Assembly: GCF_006345805.1 (NCBI RefSeq)
Contig: NC_043012.1
Coordinates: 5,890,001 to 5,954,000 of the forward strand
Origin: Octopus sinensis
Taxonomy: Eukaryota
Length of the DNA stretch: 64,000 nt
Direction of reading: 5' to 3'
In this document: in pieces, positions 1-64,000 of the stretch
Numbering within the stretch: position 1 is the stretch's first letter
Layout of the letters: every line of letters starts with the position of its first letter
The notes under the pieces: generated by a model
Told to the model about the DNA's origin: nothing
Seen by the model: the letters and a program-made list of their open reading frames with translations, nothing else
Database searches by the model: none
Made by a program: the position numbers and the translations under genes

Positions 1-487
1 CCAAGTACCATACAGCCAAGCCTGTGCTTCAATATATTCAATTAGAATCTTACAGATCATGTTCTGTGTTCATGTTTTCAGAAACAGGACTGAGGCCACA
101 CTGTCATAGTCCCTTGAAGGGCTTTAATCATTTGTTATAACCATAAAATGTATCTTGTTGAATCACCAATTTATACTTTGACTTAAAGGTACATGGCTTC
201 ACTCACTCATTTATACTGATTGATAATGATTTTTACTGCTAAATGAACACACACACAAACACTCACATGCACGCGTGCACACACAAACACACCTTACCCA
301 TGGGTTTCAACTCAAGTTTCTGTCTACCAAATTCCAGTCAAAAGACATTGGTCATTCTGAAATTGCTTTTGGAAGTACTTGCCCAAACTGCTGTGCAATG
401 AAATTGAACCCAAAGTAGAAAACGGACCTAGCCGTGTGGCTATAACTATACATGCACGGATGTGTGTGTGCATGTTTGACCTCACAG

Positions 488-539
488 ACAAGAGGAAGAA
501 GATACTCGATACAGAAGATTGCAAATACTTGTTGTGGTG
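488..539 (+). CDS. Possible small internal exon (unidentified)
   Basis: Flanked by ctcacag| and |gtgag; open in all three frames; no recognisable homology. Confidence 0.2.
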
Positions 540-610
540 GTGAGATTACTTCCTGTTATAGCTCCAGTGTGTCATGAACACTGCTGATTGTGTAACTAGT
601 TCATGTATAT

Positions 611-997
611 ACTCTTTACTTGTTTCAGTCATTTGACTGTGGCTATGCTGGAGCACCACCTTTTAGTCGAGTAAATCGACCCCAGGACTTATTCTTTGTA
701 AGCCTAGTACTTATTCTATCAGTCTCTTTTGCTGAACCGCTAAGTTACAGGGACGTAAACACACCATCGTCGGTTGTCAAGCAATGGTGGGTGGACAAAC
801 ACAGACACACAAACATATATATATACATATATACGATGGGCTTCTTCCAGTTTCCGTCTACCAAATCCACTCACAAGGCTTTGGTCGACCTGAGGCTATA
901 GTAGAAGTCACTTGCCCAAGGTGCCACGCAGGTGGGAATGAACCCGGAACCATGTGGTTGGTAAGCAAGCTACTTACCACACAGCCACTCCTGCGCC
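611..997 (-). mobile_element. tRNA-derived CORE-like SINE, family A (Octopus OR-type), full length
   Basis: Minus strand: GGCGCAGGAGTGGCTGTGTGGTAAG head with B-box-like GGTTC, CORE-like CCTTGGGCAAGT, internal (TA)n/(TG)n, tail ...GACTGAAACAAGTAAAGAG; more than 20 copies in window. Confidence 0.9.
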
Positions 998-1042
998 TAT
1001 GTAGAATAATATTTAGAACCAAGAACATTTATGAAGGGCCGG

Positions 1043-1250
1043 TCATCATCATCATTTAACATCTGTTTTTCATGCTAGCATAGCTCGGATGGTTTAACAG
1101 GAGCTGATAAGGCTGGGGCATGTACCAAATTCCATTATCTTTTCTGGCATGGTTTCTATTGCCTGATGCCCTTCCTAACACCAGCCACTTTTCAGAGTGT
1201 ACTAGGTGCTTTTATGTGACACCAGCACCAGTACTTTTTACATGGTATCA
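1043..1250 (-). mobile_element. SINE-like family C fragment ((GAT)n tail)
   Basis: (cat)n tail followed by GATGCCCTTCCTAA motif shared with copies at 14.4, 22.1, 25.1 and 52.1 kb. Confidence 0.75.
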
Positions 1251-1374
1251 TCCTCAGTCACTGGATTGAAAATGGGTTGATTGGAAACTTATATATATGG
1301 CCTCATGGAGGTGGCTGAGTTCCTTGCGGGTGTTGGGCCTCACAGAGGCAGTAACCAAGACCCTTGGCATTTAA

Positions 1375-1504
1375 TTAATTTATCGATCCCGAAAGGATGA
1401 AAGGCAAAGTCGACCTCGGCGGAATTTGAACTCAGAACGTAACGACAGAAGAAATACGGCTAAGCATTTTGCCCGTTGTGCTAACGTTTCTGCCATTCAC
1501 CGCC
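1375..1504 (-). mobile_element. tRNA-derived SINE family B (Meta/MESC-like core), partial
   Basis: GAGTTCAAATTCC B box and GTCGACTTTGCCTTTCATCCTTTCGG core on the minus strand. Confidence 0.85.
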
Positions 1505-1555
1505 TTTCAAGTACAGTATATTTCCAAAGGTTTTGGCTCCGATTGAACCATTTTG

Positions 1556-1586
<31 letters not shown>

Positions 1587-2089
1587 AAAAGATAATAAAA
1601 ATATTGTAGGGTGCACACACATATACAAATAGCGAAAGGCAAAGCATAAAGACTGATATCATTTTCCTATGAAAGGTGCAAGCAAATAAGTCCAAAATCC
1701 CACACAAGCATATTCACATTCTTTCTTTCTTTATTTACTTTGAATTTTGGGTGATATAGATACGATGCAAAGATTATTTGTTTTATGCTTTTTATGTGAT
1801 GCTTCTGTGTCTTTCAGTAGTATATTCTCTCATCTTGTCGTATCTGTCTCAACTTATGTTATCCAGTTTATCTATCTTAAATTGTCTCCCCTGGGATAGG
1901 ATGCTAAGAGCCACCGATTTGAACTCACTCTGGTCTTTTGTAGTCCAAAATTTCCCCCCCACTTTTTGTTTTTATGCTTTTACACAGAGATATATATGTT
2001 CATATGAATACACAAATACATACAAAGATATGCATACACACACACACACACACACATGCCATCATTTACAAAGGGGATGTGAATATCCG

Positions 2090-2126
<37 letters not shown>

Positions 2127-3513
2127 CATAGTTAACCATGTTCTTTCCATCATATGCATACACATACAGCTGTTATACACACCTACTTCTCTCTCCCCTC
2201 TACACACACACACACATATAAATATGTATCATATACATATATTCACACACACGTTTACACCCACACACATATATGCATACATATATGTGCATACACACAC
2301 ACACACACACACGCGCGTGCACGTACGCACACGCACACCAGTTATCATTCATCTCTGCTGACCTACTTCTGCAACAGTTCACTTTTTGTTTCTCAGTAAA
2401 TCATTTCTTTTTAATGTTTGTATATTCGTTTATTTATTTATATCTGCCTCATTCTTCTAGCTTTCTCCATTTCACTTTTCATTCCTTCTTTTTTTCTTCA
2501 TTTCTTTTTCTTTCCTTTTATACTTCTTTTGAGAACTTCTTAATCTTTCTGTTTTCCTAGAATTCATTTTTTTCCTTCTTCCCTTGCTCCCCCCCCCCCA
2601 ATCTTCCCTCTCAACCTCTCTGTCTGTCTGTCTCTTGTTCATCTGCCCCGCTTTCCTCCTCCACATGTAATTTTTCTTTCAACCCTTTATCTCATTTACA
2701 AGCAAGTCTAGTTTTTTTTTCAAAAAAATAAACATTTTTCCTGCTTTGTTTTTTCTTTTTTTCCTCTTTCTTTGTTTTTGGTAAAATGAAAAATCATAGC
2801 ATTGTCACCACTAAGACCGTTGTTACTATTAACACCACCAAAACCACTATAATCATCATCATCATCATTATAGTCATCGTCGTCATCATCATCATCATCA
2901 TGGTTGTTATAATGGTTGTCATTGCTATCATTATCCTCTTCCTGCTTAATATAATACTGATTGATGGTTAAATTTAGATAAGCTATATTTCGTGGTGAAC
3001 TGTGTATTTGTGAGTTCAAATCTCTGGGTTGGGTTTTTCTTCTTGGAAGGTCACTTTTATTATTCACTGAAATTAGTGCTGTTAGTTCCACTTTGAATCA
3101 TCAATTATTGCTCTTGCACCTTCACAAGCACTTACCATGTCCCTAGTGCGACAGGGACCAGCATGCAGGTCGGGCACGCATGCACCTTTGGAGTGATAAG
3201 GGGTTTGTCACATTTCACCTTATGGTTGCTGTATTTTCACCTGGATAAAGCACTGACATCTCCTCACCCGTCATCTTCTTCCTACCTGAGCTCAACAGAT
3301 CAGGTCAGATCAGATACGGGAGTATGCACCATTGCAGTGCATCCATGCACCCCCACACACACATACACACACACATATATATATATATATACATATATAT
3401 GACGGGCTTCTTTCAGTTTCCGTCTACCAAATCCACTCACAACATTCCAAGCCGGTCAGTCCCAGTGAGTCCCCATTTCTATGAGACATTTCCTCATCTG
3501 TTTCGACCATGTA

Positions 3514-3678
3514 GACGTAGGAGTTGGTGTGTGGTAAGTAGCTTGCTAACGAACCACATGGTTCCGGGTTCAGTCCCTCTGCGTGGCACCTTGGGCAAGT
3601 GTCTTCTACTATAGCCACAGGCCGACCAACGCCTTGTGAGTGGATTTGGTAGACGGAAACTGAAAGAAGCCCGTCATA

Positions 3679-3731
<53 letters not shown>

Positions 3732-3923
3732 TTGTCCCCCCAACATCGCTTGACAACCGATGCTGGTGTGTTTACGTCCCCGTAACTTAGCGGTTCGGCA
3801 AAAGAGCCCGATGGAATAAGTACTAGGCATACGAAGAATAAGTCCTGGGGTCGATTTGCTCGACTAAAGGCAGTGCTCCAGCATGGCCACAGTCAAATGA
3901 CTGAGACAAGTAAAAGAGTAAAG
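3514..3923 (+). mobile_element. SINE family A, full length
   Basis: Head, CORE-like segment, internal (TA)n(TG)n and tail match the other copies. Confidence 0.9.
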
Positions 3924-5217
3924 TATAATGTAAGATTAGCGAAAGGTGAAATCTTGGACAAGAGACTTGACTCTCACTTCACTTAATAGGTGAGAATCAT
4001 TAGTTTTCAGGAAGTTCTTCAGTTTGAGAGTCAACAGTTTCTCTCTTAACAATTTACCTGGCAGCATCAAAACTTCAGTAGTGACTACAGTGATGTGATG
4101 AAAGTAGCTGTGGTAGTTTGGTGGTAGTAGCTGTAATAGTGTGGTGGTAGCAGTTGTAGTGGTGTGAATATGTGTATGTATTGGATGTAGTGCTGTGGTA
4201 GTAATAGTGTGTGTTGTGTAGCAAGATGGTGCCTATGTTGTAGTAGATGTAATGGGGGTGGTATGCTGGTTAATGAAGAGGCATTGTAGTCAAGGCTGCT
4301 ATAAGAGAAATATAATGGTAACTACAGCCTTCCTTCATAATATCTCTCACATTCCTTCTCATCTTACCCTTTCATATTTCTTCTTTGATCTTTCTCACTC
4401 AAATTCTCACCTCCCTACCTCTCTGCCCTCTTTTTCTGTTTAACTCTCTCTCTCTCTCTCTCTCATTAGCTTTTAGTCTTTCTCTCTCTCTCTCTCACTC
4501 CATCTTACAGCCGCATTCATCATCATTGAAAGAACCAGGACATAATTCTAGCCATAAATGCTGGAACACTTTTTGATTCTTACATGCAACAATTACTTAC
4601 CCTTTCTGCCCCACCCACTCTCCCCATCACTTTCCCCAACCCCATCACTTACTACTAAACAACCCCTAACAAAATCTTTCCCATTGCTCCTTTCTCTGTT
4701 CCCTGTTTTCCCTTTGCCCCACATACTTAAACAACAGAGAAACATACAAAAACAACACAAAACAAAACAAAAAAAACAATAAAAAACCCCTTATTTCTTT
4801 CAAATTCAGTATTTTCTGGGAAAGCTTTTCTTTGATCCTTTCTTTCTTCCCTATCTTGTGTGTCACCGTTCCTACCAGCTGCTCTGATATCAAAGGAATC
4901 ACTCAGAAAGATTGAAACACTCCTGGAATTCCTTCTTTGGCTCCAAAGTTGTTCTCAGCAACAGCACACAGGGCCCCAACAGCACCTCCACCCCACCACT
5001 AACAATCACCAACATGGCTGCCATCTAACTTCAGTGCTTGTTTTATATAACTACAACAGTAACATTCTCAACATGCAATCATAACTAAAATCTCAACTAC
5101 CACCAAATAACTACAACAACAACTACCATTGCATTTGTAACAATTGTCAGCCAGGGTAGACTTAGGCAGAGTTAAGCATTAATCTTATATCTAAGGGCAA
5201 CAATGTTATAGGTTTGG

Positions 5218-5219
<2 letters not shown>

Positions 5220-5316
<97 letters not shown>
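5220..5316. repeat. (ATT)n microsatellite
   Basis: Perfect trinucleotide run directly upstream of a family B SINE. Confidence 0.95.
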
Positions 5317-5318
5317 GA

Positions 5319-5531
5319 GGCGGTGAGCTAGCAGAAACGTTAGCATGCCGGGCAAACAACTTAGCAGTATTTCGTCTGGTTTTACGTTCTGAGTTCAAAT
5401 TCTGCCGGGGTTGACTTTGCCTTTTATCCTTTTAAGGGGTCGATAAATTAAGTACCAGTTGCATACTTGGGTCGATCTAATTGGCTGGCTCTCTCCCCCA
5501 AAATTTCGAGCCTTGTGCCTAGAATAGAAAA
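5319..5531 (+). mobile_element. SINE family B
   Basis: GGCGGTGAGCTAGCAGAA head, GAGTTCAAATTC, TAAGTACCAGTT core. Confidence 0.88.
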
Positions 5532-6193
5532 GTTTATTATTTAAGGCTTGAATATTTAACCAGGTCATCAGTAGATGGACATTCATCTACTATTTACACA
5601 CACACACACACACACTACAATTAAGCATACATATCATCACCACCACCACCATATGAGGGTGGAGGAAAAGACTATAAGGCTGAAAGAGAGGAAGAAAGAT
5701 CAAAAGATTATATGAGAGAGAGAGGGTGAGAAGGAGAAAGATTAAAAGACTATATAAAAGAAAGTGGGGGAGAGAGGGAAGAAGATTAAAAGCTTTTTTC
5801 TATGCTGGCATAGGTTGGATGAGATTTCTTGAGGCAATATACTACAGCCAAATGTCCTTCTTGGTACCAACTCTTTATTTTTCAAGTAAGGTACTTTGAT
5901 ACTTTATTTGGTACTTTATATCTTTGCTCACTAAAACTGCTAAACTGCATATTTACGCATTGCAATACCGGTCACTGCTGGCCATGCAGTATCAATTCAT
6001 GGACATGCAGAAACAAGGACGTGTGCACACACAAACACAGACACAAATGCACACATGTGGTGAGCTTCTTGTAGATGGTCTCTGTCAAACACCACTCACA
6101 GAGTATTGGTTAAGCTGAGGCTACATGAGAAAACACTTGTTCCGAAGATGCCATCTGGTTGGGAAGTGAACCTCTTGACCATAAAGCTACATT

Positions 6194-6238
<45 letters not shown>

Positions 6239-6336
6239 GTATACAGATGAATCTCCCATCAACGATATATAGAATATTAATGTCTATTCAGGAATTTGTC
6301 TATTCTGTTGCTATTAATTATATATATATATATATA

Positions 6337-7138
6337 GGCACAGGTGTGGCTGTGTGGTAAGAAGCTTGCTTCCCAACCACATGCTTCTGGGTTCAGACTC
6401 GGGCCAACCGAAGCCTTGTGAGTGGATTTGGTTGAGAGAAACTGAAAGAAGCCCGTCCGCAGGAGTGGCTGTGTGGTAAGTAGCTTGCTTACCAACCACA
6501 TGGTTCTGGGTTCAGTCCCACTGCATGGCACCTTGGACAAGTGTCTTCTACTATAGCCTCGGGCCGACCAAAGCCTTGTGAGTGGATTTGGTAGACGGAA
6601 ACTGAAAGAAGCCCATCGTATATATGTATATATATGCATGTGTGTGTTTGTGCGTCTGTGTTTGTCCCCCTAGCATTGCTTGACAACCGATGTTGGTGTG
6701 TTTATGTCCCCGTTACTTAGCGGTTCGGCAAAAGAGACCGAAATAATAAGTACTGGGCTTACAAAAGAATAAGTCCCGGGGTTGAGTTGCTTGATTAAAG
6801 GCGGTGCTCCAGCATAGCCGTGGTCAAATGACTGAAACAAGTAAAAAAGTATATATATATGATGATGATGATGATATATATATATAGATATAGATATCTG
6901 TGTATGTGTATCTATGTGCCTGTCTTTGTGTCTGTGTTTGTTCCCCACCACTGTTTGACAACTGGTGTTGGTGTCTTTATGTCCCCATAACTAAGCAGTT
7001 TGGCAAAAGAGATTCATAGAATAAATACCAAGCTTAAAAAAAAGAAGTACTGGAGTTGATTCATTTGACTAAAATTCCTCAAGGTAGTGCCCCAGCATGG
7101 ACTGCAGTCTAATAACTGAAACAAGTAAAAGATAAAAG
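6337..7138 (+). mobile_element. Cluster of tandem SINE A copies (deleted 6337-6457, full 6458-6848, 3' half ~6900-7138)
   Basis: Head, CORE-like and tail motifs repeat in the same orientation. Confidence 0.85.
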
Positions 7139-7199
7139 CTATAATTATATATATATCCCTCTCTCTTTTTCGGAGAGGCACTGAGCAGCTATACACACA

Positions 7200-7358
7200 C
7201 ACGGCAGTAACTTCCACCTACCGAATTCAATCACAAAGCTTCGGTCGACTCAGGGCTATAGTAGAAGACACCTACCCAAAGTGCCACGCAGTGGGACTGA
7301 ACCCGAAACCATGTAGCTAGGAAGCAAGCTCCCTAACCACACAGCCATGCCCGCGCCT
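7200..7358 (-). mobile_element. SINE family A, 5' half
   Basis: Reverse complement of head and CORE-like segment. Confidence 0.8.
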
Positions 7359-7554
7359 ATATATATATGCACATATGTACATACATACATATACATAAAT
7401 GGATGTGTGTATTTTCCCCTTGTTTACAATTAACACGGAAAAAATAAATAAACAGTTACCAGAGCAGCAAAAAAATCACACAGGTACTAAGGACGTAACA
7501 CCCTGTTTGTAAACGTAGAAACTCTGGGTTGATGTGAAATATTTTGTATAATAT

Positions 7555-9420
7555 ATATAAATAAATAAATGGAGTTAAATGCAGGTGTTATTCAAATTCT
7601 TTTACTTCTGACATATGTTTCGAAGACAACATTGGTATTATTCCAAAGGAATAAAATGGTGTAAAACAATGTAATCTTCTCATCAGGGAAAGAAAGAAAT
7701 AAACCAAACTCATCAATAAAACATTTTAACAGAATGTGATGGATGTGTATAATGATGAACGGAACGTTTTTTAGGTTTTTTTAAAAAAAACGTTAGAAGA
7801 TATAACGTCAAAAGTAGCCTATAGAAAGAGAAGGGGTAAAGGAAAGAAATAAACAGAAAACTAATGAATGAGAAATGTAGAGCGATATGTGAATTAGATA
7901 AAAACTTAAAGGCTTGGAAAAAGATATATCTGGTGGAAGTGAATTGTAAGAAGAAAATCAATGTTCAAATTATATAGAATGGTAGATATCACATATATAA
8001 ACAAAAGGTATGTTTCTGCCAACTCTCTATAGCTGTGTTTACAAGGGGATTCTTGGAAAGTAGAATAGAAAATAGTTCACAGAGTTGACAGAATTCTTTG
8101 CCTTTATCACATGAGAATGAAATGGAGAGAATCAACCAATCAAAATTGAATTGTTTATTATGGTCTTTTAGATACCAAATTAATTTACTAAGCCCTGTAC
8201 CGTTGCATTTATTACTATCCCTAAATGTAGAGTAATGAGTAGAAATTCTTTTAGCTAACTGAAAACTACCTATATAAGAAGACATTGGTACCTGAAGTAA
8301 TTTTACACTGTTATAAGGAGTTTTTAATCTTAGAATTACTAGACATAGACTTAATTCTGTTGGAATTGACTTCAGAGACAATATCCTTGTTATTAATGTT
8401 TCTAGGGGGATGGTTAGTATTAGCTAAATTAATGTTAGTATTAGTAATTGGATTCTTATTTAACAGACTAATATTATGTGAGGAGATAATTTGTGAGAGA
8501 TATTTTGTGTTGGAAAAACCAATCCTAACTGTGTGTGAGTTGATAATCAAGTAATACCTAGAATTCTTTGGAAAATTCCTAATAATGGCTTCCCGAAACT
8601 GGAAAGGAAGATTAGATTTAATTTGCCTCCCATAAGGAATAATCAACCAAATAGTTTTGTTATTAATTGCCTTATGTTTAGTGTAACTATCTTTAAAAGA
8701 CATTGATTTACCTTTAGAATGAAAAAAGGTGTTGGTGTATAAATTAAAATTGAAATCGTTCATATCGTTACAACTAGATTTCATGTCTCCATTACTAAAG
8801 GTAGAATAAGATTGAATAGAATTAATGTAGGTAACTTTTTCTGTATAGCCTGCTTTAAATAAGGCAGAGTTATAAAATTCAGCCTTGTTGTTGAAAATGT
8901 CAACATTAACAGATAACTTAGACAATCTAAATGAAATATAACTAAGTTCTTTGTGATTGCCCTAGGATGATTACTGAATTGGCTAATATACTTAAGATTT
9001 GATGGTTTGTGGTATGGGAAGTACGAATTATTGTGTAAGTTAAGTGTAATATCTAAAAAGTTGGCTTTTGTTACATCATCATCAAAAACAATGCCTAAAC
9101 TCATTCTACGGAAAAACTTAACTAAACCATTCTTAACCTTTTGTACTTTTTGGTTAGAAACATTTTGAAGGATCACGATACAGACCTCCATTGATACTTG
9201 GGAACTGGTCTGTCATTTCATAAAGTATATATATACCGACCAAATCAGGTATTTGTGCTGAATCAGAACTTCCTATCATGACATCAAAACCATTGGGTGT
9301 ATCTTTACAGACCCACAGCTTGTTATCAAGTTTTATGATAGATTTTCTGGTGGCCAACACGACATTAATCTCTTCCCTGGTGAGACCAGCTGTGTTGTGA
9401 GCTAGACAGAGTGCTTTTAT
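7555..9420 (-). mobile_element. Penelope-like retroelement (Naiad-like), 5'-truncated and frameshifted
   Basis: Minus-strand peptides ATRKSII...WVCKD, FDVMIGSSDSAQIPDLVGIYIL, GLYRD, NFLDITLNL..YFPYHKP, SNHP (PLE RT); SL*QC..YIG, KRISTHYSTF, TGLSKLIWYLKD, CQLC (GIY-YIG); HHR in the 3' region; TA runs at both ends. Confidence 0.9.
7604..7695 (-). ncRNA. Type I hammerhead ribozyme in the PLE 3' region (pLTR)
   Basis: CUGAUGA-GAAGA..long hairpin..UCUUC-GAAAC-AUAU-GUC; palindromic stem III ACAUAUGU; stem I imperfect. Confidence 0.8.
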
Positions 9421-9439
9421 TATATATATATTATATATA

Positions 9440-9560
9440 AAACTCCGAAAGACCTGTCCTTGTTTTCTTTATATCGTCTATCTGGATGTTTTGTTGTCTC
9501 TTTCGTATATCACCTAACTGTCTGGATGTTTTGCGTTCTTGTCCCATTTTGTATTTTTAC
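9440..9560 (+). mobile_element. Short TA-embedded repeat (same family as 21962-22066)
   Basis: Shared GTTTTGCGTTCTTGTCCCATTTTGTATTTTTA. Confidence 0.7.
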
Positions 9561-9723
9561 TGGTGTGTTTACATCCCCGTAACTTAGCAGTTTGGCAAAA
9601 GAAACCAATAGAATAAGTACTAGGCTTACAAAGAATAAGTCCTGGGGTCGATTTGTTCAACTAAAGGTGGTGCCCCAGCATGGCTGCAGTCAAATGATTG
9701 GGACAAATAAAAGCGTAAAAGAG
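9561..9723 (+). mobile_element. SINE family A, 3' half
   Basis: Tail motifs GTAACTTAGC...GTCAAATGA. Confidence 0.8.
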
Positions 9724-9910
9724 TATATATTGTTGCTATTATGTTAAACTGCCGTATGTCCAAATTTGGTCAAATGCGATTTTTATCAATATTCATTTTT
9801 GCTTGCAATAGCCAGTTCATTTGGTCAAACTATCTTATCTCCAGCTGCTTCAGATGCCCAGACATCAAAAATTGTCAATGCGTAATACAACAGTTTTGCT
9901 ATGGAATCAG

Positions 9911-10050
9911 CATCATCAACGTTTAATATCCATTTTCCATGCTGGCATGGGTTGGACAGTTTGACTGAGGTCTGGAGAGCCAGCAGCTGCACCAGGCTCC
10001 AATCTGATCTGGCAGTATTTCTATAGCTGGATGCCTTTCTTGACACCAAT
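9911..10050 (-). mobile_element. SINE-like family C fragment
   Basis: CCATGCTGGCATGGGTTGGAC...CTGATCTGGCAG motifs. Confidence 0.8.
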
Positions 10051-10117
10051 GAAAAAGCAACGTTTTGGACTTACAACACTTTTGCATAATAGCAACAAGA
10101 TGTATTTCTTTCATGGT

Positions 10118-10472
10118 CATGCTGGAGTGCCACCTTGAAGAATTTTTTTGTTGAATAATTGACTCCGTGACTTAATTTTAAGCCTGGTGCTTATTTTATT
10201 GGTCTTTTTTTTTTTTTTACCAAACTGCTAAGTTACGGAGACACGAATACACCAGAACCAGTTGTCAAATGTCGATGGGGGACAAAGGCACACACACACA
10301 CACACATATACAAAACATGGGCTTCTTTCAGTTTCCGTCTACCAAACTTACTCACAAAGCTTTGGTCGAGCCTGAGGCTATGATATAAGACCAAGGTGTC
10401 ATGCAGCAGGAATGAGCCTGGAACCATATGGTTGGGAAGCAAGCTTCTTACCATTCTGCCATGCTTGCACCT
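10118..10472 (-). mobile_element. SINE family A, degenerate
   Basis: Reverse-complement head/core/tail motifs. Confidence 0.8.
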
Positions 10473-10487
10473 ATATATATATATGTG

Positions 10488-10531
<44 letters not shown>

Positions 10532-10958
10532 AAGTAAAAAACAGCAACAACACAACAAGCACATACGATATTGTTCACCTCCATCCTGCAATCCGTACAT
10601 ATGCATAAAAACCTGCTTTAAACAAATCTCGGCAACAGAAGAAACAACAATAATAAAAATAAACATTAAAATAACTTTTTAAGATTATGTTGCTTAGCAA
10701 CTGCATCCAAATGTTTTGCCATTTACTCTTCCCTCCCGCCCCACCTATCAATTCCTTGCTACGCTCCACCCCCCACCCCCCATTCTCCACCATTTTTGTC
10801 TATTCTGAGAGTTTACAGATCTGGCACCTATTATAATGGTAGTTTGGTGAATCAATTCTGTTTAACCATGCTCCAGTTAATTTCAATTGTCTTTTCATGT
10901 ACACTGACTGAATTCCTTCTCTCCCTCCTACATCACAGCTCTTCTTTCTGGATTGCTG

Positions 10959-10991
<33 letters not shown>

Positions 10992-11400
10992 TTATGCACC
11001 CTTGGAAACAATCGCAGTGAAAGTGAGAAACTATGTGGTTGCATCACCTGCTAGAAACTGGAACCAAATCTCTTTTGAATTGCACTCTGCTGTTCTGGGG
11101 AAAGGAAAGGCCAGGGCCCGTTGGATCACGTCCTACATACCTCTGCAAAATGAAGATGGCCTCATTATTGGCTCATCGGGGTCAAGTTGATGCTGAAGAA
11201 AGGCGGCATAGCTAGAGTATGTGTTGCCTAGAACACCTCTTCAGTTTCCTGCCCCTCTATCAGACCCCACCAAGCTTATACAAGCATAAGCAGTAGACCC
11301 AAAAGTGCTACCCTTATAAAAGCATCACCTCGGACAAACGCTCCACTGATTCCTGCACCATTACTGGAGCACAGTCTTCAGTATTTTGGAAATGCTTTAA

Positions 11401-11616
11401 CCATTTAGCATTCAGATTACTCTGTTAAATGTTCTGCTTCTGTGTTCACAATATGTTGAATTAATCAGGTATTATCTCATAGCTTCGAGATTTCAATGAT
11501 GTGATTGTTTATTTTTAGAATGACAATGTATGATAAGTGTGAGAGCTCAGATCTGGTCAGTTTGGACATAAGACAGAATATTTAGGCCAGATATGTCCAG
11601 TTTAAATGTCAAAGGG
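11401..11616. mobile_element. piggyBac-like MITE
   Basis: TTAA at 11397-11400 and 11617-11620; imperfect TIRs CCATTTAGCATT / AATGTCAAAGGG. Confidence 0.75.
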
Positions 11617-12384
11617 TTAAAACTTATGTCCTGTTCCCAACATGTTTTTAACATTCTGAAATATTTAACATTTGGAAGAGTTTAAAAAAGAAAAGAAACT
11701 GTTATAGACCTTCGTTAACCGTTCGTAATTACTCTAAACAGGGCAACAGGTCACGCTGGAGGAGTGAGATACTTTCAGTCCTTTTATCTGGAAACTCGTT
11801 GTTTTTGATGGCTGTCCTAATTTTTTTCACTCTACATTTATCTTTAAAAGTTTAGAGCGTATTTTGGTAAATTTCTAAAAAATAAAAATAAATTTTCTTT
11901 CCCCCATCTTTCCCATTTGTATCAGTTTGCCCTCCCTTCCCCCGGGGGGGGGGGCATCCCATCAGCTCTCATCTCTCTCCCACTATGTCCCACTTGCATC
12001 AGCTATGTCTTTTACTCTAAGAGTCAAGAATTTTTTTGTCTTTTTGTTTCCTATTATTCTTAGTTATTTATTGCCAGAATGTCAGGGAAGTTCCCCCCAT
12101 CCCCAGTCCCCCACCTCCCCACAAAAAACGTGAGAAACAGCTGCTTTCCACTAAATCATTCACATAGGATGTTAAACCACCTCCCATTATCCCTTTTGCC
12201 TGTAACTTTAAAAAAAAACTGTTCCCATTCTTGGTAACCTTATTTCAGTTCCTATTGAAATCAGCTCCCTTATTTCTTCACACCTCTTGGTGATTGTGGT
12301 GATCAGGATGAATACTGTTATACAAATAGAATCAATTTTTTAAATAATAAAATCAATAAAAAAATTATTATTATTATTATTAAG

Positions 12385-12550
12385 AAGGCTGCGGGCTGGC
12401 AGAATCGTTCTGAGTTCAAATTACGCTGAGGTCAGCTTTGCTTTTCATCCATCCGGGGTCAATGAAATAAGTACCAGTTATGCACTGAGGTTGATGTAAC
12501 CGCCCTCCCCTCCTCAAAATTTCAGACCTTGTGCCTATGGTAGAAAGGAT
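12385..12550 (+). mobile_element. SINE family B, internally deleted
   Basis: Head joined directly to the B box; flanked by (ATT)n. Confidence 0.8.
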
Positions 12551-12846
12551 TATTATTATTGTTATTATTATTACTATTATTATACTCCTTCTACACTAGC
12601 AGCATACTGTAGCAGGTCTTCTTTGCTGTTTACCAAATATTCTACCATGTTTCTTCTTTCACTGTTAATGCACTCTCATATGCTAATCAGCCCACCTCTA
12701 CTTTTACCTCTCTTCATGTAGAGTCTGTGTACATTTGCCTTAGGGTGGACGGCACCATGCATTGTCATTATCTTTCAGGTAGTGCGATCAAGTTGGTCAA
12801 CCTCCACTTGTGTCCATTCCAGGATGGTCTACAGCAACCACTCATA

Positions 12847-12894
<48 letters not shown>

Positions 12895-13105
12895 GGTGGT
12901 GAACTGGCAGAATCGTTAGCACACTGGACGAAATGCTTAGCAGTATTTCATCTGCCACTACTTTCTGAGTTCAAATTCCGCCAAAGTCAACTTCGCCTTT
13001 CATCCTTTCAGGGTCGATAAATTAAGTACCAGTTGAGTACTGGGATGGATGTAATTGACTATCCCCCTCCACCAAATTTCAGGCCTTTTGCCTATAGTAG
13101 AAAAG
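12895..13105 (+). mobile_element. SINE family B
   Basis: Complete head and core; (ATT)n on both sides. Confidence 0.88.
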
Positions 13106-13462
13106 ATTATTATTATTATTATTATTATTATTATTTTCCCATTGAATTGCATTTTATTTCATCTTCTGACTGGATTTCAACCAGAGACCTAAGGCGCATA
13201 TATATTAGACGGAGAGAAACTTCCTGCGAAAATGGACAGCTGATGTCAATACAATGTTTTGAGTTTTATAGATTGTTGGTTTCTCAGGGATCTGGTCAAA
13301 AAAGTCTGTCAGCACCTTTCTTGATTATTCCCAGGGCACCTACAACAACAGGGATGGTTGTTGTTATTATTATTATTATTATTATTATATTATTATTAGT
13401 TACTATTACTGTTGTTGTTGTTGTTGTTGTTATTATTATTATTATTATTTTTCTATTTTCAG

Positions 13463-14228
13463 GCAAGTTCTGGCTATGGCTGTGCAATGTGGGAAAGTAA
13501 CCTTTACCATTCGACGGCGGCGACGGCGAGCTGCTCCACCACCTGTTCCCCCTGAAAGACAATCCTCGATGCCAGAATCAGTCTCACAGTATAGTGTCAA
13601 GGGACAGTCGCACTACTCGTCAACTTCAGCCACTAGTCTTCCGCATGACGAGTCTCCCGGCTGCTACGACAATGGTGCCTACGATGACTCGGGTATGTTC
13701 ATGGGTGAGGCTGGCTCCTGTGATGACGTCTTCACGGAGTCAATGACAAGTAGCCAAGTGTCTTCAGCGTCAAAATTCCCAAGTCTTTCCAGCAGTACCC
13801 TGCAAGGGACAACATACTCACCGAACACGTTGCGCCACAAGCGCAGTGGCCTGCTACTGTCTTACAACGAGGATCCTTACTCAGTCGACAAAATTAGAAC
13901 GCAGAGCACATCGGCCGTGGAGGATGAGGTGAACTGGAACTCTTCACCTACCCCGACCACCATCACGTCGGCGACTCTGCGTTCGGGCCGCGGCACGCCT
14001 TCTAGTTGCCTGTCGCAGTCCCTCGACAATCTCGGCGAAAATGCTTACATCTCTAACCTACGTAGCATGTCTAGTAGGGAGAACATCTACATGCACACAT
14101 ACGATAAGGGGAACAATACTGACCGTAAAGTAAATCTTAGGAAACGAGAGTTTGACTGTGCACTCTCCCCTGGGAACAATATGTATTTACCACGGAGTGT
14201 GATGTCTTCACCCACAGTTCAAGGAAAA
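13463..14228 (+). CDS. Large coding exon of a host gene: probable end of a PDZ-like domain (QVLAMAVQCGKVTFTIRRRR), then PxxPxR motif and a long Ser/Thr-rich disordered region
   Basis: Acceptor ttttctattttcag at 13449-13462, donor gtaagt at 14229; open frame of ~255 codons; GC/CpG-rich against AT-rich flanks; PDZ assignment rests on motif resemblance only. Confidence 0.8.
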
Positions 14229-14446
14229 GTAAGTCACAAAACAAATCTTGTTTTTGTATCTTGGTAACATTGACTTTTTGCATTTCACTAAGAATTTTTC
14301 CGTTGCTGTTTTTGATTCTTAATTTCCATAATCAATGTCAACTTGTCTTTGCATTTGGATTACAAGATTCTTGACCTGAATTCATTGAAACTTATCATGT
14401 GTCATTGTTGGTGTAACGACCCTCCCAAGACACGACAAAATATCAA

Positions 14447-14722
14447 TCATCATCATCATCATCGTTTAACGTCCACTTTCCATGCTGGCATGGGTTGGAC
14501 GATTTGATTGAGGTCTGGCAAACCAGATGGCTGCACCAGGCTCCAATCTGATCTGGCAAAGTTTCTACAGCTGGATGCCCTTCCTAACGTCAACCACTCC
14601 GAGAGTGTAGTGGGTGCTTTTACGTGCCACCAGCATGAGTGCCAGTCACGTGGTACTGGCAATGGCCACACTCAAATGGTGCTTTTTATGTGCCACCTGC
14701 ACAGGAGCCAGTCCAGTGGCAC
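14447..14722 (-). mobile_element. SINE-like family C
   Basis: (cat)n tail, GATGCCCTTCCTAACG, internal GTGCCAC subrepeats. Confidence 0.85.
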
Positions 14723-15271
14723 TATTATTTTTCTTATTTGTTGTAGCAATGTTCTCCATTGCCAATGTCCAATGATAGTTACGGAGCCCTAACCTGTTCA
14801 TGTTTTATGCAAAACTCCAGGATTATTTTTGGAGCCAGGCTGTTTATATATTAACTTAGAGAATTCATAAGCTGTGTGGAGAGTTTCATGATTTTTCTCA
14901 CTCATGCATTGTTTGTAAATGTGTTCTTCCCAAGAAGTCACTCAAGCTTTCAGGTTACACATCTTTGTTTTACCCCCAAAACTGTACTGAATCACCAACT
15001 ACAATGTTTTCTGAATGCATATACAGGGTTAAAGCTTTCCATCAAAATTTCACATTATGTTCCAAACTCCACCTTAACTATGACAAAGTTATTTTACTAA
15101 ATTCTTAATTTGTTTTCAAAATTCAATGAAAAGCAGGATACTGATAGAAATATGGTAAGTAAAGAATTAGTTCATCACTTGAGGATTTTAACACCATCAC
15201 TTTAGTCCACTCTGATGCAAAAGTTTTGGGCCAGGCGTTGGGTTTGATGATACATTTCTTCCTCCCTCCCT

Positions 15272-15315
<44 letters not shown>

Positions 15316-15454
15316 CAATTTCAGAGGTGCTATGTGGGTCATGGGCACTGCCCACCAGTCAGGATGGCGATGCTGATGTCTGTTATATTAATAGCATTGG
15401 AGTATTGGTAGGAGTAGTATTAATAACTGCACTAAAATTGTGGTTATGATAAGC

Positions 15455-15600
15455 AGTGGTGATGATGATGATGGTAGTGATGGTGGTGGTGGTGGTGGTG
15501 TTGATTTTAGCGGTAACGATGATGGTGGTAGTGGTGGTCATGGTGATGGTGTTGATGTTGTTGGTGATAGTGTGGTGGTGGTAACAGCAGCAGTGGTGGC
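15455..15600. repeat. Compound (GGT/GAT)n microsatellite
   Basis: Degenerate trinucleotide run. Confidence 0.85.
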
Positions 15601-15845
15601 ATTGGTATTGGCAGTTTGGAGGACAGCTGGTAACTATCATATCTTAGAATAGATCTGGGTGGTGCAATTTAGGTGGGGAAATGCAAGGTGGGTGAGATAG
15701 TGAGATCTATGGTAAGGTGTCATGGCCCGTTGTCATGGAGATTTAGATTAAATTTATTTTTACAGTGGATGAGGTAGGTGGGGTGGGAAAGTAAACAAAA
15801 CAGGACAAAAATCAAACCTGGAAGTTTATATATATACATACAGAG

Positions 15846-15884
<39 letters not shown>

Positions 15885-15922
15885 CATTTAAACACACACA
15901 CACACACAGAGGTGTGTTTGTA

Positions 15923-15964
<42 letters not shown>

Positions 15965-16540
15965 GGTGTGTGTGTATGTGTGTATATAAATATGTACAGA
16001 AGTGTGTGTGTGTATGTATATATATATATACAGGCAATTTTAATTTGTTTACACACACATACATGTGCGTGTGAGTGTGTGTTCACACACACGCACATAC
16101 ATATATATCTTTGTTGTTGCTTAGCAGTTAATGACTCCACAGTACAACCATTACGCAGAATTGCATAGACACAACATGTACACATGTCTGAATTCTTCAG
16201 ACATCTACTGAGAGTTTGAAGAAATAGGCTTGTGTTTGTGTCTCCATGGGCCTCAGTAATGGCCATAGTAGGTATTAATTACTAACCTGTGTTGTGTGTA
16301 TATATACATATGTATGTGTGCATGTGTGTGTATATATATATGTGTGTGTGTATGTATACACACACACATACAGGTGATATTGAGTATATGTTCTATTCTT
16401 CACGCACTTGAATATGTGTGTTATGTGATCATCATAATCATCATCACTGTTTTATTGTCCACATTCCATGCTTGCATGGATGAGAGGGAATTTGCCGTGA
16501 TAGATAATTTAATGGTCAGATGTTCTTCTTGTTGCCAACC

Positions 16541-16988
16541 AAGAACCGCACGGTTCTTGGTCTCAAGAATTTGTCTTATGAAGAAAGGCTGAAGACGCTC
16601 GACCTTTATTCTCTAGAAAAACGACGACGCCATGAAGATCTCATTCTTGCTCCCAACATCATAAGCGGAAAGTGTAACCTCTCGAAAGAGCTGTTCTTCA
16701 CTCCTGCTCCAGAGCGTCAGCTGCGGGGTCATTCCGAAAAGCTCTATCTGCGACGGTTTCATCTCAATCGAAGGAGAGGGGCTTTCTCCGTCTGGGTTGC
16801 GGATTTGTGGAATAAGCTGCCAGACGAGATGGTGAAGATGCCGACGACCGCTCGGTTCAAAGTCTCTCTTGACCTCAAGTGGCCTGAACTCTTTACATGA
16901 ACACCACCCTGTACATAACTCCATGTCCCCCTACATGACCTTGCTTTTTGCTTTTTGAGCCAAAAAATTAACTAACTAACTAACTAAC
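16541..16988 (+). mobile_element. CR1-clade LINE 3' fragment with (TAAC)n tail, inserted into an older SINE-like repeat (~16428-17125)
   Basis: LSYEERLKTLDLYSLEKRR..DLI, LRGHSEKL, FSVWVADLWNKLP match the CR1 ORF2 C-terminus; tail taactaactaac. Confidence 0.92.
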
Positions 16989-17445
16989 CCTGACTTGTTT
17001 CCAAAGAAGGTAATGTCCCCCACCCCCCACCCATCTTTTCCCATAACTGGATATGTATTCATGGAAGATGAAAATTGGAAACAAATAATACTGCTTGAAT
17101 GATGGTGACATTCACTTAAAACCACCATAGTCAAGCTGTGACCTGTGGGGCTTTCTGAATAGCATGCCCAAATGAAAAATTACCCTGAATTCTTTTTTAG
17201 CACTGCAGCCTACATGATAACAATCCATGTCTCATACAGCCCATTTCTCGAGAAACTTTCCCCGTGCTTAATTTACATCTATCAAGATGAGGAGGCAATT
17301 CCCCCTCCCACACATAAATACAATGGGTTTGTTTCAGTTTCCATCTACAAAATCCACTCATAAACTTTGGTTGACCCAGGGCTATACTAGAAGAAACTTG
17401 CTGAAGGTCTCACACACCACAGAAGTTTATCTGTCTTGAGACATA

Positions 17446-17598
17446 CCATATCTTAGCATGTATAAAGAACCCCCTTATTTTGAGATCTTAAAATTTGGAA
17501 TAAAGGGATTATAATACTATCCATATTTAAGAAACTCCCATATTTTTTTAACCTAATTTTTGACAAAAAAGGGTTCCTTATACACGTTAAAATGGCGG
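17446..17598. mobile_element. Tc1/pogo-type MITE
   Basis: TA flanks; imperfect TIRs CCATATCTTAGCATGTATAA / TTATACACGTTAAAATGGCGG. Confidence 0.6.
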
Positions 17599-17749
17599 TA
17601 ATAGCTACAATAGATTACAAAGATAACTGTTAGCACTGCAGCTATCTACAATATAACAAGTCAATGAGAGGTCCTCTACTTGGTAAAAAATATAATCTTA
17701 GCAACAAAGGCAGAATTAATGCCAAGAGGCAATATTTATCTCCATTTAA

Positions 17750-17971
17750 CCCTTTTGATACCAACCCACCTGAAACTGTCCCTGGCTCTGTAGTACAAAT
17801 GTCTTGTTTTCAAAAGTTCTGAATTAAAATTTTCCACCAAACCTTAGTCACAATTTATGTTCTTAACACCAGCTTAGTGATAACTAAGTTATTTTACTAA
17901 ATTCTTTGTTATATTTAAATTTAATTCAAAGAAACACAGAGCATCTCAATAGAAATATGGTAACAAAAGGG
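17750..17971. mobile_element. piggyBac-like MITE (second family; diverged relative at ~14950-15170)
   Basis: TTAA|CCCTTTTGATACCA ... TGGTAACAAAAGGG|TTGA. Confidence 0.78.
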
Positions 17972-18061
17972 TTGAATTTGGATGTTCTGATAGAACAGTT
18001 GTACCGTGGTGGATTAGAGTGCATTTTACACCAAAGGCCATTATGAGAATTTCTCTCATAG

Positions 18062-18354
18062 TTTGTTCCTTCTTGAGCCATGTCTGGCTCATAAGGGCCG
18101 GTTTCCTTGGCGTATAGGTTTCCCACCTGGACGGGATGCCAGTCCATCGCAGGTGAGCTGCAAGATGCAGGAGGAAAAACTGAGAGAAAGTTGTGGCGAA
18201 AGAGTCAGCAGAAGTTTGCCATTACCTTCTGCTGGAGCTGTGTGGAGCTTAGGTGTTTCGCTCATAAACACACACATTGCCCAGTCTGAGATTCAAACCC
18301 GCAATCCCTCGACTGCGAGTTCGCTGCTCTAACCACTAGGCCATGTGCCTCCAC
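18062..18354 (-). mobile_element. tRNA-derived SINE family E with 12-bp TSD
   Basis: Head GGAGGCACATGGCCTAGTGGTTAGAGC; TSD tttctctcatag at 18050-18061 and 18355-18366. Confidence 0.88.
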
Positions 18355-18497
18355 TTTCTCTCATAGGATCCACTGCAATAAAGTTTGTTCTAACAGAAAG
18401 AACATCCATGTTTAAGTGGGGATAAATATTACCTCTACTTGGTTGCTCAGCCTGCTAAAAATATATAGTGTCTAGGGAAAAAGTCCCATTTTATTTA

Positions 18498-18992
18498 GGC
18501 ATGGCTGTGTGATAAGAAGCTTGCTTCCCAACCACATGGTTCCAGGTTCAGTCCCATTGCGTGGCACCTTGGGCAAATGTCTTCTACTATAGCCTCAGGC
18601 CAACTGAAGCCTTGTGAGTAGGTTTGGTAGACAGAAACTGAAAGAAGCCTGTCACATATATATGTATATATTTATGTGTGTGTGTCTTTGTGTCTGTGTT
18701 TGACCCCACCCCCCACCATCGCTTGACAACCGATCTTGGTGTGTTAATGTCCCTGAAACTTAGTGGTTCGGCAAATGAGACCAGAGTGGGGTTAGGGTTA
18801 GGGTTACACACCACACACACACATACGTTTATAGGATGGGTTACTTTCAGTTTCCATCTACCAAATCCACTCACAAGGCTTTGGTCAGCCTGGCGCTATA
18901 GTAGAAGACACTTGCCCAAGGTGTTATGCAGTGGGACTGAACCTGGAACCATGTTCTTAGGGAGCAAACTCTTTACCACACAGCCACACCTA
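18498..18992. mobile_element. Two truncated SINE A copies in inverted orientation (+18498-18785, -18830-18992)
   Basis: Head/core motifs on opposite strands, joined through GGGTTAGGGTTAGGGTTA and (CA)n. Confidence 0.85.
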
Positions 18993-19727
18993 TACACAAT
19001 TTATATATAATGGCATTAACATCATCATCATCATCATCATCATTGTTTAACGTCCGTTCTCCATGCTAGCATGGGTTGGACGGTTCGACCGGGGATCTGG
19101 GAAGCCAGAAGGCTGCACCAGGCTCCAGTCTGATCTGGCAGTGTTTCTAATGCTGGATGCCCTTCCTAACGCCAAACGAACCTTTTTATTCAATTTCTGA
19201 AGCAAAAGAAATGCAAGTCAGTCACTTATTGACAATACATGGCATGCATAGATTGAAACCACCTAACACAGTATTCTTAATGTCTACGACTAAGGCAAAT
19301 ATTCCAGCTGACACCACAAAGAAACTCTGCTACAATCTTGTGGTTCTCCTGTTGAGCAACAAAAGTTATGAAGTTATTCTTGTAGCTGCATTAAGTGCCA
19401 ATGAATTCTTCTTTGAGGTGGGTTACCAACAGCATCCTGCTGGGTTTCTCTTCTATCCTGTTACAGTTTTTTTTCTTCTTTTGTTTCCTAGATTCGAAAT
19501 ACATATCCTCCTGTCTTTTAAATGTGCATGTTCTCATTCTGAATGCATTATGGCTGACAACATAAGATGGGGTGGTCACATTTGGAATGCTTTTGGTCAT
19601 GAGTTTGTTTGTTTATTATTAGGACAGACAGGGTTCCCAAGTTACAGCTATCAACATAACAACTATTATTACTATATCTCACCAGTTCCTCATTATCAAT
19701 GTTATTGTCAAAACACTGCTGCTGCTG

Positions 19728-19767
<40 letters not shown>

Positions 19768-19854
19768 CACCACCCTTTACAACGACTATCATCATCAACG
19801 TCATTGTCCACCACTACAACCACAATGGAAGCTTCTACTTATAGTTGTTCACCC

Positions 19855-20047
19855 CTCTAGAAATAGAAGTGAAACCTTCCACAAATCTACTTCTTTTCTA
19901 CTCTCTTGGAAGGAGAGGATGCATTGGATAATGTGGTCTTGGGGAAGTCTCCTGCACAATGGTTAAAAAAAAATAAAATAAAAAGGGGTGGTTCATGCCT
20001 GGAATGTCTATGATCATAGGTCTGCTCTGTCACTTCTGACCTGGGCT
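19855..20047 (+). mobile_element. Old interspersed repeat, family I (also ~44320-44505 -, 44680-44838 +, 47840-48062 +)
   Basis: Shared motifs AGAAATAGCAGCCAAAT, GGAATGCC/TCTTTGATC, GACCTGGG(G)CTA. Confidence 0.6.
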
Positions 20048-20143
20048 ATACTACTACTACTACTATACTACTACTACTACTACTACTACTGCTACTGCAG
20101 CAACTACTGCTGCTGCTACTACAACTACTACTACTACTAACTA

Positions 20144-20199
<56 letters not shown>

Positions 20200-20286
20200 A
20201 CAACTACTACTACTACTACTACCACTACTACCACTACTACTACTACTACTGCTGCTACTGCTACTACTGCTACTACTACTACTACA
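20047..20286. repeat. Compound (CTA/CTG)n microsatellite
   Basis: Long trinucleotide array. Confidence 0.95.
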
Positions 20287-20377
20287 AAAGAAACAGCTGG
20301 AGTTATAAATCTGATAAAAATTATCTCCAGAGCTAACTGTAGAAGACATGAAATCTGAAACTCTAACCTCTGTGCTT

Positions 20378-20422
<45 letters not shown>

Positions 20423-20523
20423 AGAAAGAGAGAGAGAGAGAGTGTGTATATTTGAAATACATATACACACACACGAAAATGTGATGTGTGTGTGATATAT
20501 ATTATATACATATCATACACATA

Positions 20524-20890
20524 GGCACAGGAACGGCTGTGTGGTAAGTAGCTTGTTTACCAACCACATGGTTCCGGGTTCAGTCCCACTGTGTGGCACT
20601 TTGGGCAAGTGTCTTCTACTATAGCCTCGGGCCGACCAATGCCTTGTGAGAGGATTTGGTAGACGGAAACTGAAAGAAGCTCGTCGTATATATGTATATA
20701 TATATATATGTGTGTGTGTGTGTTTGTGTGTCTGTGTTTGTCCCCGTAACTTAGCGGTTCGGCAAAAGAGACCGATAGAATAAGTACTGGGCTTACAAAA
20801 GAATAAGTCCCGGGGTCGAGTTGCTCAATTAAAGGCGGTGCTCCAGCATGGCCGCAGTGAAATAACTGAAACAAGTAAAAGAGTAAAAGA
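20524..20890 (+). mobile_element. SINE family A
   Basis: Full head/core/tail. Confidence 0.9.
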
Positions 20891-21040
20891 GTATATGACA
20901 TTCATTTGTTTATATATATAATTAGAGATTGTGTTAACCTCATGAAGGGATAGTTGTGTCCATGGAAATACTGGTTCAATACCTTGTACTGATAGAGAAT
21001 GAAATCCTCTTCAAACAATAGGTATATATTAAGCATATAT

Positions 21041-21425
21041 TCTTTAATTCTTTTACTTGTTTCAGTCATTTGACTGCAGCCATGCTGGAGCACTGCCTTT
21101 AGTCGAACAAATTGACCCCAGGACTTATTCTTTGTAAGCCTAGTAATTATTCTATCGGCCTTTTGTGTCGAACCGTTAAGTTACAGGAATGTAAACACAC
21201 CAATATTGGCTGTCAAGTAATGGTGGGGGGACAAACACAGGCACAAATACATATACACATTCACATACATCTATATATGTGATGGGCTTCTTTCAGTTTC
21301 TGTCTCACAGGGCTTTTGTCAGCCCAAGGCTATTGTAGAAGACACTTGCCCATAGTGCCATGCAGTGGAACTGAACCTGGAACCATGTGGTTGGGAAGCA
21401 AGCTTCTTACCACAACCACTCCTAC
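21041..21425 (-). mobile_element. SINE family A (inverted partner of 20524-20890)
   Basis: Full reverse-complement copy. Confidence 0.88.
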
Positions 21426-21444
21426 ACTTATATAGTTTATATCC

Positions 21445-21896
21445 AGTTAGAATAAAAAAAAAAGGAAATTGAGATAATAAAGTTAATAATTGTTTATTAT
21501 TAACAAATTGGTCATCTTCACTTTTTACAACCGTTTCAATTAATACCCAATAATCAAATTACAAATTTGTACATTAAGTTTGCATTTTTATGAGATGAGA
21601 GCATAATTTCATCAGAGAAAAAAAAAAAGATGTCCACTGGAATGTTATATGTGGACCTGTCAATTCATATCAGCAGACTGAATTGACAGGTCCACATATA
21701 ACATTCCAGTGGACATCTTTTTTTTTCCTCTGAATTATGCTCTCATCTCATAAAAATGCAAACTTAATGTACAAATTTGTAATTTGATTATTGGGTATTA
21801 ATTGAAACAGCTGTAAAAAGTGAAGATGACCAATTTGTTAATAATAAACAATTATTAACTTTATTATCTCAATTTCCTTTTTTTTCTTTTCTAACT
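21445..21896. mobile_element. Fold-back palindrome 1 with outward-facing hammerhead motifs
   Basis: Near-identical arms 21445-21667 and 21679-21896, 11-nt loop TATCAGCAGAC; TA-rich flanks. Confidence 0.95.
21521..21620 (-). ncRNA. Type I hammerhead motif with extended stem II (left arm)
   Basis: CUGAUGA-AAUUAUGCUC...GGGUAUUAAUU-GAAAC-GGUU-GUA-AAAAG; the right-arm copy (21725-21820, +) has palindromic ACAGCUGU but a deleted core. Confidence 0.7.
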
Positions 21897-21904
21897 TTTA
21901 ACTG

Positions 21905-21948
<44 letters not shown>

Positions 21949-21961
21949 GTATAAAAAATAT

Positions 21962-22066
21962 ATATAAAAATACAAAATGGGACAAGAACGCAAAACATTC
22001 AAATAGACGACACAAAAAATGGATGGGTCATTCGAAGCGTTTAATCTTCAGTCAAGAACCGGATCA
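21962..22066 (-). mobile_element. Short TA-embedded repeat with a degenerate CUGAAGA..CGAA motif
   Basis: Matches 9440-9560; sits within (TA)n. Confidence 0.65.
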
Positions 22067-22083
22067 TATATATATATATATAT

Positions 22084-22290
22084 ATCATCATCATCATCAT
22101 CAACGTTTAATGTCCACTTTCCATGCTGGCATGGATTGGATGGTTTGACTGAGGGCTGACAAGCCAGGAGGCTGCACCAGGTTCCAATCTGATCTGGCAA
22201 GGTTTCTACAGCTGGATGCCCTTCCTAATGCCAACCACTCTGAGAATGTAGTGGGTGCTTTTTATGTGCCACCAGCATGGTGAGGGTCAG
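22084..22290 (-). mobile_element. SINE-like family C
   Basis: (cat)n tail and conserved body. Confidence 0.85.
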
Positions 22291-22599
22291 TCAGGTGACA
22301 CACTATGTATATACTATATATAGCCACACACACATAGATGGAAGCACAAGGCCTGGAATTTAGTGGGAGCAGATGAGCAGATGAGCAGATGAGCCAGGGG
22401 CATCAGTGCCAGGACATGATGGTCACTTGTTTTATTGGCTTTGCAAGTATGACAGGCAAAGCCAACCTCAGCGGAATTTGAACTCAGAATGTAAAGACAT
22501 GAAATACTGCCAAGCATTTTGTTTGCCATACGTATATAAGTGTATATAAGTGTATATAAGTGTATATAATGCAGAAGATGCATTATATACACACACGTT

Positions 22600-22918
22600 T
22601 TACTCTTTTACTTGTTTCAGTCATTTGACTGCAGCCACACTGGAGCACTACCTTTTTGTTGAGTAAATCGACTCCAGGACTTCTTCTTTGCAAGCCTAGT
22701 ACTTATTCTATCAGTCTCTTTTGCTTAACTGCTAAGTTGCAGGGATGTAAACACACCAACAGGCTTCTTTCAGTTTCTTTCTACCAAATCCACTTACAAG
22801 ATTTTGGTTGGCTTGAGGTTATAGGAGAAGACACTTGCCCAAGGTGCCACACAGTGGGACTGAACCTGGAAGCATGTGGTTGAGAAGCATGCTTCTTAAA
22901 ACACAGCCACTTCTGCAC
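22600..22918 (-). mobile_element. SINE family A (internal microsatellite deleted)
   Basis: Reverse-complement tail, core and head. Confidence 0.85.
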
Positions 22919-22920
22919 CC

Positions 22921-23116
22921 TGACAGATCGTTAACCACTACACACATTTTTTTTCTCTCCTTGTTTCTCTCTTTGTTTTTTCTGTGTCCCTTTCTGTAGA
23001 AGAGCGTAGGCTCGAAACATAAAAGACTTTTTCTATTCCTGGGCATTATACTAATACATCTGTTTGTTTTGTACACCACCTGTCTTTGTCTTTTGTTTTT
23101 TTCGTAAACTTTCCCT
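22921..23116 (+). mobile_element. ~200-bp pyrimidine-rich mini-element with a minimal hammerhead-like motif (22990-23025)
   Basis: CUUU-CUGUAGA-A-GAGC GUAG GCUC-GAAAC-AUA-AAAG; ends in (TA)n. Confidence 0.6.
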
Positions 23117-23179
23117 ATATATATTTATATATATATATATATATACACACACATACACGCACACATATTTCTTTTGTTT

Positions 23180-23508
23180 TTTTTACTTGTTTTAGGCGTT
23201 TGACTGCGGCCATGCTGGGGCACCGCCTTGGAGAGTTTTAGTTGAAAAAGTCGACCCTAGCACATATTTTTTTGAAGCCTATTACTTTTTCTATCAGTTT
23301 CTTTTGCTGAACCACTAAGTTACAGAGACATAGACACACCACCACCGGTTGTCAAGCGGTGGTGGGGGCTGAACACAGTCACAAAGACACACACACACAT
23401 ACGATGGGCTTCTTTCAGTTTCTGCCTTTCAATCCACTCACAAGGTTTCGGTCAGTCCGAGGCTATAGTAGAAGACACTTTGCTCAAGGTACCACGCAGC
23501 CATGCCTG
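23180..23508 (-). mobile_element. SINE family A
   Basis: Reverse-complement motifs. Confidence 0.8.
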
Positions 23509-23513
23509 TTGAT

Positions 23514-23547
<34 letters not shown>

Positions 23548-24479
23548 ATAGATACACAGATTGAATAATATCTGATGTGTGGTACATATTAACAACATCA
23601 GGTAAAGAGAGACAGAAAATTTGTTTTGCTATCCCACCTTGGTAGCATCTTCAAAAGTCTTTGAATTACTGAAGCTGTTTATTGTCAGCTCTAAAAGACA
23701 AACCATTCAATTGAGAACAACACTGAGACAAGAATATCAACAATGTCTTCTGCTATCTTCATTTTCCTTTTTTCTTTCATTTTTCCCTCTTTATGTTCCC
23801 TCTTTATGTTCCCTCTTTATGTTCTCTCTTTATGTTCCCTCTTTAGTCACGTTTGGTTTTCTTAATTTTGTATTTTTTTTGTTTTTATCTACTTCATCTA
23901 TTGTTATTATTTCATCGTTTTTTTTCTTCTTTGTTTTATAATTGTATTGTTAATGTGGGTGTTTTTCTTTTTTCTTTTTTTTGGGGGGGTGTTGGGTTGT
24001 TTTTGGTATCCTTCTATTATATTTTATATTCAGCTTCACCTTTTCTTCTTTTTTTTCTTCCATTTTGTTTCCATTTTTCTTCTTCCAGGCATTTTTATTC
24101 TCCTTTGTCTCTGTCTTTCTTTCTCTCTCTCTCTCTCTCTCTCTCCATCACAATGATCATCATCGCCATTACTCCCATCATCATCATCATCACTGCTACC
24201 ACCATCTCCACCACCACACTGTCCTATCCATCTCTAGAAGTTTGGTATATGTTATCTGGCAGCTGTTTGACATTTTACTCACAGAATGGGATAATGATAA
24301 TGGAAAGCTTTACTGAACAAACACTGGACGTATCACATTTCACTGCACATCAGATGGAGTTTTAAACACAAGTGTTTCATACTACCTTTTGATAAACAAC
24401 TATAACAACAACGACAACAACAACTATCTTTTCTTTATTGGCAATAATAATAATAATAATAATAATGATAATAGTTATG

Positions 24480-24685
24480 GTTTTGGCTCAAAGCCAGCAA
24501 GTTTGGGGATGGGGAGAAGTTGATTACATCGACCCCAGTATTCAACTGGTACTTATTCTATTGAACCCAAGAGGATGAAAGGCAAAGATGACTTCAGCAG
24601 AATTGGAACTCAGGACGTAAAGATGAATGAAATGCCACTAAGCATTTTGTCTGATGTACTAACAATCTTTGAAACTCACCACCTT
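24480..24685 (-). mobile_element. SINE family B, CpG-decayed
   Basis: Core on the minus strand; flanked by (TAA)n. Confidence 0.8.
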
Positions 24686-24686
24686 A

Positions 24687-24718
<32 letters not shown>

Positions 24719-24897
24719 GATAATAATGATAATTTATGATGATTGGCAATTGACGTTACTCTTCATGACGGTAAATACACAGCAGTTAGAGTACTATAGA
24801 ATATAAGATTGGCCAACCAGAGCTCTGTGAGTGGATCTGGTAGATAGGAATTGAAAAAAACCCATTGTATATCTAATATATATATATATATATATAT

Positions 24898-25097
24898 AAT
24901 GTGACCGCGTGTGTACCGTTGGCGATTTTTTTCCCTCTGTCTTCCCTTCTCTGGATCTTTCCTTTTCCTATGTTTCTGACGAAGAGCTCCGCTCGAAACG
25001 CTAAACCCTCCTTCTTCCCTTCCTTCCTGAGTGTCCAATAATACTTTATTTGTTCCACATCCTCGCGTTGTTGTGTTTTCATGTTTGGATTAACTAT
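24898..25097 (+). mobile_element. ~200-bp mini-element with a minimal hammerhead motif (24972-25006)
   Basis: GUUU-CUGACGA-A-GAGC UCC GCUC-GAAAC-GCU-AAAC; inserted in (TA)n; same layout as 22921-23116. Confidence 0.7.
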
Positions 25098-25100
25098 ATA

Positions 25101-26507
25101 TCATCATCTTCATTTAACGTCCGCTTTCCATGCTAGCATGGGTTGGACGGTTCAACTGGGGTCTGGGGAGCCCGAAAGCTGCACCAGTCCAGTCAGATCT
25201 GGCAGTGTTTCTACAGCTGGATGCCCTTCCTAACGCCAACCACTCCGAGAGTGTAGTGGGTGATTTTATGTGCCACCGACACAGGTGCCAGACGAGGCTG
25301 GCAAACGGCCACGCTCGGATGGTGTTTTTTATGTGCCACCGACACAGGTGCCAGACGAGGCTGGCAGACGGCCACGCTCGGATGGTGTTTTTATGTGCCA
25401 CCGACACAGGTGCCAGATGAGGCTGGCAAACGGCAATGATCGGATGGTGTTTGTTACGTGCCCACAGCACGGAGGCCAGTCGATGCGGTACTGGCTACGG
25501 CCACGTTCGGATGGTTTTCTTGTGTGCCACATGCCACCGGCACTGGTACCACAAAGATACAAATTCCATTGATGTTCATCTATTTTGATTTGTTTTGATT
25601 TTCACTTGCCTCAACAGGTCTTCACAAGTGTCACAAGAAGGAAGGTATGCACAGGTGGACTGACTACGTCCCAGGTAGGGGCCACAGTCTTGCCGGGTCT
25701 TCGGATGGTGTTTTTATGTGCCACCGACACAGGTGCCAGATGAGGCTGGCGAACGGCCACGATCGGATGGTGTTTGTTACGTGCCCACAGCACGGAGGCC
25801 AGTCGGTGCGGTACTGGCTACGGCCACGTTCGGATGGTTTTCTTGTGTGCCACCGGCACTGGTACCACAAAGATACAATTCCATTAATGTTCATATATTT
25901 TGATTTGTTTTGATTTGATTTGATTTGATTTGTTTTGATTTCATTTTGATTTTCACTTGCCTCAACAGGCCTTCACAAGTATCACAAGGAGAAAGGTATG
26001 CACAGGTGGACTGACTACGTCCCAGGTAGGGGCCATGGGATATGGCCTGACTAGTCTTGCCGGGTCTTCAGATGGTGTTTTTATGTGCCACCGACACAGG
26101 TGCTAGATGAGGCTGGCGAACGGCCACGATCGGATGGTGTTTGTTATGTGCCCACAGCATGATGGCCAGTCGATGCGGTACTGACTACAGCCACGTTCGA
26201 ATGGATTTCTTGTGTGCCACAGGCACTGGTACCACAAAGATACAAATTCCATTGATGTTCATCTATTTTGATTTGATTTGATTTTCACTTGCCTCAACAG
26301 GTCTTCACAAGTGTCACAAGAAGGAAGGTATGCACAGGTGGACTGACTAGTCTTGCCGGGTCTTCGGAAGGTGTTTTTATGTGCCACCGACACAGGTGCC
26401 AGATGAGGCTGGCGAACGGCCATGATCGGATGGTGTTTGTTACGTGCCCACAGCACGGAGGCCGGTCGATGCGGAACTGGCTACGGCCACGTTCGGATGG
26501 TTTTCTT
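25101..26507 (-). repeat. Family C element expanded into a higher-order tandem array
   Basis: ~60-bp subunits (GGATGGTGTTTTTATGTGCCACCGACACAGG...) nested in ~300-370-bp units starting near 25380, 25702, 26070 and 26367. Confidence 0.9.
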
Positions 26508-26524
26508 ATATATATATATATATA

Positions 26525-26717
26525 AGGTGGCAAGCTGGCAGAACTGCTTAGCGGTATTTTGTCTGTCTTTACATTCTGAGTTCAAATTCTGTCAAGGTCA
26601 GCTTTGCCTTTCATCCTTTCAGGGTTGATAAATTAAGTACCAGTTGAATACTGGCGTCGATCTAATCGACTGCTCCCCTCCCCCCAAATTTTGGGCCTTG
26701 TGCCCAGAGTAGAAAAG
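26525..26717 (+). mobile_element. SINE family B
   Basis: Head, B box and core. Confidence 0.85.
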
Positions 26718-26719
26718 AC

Positions 26720-26745
<26 letters not shown>

Positions 26746-26750
<5 letters not shown>

Positions 26751-28108
26751 TAATTCCTCAACTACTGTGGGTGTTATGTATGTTCCAATAGGTGAAAATC
26801 TGCGAAGTAGAAACAGTACTGTATATATATATATATTTTTATTTCATTTATAATTTGTATATATTTATTTTATTATAAATGCAAAACAACAGCATGGAGG
26901 AATCAACATAAGCTTAAATAATAAGGCACGATAGGTGAACCGTGATGTGGCAAAGGATTACTGTATGTATATATTACCAACCACATACACCTAATGTAGA
27001 TGCTTCATGTCTTTGCTGGTAGGCTGCAATTTGGTACAGTGGAGCATACTTTCCCAAAGCACCGCATGTTAAAACACCTGAGATAACTCCCCCCCTAATT
27101 CCATTTAGGAGTGATTGACCTCGGTGTTTCACCATTTTTGTGGCTTGTCAGTATCACATACTTGAACAGGGTCAGAGATGAACCAATTTGTCAGTCCACG
27201 ACTTCCCTGCACTTGGCATGCAAACCACGTGCAGCTGTGCCTGGACAATGGATACGTAAGAATAAATTCAAACATGATGTAGAAGTAACTCTAGTGTAAT
27301 TAACATCACCACAACATATGCATAACATATATACTTTATGTATTTGCTGGCAAGCTGAGATTTGGCATGGAGGAGTATACTCTCTCAAAGTGCTGGATGT
27401 TATCTTTGTATGTGTGTGTGTGTATGCTTGAGTGTGAGTGTCCCCTTGTCTTACCATTGTGTGATAGTTGTAATGAGCATCACTACTGTAGCGGTACTCA
27501 TTGTTTCAAATCCTTCATGAAAACATGTCTCACTCAGAAACAGGTAAAGGTTGGTGATTGGAAAGGCACCAGCCTGTAGAAAATCTGCTTTAACATATTC
27601 CTTCCAACCATGCGAGTGTTCAGAAGTCTACCTGAAAACAATAACAATATATGTGTGTATATATGTTTGTCTATGCACATAAATGTCAAACGTCTCTACA
27701 GGCTAAAACGGTTGGTTTTAGGAAGAGAAAACTGTGACAAAATAAAATGTATGAAGCATAATTTTTGCATATATGTGTGTCGCTGTGTGGTAAGAAGCTT
27801 GTCTCCCAACCACATAGTTGCGGGTTCAATCCCACTGCATGACACTTTGGGCAAACATCTTCGAGGAAAGGTTAAGTCGATTATATCAACCTCAGTGCTC
27901 AGCTTGTACTTATTTTATCGACCCTGAAAGGTTGAAAGGCAAAGTCGACCTCAACAGTATTTAAACTCACAACATAAAGAGGGATGAAATGCCACAAAGC
28001 ATTATACCCAGCATGCTAAGAATTCTGCCAGCTCGCTGCCTTTTGGGAATTGTTAAATATTGGCTTTTGGCTCACCCTTCTGTGTGTGTGTGTATTTATG
28101 TATATATA

Positions 28109-28159
<51 letters not shown>

Positions 28160-29512
28160 ACACAGTAATTCCTCAACTACTGTGGGTGTTATGTATGTTC
28201 CAATAGGTGAAAATCTGCGAAGTAGAAACAGTACTGTATATATATATATATTTTTATTTCATTTATAATTTGTATATATTTATTTTATTATAAATGCAAA
28301 ACAACAGCATGGAGGAATCAACATAAGCTTAAATAATAAGGCACGATAGGTGAACCGTGATGTGGCAAAGGATTACTGTATGTATATATTACCAACCACA
28401 TACACCTAATGTAGATGCTTCATGTCTTTGCTGGTAGGCTGCAATTTGGTACAGTGGAGCATACTTTCCCAAAGCACCGCATGTTAAAACACCTGAGATA
28501 ACTCCCCCCCTAATTCCATTTAGGAGTGATTGACCTCGGTGTTTCACCATTTTTGTGGCTTGTCAGTATCACATACTTGAACAGGGTCAGAGATGAACCA
28601 ATTTGTCAGTCCACGACTTCCCTGCACTTGGCATGCAAACCACGTGCAGCTGTGCCTGGACAATGGATACGTAAGAATAAATTCAAACATGATGTAGAAG
28701 TAACTCTAGTGTAATTAACATCACCAACAACATATGCATAACATATATACTTTATGTATTTGCTGGCAAGCTGAGATTTGGCATGGAGGAGTATACTCTC
28801 TCAAAGTGCTGGATGTTATCTTTGTATGTGTGTGTGTGTATGCTTGAGTGCGAGTGTCCCCTTGTCTTACCATTGTGTGATAGTTGTAAATGAGCATCAC
28901 TACTGTAAGCGGTACTCATTGTTTCAAATCCTTCATGAAAACATGTCTCACTCAGAAACAGGTAAAGGTTGGTGATTGGAAAGGCACCAGCCTGTAGAAA
29001 ATCTGCTTTAACATATTCCTTCCAACCATGCGAGTGTTCAGAAGTCTACCTGAAAACAATAACAATATATGTGTGTATATATGTTTGTCTATGCACATAA
29101 ATGTCAAACGTCTCTACAGGCTAAAACGGTTGGTTTTAGGAAGAGAAAACTGTGACAAAATAAAATGTATGAAGCATAATTTTTGCATATATGTGTGTCG
29201 CTGTGTGGTAAGAAGCTTGTCTCCCAACCACATAGTTGCGGGTTCAATCCCACTGCATGACACTTTGGGCAAACATCTTCGAGGAAAGGTTAAGTCGATT
29301 ATATCAACCTCAGTGCTCAGCTGTACTTATTTTATCGACCCTGAAAGGTTGAAAGGCAAAGTCGACCTCAACAGTATTTAAACTCACAACATAAGAGGGA
29401 TGAAATGCCACAAAGCATTATACCCAGCATGCTAAGAATTCTGCCAGCTCGCTGCCTTTTGGGAATTGTTAAATATTGGCTTTTGGCTCACCCTTCTGTG
29501 TGTGTGTGTATT

Positions 29513-29516
<4 letters not shown>
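26746..29516. repeat. Near-identical 1.4-kb tandem duplication (26746-28100 and 28161-29516)
   Basis: Offset ~1415 nt; units bounded by (TA)n; identical ORFs at 27111 and 28526. Confidence 0.95.
26748..26963. mobile_element. Tc1/pogo-type MITE (second copy 28163-28378)
   Basis: TIRs CAGTAATTCCT / AGGATTACTG followed by TA. Confidence 0.65.
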
Positions 29517-29552
<36 letters not shown>

Positions 29553-29879
29553 ACATATATGTATACAGGACTGGATTTAGACCTAGTGTCCTAATTTTAC
29601 TTATTCAAAACAGAAAATAACTAACTGGGTTCCATTAAGTCCAAGGATTCCAAACAGTTTGAAGAGGCCTTGAAACTTGAAAGGACCTTGGTAGATTCAG
29701 AGTGGCTCAGAACAGAAAAAGTTAAAAGCTTTTTAAATTTAAAAGGGACCAATAAATAAAAAAAAAAGGATTCAGTTATTTTAGAAATACACTACTGGAT
29801 TAAAAAAAAAAAATGAAATAAGTAAAAAAAAAAAGAATTGTTTGCTGTAAATATATTTAAAAATCTCTAACTCCAAGCT

Positions 29880-30340
29880 TTAGACTTCTCTAAAGCTTGG
29901 GGTCTTTGAGGCATAGTCCGTACTGGCCCTTACATAAATCTGGCCTCTTGTGTATACTCTCATGTGTGAGACTTCTTCATTTGCATATTTAGAGTACAGA
30001 ATCACTCTCTCTGTTGCTGGTATTGGTATCGAGCTGGCAGAGTCGTTAGCACACCGGGCGAAATGCTTAGCGGTATTTCGTCTGCCATTACGTTCTGAGT
30101 TCAAATTCCGCCGAGGTCGACTTTGCCTTTCATCCTTTCGGGGTCGATTAAATAAGTACCAGTTACGCATTGGGGGTCGATATAATCGATTCAATCCGTT
30201 TGTCTGTCATTGTTTGACCCTTCTGTGTTTAGCCCCTTGTGGGTACTAAAGAAATAGGTATTGGTATCGAAACGTGATCAATGCCTTCAACAGTTGATTT
30301 TCAAGTCAAAATCAACTCCTCACTTCATTGTCGTAATTTC
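29880..30340 (-). mobile_element. Possible decayed DNA-transposase C-terminal remnant, interrupted by a SINE B
   Basis: ATERVI...RGQIYVRAS...TPSF loosely resembles transposon-derived C-termini; weak. Confidence 0.25.
30033..30256 (+). mobile_element. Young SINE family B with 14-bp TSD
   Basis: TSD ggtattggtatcga at 30019-30032 and 30257-30270; CpGs intact. Confidence 0.92.
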
Positions 30341-30529
30341 AAAATTAAAAACAATATAAAGAATAAAATAAATAATTTTAGCTGATAATGATGGAGTTAT
30401 TTCCCCTGTTTGTCTCGTATTAACTCCACCCCCACCGAGCCCGAGGGAGTGTTTGTGCTCAATGATATAATGTTCCCTCCAGATTTTGTTTCCTCATAGC
30501 TTTCAGGAAAATGGGTATTCGTTGGCGAA

Positions 30530-30930
30530 GGCGTGGCTCTGTGGTATGAAGCTTGCTTCCTAACCACATGATTCCCGGTTCAGTCCCACTGCGTGGAACC
30601 TTAGGCAAGTGTTTTCTATGATAGCCTCGGGCCGATCAAAAAGCCCTGTGAATGGGTTTGGTAGACGGAAACTGAAAGAAGCCCTGCCTGCGTGTGTGTG
30701 TGTGTGTCTTTGTGTTTGTTTGTCCCCTCACCATCACTTGTCAACCGATGCTGATGTGTTTACGCCCCTGTTATCGAGCTGTTCGGCAAGAGAGACCGAT
30801 AGTGTAAGTACTAGGTTTAGAAAGAATCATCAAGTCCTGGGATCGATTTCTTCGACTAGAAACCTCTTTAATGCGGTGCTCCAGCATGGCCGCAGTCAAA
30901 CGACTGAAACAAGTGAAAGAATTAAAGGAT
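30530..30930 (+). mobile_element. SINE family A
   Basis: Full head/core/tail. Confidence 0.88.
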
Positions 30931-31777
30931 AAAAAAAATACCTTTCAGTTGGTATTTATCATAGATTGCGATTATATTGGAATTTAATGCAATAAAAGAA
31001 ATATTGGTGGACACACACACATACTCACATCACATAATCTATTCAGTTTTAAGTTTCATTTTCAATATGTATGTATATGCGCCTACCATTTAAACAAAAA
31101 TTAAATCCCGTTATTATCGTAATTTACACAATCTGAAAGGTATATGTAGAAAATTTCTATAAGAAAATTGCTATTTCCTGAAAGTTGTGAGGGGGGGGGA
31201 ATGTCGGAGTGGGGGGCCTCACACTTTTGTAGGTATGCTATTTGGCAAAATAAGTAGCTGATTGCAACGATAATTAAGGGGTCTTTGAAAACGCCCTGTC
31301 TTAGCATGGTTTTAGTCCAAGGATCTGAACGAATAAATAGCGTACACACGCGCGCATACACCCTCCCCCCGCGCACACGTACAAAATTGACGGCCATAAC
31401 CTTGTTTTTAAGGTGACTTGAGTGACATCCGAACAGTGAATGTGTATGTGGGGTGATGGTGTTTACTTTGAAAGTTTTCATGTTTGATTGACAACCATTA
31501 AATGTTAATTCACTGCAACTAGGCGGCTAACAGTTTTATTCTGGTTACTTCAGCCTTCTCTTTTTACAGAAGTACCAAAATGTTATAGCAAGTATCTTCC
31601 CCGATAGATCTGGGTTTTGGAGACGATTGAAGTGCAAAAACAGATAACAGTAGTGCGTTATATTGAGATATACGAGTATTGTGTAACAAGGGAATTAACT
31701 CTACTTGCCATCGGATTTATAGCTGGGGGTGATAGTATGGAGAATAAGTAGGTGTGCGTGTGTGAAATATATATATA

Positions 31778-32620
31778 GGCGTAGGAGTGGCTGTGTGGTA
31801 AGTAGTTTGCTTACCAACCACACGGTTCCGGGTTCAGTCCCATTGCATGGCATCTTGGGCAAGTGTCTTCTACTACAGCCTCGTGACGACCAAAGCTTTG
31901 TGAGTGGATTTGGTAGACGGAAACTGAAAGAAGCCCGTCGTATATATATATATATATATGTTGTATGTCTTGACAACCGATGCTGGTGTGTTTACGTCCC
32001 TGTAACTTAGCGGTTCGGCAAAATAGACTGATAGAATAAGTACTAGGCTTACAAAGAATAAGTCCTGGGGTCGATTTGCTCGACTAAAGGCGGTGCTCCA
32101 GCATGGCCGCAGGCAAATGACTGAAACAAGTAAAAGAATATGCATATATGTGTGTGTATTCTTTTATGTTTCAGCCTTGTGGCTGCGGCCATGCTGGGGC
32201 AGAATATATATATATATATATATATACTTGTTTGCATCAATAGACACACACATGGATCTTTTATCTTTTACTTGTTTCAGTCATCATGCTGGGGTATATC
32301 ACCTTGAATTTTAGTCGAACGAATCGTCTTCCAGTGTTTTTTTTTAAATTTTAAACCTGGTACTTAGAGTAGCGTTTTCTTTTGCCGAACCGCTAAGTTA
32401 CGAGGACGTAAATACATCACCACCGCTTGTCAAACAGTGGTGGGGACAGACACAGACATAAAGATACGGCGGGCTTCTTTCAGTTTCCGTCTACCAAATC
32501 TATTCGCAAAGCTTTTGTCGGCCCGAAGCTATAGTAGAAAATACTTGCCCAAGGTGCCACTCAAAGGGACCGAACCCGGAACCATGTGTTTGGCAAACTA
32601 ACTTCTTACCACACAGCCAC
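31778..32620. mobile_element. Inverted SINE A pair (+31778-32138, -32260-32620)
   Basis: Two near-complete copies facing each other. Confidence 0.88.
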
Positions 32621-34089
32621 AACAATCAGGATATAATATAAAAAATAAACACATAAACACTACGTTTTTTCTTTCTTTTTGTGGGTAAGAGTGGGAGTGG
32701 GAGAAAAAAGCTCTCATTTCTTTGCAAAATGTATTTCAATTTTCTGCTCAATTGATTCTTGCTGACGAAATCCACCTTTTTGTCTCCTCGGAATTAAATG
32801 ATTACATAACGAACTCATATAGAGATAATATCATGCTGTGTCGAGTGAAGCTGCCAGTGGGAGAAACGAATCTACATGATATTGCAGTCTGCAGCCCGGT
32901 TCCCTCTCTCCCCCATTTAGTTTATAAATAATGCCTTAGGGTAAAACTTGGCATAACCCAATTTCTGTTCTATCGAAATTGTACAAAATTCAGCAGACCC
33001 ACACACGTGTGCCTTCTTCTGCGCCCGACTTTTCGCATAATTTCCAGAAATATGGATATATTTTTTAATGAAATTCTCAACAAATACCTCTTGTAGGGTA
33101 ATGTGAAAGCAAACAAAAAATATGGCAAGCTTAATATACACTGACACACATCAATATATATCTACAAAATGAAACGAAAACATTATGTGATGTCTGTCAG
33201 TATGTATGAATTATACTTTTAATGGTAATCTAAACTATCTGAAAGGTATTTGTAGAAAATGTCATTTAAAATACCTATTTTTCTGAAAGTTATGAGGAAA
33301 CAAAGTCGGAGAGGGGGCATGTTTGCGTCGGTGTGTCCAAAATTCTTAAGGTTCTTTACATCATTTCAGTATATACTTGTATAGGACTTGTTATAAAATT
33401 CAACATCAAAACAGTTCTGTGTATGTGTGTTTGTCTCTTCTATATCGGAATCTTCATGAATCTGTGTGTGTGTGTTTCTGTACGAAGGTCCGGTTGCGTT
33501 TTGTTTCTGCTTATTGTGTGGGATCTTTACATTTGTTTTTGTGTGACACAACATGTATGTAATATCTACCTACATGTGGTCCGGTGCGAGATTGTTCGTC
33601 CGCGCTTCCATATGTGCTTCTTCTGCACAACTATGCATTTCTTTGTCTGTGTGTATTTGTCTAAGTTTAGTCAGTCAAGTCATTTTATAGAGCAAAAAAG
33701 AGCGTAGTTGCCGTTGGTAGGTTAGTGGGACAGGTCACATATTTATTAACCTCATTCCTTTGATGACCAGTTCTCTTATCTAACACTTAACACCCTCTCC
33801 ATCCTTTTACAAGTGTCACGCCGCCGCCACCACCACCATTACCAACTATTTATCTTTTTCTTTCTCCTCTCTTTCTCTCTATATTGTACTGTCATCTCTT
33901 TCCTCTCTCTAAGTTCATCGACACTAAAACACCCCTCTTCATCATTCCACCTCCGAACACTATTAGCGGTATAATATGTTTAACTCCTTCCCTCCTGCCA
34001 ATAGCTTTATTCTTTATGTTCACTACCACCACTTCCATTTCTCTCTCTCTCTATATTTATATTTAATAGCTTTAACTCTCCCGTTCTAT

Positions 34090-34228
34090 ATTTATTTCTT
34101 TATTGCCCACAGGGGTTGAACGTAGAGGGGACAAACAAGGACAGACAAAGGGATTAAGTCGATTGCATCGACACAGTGCGTAACTGGTACTTATTTAATC
34201 GACCCCGAAAGGATGAATGGCAAAGTCT
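34090..34228 (-). mobile_element. SINE family B, 3' part
   Basis: Tail same as the 30033 copy. Confidence 0.82.
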
Positions 34229-35854
34229 TTACTCGCTCTTTTACTCTAATAAGCTTTTTACTTTTTTTTCTGTGACCCATTCTCTTACTTCACCTCTTCC
34301 TCTTCACGTCACAGCCCGTTCTTGTTCCTTGAATTTTAGTCCTTCTCCTTCACTTTAGCAGTCTTTCTCACCATTTTATTTTCTGCTCTCTCTCTTTCTC
34401 TCACACACACACACTCCTTCAATTTAGTTCTCTTTCAAATATTTTCCTTAGTTTTTTTTTCTCTTACAAATACTTCAATTTAGTTACCACTTTCACAAAT
34501 TTTCTTCAGTTTCTCTCTCTGTCCCTCACACACACACACACATGCATTACCCATTTTCTCTCACACACACACTTTCCCTCAGTTTTGCGTTATATTTTCT
34601 TACTACAACTGTTCCATCTACATTTTCTCTCCTTTCGTTACTGCCCCCTCTTTTGCTCGCTTCTCTCTTTCACTATGCTATTTTCAATATTATACCCATT
34701 TCTTTTCTTTCTTCACTTCATCGTCTTCTCTTACAGACACGCACGCTCTCTCTCTCTCTTTCCCCCTCTCTCCTCTCCTCTCTCTCTCTCTCTGCCTTAA
34801 TTTAATTTCCTTCCACTTGTTTCGGTTTTTGACACATTTCCGCTTCGTCTCTCATCTCTCTCTCTCTCTTTCTCTGTGGAAATGTCTTACGTGACCCAAA
34901 TTGACCTGAACGAATGACCAAATTGTTCTGTAGCGAATAACACGACTTCTGCAGACGATGTATGTGATGTATTTGATTTGATTTGAATAAATATCTCTAT
35001 CTAGAAACTTCTAAACATACTCATCGCTTTCAGTATACATACAAGTCACTATCGCTCTACATTTCGGTGAGTAGTTCGTAACCACATGGTTCCACAAGTG
35101 TCTTCTGCTATCGGCCCGGGCTGACCAAAGTCTTGTGAGTGGATTTAGTTGGTGGTTACTGAAAGAAATCCGTCGTGTGTGTGTGTGTTACTACTATTGT
35201 TTGAGACAACCGGTGTTGCTTTGTTTTTGTCTCAGCAGTCTGGCGTCAGAAACCGAGAGAATAAGTACCAGTTTTTCTTTTCTTTTTTTTCGTTTTGTTT
35301 CTTCTTTCTAATAACTGGTGTCGATTCGTTCGACTGAAAATCCATCAAAGCGGCGGCTCAGCATAGCCGCAGTCCAATGACTGAAACAAGTAAAAGATAA
35401 AAAAATAAAAGATAGTGAGGTGGGGGGGAGGTAACAGAAATGACTAACGTAGATATGTGAGCATATCAAACGTACTGCAACAAACTTCTGACTAAAGATG
35501 TAACAGCTGTGACCACACTTTATCTCTAGGTGTGTGTGTGTTTGTGTGTGTAACTTATGTAGTAGATGTGTAAACGGCTAATTCAGCTGTTCCTCCGTAG
35601 ACTGAAAAAGTCGTGAACAGTATTTACGGATTTTCGAATCTTATTGAGTTCTCATCAGAAATGTCTTCATCAATTTGATTAATCACAGAAAAACAAGCAA
35701 CCACTCTTAATATATGCTCAATAATTCCAGTAGCCACAGAGAACTATCCTCCTTATTTAGTCTGAAAGGAAAGCGGATATGTGCTGCAGCAAACTTTTGA
35801 TTAAACTCTATCGGTTTGACTGATTTTCGACCTGGCTTTCGGTGTTTGGCTGTC

Positions 35855-35898
35855 TGTTGCTGATGATCCGAAACACGGTGAAATCACGTGATACAATA
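35855..35898 (+). ncRNA. Type I hammerhead ribozyme, nearly canonical
   Basis: UGUUG-CUGAUGA-UCCG AAACA CGGU-GAAA-UCACGUGA-UA-CAAUA; palindromic stem III, stem I UGUUG/CAAUA. Confidence 0.75.
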
Positions 35899-35944
35899 CT
35901 GCCATTTGCTGCTGCTCACGAAATTTTGTCAACCGATGTAATCC

Positions 35945-36167
35945 GTGCTTATTAGCACTTGTCGTCTGCCCGAGGTGATTTCTAGGGTCAGACCTCTTAA
36001 ACGGGACGCCAATCTGTTGTAGGGTTACTTATTAACAGCTGAGTGGACTGGAGAAATGCGAAATGAAGTGTTCTTGTTTAAGAACACAACGCATCTCCCA
36101 GGCCGGGAATCGAAATCACGACATTGCGATCGTGATTGCAACACCGTAACCACTAAGCCACGCGCCC
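35945..36167 (-). mobile_element. tRNA-derived CORE-like SINE (related to families D/E)
   Basis: Head GGCGCGTGGCTTAGTGGTTA, TTCGATTCCCGGCC, CCAGTCCACTCAGCTG. Confidence 0.75.
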
Positions 36168-36703
36168 TTACATACACAATATGTTTTAACTGAGGAAGGT
36201 TTTGCATAATGGATGAATTTCCTATTATATGTTGTGCAGACCTGAAACATACGTAGTAAATGATCTCAAAATATCACTATTTTAGTTTGACTTTATTATT
36301 ACAAACTTATTTAATCTTTCAGTTAATTGTAATTATTTGAACAATTGTTGGCTGGTAATTAGCTAAAGTGTCGGTACACGTGTCATATGTACCTACTACA
36401 TTGGCCAATATGTACAACTATTGCATGTACATTAGCTGATAAATGTCACCTCTAAAATAATGCTTTCAAAAATGTTATTGTCACTAATTTACTCTTGCCT
36501 AATTATATGAACAAAAAAAAAAGTAAAAAATTCCACACAAAACTTCTTCAGTGTTATGTGTCATGACTTCAAGATTTTGAAGAATCGTATTATTCGGAAG
36601 TGAAATATTTTCAGTCTCGCTTCACTGCGTTTTGTTCCATCATTTCGCTCGCTTTCTCTTTTTCATTCTACACGCTGGCATTCATTATTGTTAGGCCCTC
36701 AAA

Positions 36704-37285
36704 AGCGGCGAGCTGGTAGAATCGTTAGGATGCTGCACAAATATATTAGCAGTATCGGCCCCTTTGCCTTTCCCTTGGATAACACTAGTGGCGTGGAGAG
36801 GGGAGGTCGGTATGCATGGGCGACTGCTGGTCTTCCATAAACAACCTTGCTCGGACTTGTACCTCGGAGGGTAACTTTCTAGGTGCAATCCCACGGTCAG
36901 TCATGACCAAAGGGGTCTCAATTTCTTCCGGTTCTTTACATTCTGGATTCAAATTCCACGGAGGTCGACTTTGCCTTTCATCCTTTTGAGATCGATAAAA
37001 TAAGTACTAGTTGAACACTGCAGCCGATGTTATTGACTAGTCCCCTCTCACAAAATTTCAGGCCTTGAGACTTTAGTAGAAAAGCAGCGAGCTGGCAGAA
37101 TCGACAGCGGCCATTTTTTTTCTTCGACTTTACATTTTGAGTTGAAATTCCGCCATGGTTGACTCTGCCTTTCGTCTTTTTAGAGGAGTCGATAAAATGA
37201 GTACCAGTTGAGCACTGGGGTCCACAAAATCGACTACCCCCTCCCCTTCCGAGAAACAATTTCCAGGCCTCGTCCCTATGGTGAA
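36704..37285 (+). mobile_element. Two SINE B copies; the first is interrupted by a family D 3' segment (36751-36917)
   Basis: B head, then the D tail GTATCGGCCCCTTTGCC...GGGGTCTC, then the B core resumes. Confidence 0.82.
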
Positions 37286-37727
37286 AAGAATTCTTACTAG
37301 GCTCTAACCAACTGTATGACTCTGCAGCTAAGCAACTTGCTTTTGGGATCTTTTTTACCGACACTAAGTTTACTTACAAAAGCTCTACTCTGTATATTTT
37401 GAGATTCCAGCACCCTTTAAAAATAATTAGCACTTTTATTTATTTGATGAGACTGTCATATGTCGTGAAGTGTCTTTTCAGGTTTGCTGGGATCATTGCT
37501 GCATAAGATCACCATTTCATATAAAGGATTTTGGTTAGTACCCGCCATTATAAAAACGGGTCTTTGGTACTCCCATCTTTGCATTTACCCAGTGAAGTTT
37601 ATCAGAATATTTCGATCATTCATGACTAGTTCCATCAGAATTTTCATCGATGCTTCCTCTTTGAAACCGTCACATCAGGCATTCAGGGGTAGGCTGGGGG
37701 TAAAAAAAAAAGATTAATGAAACTAAA

Positions 37728-38110
37728 GCAGGTGCGGCTGTGTGGTAAGAAGTTTGCTTCGCAACAACATGGTTCTGGGTTCAGTCCCGCTGCGTGGCAC
37801 CATGGGCAAGTCTTTTCTATTGTAGTCCTGGGCCGATCAAGACCTTGTGAGTGAATTTGGTTGACAAAAACTGAAAGAAGTCTGTCGTGCGTGTGTGTGT
37901 GTTTCTGTATGTTCCCTACAATCGCTTGCTAACCGTTACTGGTTTGTTTACGTGCCTGTGACGTAGTGGCTCGGCAAAAGAGACGATAGAATAAGTACCT
38001 AATAAAAAAAAAAAACAGGTAGTCTGGTCGATTTGTTCGACTAAACCCTTCAAGGCGGTGCCCCAGTGTAGCCGCTGTCCAATGTCTGAAATAAGTAAAA
38101 GATAAAAGAT
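37728..38110 (+). mobile_element. SINE family A
   Basis: Full motifs. Confidence 0.85.
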
Positions 38111-38510
38111 AAGCCCATAAGATTGAAGCCAAAAAATTATACAGAAATCTCTTAGGTGTGTGTGTGAGAGAGAGGGAGAGAGAGATAGAGATACTTAGAG
38201 ATAACAAAATAACGTGGTAGAATGGATGAAGTGGTCCCTGCACGCCAGGAAACGCAGACGATATTTCACAGTATTCATTGTCGCACGTCATTTGCTTGGC
38301 CTTTGTGACTTCATAATTTTATGATTCACAGTTTTGTAATTTCATGCTTTAATAATTCTATAGTTATGTCAGTTACTCTGAGACATTATCCGCATTGAAA
38401 AAAGTAGGTTTTTTTTTTTGTTATTGATAAGAATTGAATTTATCTTCTCATTCTAATGATTCATTCATTCTTCAGTTTTACGGAAGTTATCATTACGTAC
38501 AACAGCGAAT

Positions 38511-38844
38511 GAGGAGGAGACCCCCTTCAGTCATGAATGACCATGGGATTGCACCTAGAAAGTTACCCTCCTAGACACAAGTCCGGGCAAGGTTGTTTAT
38601 GGAAGACCAGCAGTCACCCATGCATAGCAGCCTCCCCTCTCCACACCACCAGTGTTATCCAAGGGAAAGGCAAAGGGGCCGATACAGCTTGGCACCAGTG
38701 ATGTCGCAACTCATTTCTACAGCTGAGTAAACTGGAGCAACGTGAAATAAAGTGTCTTGCTCAAGAACAGAACATGCAGCCCAGTCCGTGAATCGAACTC
38801 AGAACCTCACGATCGTAAGCTCGACGCTCTAACCATTGAGCCAT
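38511..38844 (-). mobile_element. tRNA-derived CORE-like SINE family D with 7-bp TSD
   Basis: Head TGGCTCAATGGTTAGAGCGTCG, GAGTTCGATTC; TSD agcgaat at 38504-38510 and 38845-38851. Confidence 0.88.
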
Positions 38845-39129
38845 AGCGAATAATATCTCTACATTCTACGGGGACCATTAAGGATGGAAAGTTTTTGTGC
38901 ATGGTTGAATTAGTTGAGAACTGATTTAATGTTTACGTTATCATATACCACAGATATACATTCACACATATACGCACACACATGCATATTATAAATACGT
39001 ATGTATGTGCGCATAAATGGAATATTAAACAACGGCTCTCATCTTTATTATTCTTTTTACTTGTTTCAATCATTGGACTGTGGCCATGCTGGGGTGTTAG
39101 CTACCCCCATCCGATCTTTCAATGGCAGT

Positions 39130-40218
39130 TATTTTAGCCTATTTATCAGTAAGACTGACCACCGTGCTTGTGACAGTTTCTTAGTTTTTATTCGTAATTT
39201 AATCGAAAATTCGGTCCAGCAATTGAAGTTATTGCTTCACATGGAAGTGAATACCTCTCCAGGTACTGGATTAGTTAATAACGACTTGTTCGGTTAATGC
39301 GCGATTCCGTTACTACCTGATACTTATTCTGTCTGGTTGCCGGCCACCTCTATCTCTGGTGTGTTCGACACCACCAGTGATGTCATTTACGTATACGATG
39401 AGGTCTTTCGTATTCCATTTCAAGAGGGATGCACTTCAACACCAGCTTTCGCATCACGCGTTCGGTCTGTCATCCTTGACACATCAAATACGTGATTCAG
39501 AACTGTTCTGATAAGTGGGCGTTTGATTTGACTACCGAACAGATACTGTTGTACACTGGAGCGATTCCGTCTCTGAAACTGGCCCCGAAACGGCCCTTGG
39601 GATCATACAGCGATCATACAGCGAAGGCCGAACCAGCCCAAGTTCTTTAGCTTAATTAAAATTGATCAGTGCCTTACCGAAGTCAGATCTATTCACGACC
39701 CGCTCCGCGATTTATTGCATGAAGTGGAGGTTGTCTTGGATAGATAACCTCCACCTTATAATGGTGTATCATAGATTTGTCAGAGATCGAACAGGTTTGT
39801 GTCTGACAATTAACAAACGCTAATTTCATGTCGAGTATATTTACTCTTTCCTTAGCTCTGTACTGAGCAGAGTTATGAGCTTAAAATTGTCTTTATTTGG
39901 TTTGCCAGATTCTTGATGTCAGTTTGTGTGATGAAATAAGTTTTGTTGTGTCTTAGGAGAATCGTTCTGCCAATAATATCAACATATGCACAGGTTCAAT
40001 TCCACTTCTTTATTATTATTATTAGTCAATTAGTTAAATATCAAACCGACTAAATAATCAATCGTCTGTTTAATTTACTGGTTAAACAATCAATCGGTTG
40101 TTTGTCGTTCAAAGTTCTTTCGTTGCTGTTCGCAACCTTTTCAGTGACCTGTGACTCTCTACTCGCCGTAACACGTTAAACAAATGATCGATTAGTTGGT
40201 CAGATATTTAACTAATTG

Positions 40219-40254
<36 letters not shown>

Positions 40255-41650
40255 GTGGAATTGAATCTGCGTCTGTTGTTATTATTATTATTAGTTTAAA
40301 ATTGTCAGTTATGGCATTTTAGTTTGATGCTTCTTCAGTAATTCATAATTTTTTACGTACTCTGGTATTCTTCCGGTTTGTCGTAAGTTGCAAGAAACAG
40401 CTATCATGAAATTTGAGAAGAAATATGGCATGTGACAATAATGTTGCGTAGGGCAGACCATCGTTTTCTGGTATTTTGCTTCTCGCACGGCAACTTAACA
40501 CGTTTGCTGTTTCAGCCGCTGAAATGACTTTTGTGAGTTCTTTACGTCTTCCATCGAGATTTATGACAGACCGTCGAGGTAAAAACCGAAGGAATCTTTC
40601 GCCTCCACTCCGTCGATCTTTGCGAACAGTTCGGTAAATAGTTAGCACGTGTGCGCTGGAGTTGGATAGCAGCCGTCCATCGAAGACTTAAGTATAGATT
40701 TATTTCCAGATTGCGTTTCCACCACCCAGGTCTAGCGAATGGCTTCTCTCCCTCGTGTTTCCTTCATGTTTTACGTCGAAGAAATATGGAAAGACAATTC
40801 TTGTCTCTACCACGTCGTATGTGCTGATTTGCTTTCTTTTCGTCTATTCTAATCGACTGATTTTGTTGGTTCTCTTCTGTTATTATCTATTGAAACATCT
40901 TTACTAAACTTTATCGACTTTACTCTCGTCTTTCCCAATTGTAAGATTCATGTTGTTGTTTCCCTCGTTAGTTGCTGTTTAACTAATTCGCTAATCTGGT
41001 CTCTGAAAACTTTGTGTCGAGAAAGATGTGTTCAATTTCCGGCAACTGGATCTCTTATTTGTCTGAAGTAAATTGCTCTTACAGAGCCACAAATTCGTGA
41101 TCTGTGTAACCAACTACTCCAAGTCGTACTCAATGTACATGACAGTTTGTCCTACTCAACTTTGGCGTAATCGGGAAATCCAGGCGATACTTGTAGGGCA
41201 GTTGGAATTATCTGAGCCTGTCTGCGAGGCTTTTAATAGCCCAACCAATCCCTGCGTGCACAGTATTCACCTTAAATGACTGATGAACGAAATGTGCTTA
41301 GAACTGTATCTTAGACGATTGAAGAGATCCAGCCATCAAGCTGCTGCTGAGGTGTAAAACAACCACTTCTGTGAAGAGGCCATTGCACTTAATGCTATTC
41401 ACGTCTAGGACCGGCGACTTTATTATCAAGCTTTCGAGATATCGTGCTTACTTTTAGATCGAGGCCTTTGAACAACACTGCTACACAGCTTGTTCCAGAG
41501 CCAACCGAAATAGTTTAATCTTCGCAGTCAGGCAGAAGAAAAGCCAACATCTATCTGATGGCTATAGCATTCATCCAATTTTAGTTACCTGAGATTGTTC
41601 AACAAGTGTCCTTCTTCACACGCCGATCCCTATTCGTGTGCATTTGTACC
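39130..41650 (-). mobile_element. Decayed L1/Tx1-clade LINE ORF2 (APE endonuclease end + RT), interrupted by fold-back 2
   Basis: Minus-strand remnants GYTDHEFV (SDH), RKLNTSF (WKLN), NFKLITLLSTEL, QTCSISDKS, ALIN, YVNDIT (YADD), VVTESRIN. Confidence 0.8.
39972..40290. mobile_element. Fold-back element 2 (long inverted repeats) with a degenerate hammerhead in the spacer (40107-40149, -)
   Basis: Arms CAGGTTCAATTCCACTT..TAGTCAATTAGTTAAATATC / GATATTTAACTAATTGATTA..AAGTGGAATTGAATCTG; minus strand GGUCA-CUGAAAA-G-GUUGC GAACA GCAAC-GAAAGAACUU-UGAAC. Confidence 0.8.
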
Positions 41651-42215
41651 ACCTCCTCTTTGTAAGGTCATGTTAAGCGAAGAAAAAGAAGAGTTTACTT
41701 TCCTTCGTCGAGAGGTAATGTATATTTTTGATGTTGTTGTTGTTGTTGTTTTTTCCCCCTTTTTCTTTTGTCAAGTTTCCGCCACCTTCTCAGCTTAACT
41801 TGGCACGAGATCCCGTGATTTGCTATGACGTCGTTGCCTCCCCCCCTTCTTATTCCATATTAATTTAGTATTTTTATCACTTCTTGCTGCTGGTTACGAT
41901 GTAAACAAACCCAACATGTGACCGCTGCTGTAAACATAGATGATGCACAATGCATATCTATAGTACGCGGACACACACACACACACACGTCGAAGAGAGA
42001 GAGAACGAGAGAGGCTCTTCCTTCGTGTGTGTGTGTGTGTGCATGCAATAAACTGATATTAGACATTAAAAAAGAAATACATAAGTACATTTACATGTGC
42101 ACGTGTATGAAAGTCTCCAACGATGATTGTATAAGTTCTATGCACACACATACACAGACTAATGTACGTATATTAGAAATATCTACTTTCACTTTGAAGA
42201 GATTTTTTTCAGTCA

Positions 42216-42281
<66 letters not shown>

Positions 42282-42468
42282 TGTACACACACTCACACCC
42301 CACACAGGAGAAAGAGAAAGGGTTTGGCGAGAGTGACAAATGCAAAGGCGTGAAAGGTAGAAAGAGATAAACACTTTAGATGGCGGCAAAATAGGAAAGT
42401 CTGCGCGATCACTTCTTAATCATGTATGAGTCAAGACAAGCAATACATCTAAAGAGGTTTTGATATAC

Positions 42469-42768
42469 ATACAAACGTACCTCAACTTACGTTATTTCGA
42501 GTTACGTCTTTTTGGAAATGGGGTGGAAATAAATCTGAACTTAAGTCGATTTATCCGGCTTTAAGTCGGTCTCAACGGACATGTTTAGAACGACTAAAAT
42601 TTTTTAAAAATCACCTAAAAACCAATATTGTAGAGGAAAAATCAAATAAAATACATGTGAAAATATGTACAAACCAGTTTATTAAAACATCCAAGCTATT
42701 AAAATTTTTTAATGTTTTTCCGTGTTAGCACGTCTTGGAACCAATAACTGACTTAAGCTGATGCGTGT
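42469..42768. mobile_element. Degenerate Tigger/pogo-like MITE
   Basis: Weak TIRs CCTCAACTTACG / CTTAAGCTGATG near TA. Confidence 0.35.
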
Positions 42769-43405
42769 ATAACACATACACACACAACACACACTCTCTC
42801 CTACGCACAGATATAATACACCTCTCCACTGCCAGGATGGCCTAGTAACCCCCATCGCTGACCCATCTCGAACCGTCCCCATCATTATCTCCGTTTTTAC
42901 ACTCATTCACTACCTTACTGATAATAGAAAAGAAAATTGAGTAGAAAGTCACTGGAGGAAATATATAAGTGAATGAACGGAGGAAGGAAGTAACGAATAA
43001 ATATTATAATTATCTTTGTTGTAAATAGTGTTGTATGGGCAACAGATAATGGTGGGAGAATAGGAGGGGGGCGATGTGTAGAGTAGAGAAGCGGTCGAGT
43101 GGAGAGGAATGATATAGATAAGAATTAGATGAGAGAATGAGAGAAAAAGCGGGGGAGGAAGAAATGGTAACATAGAGATAAGTATAGAATTATAAGGTCA
43201 TTTTCATATATATATATATATATATATTTATATAAAACGAGTCATAGAAGAGGTGTGTATGTGTGTATGTCTACTCACTTAGAGGGGCTTAGGTGTGAAT
43301 AGTTTTATGCATGGAGATGAGAGAGAGAGAGTACAGAGGTGAAATTACGATGAATATTAATGTTGAGTCATACAGACACTACAGAAACACACTCAAGCAC
43401 TTATG

Positions 43406-43408
<3 letters not shown>

Positions 43409-43464
<56 letters not shown>

Positions 43465-43470
43465 AGAGAG
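43409..43470. repeat. (GA)n microsatellite
   Basis: Long dinucleotide run. Confidence 0.95.
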
Positions 43471-45809
43471 GATATATAGGGGTGAAGGGGACAGAGAAAG
43501 TGGAGGGGAGGGATAAGGAAAAGGAGAATTAAATGAGAAAGAAAGCTAAAGAGGGCGAATGTGGGAGGGAGGTGATGGTTGAATGTGTAGATGAAGCTAC
43601 AGGAGATGATAGAATGAGGAAGCGAAAGACAGAGAGAGAGAGAAAGAAGGAGGTCAGGGACAAAAGGAAGGATTTTTGCAGTTTGTGGAACAAGCCAAAT
43701 AAGCTTCTTTCTTCCTATCTTTGTGTGTGTGTGTTGGATGACTGGTTGTCGGACGGTTCTTGTCTGATGGATTGATGCAGACAGAAAACGTGTGATGCTA
43801 TGTCAGCTACCACAGCAATCATAACGGACCGACCGACCGACCGACCGACAGCACTGTCCGATGAGGTAATAAACCACAATAACTCCCTCCCTCCCCCCCC
43901 AAACACTATCCTCTCCCTCCCCCCCACCACTTTCTCTCTTCTTACTCGATGACGTCGGCTGGACAGAATGACATCATACCAGATGCACTGCGTCCCGATT
44001 ATAATAATAATGAGTTCTGTTTAACTTGGGTGCGAGGAGAATCGTTTATTTTAAGGAGGAGCGGAGTGGACATTAAATTAGTTGAATTCGATTTCCAAAA
44101 ATACTTGCTTGAATTCTCTTTATACATACATTATTTTATTATTTTATTATTTATTTTTATTTTCATTTTTACCAAAGCCCCTTGAAAGATGAATAACGAA
44201 TGTTAATCCAAGTCAGATTTGAACTAGTAATGTCGCAATGTCGGTAAACGGGAACTAAATGTGATACCTTTTGTTTTCGACCTTATTTGGTCTATGCTCT
44301 CCTTTTTGGTGGTGCTTTGGCCCTAAGTATGCACTATTCGAGCTAACCTATAATCATTGAGGCACCAGCTGTGATCATTCGGTCTTCGTACTATCCAAGA
44401 ATGAATTTTATCTTAGTGTGTCATTCTATTTTTAGGATGATACGGGTGTAATCTGAGATTTGACTGCTGTTCCTAGCAGGTCGGACGACTACATAGAAGT
44501 TCCATCGCTCCTGGTTTATAACTATAAGCTTCCGTGCTTCCTTCACCGACGCCAGTTTGTCACAGACACCGTCTGGTTCTATGAGTGATAATCTTCCGTT
44601 TTTTAAAAGTTATCCTGTTTAAATTCCAACCGAATTTCTCGACCAGTTTAATGTATAAGCCAACGAGGATGTTAAACTCAGACCTCTGCGTGATCGTTCG
44701 ATCTGCAAGATGTAGCAGCCATATCTTCCTCAAATAGTACCTTGGTGTGAAAGGAATACATTCCTAATTATATAATGACTGAAATGCCTTTGATCTTGGA
44801 TCTGCTCAGTCTAGCCTGACCTGGGGTTGAACAACAAGGCAAGGAAAGACTGTGGTCCATTGACTTGCTAGACACAACAGCCAAATATCCCTAAAAAATC
44901 ACACTTTATTGTCTTAAATAAAGAATACATTTTTAACAGCTTTGTTAGGACCTGGGAGTTAAAACCTTTAGTTTTTCATGACCTCTGAAACTGGGAAGGA
45001 AAGGAAGATGTTAACCTTAAACTGGAAACCTGGTCGAAATGGTATGCAATAGTGAATTCTACAAAAGGTACCACGGGCCAAATGATGATGTTAAACCAGG
45101 CAGCGGATTAATTTTCCCCCAATATAAGAATTCGTAATGCTAAGAACTTTACTAAATACTGCAATGTAGCTCATCTGAGTCACCTGCCCTGTACTGTGAC
45201 AGTTCAGTGTAGTTCCTGATGTACATTAAGACGGAATTGTCATATCTAGGACATCTTTAATCGTAGGTATATTAAAAAAAGGGCTTACCTGGGGCTAAAC
45301 ATCGACGACAAACAATGAAAGCAGAGAATAGTTAGCGTATTTGATGACATATAAGACAGACTTAAGATAAAAAGAATATCTGAACAAGTCACTCTTGGTT
45401 CTATATGCAATATTGGCCCTTCCCTTAAGCTAACTTTGTTTTTTCCTGAATATGCGCTGCTGGAATAGGGTACATTTTTTATGCCATCAATTATAGTGTT
45501 TTACCTTAAAAAAAAATTGTCATTATTTCCAAATTTAATAGAAATACGTATTTAATGTGTTTCATTAAGAATATGGTGTTAACTATCCGCAGAAAGATAG
45601 CGGATTATCCCACGGTCTGCAATTTAAATTCAAATCTCATATTTCCTGCTCTAATGATACAAATTTTTAATTTCTGATCTTAATCTTAAGTTATTTTATT
45701 TTATGATATTGGGAATGAATATTTAATGTAATTTTTTGTTTTGTTTTGTTTCCTCAAAATGTTTTCTGCTTTGATTTACCCATCTTGGATATTTTCCTTT
45801 TTTCTTCTT

Positions 45810-46380
45810 TTAGTTGTTTCAGTGATTAGACTGCGGCCATGCTGGGGCCTTGAATTTTTTTTTTTAGTCGAATGAATGCCCCCATCCCCACTGTACTTTT
45901 TTTTTTAAAGTCTGATACTTATTCTGTCGATCTCTTGCCGAACTGCTAAGTTACAGGGACGTAAATATGCCAAAACCGGTTGTCAAGCGGTGGTGACACA
46001 CGCGCACGCTTTTTACGTGCCACCGGCAAGGGGCCAGTCAGGTGGCCCTGGCATCGATCAAGTTCAGACAGTGCTTTTTATGTGCCACTGGCAGGGCGTA
46101 CTGGCATCGACCATGTTCATATAGTGCATTTTACATATATATATATGTATATATATACTTTTATTTTTTCAGTCATTTGACTGCGACTATGCTGGAGCAC
46201 TGCCTGGAAGGGTTTTAGTCAAACAAATCACTCCCTTGTCTTGATTTTTTTAATGCCTAGTACTTATTCTATTGGTTCTTTTGCTGAACCGCTAAGTTTC
46301 AGGGATGTAAACAGAGCAACACTGCTTGTCAAGCAGTGATGGGGGGGGGGAAACACAGACACACAAATACACACACATAG

Positions 46381-46417
<37 letters not shown>

Positions 46418-46545
46418 GATGGGCTCCTTTCAGTTTCTATGTACCAAATCTGCTCACAAGGCTTTAGTAGAAGACACTTGCCCAAGGTGCCATGCAGTGG
46501 GACTGAACTTGGAACCATGTGGTTGGTAAGCATGCTTCTTACCAC
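45810..46545 (-). mobile_element. Cluster: SINE A 3' part, family C fragment and SINE A
   Basis: Family motifs on the minus strand. Confidence 0.8.
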
Positions 46546-46802
46546 TCTTTATATATGAGTGCATGTTTGTGTCTCTGTGTTGACATTCTATGTAGTTATA
46601 AATGAGTGTCCAAGCAGTGTCATTCATTTCCAATATACTATGAGAACATCTGGCCATGAGGGAACTATTACCTTCTGTGGAAACTGGTGAGGGTTGGCCA
46701 CAGGAAGGGCATCCAGCTATAGAAAATAAACTTCGTCTAACCCATGCCAGCATGGAAAAGTGGATGTTAGAAGGAAATGATGATTTAGTGTTTACTTTAA
46801 AT

Positions 46803-47578
46803 CTGGGGTTGCCAAACTTTTTCAACCATCGACCCCCTCCCTTTAGCCACTTCTCTTCCCGCATTGACCCCCTTTACCCACTTCTCCCACATCGACCCTC
46901 TTTAGCCACTTCTCCTACATCGACCACCCTCTTCATTTGAAATACCTTGATACCGTACCCTACTGTACCATATCTTAAATGCGTACCGGGTATTGATGCT
47001 GGCAATTAAAATGTTAGCTAAAATATACATGTACGGCCAATTAAGAAATTCTATTGAAGATGACACACTTTTTATATTTAAAACTATGAGTACGAGTATA
47101 CAGTATTAGACTTTTAATTTTTATGAAATTATTTTTCACGGTTAGAAAATGTGAAAAACGCATCATATTGCTGGAATATCTTTCATTGAAATTGACAACA
47201 TCAAAGTGGGGAATGAGAATGGTGATCCTGAATCAAGGCATTGGTATCAGGCTGAATGTTGGTCAGTTTCACTCTCAAATCACCTCGTTCCTCCAGGTTC
47301 TGGCAATTTCTATAAGCAAACACTTGACAGCCCACATCCCCTCAATCACAATTCCCAATCTTCAATTACGATACAGATTACGACATCAGGCCCTGAATGT
47401 TAACAACAGCAGACTTCTCGCTGCAGTGAAAATTTATCATGTTTTCCCACATTTCATGGCGCTGACTAAGTATTTCAATCGGTTCAGCTGGTCTTTTGCA
47501 TGCCGACCTCCATTCAATCCTGCTGTAATTGCTCACCAACTCCTAGGGGATCCCTCGGACCCCCATTGGCGACCCCTA
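46803..47578 (-). mobile_element. Internally deleted hAT (Charlie/Buster-type) transposon
   Basis: TIRs CTGGGGTTGCCAA / TTGGCGACCCCTA; perfect 8-bp TSD CTTTAAAT at 46795-46802 and 47579-47586; minus peptide ERGDLRVKLTNIQPD..HHSH*; subterminal CATCGACCC repeats. Confidence 0.92.
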
Positions 47579-47604
47579 CTTTAAATTATTAATGATTTAT
47601 AATT

Positions 47605-47800
47605 GTGACACAAGGCCAGTAATTTTAAAAGGGGAGGGGTTTTACTCAATACGATCAGCATCAACACTTGAATAGTTCTTTGTTTTATTGATCCCGAAAG
47701 AATGAAAGGCAAAGTTGACCTCAACAGGATTTGATCTTGGAACCTAGGATCATAACTAAATGCTACTAGGCATTTTGTCTGATGCTCTAACAATTCTGCC
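47605..47800 (-). mobile_element. SINE family B, degenerate
   Basis: Core GAAAGGCAAAGTTGACC. Confidence 0.75.
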
Positions 47801-48161
47801 AAACCACATTTTAGTTGTCATCGAATCTACTAATTCCATTCAAGGAGCTTCTGTTGGCTTGGTTGTGGTGATTGTGAGCTGCTTAACCTGTTGGAAATAG
47901 CAGCTAAATCTTATTCAAATATCACACCATGCTATCTTGAAAAATACAACAAACATTTAAGATATGCTACACTGACTGGAGAAAATTAAATAAGGATGGT
48001 CGCAACTGGAATGCTGATCTACTAAATGGAGTTACTAAGATGTGAAAATCAGTTTAACAATAACAAAGACCATTGCTTGAGTAACAGAACACTTTTCTTT
48101 AGAAAATAACTAGAAAATTACTGTGTAATCATTTCTTATACTTTCTGTTAATTAGAAGTAT

Positions 48162-48543
48162 TATTGTCTTGCAAAGTACTTAGTGGTCCTGTTAGTGCTG
48201 GTTCTACATAAAAAGCACTGGTGAAAAAAAAGCATTGGCGATGGTACTATGTAAAAAGCCACTGGTGATGGTGCCACATAAAAAGCACAGGTGGTATCAC
48301 AAAGAAAGCACTGGTGATGGTGCCAAGTAAAAATCACTTGTGATGGTGCCACATAAAAAGCACTGAGTACACTCTGTAAAGTGGTTGGCATTAGGAAGGG
48401 CATTGAACAGTAGAAATCATGCCAACCATGCCAAAACAGTCTCTGGAACCTGGTATGGTTTCTGGCCTTGGCAGCACTTGTCAAACCATCTAACTTATAC
48501 TAGCATAGAAAACATGATAAATGATGGTGATGATGAGGATGAT
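48162..48543 (+). mobile_element. Family C element with ~25-bp internal tandem repeats
   Basis: GGTGCCACATAAAAAGCAC units, GGCATTAGGAAGGGCAT, (GAT)n tail. Confidence 0.8.
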
Positions 48544-49894
48544 TGTAAAATTCAACTGTTGCAGGTTTCCACACAATTTCCATTTACTGTTTTATGCTAA
48601 AAAAAAAAAAATCTTTGTTCAGCCTGAGATTATGAAAGATGTTCCCACAGTTGGATTGAAACTAGAACCACATCGATCCAAAGTAAATTTCGTCACTACG
48701 CAGCCACTTCCAACTACTTTTTTTTCCTTCTTTTTCATACCTATATATTTTATTGTTGTTAGTATTTGCTTTTTATCTTGTACCAGGCACATCTTCATCT
48801 AACTATTCTACCTAGTCATGCATGTAGTCCACTAATCGACTAACCTGCAGTCATTGCAGTTTTAGTTCAATTGTATTCACATAACCCATTTATGCTATGT
48901 CATAGGCACTGCCTTATCTCCAAGACACACGTGTGTACACACATAATTTATACACACCCCATCCAATTATTCTAAGTCAATGATATTGCCCCGCCTCAAA
49001 AGTGTATATGCACACACACACACACATTCTCTCTCTCTCTCTTTTTCTCGCTTAAGCTTTTGAACCTTGCCCTACCCCACCCAAAACATCTACACATATA
49101 AATTCACTTCAGCCACTTATTCTATCTAGGTCATGGCAATGACTTACCACTAGCATTAAGTTCAAGAGTGGAATTTACAGTATTACGTTTGTTTAATTCC
49201 TTGATTACATGCATTTTGAAACATAAGAAGAATTAAATGTAATTGCATAAATTTCACCCTTCTACTTAATGCATTGTGGTACTCACTTTACAACCCTGTA
49301 GTCCTGGGTTAAGTTCCACTTCACTGCACCTTGTGTAAGTATCTTCCACAACAGCCCTGGGCTGACCTAAACCTCATGAGTGGATTTGGTAAATGGAAAT
49401 TGAAAGGAGCCTATTGTGTGAAAAATATTACCCCCCCCCACACACACACAATGTTATTGTGATACACTGAATGTACAACAAGTCTACATAAAAAGTTAGG
49501 GCTCAACTCTGGGCTATGTTTAAGTCCCATGCTGGTATAATTCCATTAGGGATTCATCAATATGAACTTGGGCTGTTATGTACTGTTATAAACCTAAACT
49601 GGAATGTCTAAGTTTAAAAGGTTTTAATCAACTAAAAATAAAGTAATCTACAATACAAACAAACATGGTTAAAAATTGTAAGCAAAACTAAACTTCAACG
49701 CCATAACAGTTTTATGCAGTGAGTTGCTACAGTCTCGACTAACTAAAAACTAACACTAAACACGTCATATTGCATAGTGCCACAAACAGAACAGAACTCT
49801 GTGCAGTTGCACTGCAGGCAAATAACAGCAATCGAGATAATCAAAGTTACGTGATCAAAACTAAAATCACATGTACTAACAAGAACCAAATGTA

Positions 49895-50123
49895 GTTTAA
49901 GAGAATATAAGAAATTGTTGGCATTTCAGATATTTTGTTACATATATTTCAGTTATCTGTAATTGAATTTTATAACTGGTCGTATTATCAGATGACAATA
50001 TCAAAACAATTTGCTATCATCTGATGATGATATGATCAGTAATTGATTTAATTATTGATTATTGAAATGTATGCAATGAAGTATCTGAAATATCCATAAT
50101 TTATTTTCTGTTCTTCTTTGAAC
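49895..50123. mobile_element. Fold-back palindrome 3 (old, CpG-decayed) with outward-facing hammerhead relics
   Basis: Diverged arms around spacer 49997-50015; + 50017-50079 UCAU-CUGAUGA..13-bp hairpin..GAAA UGUAUG CA-AUGA; - 49935-49995 UCAU-CUGAUAA..GAAA UAUAUG UA. Confidence 0.7.
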
Positions 50124-50524
50124 ACCCCCCCCTCACATGCACATACAATCAAAATAGAGCATGGAAATAATTAACAGAAAAGGATAAAGGAGAAACAAAC
50201 ATACTAATCCTCTCATCAGCCATGGAGGCCAGGCTCAAGTGCAGTTTCAGTGCATTGGGTTGATCAATTTCTTGTTAGTGAAATTTAAAACGATGCAGAA
50301 GCTACATATATATAATGATGATTATTATCATTATAAACATTGAAATTTGCTTGAAGCATTGCAATATGATAAATATTCAAATATTGCAACGTGATTAATA
50401 TTCAAATATTTGTAAAAGCATTTAAGCAAAGCATGTCAAATGCTATGCAAAATATATATGGTGATGTTGATAAATGAAAACTAAAGGAAAGATATTGTAT
50501 TGTTTTACATAGGCTATTCTTTTG

Positions 50525-50992
<468 letters not shown>

Positions 50993-51371
50993 TGGTTGTT
51001 GATGAACCTTAAATATATTGGGGAAAATTTGGCTGTTGCGAATGGAAGAATAAACATAATCAAAGAGTTCAGAGAAGTGTGTTGTTACTAGCCAGCCATT
51101 CTATTGTATTGTAATAAACTTATTGTAACAAACTAGGTGTCTACGTTTATAGGGTTTCAAAAAAATAAAAATACTATCGGTAACTAATTGCTTTTACAAA
51201 TAAAGTGTGATTATGTAAATAAGTACTTTGGTAAATATGGTTGATTAAAAGACTTGAAGTTAATGTTTCAGCATGTTTTGGCCAATTCCAATGAAAATTA
51301 CACACCCACACACACCCCATGCACTTTTTTTTTTGTGGTGGACACTAGTTTACCTGTAATATATATATGTA

Positions 51372-51500
51372 CATTCTGCTGAGGTCGACTTCCCTTTCAT
51401 CCTTTCGGGGTCAATAAATTAAGTACCAGTTGTGTACTGTGGTCGATCTAATTGACTGCCCCCCCCTCTCCTAAAATTACAGACCTTTTGCCTAGAATAG
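51372..51500 (+). mobile_element. SINE family B, 5'-truncated
   Basis: Core motif. Confidence 0.82.
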
Positions 51501-51639
51501 AATAGAATATATATGTACATTCATTCATTTCTGTGAGAGTGGTTTCAGATCATATGTATAAAACTAAAGATTTCTTCCTCTCCTCTTTCTTATTTTGCTT
51601 TTCTGTGTTTCTCTCACATACACACACACACACACACCA

Positions 51640-52040
51640 CAGGCCTGGCTGTGAGGTAAGAAGCTTGCTTACCAACCACATAGTTCCGGGTTCAGTCTCA
51701 CTGTGGGACTTGCCCTTGGGCAAGTGTCTTTTACTATAGCCTTCAACTGACCAAAGCCTTGTGAGTGGATTTGGTAGATGGAAACTGAAAGAAGCCTGTC
51801 ATATATATATATTATATATCTGTATATATTTGTGTGTCTTTGTGTTTGTCCCTCTCCCATTGCTTGACAACTGATGTTGGTGTGTTTATGTCCCCACGAC
51901 TTAGCAGTTTGGCAAAAGAGACAGATTGAATAAGTATCAGGGTTACAAAGAATAAGTTCTAGGGTCAATTTCTTAGACTAAAACCTTCTTAGGGTGGTGC
52001 TCCAGCATGGCCACAGTCAAATGACTGAAACAAATGAAAA
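51640..52040 (+). mobile_element. SINE family A
   Basis: Full motifs. Confidence 0.86.
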
Positions 52041-52078
52041 GAAAAATGAGAAAGACATGTAATGTGTATTAGAAAATT

Positions 52079-52495
52079 CATCATCATCATCATCATCCGC
52101 TTTCCATGCTGGCATGGGTTGGACGGTTTGACTGAGGACTGGCGAACCAGAGGGCTGCGCCAGGCTCCAATCTGATCTGGCAGAGTTTCTTCAGCTGGAT
52201 GCCCTTCGTAACGCCAACCACTCCGAGAGTGTAGTGGGTGCTTTTAAAGGCCAGTCTGGCGGTACTGGCAACAGCCACGCTCGAAAAAATGGTGTTTTTT
52301 ATGTGCCACCTGCACAGGAGTCAGTCCAGCAGCACTGGCAACGACCTTGCTCGAATGTTTTGTTCACGTGCCACCGGTACAAGTGCCCGTGAGGCGACGC
52401 TGACAACGATCACGCTCATGGTGCTCTTTACATGCCAGACAGCTGCTCTGGCAGTGATCCTGCTTGGATGGAGCTGTTAGTGCTCCACTGGTGTG
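52079..52495 (-). mobile_element. SINE-like family C
   Basis: (cat)n tail and GTGCCAC subrepeats. Confidence 0.85.
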
Positions 52496-52561
52496 GGTAC
52501 TTTTAAATCTCACAACATGAGACATTCAGCAACAGTACTTTGTAGTAAAGATTGTTTGCCA

Positions 52562-52939
52562 ACATAACATGGCAGTCCTGGTCTAGGACGAACGTTGCTG
52601 TAATTTAGCCCCAGGAGACATTGTCTCCAGCTGGCTATATGACACTATCTGTGTCCTTATTTTCAAACAAGGGAATCTAGCACCCCCACTCAGCTCAAAA
52701 CAAAATCTGTGTATTGCAATTTCCATGTTATTTCCCTTCATCAGCACAGAATAATTGTTCTGCTGAAGAGAAATAACCCAGAAATCGCGATACACAGATA
52801 TTCTTTTGAGCTGAGTGGGGGTGCTAGGTTCCCTTGTTCCAAAATATAAGGATACAGATTGTGTTGTATAGCCAGCTGGAGACGATTTCTCCTGGGGCTA
52901 AATTATAGCAGCATTCGTCCTAGGACTGCCATGTAATGT
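52562..52939. mobile_element. Fold-back palindrome 4 with outward-facing hammerheads at the axis
   Basis: Arms meet at AGAA(T)AATTGTTCT (axis 52754/52755); - 52708-52748 UGUG-CUGAUGA-AGGG AAAUAA CAUG-GAAA UUGCAA UA-CACA; + 52761-52796 CUGAAGAG AAAUAA CCCA-GAAA UCGCGA UA-CACA. Confidence 0.92.
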
Positions 52940-53142
52940 GTGTGTGTGTGTATATAATCTGGGATTACTTACTATAAGGCTAGTTAGAGGGAAGTACTCA
53001 AGGTATTAACACTTCATATGAACATATTAATTGTTGTCCCTACCAACAATTAATATGTATGTACTAGTTGCCAATTGTGTTACATTGCTAAACTTAAGCA
53101 ATGTGCTCGTGGATGGTTAATGGCATGGATTGATACTGAAAT

Positions 53143-53315
53143 ATACTCTTTTACTTGTTTCAGTCATTTGACTGTGGCCATGCTGGAGCACCGGGACTTA
53201 TTCTTTGTAAGCCTAGTACTTATTCTATTGGTCTCTTTTACCGAACCGCTAAGTTACGGGGACGTAAACACACCAGCATCGTTTGGTGGGAACAAACGCA
53301 AACACATAAACACAA

Positions 53316-53388
<73 letters not shown>

Positions 53389-53554
53389 TACGACGGGCTT
53401 CTTTCAGTTTCCGTCTACCAAATCTACTCACAAGGCTTTGGTCAGCCTGAGGCTCTAGTAGAAGACACTTGCCCAAGGTGCCACGCAGTGGGAACGAACC
53501 CGGAAGCATGTGGTTGGTAAGCAAGATACTTACCACACAGCCATTCCTGCGCCT
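53143..53554 (-). mobile_element. SINE family A
   Basis: Full reverse-complement copy. Confidence 0.9.
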
Positions 53555-53768
53555 ATGTATATACATATACACCCATTAGCTAATTCTCTGTCTTCGATCG
53601 CATTGTTTACGTTGATCTAGTCATAACTTTCAGCGCTGGCTCTAATTTCTATTTTAAAAAATCTGTAGCGATTACTCTAGAAAAGGCACATGAACATGTT
53701 TTTGTTATAACAGTAAGTCCAGCAAAATGAATTTACAAATGAAACGAAATGCTGACAGTTTTAATAGA

Positions 53769-53802
<34 letters not shown>

Positions 53803-55189
53803 ATGTACGAAGAAGACGGAAATTTATTTGGATATATATACACTTATATATATATATATATATACATACACTTTGTGTGTGTACACACACGCACACTTTT
53901 CTATGTTTAGATTGACATACATCTGTGAGTTTGTATGCAATAAGAAAGAGATCGGAGTATATATAGAGAGAGAGGAGAGAAGGCAGTGTTAGAAAAAGTT
54001 AGCTTTCTATAGCCAAGCGATTAGTGATCTGAACGAATACACACGAGTAGACACTAATACATTTAGGGAGCCAGCCAGACACATGTATATATCTATTTTT
54101 CTAGAGGTAACAGTTAGTTGAGAAGGGGATGGAAGAGTGCTTTTATTTTACCAACACGATTGACTAATGTCCCACTACAGACTCCAGACGAACCAACAAA
54201 CGGTTTGGTGGGGGGCGTCGGATAGATTATTAAGTCTATAAAAATCATTGATTTGGCGACTGTCTCTCGTCCACTTCCTTCTTCTTGCCCCTATTTCCAA
54301 TCCTTCGCCCCCCTTTTTATTCTTCATTCCCCCTCCTTCTCTTTTATGCATGTACGTACCATTAATTGGAGTAGAGTGTGTTCCTGAGTTTGAAGTGATG
54401 CCTTACTATGGATGGTAAGGATCGGATGGAAAGTGGACGCATGTGATGCTATTCGTCTGTTTGTCTGCCCAGTTTATTTATATATTTGTATCTGTGAATT
54501 TGAATGTTTGTCCGTCTGTTTATCTGTCTCATTCTTTCCATCTTGTCTTTCTCATTTCTTCCGTCTATCCGTTCCATGCCTGCCCATCTCATATATTCTC
54601 TTTCTCTTCTTAATTTGGAGTAAATTTTGACCAGCCACCTATTTGGTAGCAAGGTTTAACCATCATCCTTTAAATCTTAAGAAGGTCTTGCAGATTTTTA
54701 TAGTCCCAGATACCGCGAACGTATGAATTAAGGATTTGAGCCGTACGTGCGCACGCGAATAACTATATGTATGTATATATATATTCGTACAAATGGGTAA
54801 CAGCTTTTCTTAAATGCATGTTTCATTAAACACACGACTGTTCGTTTTGTATAGAATATGAAAAATCTAAAATAAATAAAAACGATAAAACTTAGCCCAG
54901 AATTTCATGAAACATGCGCGCGCGTAAACACACACACACAAATTATAGGAAATGGAATTAACATTTCTTTTTAAAATCACAATTGTTTCGACACATTCTT
55001 ACACCTTTATGTTGTGCAATCATTATTTTAAACCCAAGGTGTAAAATGTGCCTCCTTAGGTGATTGTTTAAATAAGTTCTTCGTTACCCGAATCTTAACT
55101 ACCCCCACCCCATATATATGTGGGTGGCGGCGAATCTCATCCTCATTGCTGAGTGTCGGGGACCATCTATGGACACCCAGCACCATTCC

Positions 55190-55990
55190 TCTGCACCGAT
55201 TTCTGCCTCTAGTACATAGTTGTTTGTGCATTCAGTCAGAGGTCTTTCAATCCGTTCTCTGACGTCGTCATCCGTAATTTTGGTCGGTTTCTCTACGATA
55301 TATAGCTTCCCGAGGCTCTGAGCCCTGGACATGTCGCCAAATACTGAAACTTACTTTTCTTGGCAGTTTCCAAAAAAGCACTGACTCGTTTGTTCGATGA
55401 TGATTTCAGCTGATCCTTAGTATTCTTTGGTAGCACATTGTTTCAAATGCTTTATATTTAGCAGTGTCGTTTGCTCTAAAGATCAAACTTTCACATCCAG
55501 ACAGTGCAACAGGCGAAACTAGTGTTTGCAGGAGCTTTGACTCAATGTCTTTGTTAAAAGCTCTGTTTTTCTAACTTGTATTGAGTGATTTTAAGGCTGA
55601 TATTGCTGACCCGAGCTGTGCTTTTATTTCACTGCCTCCATCTCCTGATTTGTTCTTTGATAGCACCCTGATATTCGAACTTGGTGACCTGTACTAAGGC
55701 CACTTTTTGGCATTGGCCGTTGAGTTGCTGTGGGTTTTTTTTTTGTCGCCAATACACTTAGTGGTTTGTCTGAAATCTCTAAAGCGCCAATAAAGGCTGT
55801 ATCGTCCAGCAACCATAAAATTTTCATGTTCATTTACTGATGGTGACTTCCGTCCAACCAAGTCCGTCATTTGATTATCTCATAGCAACTTCAGAGTAGA
55901 TAATGGAAGCATTTGGCTGAGACGAGACAATCTTGACGAACACCGTTCTTGATATAGAACTTGCCAGTGCGTTCCTTCCCCACCCTGATA
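55190..55990 (-). mobile_element. Decayed RTE-clade LINE RT fragment
   Basis: GVRQDCLVS (GVRQGC), LLDDTAFI (YADD), KLLQTLVSPVALSGCES (LYGCE). Confidence 0.82.
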
Positions 55991-56022
55991 TTCACAACGT
56001 AATAGTAAAGTATATTAAAATA

Positions 56023-56242
56023 TAAAGGGGTGAGGCTGAAAAGTTCCTGGCTTTGGGTAAAAGAAGATACAGGAGGAGCAGTTATGATTTTATTCAACAT
56101 ATTCCCCTTCTGAGATTCACCCACTTATTGCAGCGATCCTTCAGTTTTTCTAAGCCCTGAAAAAGGAACTCGGAAGGTTGGGCCTCTAACCAGGTCTTCT
56201 GCGAAACCCTTAAAGCCAAGAACTTTTCAGTACCTCTTTGTA
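56023..56242. mobile_element. Tc1/mariner-type MITE
   Basis: TIRs CTGAAAAGTTCCTGGCTTT / AAAGCCAAGAACTTTTCAG, TA ends. Confidence 0.8.
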
Positions 56243-56294
56243 TATCTTTTATCGGAACTATTCCATTGATTCCTTTTATCTTTTATCTGATATC

Positions 56295-56610
56295 TTTTAC
56301 AGTCATTGGACTGCGGCCATGATGGGACACGACATTGGAGGGTTTTATCGAAAAAAAAAAAATCGATCTCAATACTCATTTTCAAGTCTGTACTTAGGCT
56401 ATCGTTCTCCTTTTGTCGAACTGCTTAGGTTACGGGGGCTTAAATCACCACCGGTTGTTAAGTGATGGTACGCGCGCGCATACATACATGTATCATAGGC
56501 TTCTTTCAGTTTCCGTTTACCAAATCAATTTACAAGGCCACGATCAGCCCGGGTTTGTGAGAGACACTTGCCCAAGGTGCCACGCAATGGGACTGAACCC
56601 AAGACCACAT
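56295..56610 (-). mobile_element. SINE family A, degenerate
   Basis: Reverse-complement motifs. Confidence 0.78.
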
Positions 56611-58591
56611 TGTTTAAAAGATCCATTCATCATTTAAAAGCTAAAGGGACTTCCGAATCACCCTGTATATCAACTTATAGAAACCATTCATTCATCTGTC
56701 CACACACACACACATTTGCATGTATGTGTGTCAAAGTATAAAATTACGCCCGACAACGCCATTGGAAGTTGAGAGGCCAAGACAAGATACACACACATGG
56801 TGTGTGTGTGTGGTGGGGGGGGGGGGTTAGATCCATGTTTTAAACAAGATTCAAGCTGACAAAAGCTAATTTTAAACCAATGTGGTGGTGACCTAATGAA
56901 ACGGTTTAGATTTAGGTCAGCTGTTCATCATCAACGAGATTCCGACAGAACTATCGCCTGTCTTCCATTCATTTGGGTCTGGCCAACAGCTTCTACAGTT
57001 GGTAATTGGCATTCGGCACATTTTGTCTCTCTCTCTCTTCACCCCTTCCTTGTCAGTTTTTCTTGGAATGTTGAAGACAAGGAGTGAGGAGTGTGTGTGT
57101 GTGTGTGTGATAAAAAGTGAAGGTAGCAGAAGACAAAAGCTGGAATATCAATCAAATACAGAGAATGGAGTGGAGGAGATCTCCTCCCACTCACTCTCTG
57201 TAAGGAAATATTAAAGAGGGTAAGAGGTGGAAACAAGAAGGATAGAGAAAGAGAGAAAGATGAAGTTATAGGCGAAAAAATAATATTTTTTTTAAAGTTG
57301 TTCTTTTTTTCTTTCTGTGTTCTGCGAACCATGTTGGGCAGCGTGGTATGGCGCGTAACCTTGCTGAAAGGGGAGAAAAATTTGCTAGAGATAGACAGAG
57401 TAAATTTGTATATAGAAGTATCCAACGAGAGAAAGCGACAGATAGGTAAGGGATACATGTGTTTTGTGTATGTATATAATATACACACTATCTATCTATA
57501 TACATATAAGTATGTAAGAGATAATGAGAGGCAAGTTGATTTAATGAGAACGCATGAAACGAGCAAATTTAATTTGACTGACTCAGATAGGAGGCAGAGA
57601 TGCAGAAAGAAACAGAGAGAGAGAGAGAGATAGAAGAAGTATGGGACATACTAACTTAGGTTGACTTGTTAGAGGACACTTGTAAAAGGTACAAGTGAAA
57701 GAGAGAAAAACAAGTGATTGATAGAGAGAGGACGAATGAATAAATTTAAGTGAGTGACTGAGAGAGCCAGCCTGACTGATTCATCGTATTTGATTTGGTT
57801 GAACATGAGAAGCGAAATACGAGAGAGAGACAGAATGAGAGAGAGAGAGAGAAGAAAGAGAGGCAGACAGACAGACGGACAAACTGAGCATGTATGTAAA
57901 TATGAGAGAGAGAGAGAGGGGGGGGGTCTGAATGCTAAGAATAAACCAGTTGCAATGTAAGGTGGGAGATGATGAAAAGTTCATATTTCGAGCAGTTTAT
58001 TAATTTATTTATTTAATTAATTATTTATTCGCGCGCGCACCTCCCGTGTCATCATTTCTCTCTCTCTCTCTGTGTATGTATTTTTTAGTGTTTCATTTTA
58101 CAAAAACAGAGAAAAATGCAAAACAAAAGAAAATAGACAAGTTTGTAATGTTAGCGAGGAGTGAAAGAAAGGGAAAGCTGAAAGGAAGAAAAGAACAAAG
58201 CAAAGGAAATAAAGAGAGAAAGAGCTACAGCGATATAGAAGGAAGGAAGGAAGGAAGAAAGAAAAAGAAGATAACAAAGAATGATAGACAAGGAGAAGGA
58301 GAAAGAGGCAAAGAAAGAGTGCGAGAAAAGAACGGAAGGACAGACGAGTGATAAAGGTGCGAGTGAATAACGAAAAAAAAAGAAAATGAGTACCGCAAAC
58401 TAGAAGAAACAACAATAAAAAAAAGGGGAAAACTGAAGAGATAGAGAGAAGAGAAGACGGCAAGAAAAAGAAAGCCGAAAGGAAACAAACAAAAAGAAAA
58501 AAAAAGGAAGCCAAGGGTGGATGACAAGAAAGGCAGAAGGGAAGAAAAAAGAAAAAAGTAGAAGGAAGGATTTAGGTGTGAGTTTGAGTAA

Positions 58592-58677
58592 TCAGAGTGG
58601 TTGGTGGGTGGCTTTTGGCGACATTCCAGCACAGCTGTGGAACCATCTTTCTTTAAGCATCGTAACATGTTCTTCAC
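58592..58677 (-). CDS. Possible terminal exon of an unidentified minus-strand gene
   Basis: Acceptor attattttccag|; reading (G)EEHVTMLKERWFHSCAGMSPKATHQPL*; followed by CT-rich UTR-like DNA; no homology recognised. Confidence 0.25.
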
Positions 58678-59536
58678 CTGGAAAATAATTTACAGATAAT
58701 GAAATCCGGAATGGTAAGTTTGCTCCACTATTCTCAGCTTGTTGAATATTTATACACTACACATACAACACAACGCTTTTGCCATAGGTACATTAAATAC
58801 ATGTACATGTATACACATAGCATTTAAGTTTGCCCCTAAATATATTCATGAATGTGTGTATACGAGAGAGATAGATAGATAGATAGAGTGAGATAGTGTG
58901 TTCATAATACGAAGACGAAATGGCGAGGTGCTCTATGCATTATTACCATATTACCAAGAAGTATGCATCTTTCGAACCGTGTTTGCTACCTGTTTTCATT
59001 CCCTTGTGAAGTTGACTCACTTCACTTTACTTTTGCATTTAATAATAATAATTCATAAATAAAAAACAAGACACGGACGCCACTACACGTTTCCCTTTTT
59101 CGTTCGATAGTGCGTTGTTTCTAAAAGCTTGTAATACTTTCTGTAGAAAGCATTATTGTCGGCGAATGGCCGGTAAGGGTAAGATTACAAATCGGACCTT
59201 TTCAGCTTGCGGTCCAGGTTCGCGTCTCAGCATGATAAAGCACTCTATCAGGGTGGCTTTTGAGGACATATAATTGATTTTTATTGTATCCTTCGCTAGG
59301 AAACAGTGTATACGGCTTCACAAAATAAAAATAAAAGTGTTACTTGCAATAGAGACTAGAGTTCTCTCCAGTGAGAGCTTTGTCTTCGTTAATGAACGCC
59401 ACCGAAAATTGAAATAAAACCGCTGCGGCTTATAAAATGTAATTACATGTATACATATATTTTTGTGTTAGAATGTATTTGTGTGTGTGCGCACGTGTTT
59501 AAAGATATATATGTTTATATATGTGTATGTGTTTAA

Positions 59537-59581
<45 letters not shown>

Positions 59582-60199
59582 CTTGCCTGAAGACCCTGCG
59601 CACACGTGTGCGAATGAATGTGTGTAATATACGTACATGTTAGACTGTGGTTAAGAAGTTTGATTCCCGACTATATGATCTTAGATTCAGTCCCACGGTG
59701 CTGCTATTCGGACCAGTTTCTATCATACCACCAATCCGAATGCCCTTCCTGTCGCCAATCTTCATCTTCTTCCGAGTAAGGTAATATTTCCCGCAATGAC
59801 CCAAACGTGTATCTGTAGAATAGTGGAGATCAACACAAAAAAACATTATCTAGCTAAGTATTACCTTGCTTGGAAACAGGTGTGGGTTAGCGACAGGAAA
59901 GACGTGGGAGTGTGTCTCCTTGTGTAATACAATGCATAGTGTAATAGTTATTAACGAGTGTCGCCGTCCTTCGTGCACATAAATTATTGTCTGTTTGGAA
60001 GACATCAACGCACATCAGCATATAACTTGTTCGGTTACTTCTATAAACAAGAGCCACCATTTTTGTTAGGATTTGTTGATCCAATGGTAACTTTCACTGA
60101 AGAGACAGAATTAGGTCGATACACTGGTGCTTCAAATATCTCGTACAGAAATGAATCGAGCGTTTTGTCAACAGTGTGCAAATCTTTGCACGCGGCCAG

Positions 60200-60510
60200 C
60201 GAGCTCGGGGGAGAGTTGGTCGATTACATCGACCCCAGTGTTCAACTGGTGCTTATTTTATCGACCCCGAAAGGATGAAAGGTAAAGTCGACCACGGCGG
60301 AATTTGGACTCAGAACGTAAAGACGGACGAAATACCTATTTCTCTAGACAAAGGGATTAAGTCGATTACATCGACCCCAGTGCGTAATTGGTACTTATTT
60401 AATCGACTACGAAAGGATGAAAGGCAAAGTCGACCTCGGCGGAATTTGAACTCAGAACGTAACGACAGACGAAATACTGGTAAGCATTTCGCCCGGCGTG
60501 CCAGCTCGCC
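60200..60510 (-). mobile_element. Two tandem SINE B copies
   Basis: Core repeated twice, CpGs intact. Confidence 0.88.
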
Positions 60511-60619
60511 GACTTCGAATTAACATAGTCACATCCAAATATGATGGATCATATTAAGAGTAAATATGCACTGCATCGTTTTCATTCTCATCGTTTTTCA
60601 TACACATAATTTATTATGA

Positions 60620-60946
60620 GACTACTCTCTGATACGCATCCATTTCCTGCTCCTCTTTCATACTTTAGCCACTCAACACCTGTCATAATGCCACGTCCCT
60701 ACCCTCTACTTCAACCCCACTCAGTTTAAGGTCTTTGTCTTGCAAGTTATTTTGGCTACCTCACTGCTTCTGGTGTCGCGAAAAAATGCACCCTGTACAC
60801 TGTCGTTGGCGTTAGGAAGTGCATCTAATTGTAAAATCATACCAAAACGTACACTGGAGCTTAACGCCGTCCTCCGACTCGTTGTGTCTTCTCAAACCAT
60901 TCAACACATGCCAGCATGGAAGCCGAACGTGTTAAATGATGATGAC
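60620..60946 (+). mobile_element. Family C element, diverged
   Basis: GGCGTTAGGAAG, CATGCCAGCATGGAA, (GAT)n tail. Confidence 0.72.
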
Positions 60947-60959
60947 GCTAATATATATA

Positions 60960-61318
60960 GGCGCAGGAGTGGATGTGTGGTAAGAAGCTTGCTTCCCAAC
61001 CACATGGTCCCGAGTTGAGTCCCACTGCGTGGCATCCCGGGCAAGTGTCTTCTACTATAGCCTCGGGCCGATCAAAGCCTTGTGAGTGGATTTGTTAGAT
61101 GGAAACTGAAAGTCGCCCGTCGCATATGTGTCTACCTACCCCATCACCGTTTGACAACCAGTGCTGATGTGTTTATGTCCTCGTAACTTAGCGGTTCAGC
61201 AAAAGAGACCAATAGAATATGTACTAGGCTTAACATAAGTCCTGGGTTCGATTTGTTCGACTAAATCCCCAAAAGACCGTGCTCCAGCATGGCTACAGTC
61301 AAATGACTGGAGCAAAAG
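60960..61318 (+). mobile_element. SINE family A
   Basis: Full motifs. Confidence 0.88.
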
Positions 61319-62116
61319 GATATATACACGTATTTGGAAAACAGGCGAGGGTTGACAACAGGAAGAACATCCGGCCGTAAAATCCTGCCTCTGATAAAGA
61401 TATGAAGAGAGGGTTGTGTTGGAAATTCTGAAAATATTACCGAATCCAGCATACACCTGACGAAAGCAAGAGGGTACCATACCCCAAGCTTTGTTTATTA
61501 AAACAAAGACGAAGGCACTAATCTAAATACATAAGTGTATTTCTATTTTATAAAAGCTAATATAAATAAAGGCTGGTTGGTTAGTCGGTTGGTTTTTCAA
61601 GTCACGCTTTACACCGTAGAGAGAGAGAGAGGGGTAATGGGAAGGTGCAGAGACTGTTAAGAGGTGCATGATGAGCGCACATAGTAGGCTTGACGGCAGG
61701 CAATGAATAAAAAGCACGCCCTCCCCTTCATACACATGCCACAGTAAGAGAGAGTCATAGTCTGAGGAGGAGAAGAATAAGGGACAGAGGAATAGATATC
61801 TTTCTCTTGAAAATTAGTATTGTTTTTTATCATTTTGTATAAACTCAAAAAAGTTGGAAAAAAGTTAAATTACAACAATTATGTTTGCCACATGTCAAAA
61901 GTATACTTCGAAGTTCCCCGTCAAAATGACCCGTCACTTCAGTATTGACTCTTCTCCATCTCGAAAGTCGTGCCTGTATATATTTGTATATGAATATGTA
62001 TATTTGTTTATGCGTACACTTCTGTGTGTGTCTTCGTGCGAATGCTCGTGTAGTCTACTGTGTATATATGTATGTATGTGTATATAATTATTGAATGGCA
62101 CTTCTACATGCAAGAT

Positions 62117-62171
<55 letters not shown>

Positions 62172-63532
62172 TGTATGAATACAATCACAGGTTAACACAT
62201 ACTCATGGGTTATATATATATATTACACATACTCATGGGTAATATATATATATATGCGCACATGTGTGTTTGTTTGCACCCTGTAACAAGTCCATTAATT
62301 TTATTTATGCAGTTTATATAAAACATTGTTTATGGAGGTATGGATACGCTTAACGAAAACGATATAAAACATGTGTATATTTATATCAATATATAAAAGA
62401 TCAAAGGATTGATAATTAATTGTGTGTGTATGTATGTTTAAGATAAGCGGAAACGATAAAAGATGAAAGTTTCCGGATGTTGCAGAGGCGGTTTGGGTAT
62501 GCGTTTTAAGTACAATGGTACATAATTGTTTGAGGTCGTATTAATACTTTGTTTCCGAAAAAAAAAAGGAGAAAAAAAGTGGGTAAATTATATAAATGAA
62601 GGCAGAAAGGGGATTAAGTAAAAGCGTTAAACTTATTAACAAATTAGTACTGACACTTCCTCTGGCCGTTCTATATTTATACACGTACATTAGCCCATCC
62701 GCATACATAAATTGATTGTTATATAATGTGTGTCTGTGCATTTGTATATGGAATAACGAGCATAAATGCGTATGTAGAACTGTGGCTATATATGTGTATA
62801 TATGTGTGCGTGCCTGTATAACACGCACACATTAACACAAATAAATATTGTTTGTATGCATAAAGCAAGCGCTCGTGCACACACATACACTCGTGCGCGC
62901 ACGTGTCTGCAATCATACACCGGAAGTCGTTGTTGATATCGATTTCTTTTTGAAAGATAAGAAATAACTATTTCTTGAAGACTTAATTTCTTTAATTAAC
63001 ATTTCTAGCAGGAACTATTCTTTTGATCAATATCGGTCGTTTGTGTGTTTGCCTCTCTATTCGCTCTTGAATGAGTATCTAAGGTGTTTGCGTGTAAAGT
63101 TCCCGCTGGATGATCGCCCTGGCGTGAAACTGAAGTCGCGAGAAAAGAATTTAGTTGAACGTTTATGTTTACAGACGAAGAAAAAGTACTCAATACATTG
63201 TTTAGATATTTTATTAGAAACTGAACCTTCTTGAACTGTTATTCTGGATTTCACTTTGTCGGTCAGCCAAATATGTGTTAAGGTTGGGTAATGCTCTCTC
63301 ATCACCAAAAATAGAAAAGGACAAAAACATGATGCTATTTGAAAATACCCGACACACGTACACAAAAGAACCCTTCTCCTGTCGTAGATTATATTTCTTC
63401 ATATTTTTAGAATTGCGAGTGACCTTTGTAGTATGGCCATTTTTTAAAAATTTATTGAATTGAAAGAAAAATAAAACGCAATACATAAAATGAAACGAAA
63501 ACGCACACATTTTTAATGATTCTTTCTAGAAT

Positions 63533-63938
63533 AGGCACACAGCCTGAAATTTCGCGGGAGGCGGCTAGTTGATTAAATCGACCTCACGGCTCAACGGGTA
63601 CTTATTTTATTGACTCTGAAAGGAGAAAAGACAGCCGATCGCGGCAGAATTTGAATTCAGGACCTAAAGACAAACGAAATGTTGCTTAAGTATTTTGTCC
63701 GGCGTGCTAACGTTTCTAACAGTATTAATGATTTCTGCTGTCGGCACAAGGCCTGAAATTCTTTTTTGGGGGTTAAGTCGATTACATCGACCCCAGTGCT
63801 CGACCGGTACTTAATTTATCAACCCCGAAAGGATGAAAGGCAAAGTCGACCTCGGCGGAATTTGAACTCAGGACCTAGCAGCAGATGAAATACCGCTAAG
63901 CATTTTGCCTGGCATACTAACTGTTCTGCCAGCTCGCT
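63533..63938 (-). mobile_element. Two tandem SINE B copies
   Basis: 63533-63720 and 63745-63938 carry core and head. Confidence 0.86.
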
Positions 63939-64000
63939 CCCATTTCGTTCTCCCAGTAACAATGAATTTAAATTTTTGACACAGAGTCAGGAATTTTGGG

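Follow-up and report, generated by a model that had tools for sequence, protein, structure and literature searches.

How does an animal genome come to carry an almost perfect palindrome with a hammerhead ribozyme motif in its arms, and does the motif still cut? We examined this for a fold-back in Octopus sinensis (RefSeq assembly GCF_006345805.1, contig NC_043012.1, positions 5,890,001–5,954,000), a stretch of 64,000 nt of non-coding, repeat-rich animal DNA that we call the window. Arms at 21445–21667 and 21679–21896 align around an 11-nt loop (21668–21678) and are about 96% alike; self-BLAST of the palindrome gives 94.3% over 458 columns (E 0.0), and the longest perfect stem measures 48 bp, against 8–9 bp in five of five shuffles. 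Arm alignment, self-BLAST and shuffles thus confirm the original prediction of a palindrome of about 450 bp with near-identical arms and an 11-nt loop. Nine events separate the arms, namely six substitutions and indels of 1, 4 and 7 nt. The element itself extends past the arm ends first claimed, to about 21434 on the left and 21910 on the right, and the locus comprises the following features (X numbers are codes of sequencing runs):

21270–21433, plus strand: host repeat whose TA tail is the insertion site, with 23 other matches in the window at 74–84%.
21434–21678, minus strand: the longer, left-hand copy of the repeat, which reads from the centre outward.
21482–21504, minus strand: predicted hairpin of 9 bp around a 5-nt loop, lying downstream of where the cut is predicted and mirrored in the right arm.
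21521–21620, minus strand: type I hammerhead motif of the left arm, predicted to be cut after 21526.
21668–21678, no strand: 11-nt loop, family sequence and not a foreign spacer (in run X1 the family reaches a depth of 1958 at 21669).
21679–21910, plus strand: right copy, inverted, with a 5′ end 11 nt shorter, merging into (TA)n.
21725–21820, plus strand: mirror hammerhead relic of the right arm, with CUGA at 21730–21733 followed by a 4-nt deletion.
21905–21950, no strand: (TA)n microsatellite of the right flank, which hides any target-site duplication.

The left copy, whose limits come from family contigs over 21426–21679 and from a loose-end consensus that matches the window out to 21434, includes the loop. 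Compared with the right copy it is longer by this loop at the 5′ end and, at the 3′ end, by about 4 nt, and the right copy has a 7-nt duplication close to its 3′ end. The loop is flanked by a 5-bp stem; one X23 contig matches five letters beyond the loop, hinting that the stem may be native to the repeat family.

The palindrome had been flagged as a possible chimeric artefact, and no contig among those listed spans the whole stretch. Part of it occurs in 20 of the 24 runs listed, only one of which holds more than half of its words. The arms, however, continue into different flanks and differ by the 4- and 7-nt indels, and depth changes at 21705–21709 in two runs fit a loop-spanning contig. X1 carries this copy's letter at 21669 at a depth of 21, which can still be seen at 21705 but has gone by 21709, and in X2 depth falls by 4.8, from 13.3 to 8.5, over 21705–21709. 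Because a loop-spanning 31-mer contig necessarily ends at 21708, we infer from these depth columns that X1 and X2 both contain the fold-back centre. Signs of the centre are missing from X3 and X5; at the left junction X1 has a depth of 0 over 21416–21425 (with 76% of that run examined), and repeat masking hides the right junction. Given the arm indels, the distinct flanks and the X1 and X2 depths, we give an assembly or read chimera practically no chance.

Each arm is a member of a multi-copy repeat family. At 80% likeness on 21416–21712, X1 yields 636 contigs and X3 yields 441, figures from which the true copy number is not readable; up to 105 distinct family contigs meet at one site, and most of those in X1 (561 of 636) are 80–95% like the window. 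This evidence consists of short, depth-weighted contigs of coded runs rather than a copy-by-copy alignment, and summed depth is not a valid measure of copy number. With the minus strand as sense, the family spans from about 21434, its 3′ end, through the loop to about 21679, upstream of which at most 30 letters are readable in other copies. Exact family words returned no hits in metagenome, genome and viral contigs, and the family is undescribed in the literature searched on octopus hammerheads, long stem II insertions and Penelope loop II, with subscription papers and Repbase lying outside that search.

Other family copies form head-to-head pairs too, in which the 5′ end recurs and the second arm starts at varying points. 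Six of the nine joints listed are opposite-strand joints, three of which link 21679 to 21515, 21546 and 21632; in X23, a loose end leads from 21537 directly into the sense-strand core. Eight X1 contigs end in (TA)n. Loose ends further hint at two family ends about 17 nt apart; the arms at this locus differ by about 4 nt at the 3′ end.

The left arm holds a complete hammerhead core on the minus strand, in which CUGAUGA (21615–21609), GAAA (21537–21534), CGGUUG and GUA (21528–21526) provide the CUGANGA, GAAA and NUH elements in type I order. Stem II (21608–21599/21548–21538) has 10 pairs and one bulge and encloses a 48-nt loop II (21597–21550), and a self-complementary 6-mer, loop III at 21533–21528, stands for stem III. 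The core letters and the stem II pairing were found just as the original prediction described them. Stem I pairs at four of its first five positions and has a C–A mismatch at the second pair (21617/21524), a defect that is common to both arms and that the prediction did not mention. The motif is also an atypical variant, since its 10.1–11.1 pair is A–U instead of the usual G–C and no extra base follows A9; the G–C pair and the extra base are usual but not universal in the published set (PMC4209133).

In the right arm, the type I order is lost to a 4-nt deletion that takes U7, G8, A9 and the first base of stem II. The loop III there is a perfect CAGCUG (ACAGCUGU is present), so that both halves of the description of this arm, a palindromic stem III and a core short of 4 nt, were borne out. 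Predicted self-duplexes of loop III reach −4.7 kcal/mol on the left and −13.1 kcal/mol on the right. Of the hammerheads described for the two arms, only that of the left arm has a whole core. It had further been suggested that arm differences concentrate in the ribozyme core and stem III; three of the nine events do fall in these 19 positions, but the clustering is weak (binomial p about 0.03, post hoc). We rejected selection against the ribozyme as its cause, as the p value is post hoc and one of the three events is a CpG transition, which is present in 18–27% of family depth.

At the gathering score Rfam gave no hammerhead match, and relaxing E to 10 brought 21 matches, again without a hammerhead; the microRNA matches, far below their own thresholds, merely reflect the hairpin and were set aside. 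A hammerhead descriptor, fixed after the motif had been seen, finds two core positions in the window (the left-arm motif and one at 61762) and gave one hit in 40 shuffles; only the left-arm hit has a palindromic stem III. Loop II contains a perfect 12-nt palindrome (21560–21571) without any majority change in the family, but such a palindrome arises in 4.8% of 20000 shuffles and was not taken as significant.

Several other hammerhead-like sequences lie in the window. The second descriptor hit, at 61762–61815 (+), is purine-rich, with a 7-pair stem II and 40 nt between the core halves, and may be due to chance. A second head-to-head fold-back at 52562–52939, of an unrelated family and the same layout, has arms that are 84% alike, (GT)n on its right and, close to its centre, a degenerate minimal hammerhead in either arm; its stem III 6-mers differ between the arms, and both are palindromes. 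Outward-facing motifs at 35625–35658 (−) and 35860–35893 (+), about 200 bp apart, have no mutual similarity, and neither passed the descriptor. A single minimal-hammerhead-like motif at 24976–25003 (+) lacks stem III and has a stem II that is short and GC-rich.

Variation across the family bears on whether the ribozyme is real. No core position is changed among 40 of the 43 family difference rows. At 21524 the family majority restores the C–G second pair of stem I (94%, 93%, 100% and 97% of depth in four runs), and at 21547 it turns a U–G pair of stem II into U–A (98% in X1, 95% in X3), the window's letter being retained in one X23 contig. A change at 21598 adds an eleventh stem II pair in part of the family, one X23 contig is altered only at the free position 7, and loop III occurs in three family variants, all self-complementary (the majority variant by inspection). 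All stem-supporting changes are one-sided, and no two-sided compensatory change was seen; being one-sided and depth-weighted, they are supportive and do not amount to proof by covariation. Because the majority letters repair stems I and II, the family's ribozyme is, judged by its sequence, likely to be genuine. The hammerhead identity is thus supported by family variation, and the locus proves to be one copy of a repeat family and not a special structure.

The same observations bear on a MITE or fold-back DNA transposon, in which two terminal inverted repeats would enclose a chance hammerhead-like motif. At 450 bp, AT-rich and ORF-less, with long inverted repeats and a TA target, the locus resembles such an element. 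Inversion points, however, vary among copies, so that the structure is not constant, and the core is kept while family letters repair the stems; we consider this origin a remote prospect.

The motif has its closest parallels in the minimal type I hammerheads of metazoan Penelope-like elements (PLEs; PMC4209133), notably the Drosophila virilis-like variant and Hydra-clade motifs (PMC8557442 File S2). Shared features are a full core, a long stem II with a mid-stem bulge and a tiny self-complementary stem III; stem I is short, as in those motifs, where it has 4–5 bp, but in this copy it forms four of five pairs. Stem III of the form ACAG..CUGU-A occurs in five rows of File S2. The Hydra-1_oBim motif also has an A–U closing pair, but its sequence differs from that of this family (PMC8557442). 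Loop II, at 48 nt, exceeds the maximum of 34 nt in the one table compared, that of File S2 (PLE-X1_sMoe). Six probe words brought up no relative in the PMC8557442 supplement, the six places returned being in unrelated sequences. In a paper that counts Penelope families of Octopus vulgaris, the word hammerhead does not occur (PMC13282606).

The insertion site points the same way. The two copies stand head to head, 3′ ends outward, in a TA tract, and the predicted cut site lies 92 nt from the 3′ end. The host repeat at 21270–21433, which we take to be SINE-like, runs into the palindrome where several of its matches elsewhere in the window end in CCTATATATA. Penelope insertions are described as having an inverted 5′-truncated copy adjoining the 5′ end and a (TA)n target bias (PMC8557442), and inverted pLTRs are a standard feature in curation (PMC8969392). 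Like insertions of EN+ Penelope-like elements (PMC8557442; PMC3846280), the locus has head-to-head arms with 3′ ends outward and one arm shorter at its 5′ end, a (TA)n target without visible duplication and a hammerhead near the 3′ end. Unlike them, it has no ORF or direct pLTR, and in place of their typical one-sided extension of 30–40 nt it shows about 4 nt. A Pfam search of 51 of the 85 ORFs of at least 100 aa in the window found no RT or GIY-YIG domain and one sub-threshold match; the 34 ORFs outside the scan are mostly microsatellite or SINE frames, and such a coding frame is absent at the locus. The Penelope link is therefore one of anatomy: the locus appears to work like a Penelope insertion, and its membership is putative.

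Other repeats of the window are arranged differently. At 32094–32201, a small 80% inverted repeat is made of two ends of the common SINE-like repeat and is not a hammerhead fold-back. Inverted repeats of 173 nt at 36748–36919 and 38517–38689, 91% alike and 1.6 kb apart, have no other copy in the window and could represent DNA transposon ends. Identical copies about 1.4 kb apart (27779–27862/29197–29280 and 26717–26891/28122–28306) suggest a recent local tandem duplication or a duplication in the assembly.

We regard it as fairly probable that the two head-to-head copies in the TA tract arose in one Penelope-like reverse transcription event and that the locus is now a dead fossil. A Penelope-type endonuclease would nick the TA tract, and reverse transcriptase would start on the RNA about 90 nt behind the hammerhead cut and copy about 245 nt until it reached a preferred 5′ end near 21679. 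The second arm would come from the same template, either because the cDNA end folds back on the 5-bp stem flanking the loop or because the other DNA end serves as primer. Head-to-head palindromes have been interpreted as self-priming (PMC3846280), PAc, an Anolis Poseidon element, cuts and extends both strands in vitro (PMC11167929), and the origin of inverted ends in Penelope-like elements has been called open (PMC8557442).

PAc also offers a measure of distance, as reverse transcription starts 85–92 nt behind its hammerhead cut (calculated from +26 and +111–118) compared with 92 nt here, and its targets are likewise AT-rich; it differs in that its hammerhead overlaps the start of an ORF, whereas the family here is non-coding over the part visible (PMC11167929). 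As hammerhead cutting is unnecessary for PAc insertion (PMC11167929), a copy with a weak stem I could still be mobilised. Minimal hammerheads of metazoan PLEs cut weakly and in a dimer-dependent manner (PMC4209133), and the family motif would do likewise, as a dimer formed through its self-complementary loop III.

Metazoan non-LTR retrozymes, which are defined by tandem units (PMC7229834; bioRxiv 10.64898/2026.07.22.740005), raise another reading, in which the unit is half of a tandem, circular-RNA family and the locus its smallest two-armed insertion. The family resembles them in being short and non-coding with a type I hammerhead, and the length of about 245 nt, the want of an ORF and the recurring 5′ end would suit them; their derivation from, and movement by, Penelope elements has been proposed (bioRxiv 10.64898/2026.07.22.740005). 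No tandem unit is seen here, though, and the motif is minimal, not canonical. About 150 nt separate the 5′ end from the cut site, the window holds no tandem copy, and none of the nine joints listed is head-to-tail, although contigs cannot prove absence elsewhere. We hold the retrozyme reading to be very improbable.

Both arms depart from the X1 and X3 family majority at 16 identical sites, some of which, near indels, may be by-products of alignment; four of the mirrored sites are also listed in a second depth table. Over the same 223 nt, only five substitutions separate the arms, and independent decay would leave less than one shared departure. On sequence grounds, therefore, both arms derive from one sequence that was already about 7% off the majority, whereas the divergence of the arm pair is about 1–2% per arm. 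The palindrome had been called young, which holds for the pair and not for the sequence. Fossil A-to-I editing was rejected as a source of the shared changes, whose spectrum is mixed (3 A>G and 3 U>C among the 16, on the sense strand). One template about 7% off the majority would account for the 16 shared changes, and the nine arm differences would have come later.

Two other histories would give arms of this kind. In one, an insertion of the same Penelope-type origin is as old as the rest of the family, and conversion through a hairpin or cruciform has since preserved the likeness of its arms. The ratio of 16 shared departures to five inter-arm substitutions accords with this, 7% is a normal age for a copy when most family contigs are 80–95% like the window, and the window's letters are rare in X1 (2–8% of depth at 21547, 21555, 21524 and 21578). 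The arms of the fold-back at 52562–52939, which has the shorter loop, have nonetheless drifted to 84%, so homogenisation is not general in the window, and a single diverged template gives the same pattern with no extra step; we think conversion unlikely.

In the other, a replication template switch or a break-induced fold-back at the natural 5-bp stem turned an old single copy into a pair on the spot, the second arm forming without reverse transcription. This fits the changes common to both arms, the X23 contig whose five letters past the loop hint at a native stem, and X3, which has 0.32 of the words yet no contig with this copy's loop letter. Such copying would have had to stop at the element's 3′ end with no flank included, and other family copies have inverted junctions of their own; we judge it more doubtful still than conversion. 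A recently copied, diverged template is the preferred explanation over both.

As to cutting at this locus, a dimer of the two motifs within one transcript was rejected as impossible: they are on opposite strands, and any transcript contains only one of them. Read-through RNA of the locus is predicted to fold at −313 kcal/mol with the arms paired, and stem II, which has a pair probability of about 0.5 when the left copy folds by itself, is left with about 1e-60; the RNA would form one 220-bp hairpin with the motif buried. With a mismatch in stem I, a deleted core on the right and read-through RNA that folds into one long hairpin, this copy is predicted not to cut, and by these models the locus is likely a dead fossil. 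Such a long hairpin RNA, if transcribed, would be a substrate for editing or dicing. Two runs guessed to be RNA hold eight and five family contigs, none of them 95% like this copy, and no inference on its expression follows.

The palindrome is likely an ordinary footprint of a Penelope-type element, unusual only in its 48-nt loop II, which is itself a small extension of known variation. Paired motifs have precedents as well: dual minimal hammerheads 100–700 bp apart on opposite strands were reported in 2014 (PMC4209133), and Penelope-13_HM carries a hammerhead on both strands (PMC8557442 File S1/S2). Taken alone the locus matters little, as a further footprint of a known retroelement habit that is common in the genome.

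A bolder view, which we put forward as an outside possibility, sees the family as a non-coding element, 245 nt long, whose 5′ end is fixed and whose movement depends in trans on a Penelope-type enzyme. Its cDNA would self-prime on the native 5-bp stem into whole palindromes, the 48-nt loop II with its 12-nt palindrome would serve as a second dimerisation site, and decayed copies would be re-mobilised. If this were true, each palindrome would be a double record of one template molecule. Collected across the genome, short palindromes that share a 5′ end but vary in where the second arm starts could tell self-priming apart from priming at two ends. If a hammerhead whose loop II has 48 nt works, it would widen the search descriptors, which otherwise miss it.

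Follow-up and report, generated by a model that had tools for sequence, protein, structure and literature searches.

Penelope-like elements (PLEs) provide the closest described counterparts of the locus analysed here. According to the available parts of Cervera and de la Pena 2014 (PMC4209133), the flanking repeats of PLEs contain type I hammerheads with a palindromic helix III, which show low activity and need to form dimers, and dual minimal hammerheads are found on opposite strands, 100-700 bp apart; a palindromic stem III of 8-10 nt appears there in Fig. S3 for the PLE hammerheads of D. willistoni and Aedes. Next to the 5' end of a PLE there is often an inverted copy that is itself 5'-truncated, as drawn in the scheme of Fig. 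2 in the accessible portion of Craig et al. 2021 (PMC8557442). In File S2 of the same study, likewise seen in part, the element Penelope-13_HM bears a hammerhead on both strands, owing to its adjacent inverted 5' copy. In Adineta, the Penelope pseudo-LTRs (pLTRs) measure 181-218 bp, the inverted pLTR overlaps the direct one by 15 bp, palindromes of 18-38 bp occupy the pLTR 5' ends, and the head-to-head arrangement, read as a product of self-priming, is the commonest type of inversion (Arkhipova et al. 2013, PMC3846280, available sections). From the biochemical side, the protein of an anole PLE cuts and extends both DNA strands and uses uncleaved RNA as its dominant insertion substrate; reverse transcription begins a short way downstream of the hammerhead, and the ORF of this element starts inside the hammerhead (Frangieh et al. 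2024, PMC11167929, available sections). These portions of PMC3846280 and PMC11167929 do not settle whether the head-to-head junction of PLEs comes from self-priming on an antisense template or from priming on both cut strands. Additionally, a preprint that was available in part (bioRxiv 10.64898/2026.07.22.740005) proposes non-autonomous, hammerhead-bearing PLE derivatives for animals. In octopus, PLEs make up 6.83% of the O. vulgaris genome and fall into 190 families.

The locus presented here is a short fold-back in a window of 64,000 nucleotides, this being the whole stretch of DNA that was analysed. It is built like an inverted pair of PLE pLTRs, is neither an autonomous PLE nor a retrozyme, and carries a hammerhead motif in each arm, neither of which is complete. 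It is likely to represent a decayed head-to-head pair of PLE pLTRs that arose from a single insertion and has decayed neutrally since.

The fold-back and its host locus

The window is Octopus DNA. The frame at 13463-14228 (plus strand) shares 100% identity with PTPN13-like PDZ proteins from Octopus vulgaris and O. sinensis (81% with Argonauta) and forms a single large exon bounded by AG and GT. No other exons of the PTPN13-like protein were found in the window by tblastn, and 7-residue words gave two isolated stray matches. Since no further exon of this protein was detected in the window, the fold-back probably lies within a plus-strand intron of at least 49.7 kb. Its main features and those of its ends are the following, the orientation being set by the strand of the hammerhead in each arm:

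52562-52939, both strands: the whole fold-back, 378 bp, two copies of a unit of about 190 bp placed head to head, with their 5' ends at the axis and their 3' ends outermost.
52562-52754, minus strand: left arm, 193 bp, delimited by alignment, likely a PLE pLTR or 3'-terminal fragment, reading away from the axis.
52755-52939, plus strand: right arm, 185 bp, the second copy, with about 20 substitutions and small indels relative to the left arm.
52747-52762, both strands: junction palindrome, 7/8 Watson-Crick pairs, centred between 52754 and 52755 and placed 4 nt upstream of the left stem I.
52614-52634, both strands: small internal hairpin and 8-nt palindrome of the left arm, with a right-arm counterpart at 52872-52892, within a predicted stem-loop 3' of the ribozyme.
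52565-52567 and again 52934-52936, plus strand: TAA trinucleotide, either a possible 3-bp target duplication, if the element were a MITE, or one substitution within the arms.
52936-52956, plus strand: (TG)n followed by a short TA run, abutting the right end, which blurs the exact right boundary; a likely insertion target.

The inverted repeat occupies the exact span of a minus-strand self-BLAST match (83% over 386 columns). Of the 190 columns in the alignment of the two arms, 159 match, 23 mismatch and 8 contain gaps, which corresponds to 87% identity over 182 aligned columns. The plus-strand RNA is predicted to form a hairpin with an MFE of -268.3 kcal/mol and a z of -28.5, a stability reached by 0/100 shuffles. 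The BLAST span, the arm alignment and the hairpin thus confirm the fold-back that the initial annotation had placed at these positions.

Two registers of the axis are conceivable. In the loop-less register, the centre lies between 52754 and 52755 and two deletions, of 2 nt and 3 nt, are required in short repeats of the right arm, while the ungapped register, centred on 52752, leaves a loop of 5-7 nt and entails three substitutions. Among four gap-penalty settings, two favoured the loop-less register, one the looped register, and one produced a tie. Preference is given to the loop-less register, since it also accounts for the 6-bp stem I. The palindrome, which had been described as loop-less, merits this term in the first register but not in the ungapped one. 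Internal mini-palindromes, also part of the earlier description, are only partly borne out: there is a hairpin at 52614-52628, but the second sequence is palindromic only over the 8 nt of CCAGCTGG (52627-52634, and 52872-52879 in the right arm). A separate 10-nt palindrome occurs at 52917-52926, near the outer end of the right arm, and a 5-nt insertion interrupts its left-arm counterpart.

BLAST of the element against the 64-kb window returned only the element itself, with no second copy, and no direct (head-to-tail) copy of the unit occurs in the window. The left end, where no microsatellite is present, is preceded by about 120 bp (52438-52561) that have no match in the window and could hold a PLE tail (30-40 bp, optional); further to the left, a dispersed repeat of another kind extends up to about 52437. 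PLEs insert into AT-rich or microsatellite DNA and often leave no clear target duplication; at the ends of this fold-back, none of more than 3 nt was found. Other repeats of the window include internally repeated units, at 25.1-26.6 kb, of the same dispersed repeat that flanks the fold-back on the left, and long local duplications at 26.6-29.6 kb, in which the frames 27304-27927 and 28752-29381 are near-identical. To the right of the element, at a distance of 80 bp, there is a separate AT-rich hairpin of 37 bp (53022-53058). The 130-codon frame at 16508-16900 (plus strand), which has no match in Pfam, presumably resembles the C-terminal end of a CR1/L2-type LINE ORF2.

Regarding coding content, the element contains no autonomous PLE frame (RT plus GIY-YIG); the longest frame across it has 104 aa and no relevant Pfam match. 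A 52-codon frame that starts from an ATG in the left hammerhead core was rejected as a candidate, as it is broken in the right arm, unremarkable by chance and matched in Pfam only by an irrelevant entry (E 0.047). The interval 52000-53500 contains no tRNA gene. GTDB genomes contained no exact match to a 20-nt key, which is not surprising for animal DNA, and the single phage record retrieved by BLAST (37 nt, E 9e-3) was judged a chance match. Full-text searches of the literature brought up no publication describing this octopus element; the family may be contained in the Zenodo repeat library of O. vulgaris (PMC13282606) or in the supplements of the retrozyme preprint.

The hammerhead motifs and their decay

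The two motifs lie on opposite strands, and both point outward from the axis:

52706-52750, minus strand: left type I hammerhead, with a 6-bp stem I, an intact core, the GGG of stem II kept and its partner decayed, GAA, and a palindromic stem III.
52756-52798, plus strand: right type I hammerhead, with the CCC of stem II kept and with damage to the 5' strand of stem I and to the junction between core and stem II.

Their proximity to the axis is as previously noted (about 10 nt), since the left core begins 10 nt away and the right core 8 nt. The CUGAUGA-AGGG string attributed to the left arm is found on the minus strand at 52744-52734, where the core CTGATGA (52744-52738) is followed by A and GGG (52737-52734) and then by a 6-nt loop. 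Stem I, for which a 4-bp UGUG/CACA pairing had been claimed, is present in this arm and is longer, with 6 bp formed by 52750-52745 and 52711-52706. The left stem III is a perfect 8-nt palindrome (52720-52713) followed by N17, which is A, at 52712. In the right motif, the CCC expected for stem II is found at 52777-52779 of the plus strand, followed by GAA at 52781-52783, the palindrome ATCGCGAT at 52784-52791 and N17, again A, at 52792. The 3' half of the right motif equals that of the left motif with the CCC intact, while its 5' half has been damaged either by two short deletions or by three substitutions, depending on the axis register. The conserved core (CUGANGA ... GAAA ... UH) is closed by stem I in both arms, with 5/5 of the tested pairs in the left arm and 4/5 in the right arm. 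Stem II is reduced to 1 bp in each arm alone, that is, it is broken. The right-arm palindrome, proposed as the donor of stem III, is present, but the left arm has a perfect 8-nt palindrome too and therefore no defect for the right arm to repair.

Four motifs in the window (both arms, 35860 and 7686, the latter two described below) satisfy a rule that combines an exact core, a perfect palindrome of at least 6 nt and at least 4/5 stem I pairs. In 1,651 dinucleotide-shuffled windows, it is satisfied 0.009 times on average and at most once; the rule was written after the motif had been seen and the two arms are not independent, while the margins are wide. Rfam, including RF00163 and clan CL00010, gave 0 matches at gathering score over the whole window and no hammerhead up to E 10 over 52300-53200 (901 nt). 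On a 68-nt stretch of the right arm, Hammerhead_1 matched partially with 11.7 bits (gathering 34) and an E of 2.8. Sixteen further Rfam matches in 52300-53200 (E of at most 10; 14 microRNA-precursor and 2 small-RNA models) fell below gathering and were discarded as generic matches to a long hairpin.

According to the initial annotation, the arms complement each other's defects and merge into a complete type I hammerhead. The real alignment of the arms satisfies a merged-allele descriptor that is met by 6/94,870 column shuffles, and by 0 if the palindrome is to be at least 6 nt, with the same reservations on post hoc wording and dependent arms, and the same wide margins, as for the rule above. 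A mix of left and right alleles folds stems I and II in the monomer in RNA folding predictions. In the homodimer of this mix (MFE -29.5 kcal/mol), both stems form within the chains and an 8-bp stem III forms between them. Nevertheless, the word complete overstates the case, given that none of the 64 allele mixes pairs at 10.1-11.1, either directly or with a 5' bulge alone, and that nothing reaches the Rfam gathering score. A 3-bp stem II occurs in 16/64 mixes, only with an unpaired purine on each side. The data support the descent of both arms from a single type I hammerhead, of which the pooled alleles give a plausible ancestor.

Functional complementation finds no support. The motifs being on opposite strands, one transcript holds one motif plus the antisense of the other, and so no complementation can take place in one RNA. 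Furthermore, the sense motif is predicted to be buried in the hairpin: in the plus-strand RNA, the right-arm motif has a mean pairing probability of 0.83 to the left arm and of 0.00 to itself. Differences between the arms affect 8/41 of the ribozyme columns and 15/141 of the remaining columns (Fisher p 0.18), so the ribozyme is no better conserved than the rest and shows no sign of selection. Six of the changes between the arms are of the CpG type, and the difference between the two stems III is due to two of these, CG-to-TG and CG-to-CA, which are typical of CpG decay. In a decay model, two identical copies change independently by about 5.3% per arm, and 25-42 sites are taken as essential. 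Damage then reaches both arms in 56-81% of cases, and in 89-93% the arms have no damaged essential site in common. Apparent complementation is therefore the default outcome for once-identical copies that decay neutrally. The element is predicted to be inert as a ribozyme at present. Taken as a whole, the earlier interpretation was right about the common hammerhead ancestor and not about functional complementation, and it did not name a Penelope-like origin.

Other PLE traces, hammerheads and fold-backs in the window

Further loci of the window bear on the class to which the fold-back belongs:

About 8040-9430, minus strand: decayed RT and endonuclease frame, with relatives of about 710-760 aa that have Hydra-clade motifs.
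7612-7692 (7686), minus strand: type I hammerhead about 300 nt 3' of the RT frame, with a 58-nt domain II on a 6-bp base stem and an 8-nt palindromic stem III.
35854-35898 (35860), plus strand: intact-looking type I hammerhead, with 5/5 stem I pairs, a U-U mismatch, a 3-bp stem II, a 10-nt perfect palindrome and A as N17.
24970-25008, plus strand: minimal PLE-type hammerhead with a 5' bulge and a 4-bp stem II, damaged at stem III/the cleavage triplet and preceded by a (TA)n run.
61756-61820, plus strand: weak hammerhead candidate with an exact core, a 7-bp purine-rich stem II, a 4-nt palindrome and a poor stem I; it may be due to chance.
21445-21896: young fold-back, rich in AT and 94% self-complementary around a centre of about 10 nt, located beside (TA)n; its axis has no hammerhead.
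49909-50105, 32094-32201 and 40010-40235: further inverted repeats, diverged or short.

A HMMER search with an 80-residue piece of the frame at 8040-9430 yielded 951 relatives (E of at most 0.001), and 8 of the 150 matches listed (951 in all) were mapped back to the frame by tblastn. Four relatives of 709-759 aa each cover the frame in four collinear pieces, and the same four present DKT, GLYRDDG and a C-terminal, CxxC-containing endonuclease-like domain, together with Y(I/V)G in 3/4 of them. DKT, GLYRDDG and these endonuclease-domain features are those given for the Hydra clade in the available sections of Craig et al. 2021 (PMC8557442). Pfam contained nothing relevant for the four pieces of the frame or for 8/8 relatives, and two word-seeded protein searches with the frame found no relatives.

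From its sequence, the 35860 motif, which is sense to the putative host intron, is the window's best candidate for a live ribozyme; its Rfam HH9 match scores 15.9 bits (E 0.086). Alignment of the arm with the 3' region of the window's Hydra remnant was no better than with shuffles (124/300 as good), and the same applies to the 35860 locus (32/300 as good). As the 7686 and 35860 loci share no detectable homology with the arms beyond the motif, they indicate the class of the element and not its family. None of the four other fold-backs of the window has a hammerhead near its axis (0/4), and two show only a bare match to the 7-nt core. The inverted repeat at 32094-32201 consists of two facing SINE-like ends, and that at 40010-40235 has a spacer of about 100 nt and (TAA)n flanks.

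Origin of the fold-back and comparison with known systems

A PLE origin is likely on the grounds of motif shape, position and layout, as opposed to sequence homology. Published PLE biology suggests how the pair could have formed. In the parent RNA, about 185 nt would have separated the hammerhead from the 3' end, and the palindromic stem III of this hammerhead would have been able to pair two RNA molecules. A PLE reverse transcriptase/GIY-YIG endonuclease, acting in trans, may have cut beside the microsatellite and copied the last 190 nt or so of the RNA, which would have been uncleaved because the copy passes the cleavage site (52712/52792) and extends to 4 nt upstream of stem I. The same event would also have produced the inverted second copy, at the short palindrome of the junction: either the first copy folded back and primed itself, as proposed by Arkhipova, or cDNAs were primed on both cut strands and annealed through their self-complementary ends, an option that is put forward here. 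The two routes are indistinguishable in the present data. Presumably identical at insertion, the arms would since have drifted by about 5-6% each, and both ribozymes would have been killed in different places; it is this difference in damage that makes their merging look like complementation. If the host intron is transcribed, the sense motif would be hidden in a long RNA hairpin, which might serve as a substrate for A-to-I editing. Several observations speak against a PLE reading: the searches revealed no coding PLE linked to it by sequence, the inverted pLTRs of the Adineta examples enclose an ORF, so that a pair lacking one has to be extrapolated from them, no target duplication exceeds 3 nt and the symmetric TAA fits a DNA transposon, and the purine mismatch at the foot of stem II and the (TG)n flank also count against it.

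Among the other explanations that were weighed, a non-autonomous palindromic PLE derivative, in which the whole fold-back of about 380 bp is copied as a unit with its axis fixed 4 nt upstream of stem I, would account for an axis that lies nearly at the ribozyme boundary and has its own palindrome, for arms that end at the same point and for the lack of any ORF remnant, and it could draw on the hammerhead-bearing derivatives proposed for animals in the available part of bioRxiv 10.64898/2026.07.22.740005. It is nonetheless improbable, given that there is a single copy in 64 kb, that a self-complementary transcript would bury its own ribozyme, that ordinary pLTR 5' ends already predict a fixed palindromic junction (PMC3846280, available sections) and that retrozymes, in the sources accessible in part, are arranged head to tail and not head to head. 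The symmetric position of TAA (52565-52567 and 52934-52936) around a palindrome of 366 bp would be expected of a Tourist/Harbinger-type MITE with long terminal inverted repeats, a TAA target duplication and a hammerhead captured in its arms. Elements of the Tourist/Harbinger superfamily possess terminal inverted repeats and a 3-bp TWA target duplication, and their MITEs occur as many uniform copies that have their termini in common with a transposase element. Fully palindromic Harbinger repeats are known in Xenopus, as stated in the accessible part of PMC5625713. Against a MITE, the inverted match runs 3 bp past TAA on both sides, a 3-bp match is expected by chance among the 169 offset pairs tried, the anatomy of the motif and its distance from the end are of the PLE type, and the two papers that a full-text search listed for MITEs together with hammerhead ribozymes and terminal inverted repeats both concern plants; this origin is accordingly regarded as very unlikely.

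The duplication could also be later than the insertion, if a PLE fragment was first inserted and then duplicated in inverted orientation by template switching during replication or by repair, without reverse transcription. The four other short fold-backs of the window, whose axes lack a hammerhead, suggest that duplications or elements able to form hairpins occur commonly in this genome, yet neither end of the duplication includes flanking DNA, and PLE insertion routinely yields inverted 5' copies (PMC8557442 and PMC3846280, available sections), which leaves little probability, of the order of a few in a hundred cases at best, for such a history. Next to no credence is given to a functional split ribozyme, in which each arm would supply the parts missing from the other and selection would keep one active hammerhead. 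The pooled alleles do yield a foldable motif and stem III is palindromic in both arms despite two changes, but the strands are opposite, the sense motif is locked in the hairpin, the ribozyme has no excess of conservation, and the double change follows the CG-to-TG plus CG-to-CA pattern of CpG decay. A decayed pLTR pair from one insertion is thus the preferred reading.

By itself, the element is of limited consequence, being another decayed PLE terminus in a genome with about 7% PLE DNA. With its purines at the stem II foot, it extends the range of octopus hammerheads by one variant, and it lends itself well to teaching, since its two arms sample one ancestral ribozyme twice. Long intronic hairpins of this kind might contribute to the very high level of A-to-I editing in octopus. 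A broader, rather doubtful idea is that octopus harbours non-autonomous Penelope derivatives that form a family of their own, short and palindromic throughout, and that transpose as a fold-back of fixed form, about 380 bp long, whose invariant axis lies 4 nt upstream of the hammerhead. If this were true, the axis would mark the exact place where reverse transcription of PLEs turns back on itself or where twin cDNAs come together, the transcript of each strand would carry one ribozyme and dimerise via the 8-bp palindrome, intronic copies would constitute ready-made long double-stranded RNA for cephalopod A-to-I editing, and thousands of junctions would make the mechanism of PLE inversion directly testable.

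Compared with the minimal PLE hammerheads in the available parts of PMC4209133, the motifs described here share the core, an extra base after position 9 and a palindromic helix III that is predicted to dimerise. Unlike the pairs on opposite strands reported there, the two cores are only about 20 bp apart, and the 3-bp stem II, with its extra 3' purine, departs from the consensus of G10.1-C11.1 plus a 5' bulge alone.

The resemblance to Hydra-clade PLE hammerheads extends to the type I topology, the 8-nt palindromic stem III, the unpaired base on each side of the short foot of stem II and the A at N17. In our own count of the Hydra-clade rows of PMC8557442 File S2, in its available part, a near-palindromic stem III of 3-4 bp followed by N17 is present in 26/26, and a mismatch at the foot of stem II in 15/26, comprising 14 U-U, 1 U-C and 0 A-A or A-G. 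The mismatch of the octopus element, A with A or G, therefore differs from the U-U that predominates in the clade; its stem III is a perfect even palindrome, in contrast to centres of 1-3 nt in the clade; and its flank is (TG)n with a short TA run, whereas Hydra-clade elements prefer (TA)n. From stem I to the outer ends there are 189 nt in the left arm and 184 nt in the right arm, compared with 67-405 nt (median 121) to the 3' end in 24 Hydra-clade families from the available part of the file, a count that left out Penelope-18_HMa and the antisense row of Penelope-13_HM, which are not 3'-terminal. The motif listed for Hydra-1_Obim of Octopus bimaculoides has no sequence match to the element, and the supplement text of Craig et al. 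2021, in which long runs are shortened, contained 0 exact matches for two 14-nt arm keys, the right stem III key and the left core key.

The layout comes closest to that of Pen2, Pen2a and Pen3a of Adineta vaga, with arms of 185-193 bp against 181-218 bp, a head-to-head arrangement, a type I hammerhead in the repeat and a junction palindrome or overlap of 16 bp against 15-38 bp. Unlike the Adineta elements, the octopus pair has no ORF or direct pLTR between or beside its arms, no target duplication of 8-10 bp was found at its ends and both ribozymes have decayed. With non-LTR retrozymes it shares a short, non-coding sequence, a type I hammerhead and a probable derivation from PLEs, but retrozymes are head-to-tail tandems with ribozymes on the same strand, whereas a single inverted pair with ribozymes on opposite strands is found here. 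The element is real, non-random and well explained by known biology, and its inverted-pair layout has already been described in other animals.
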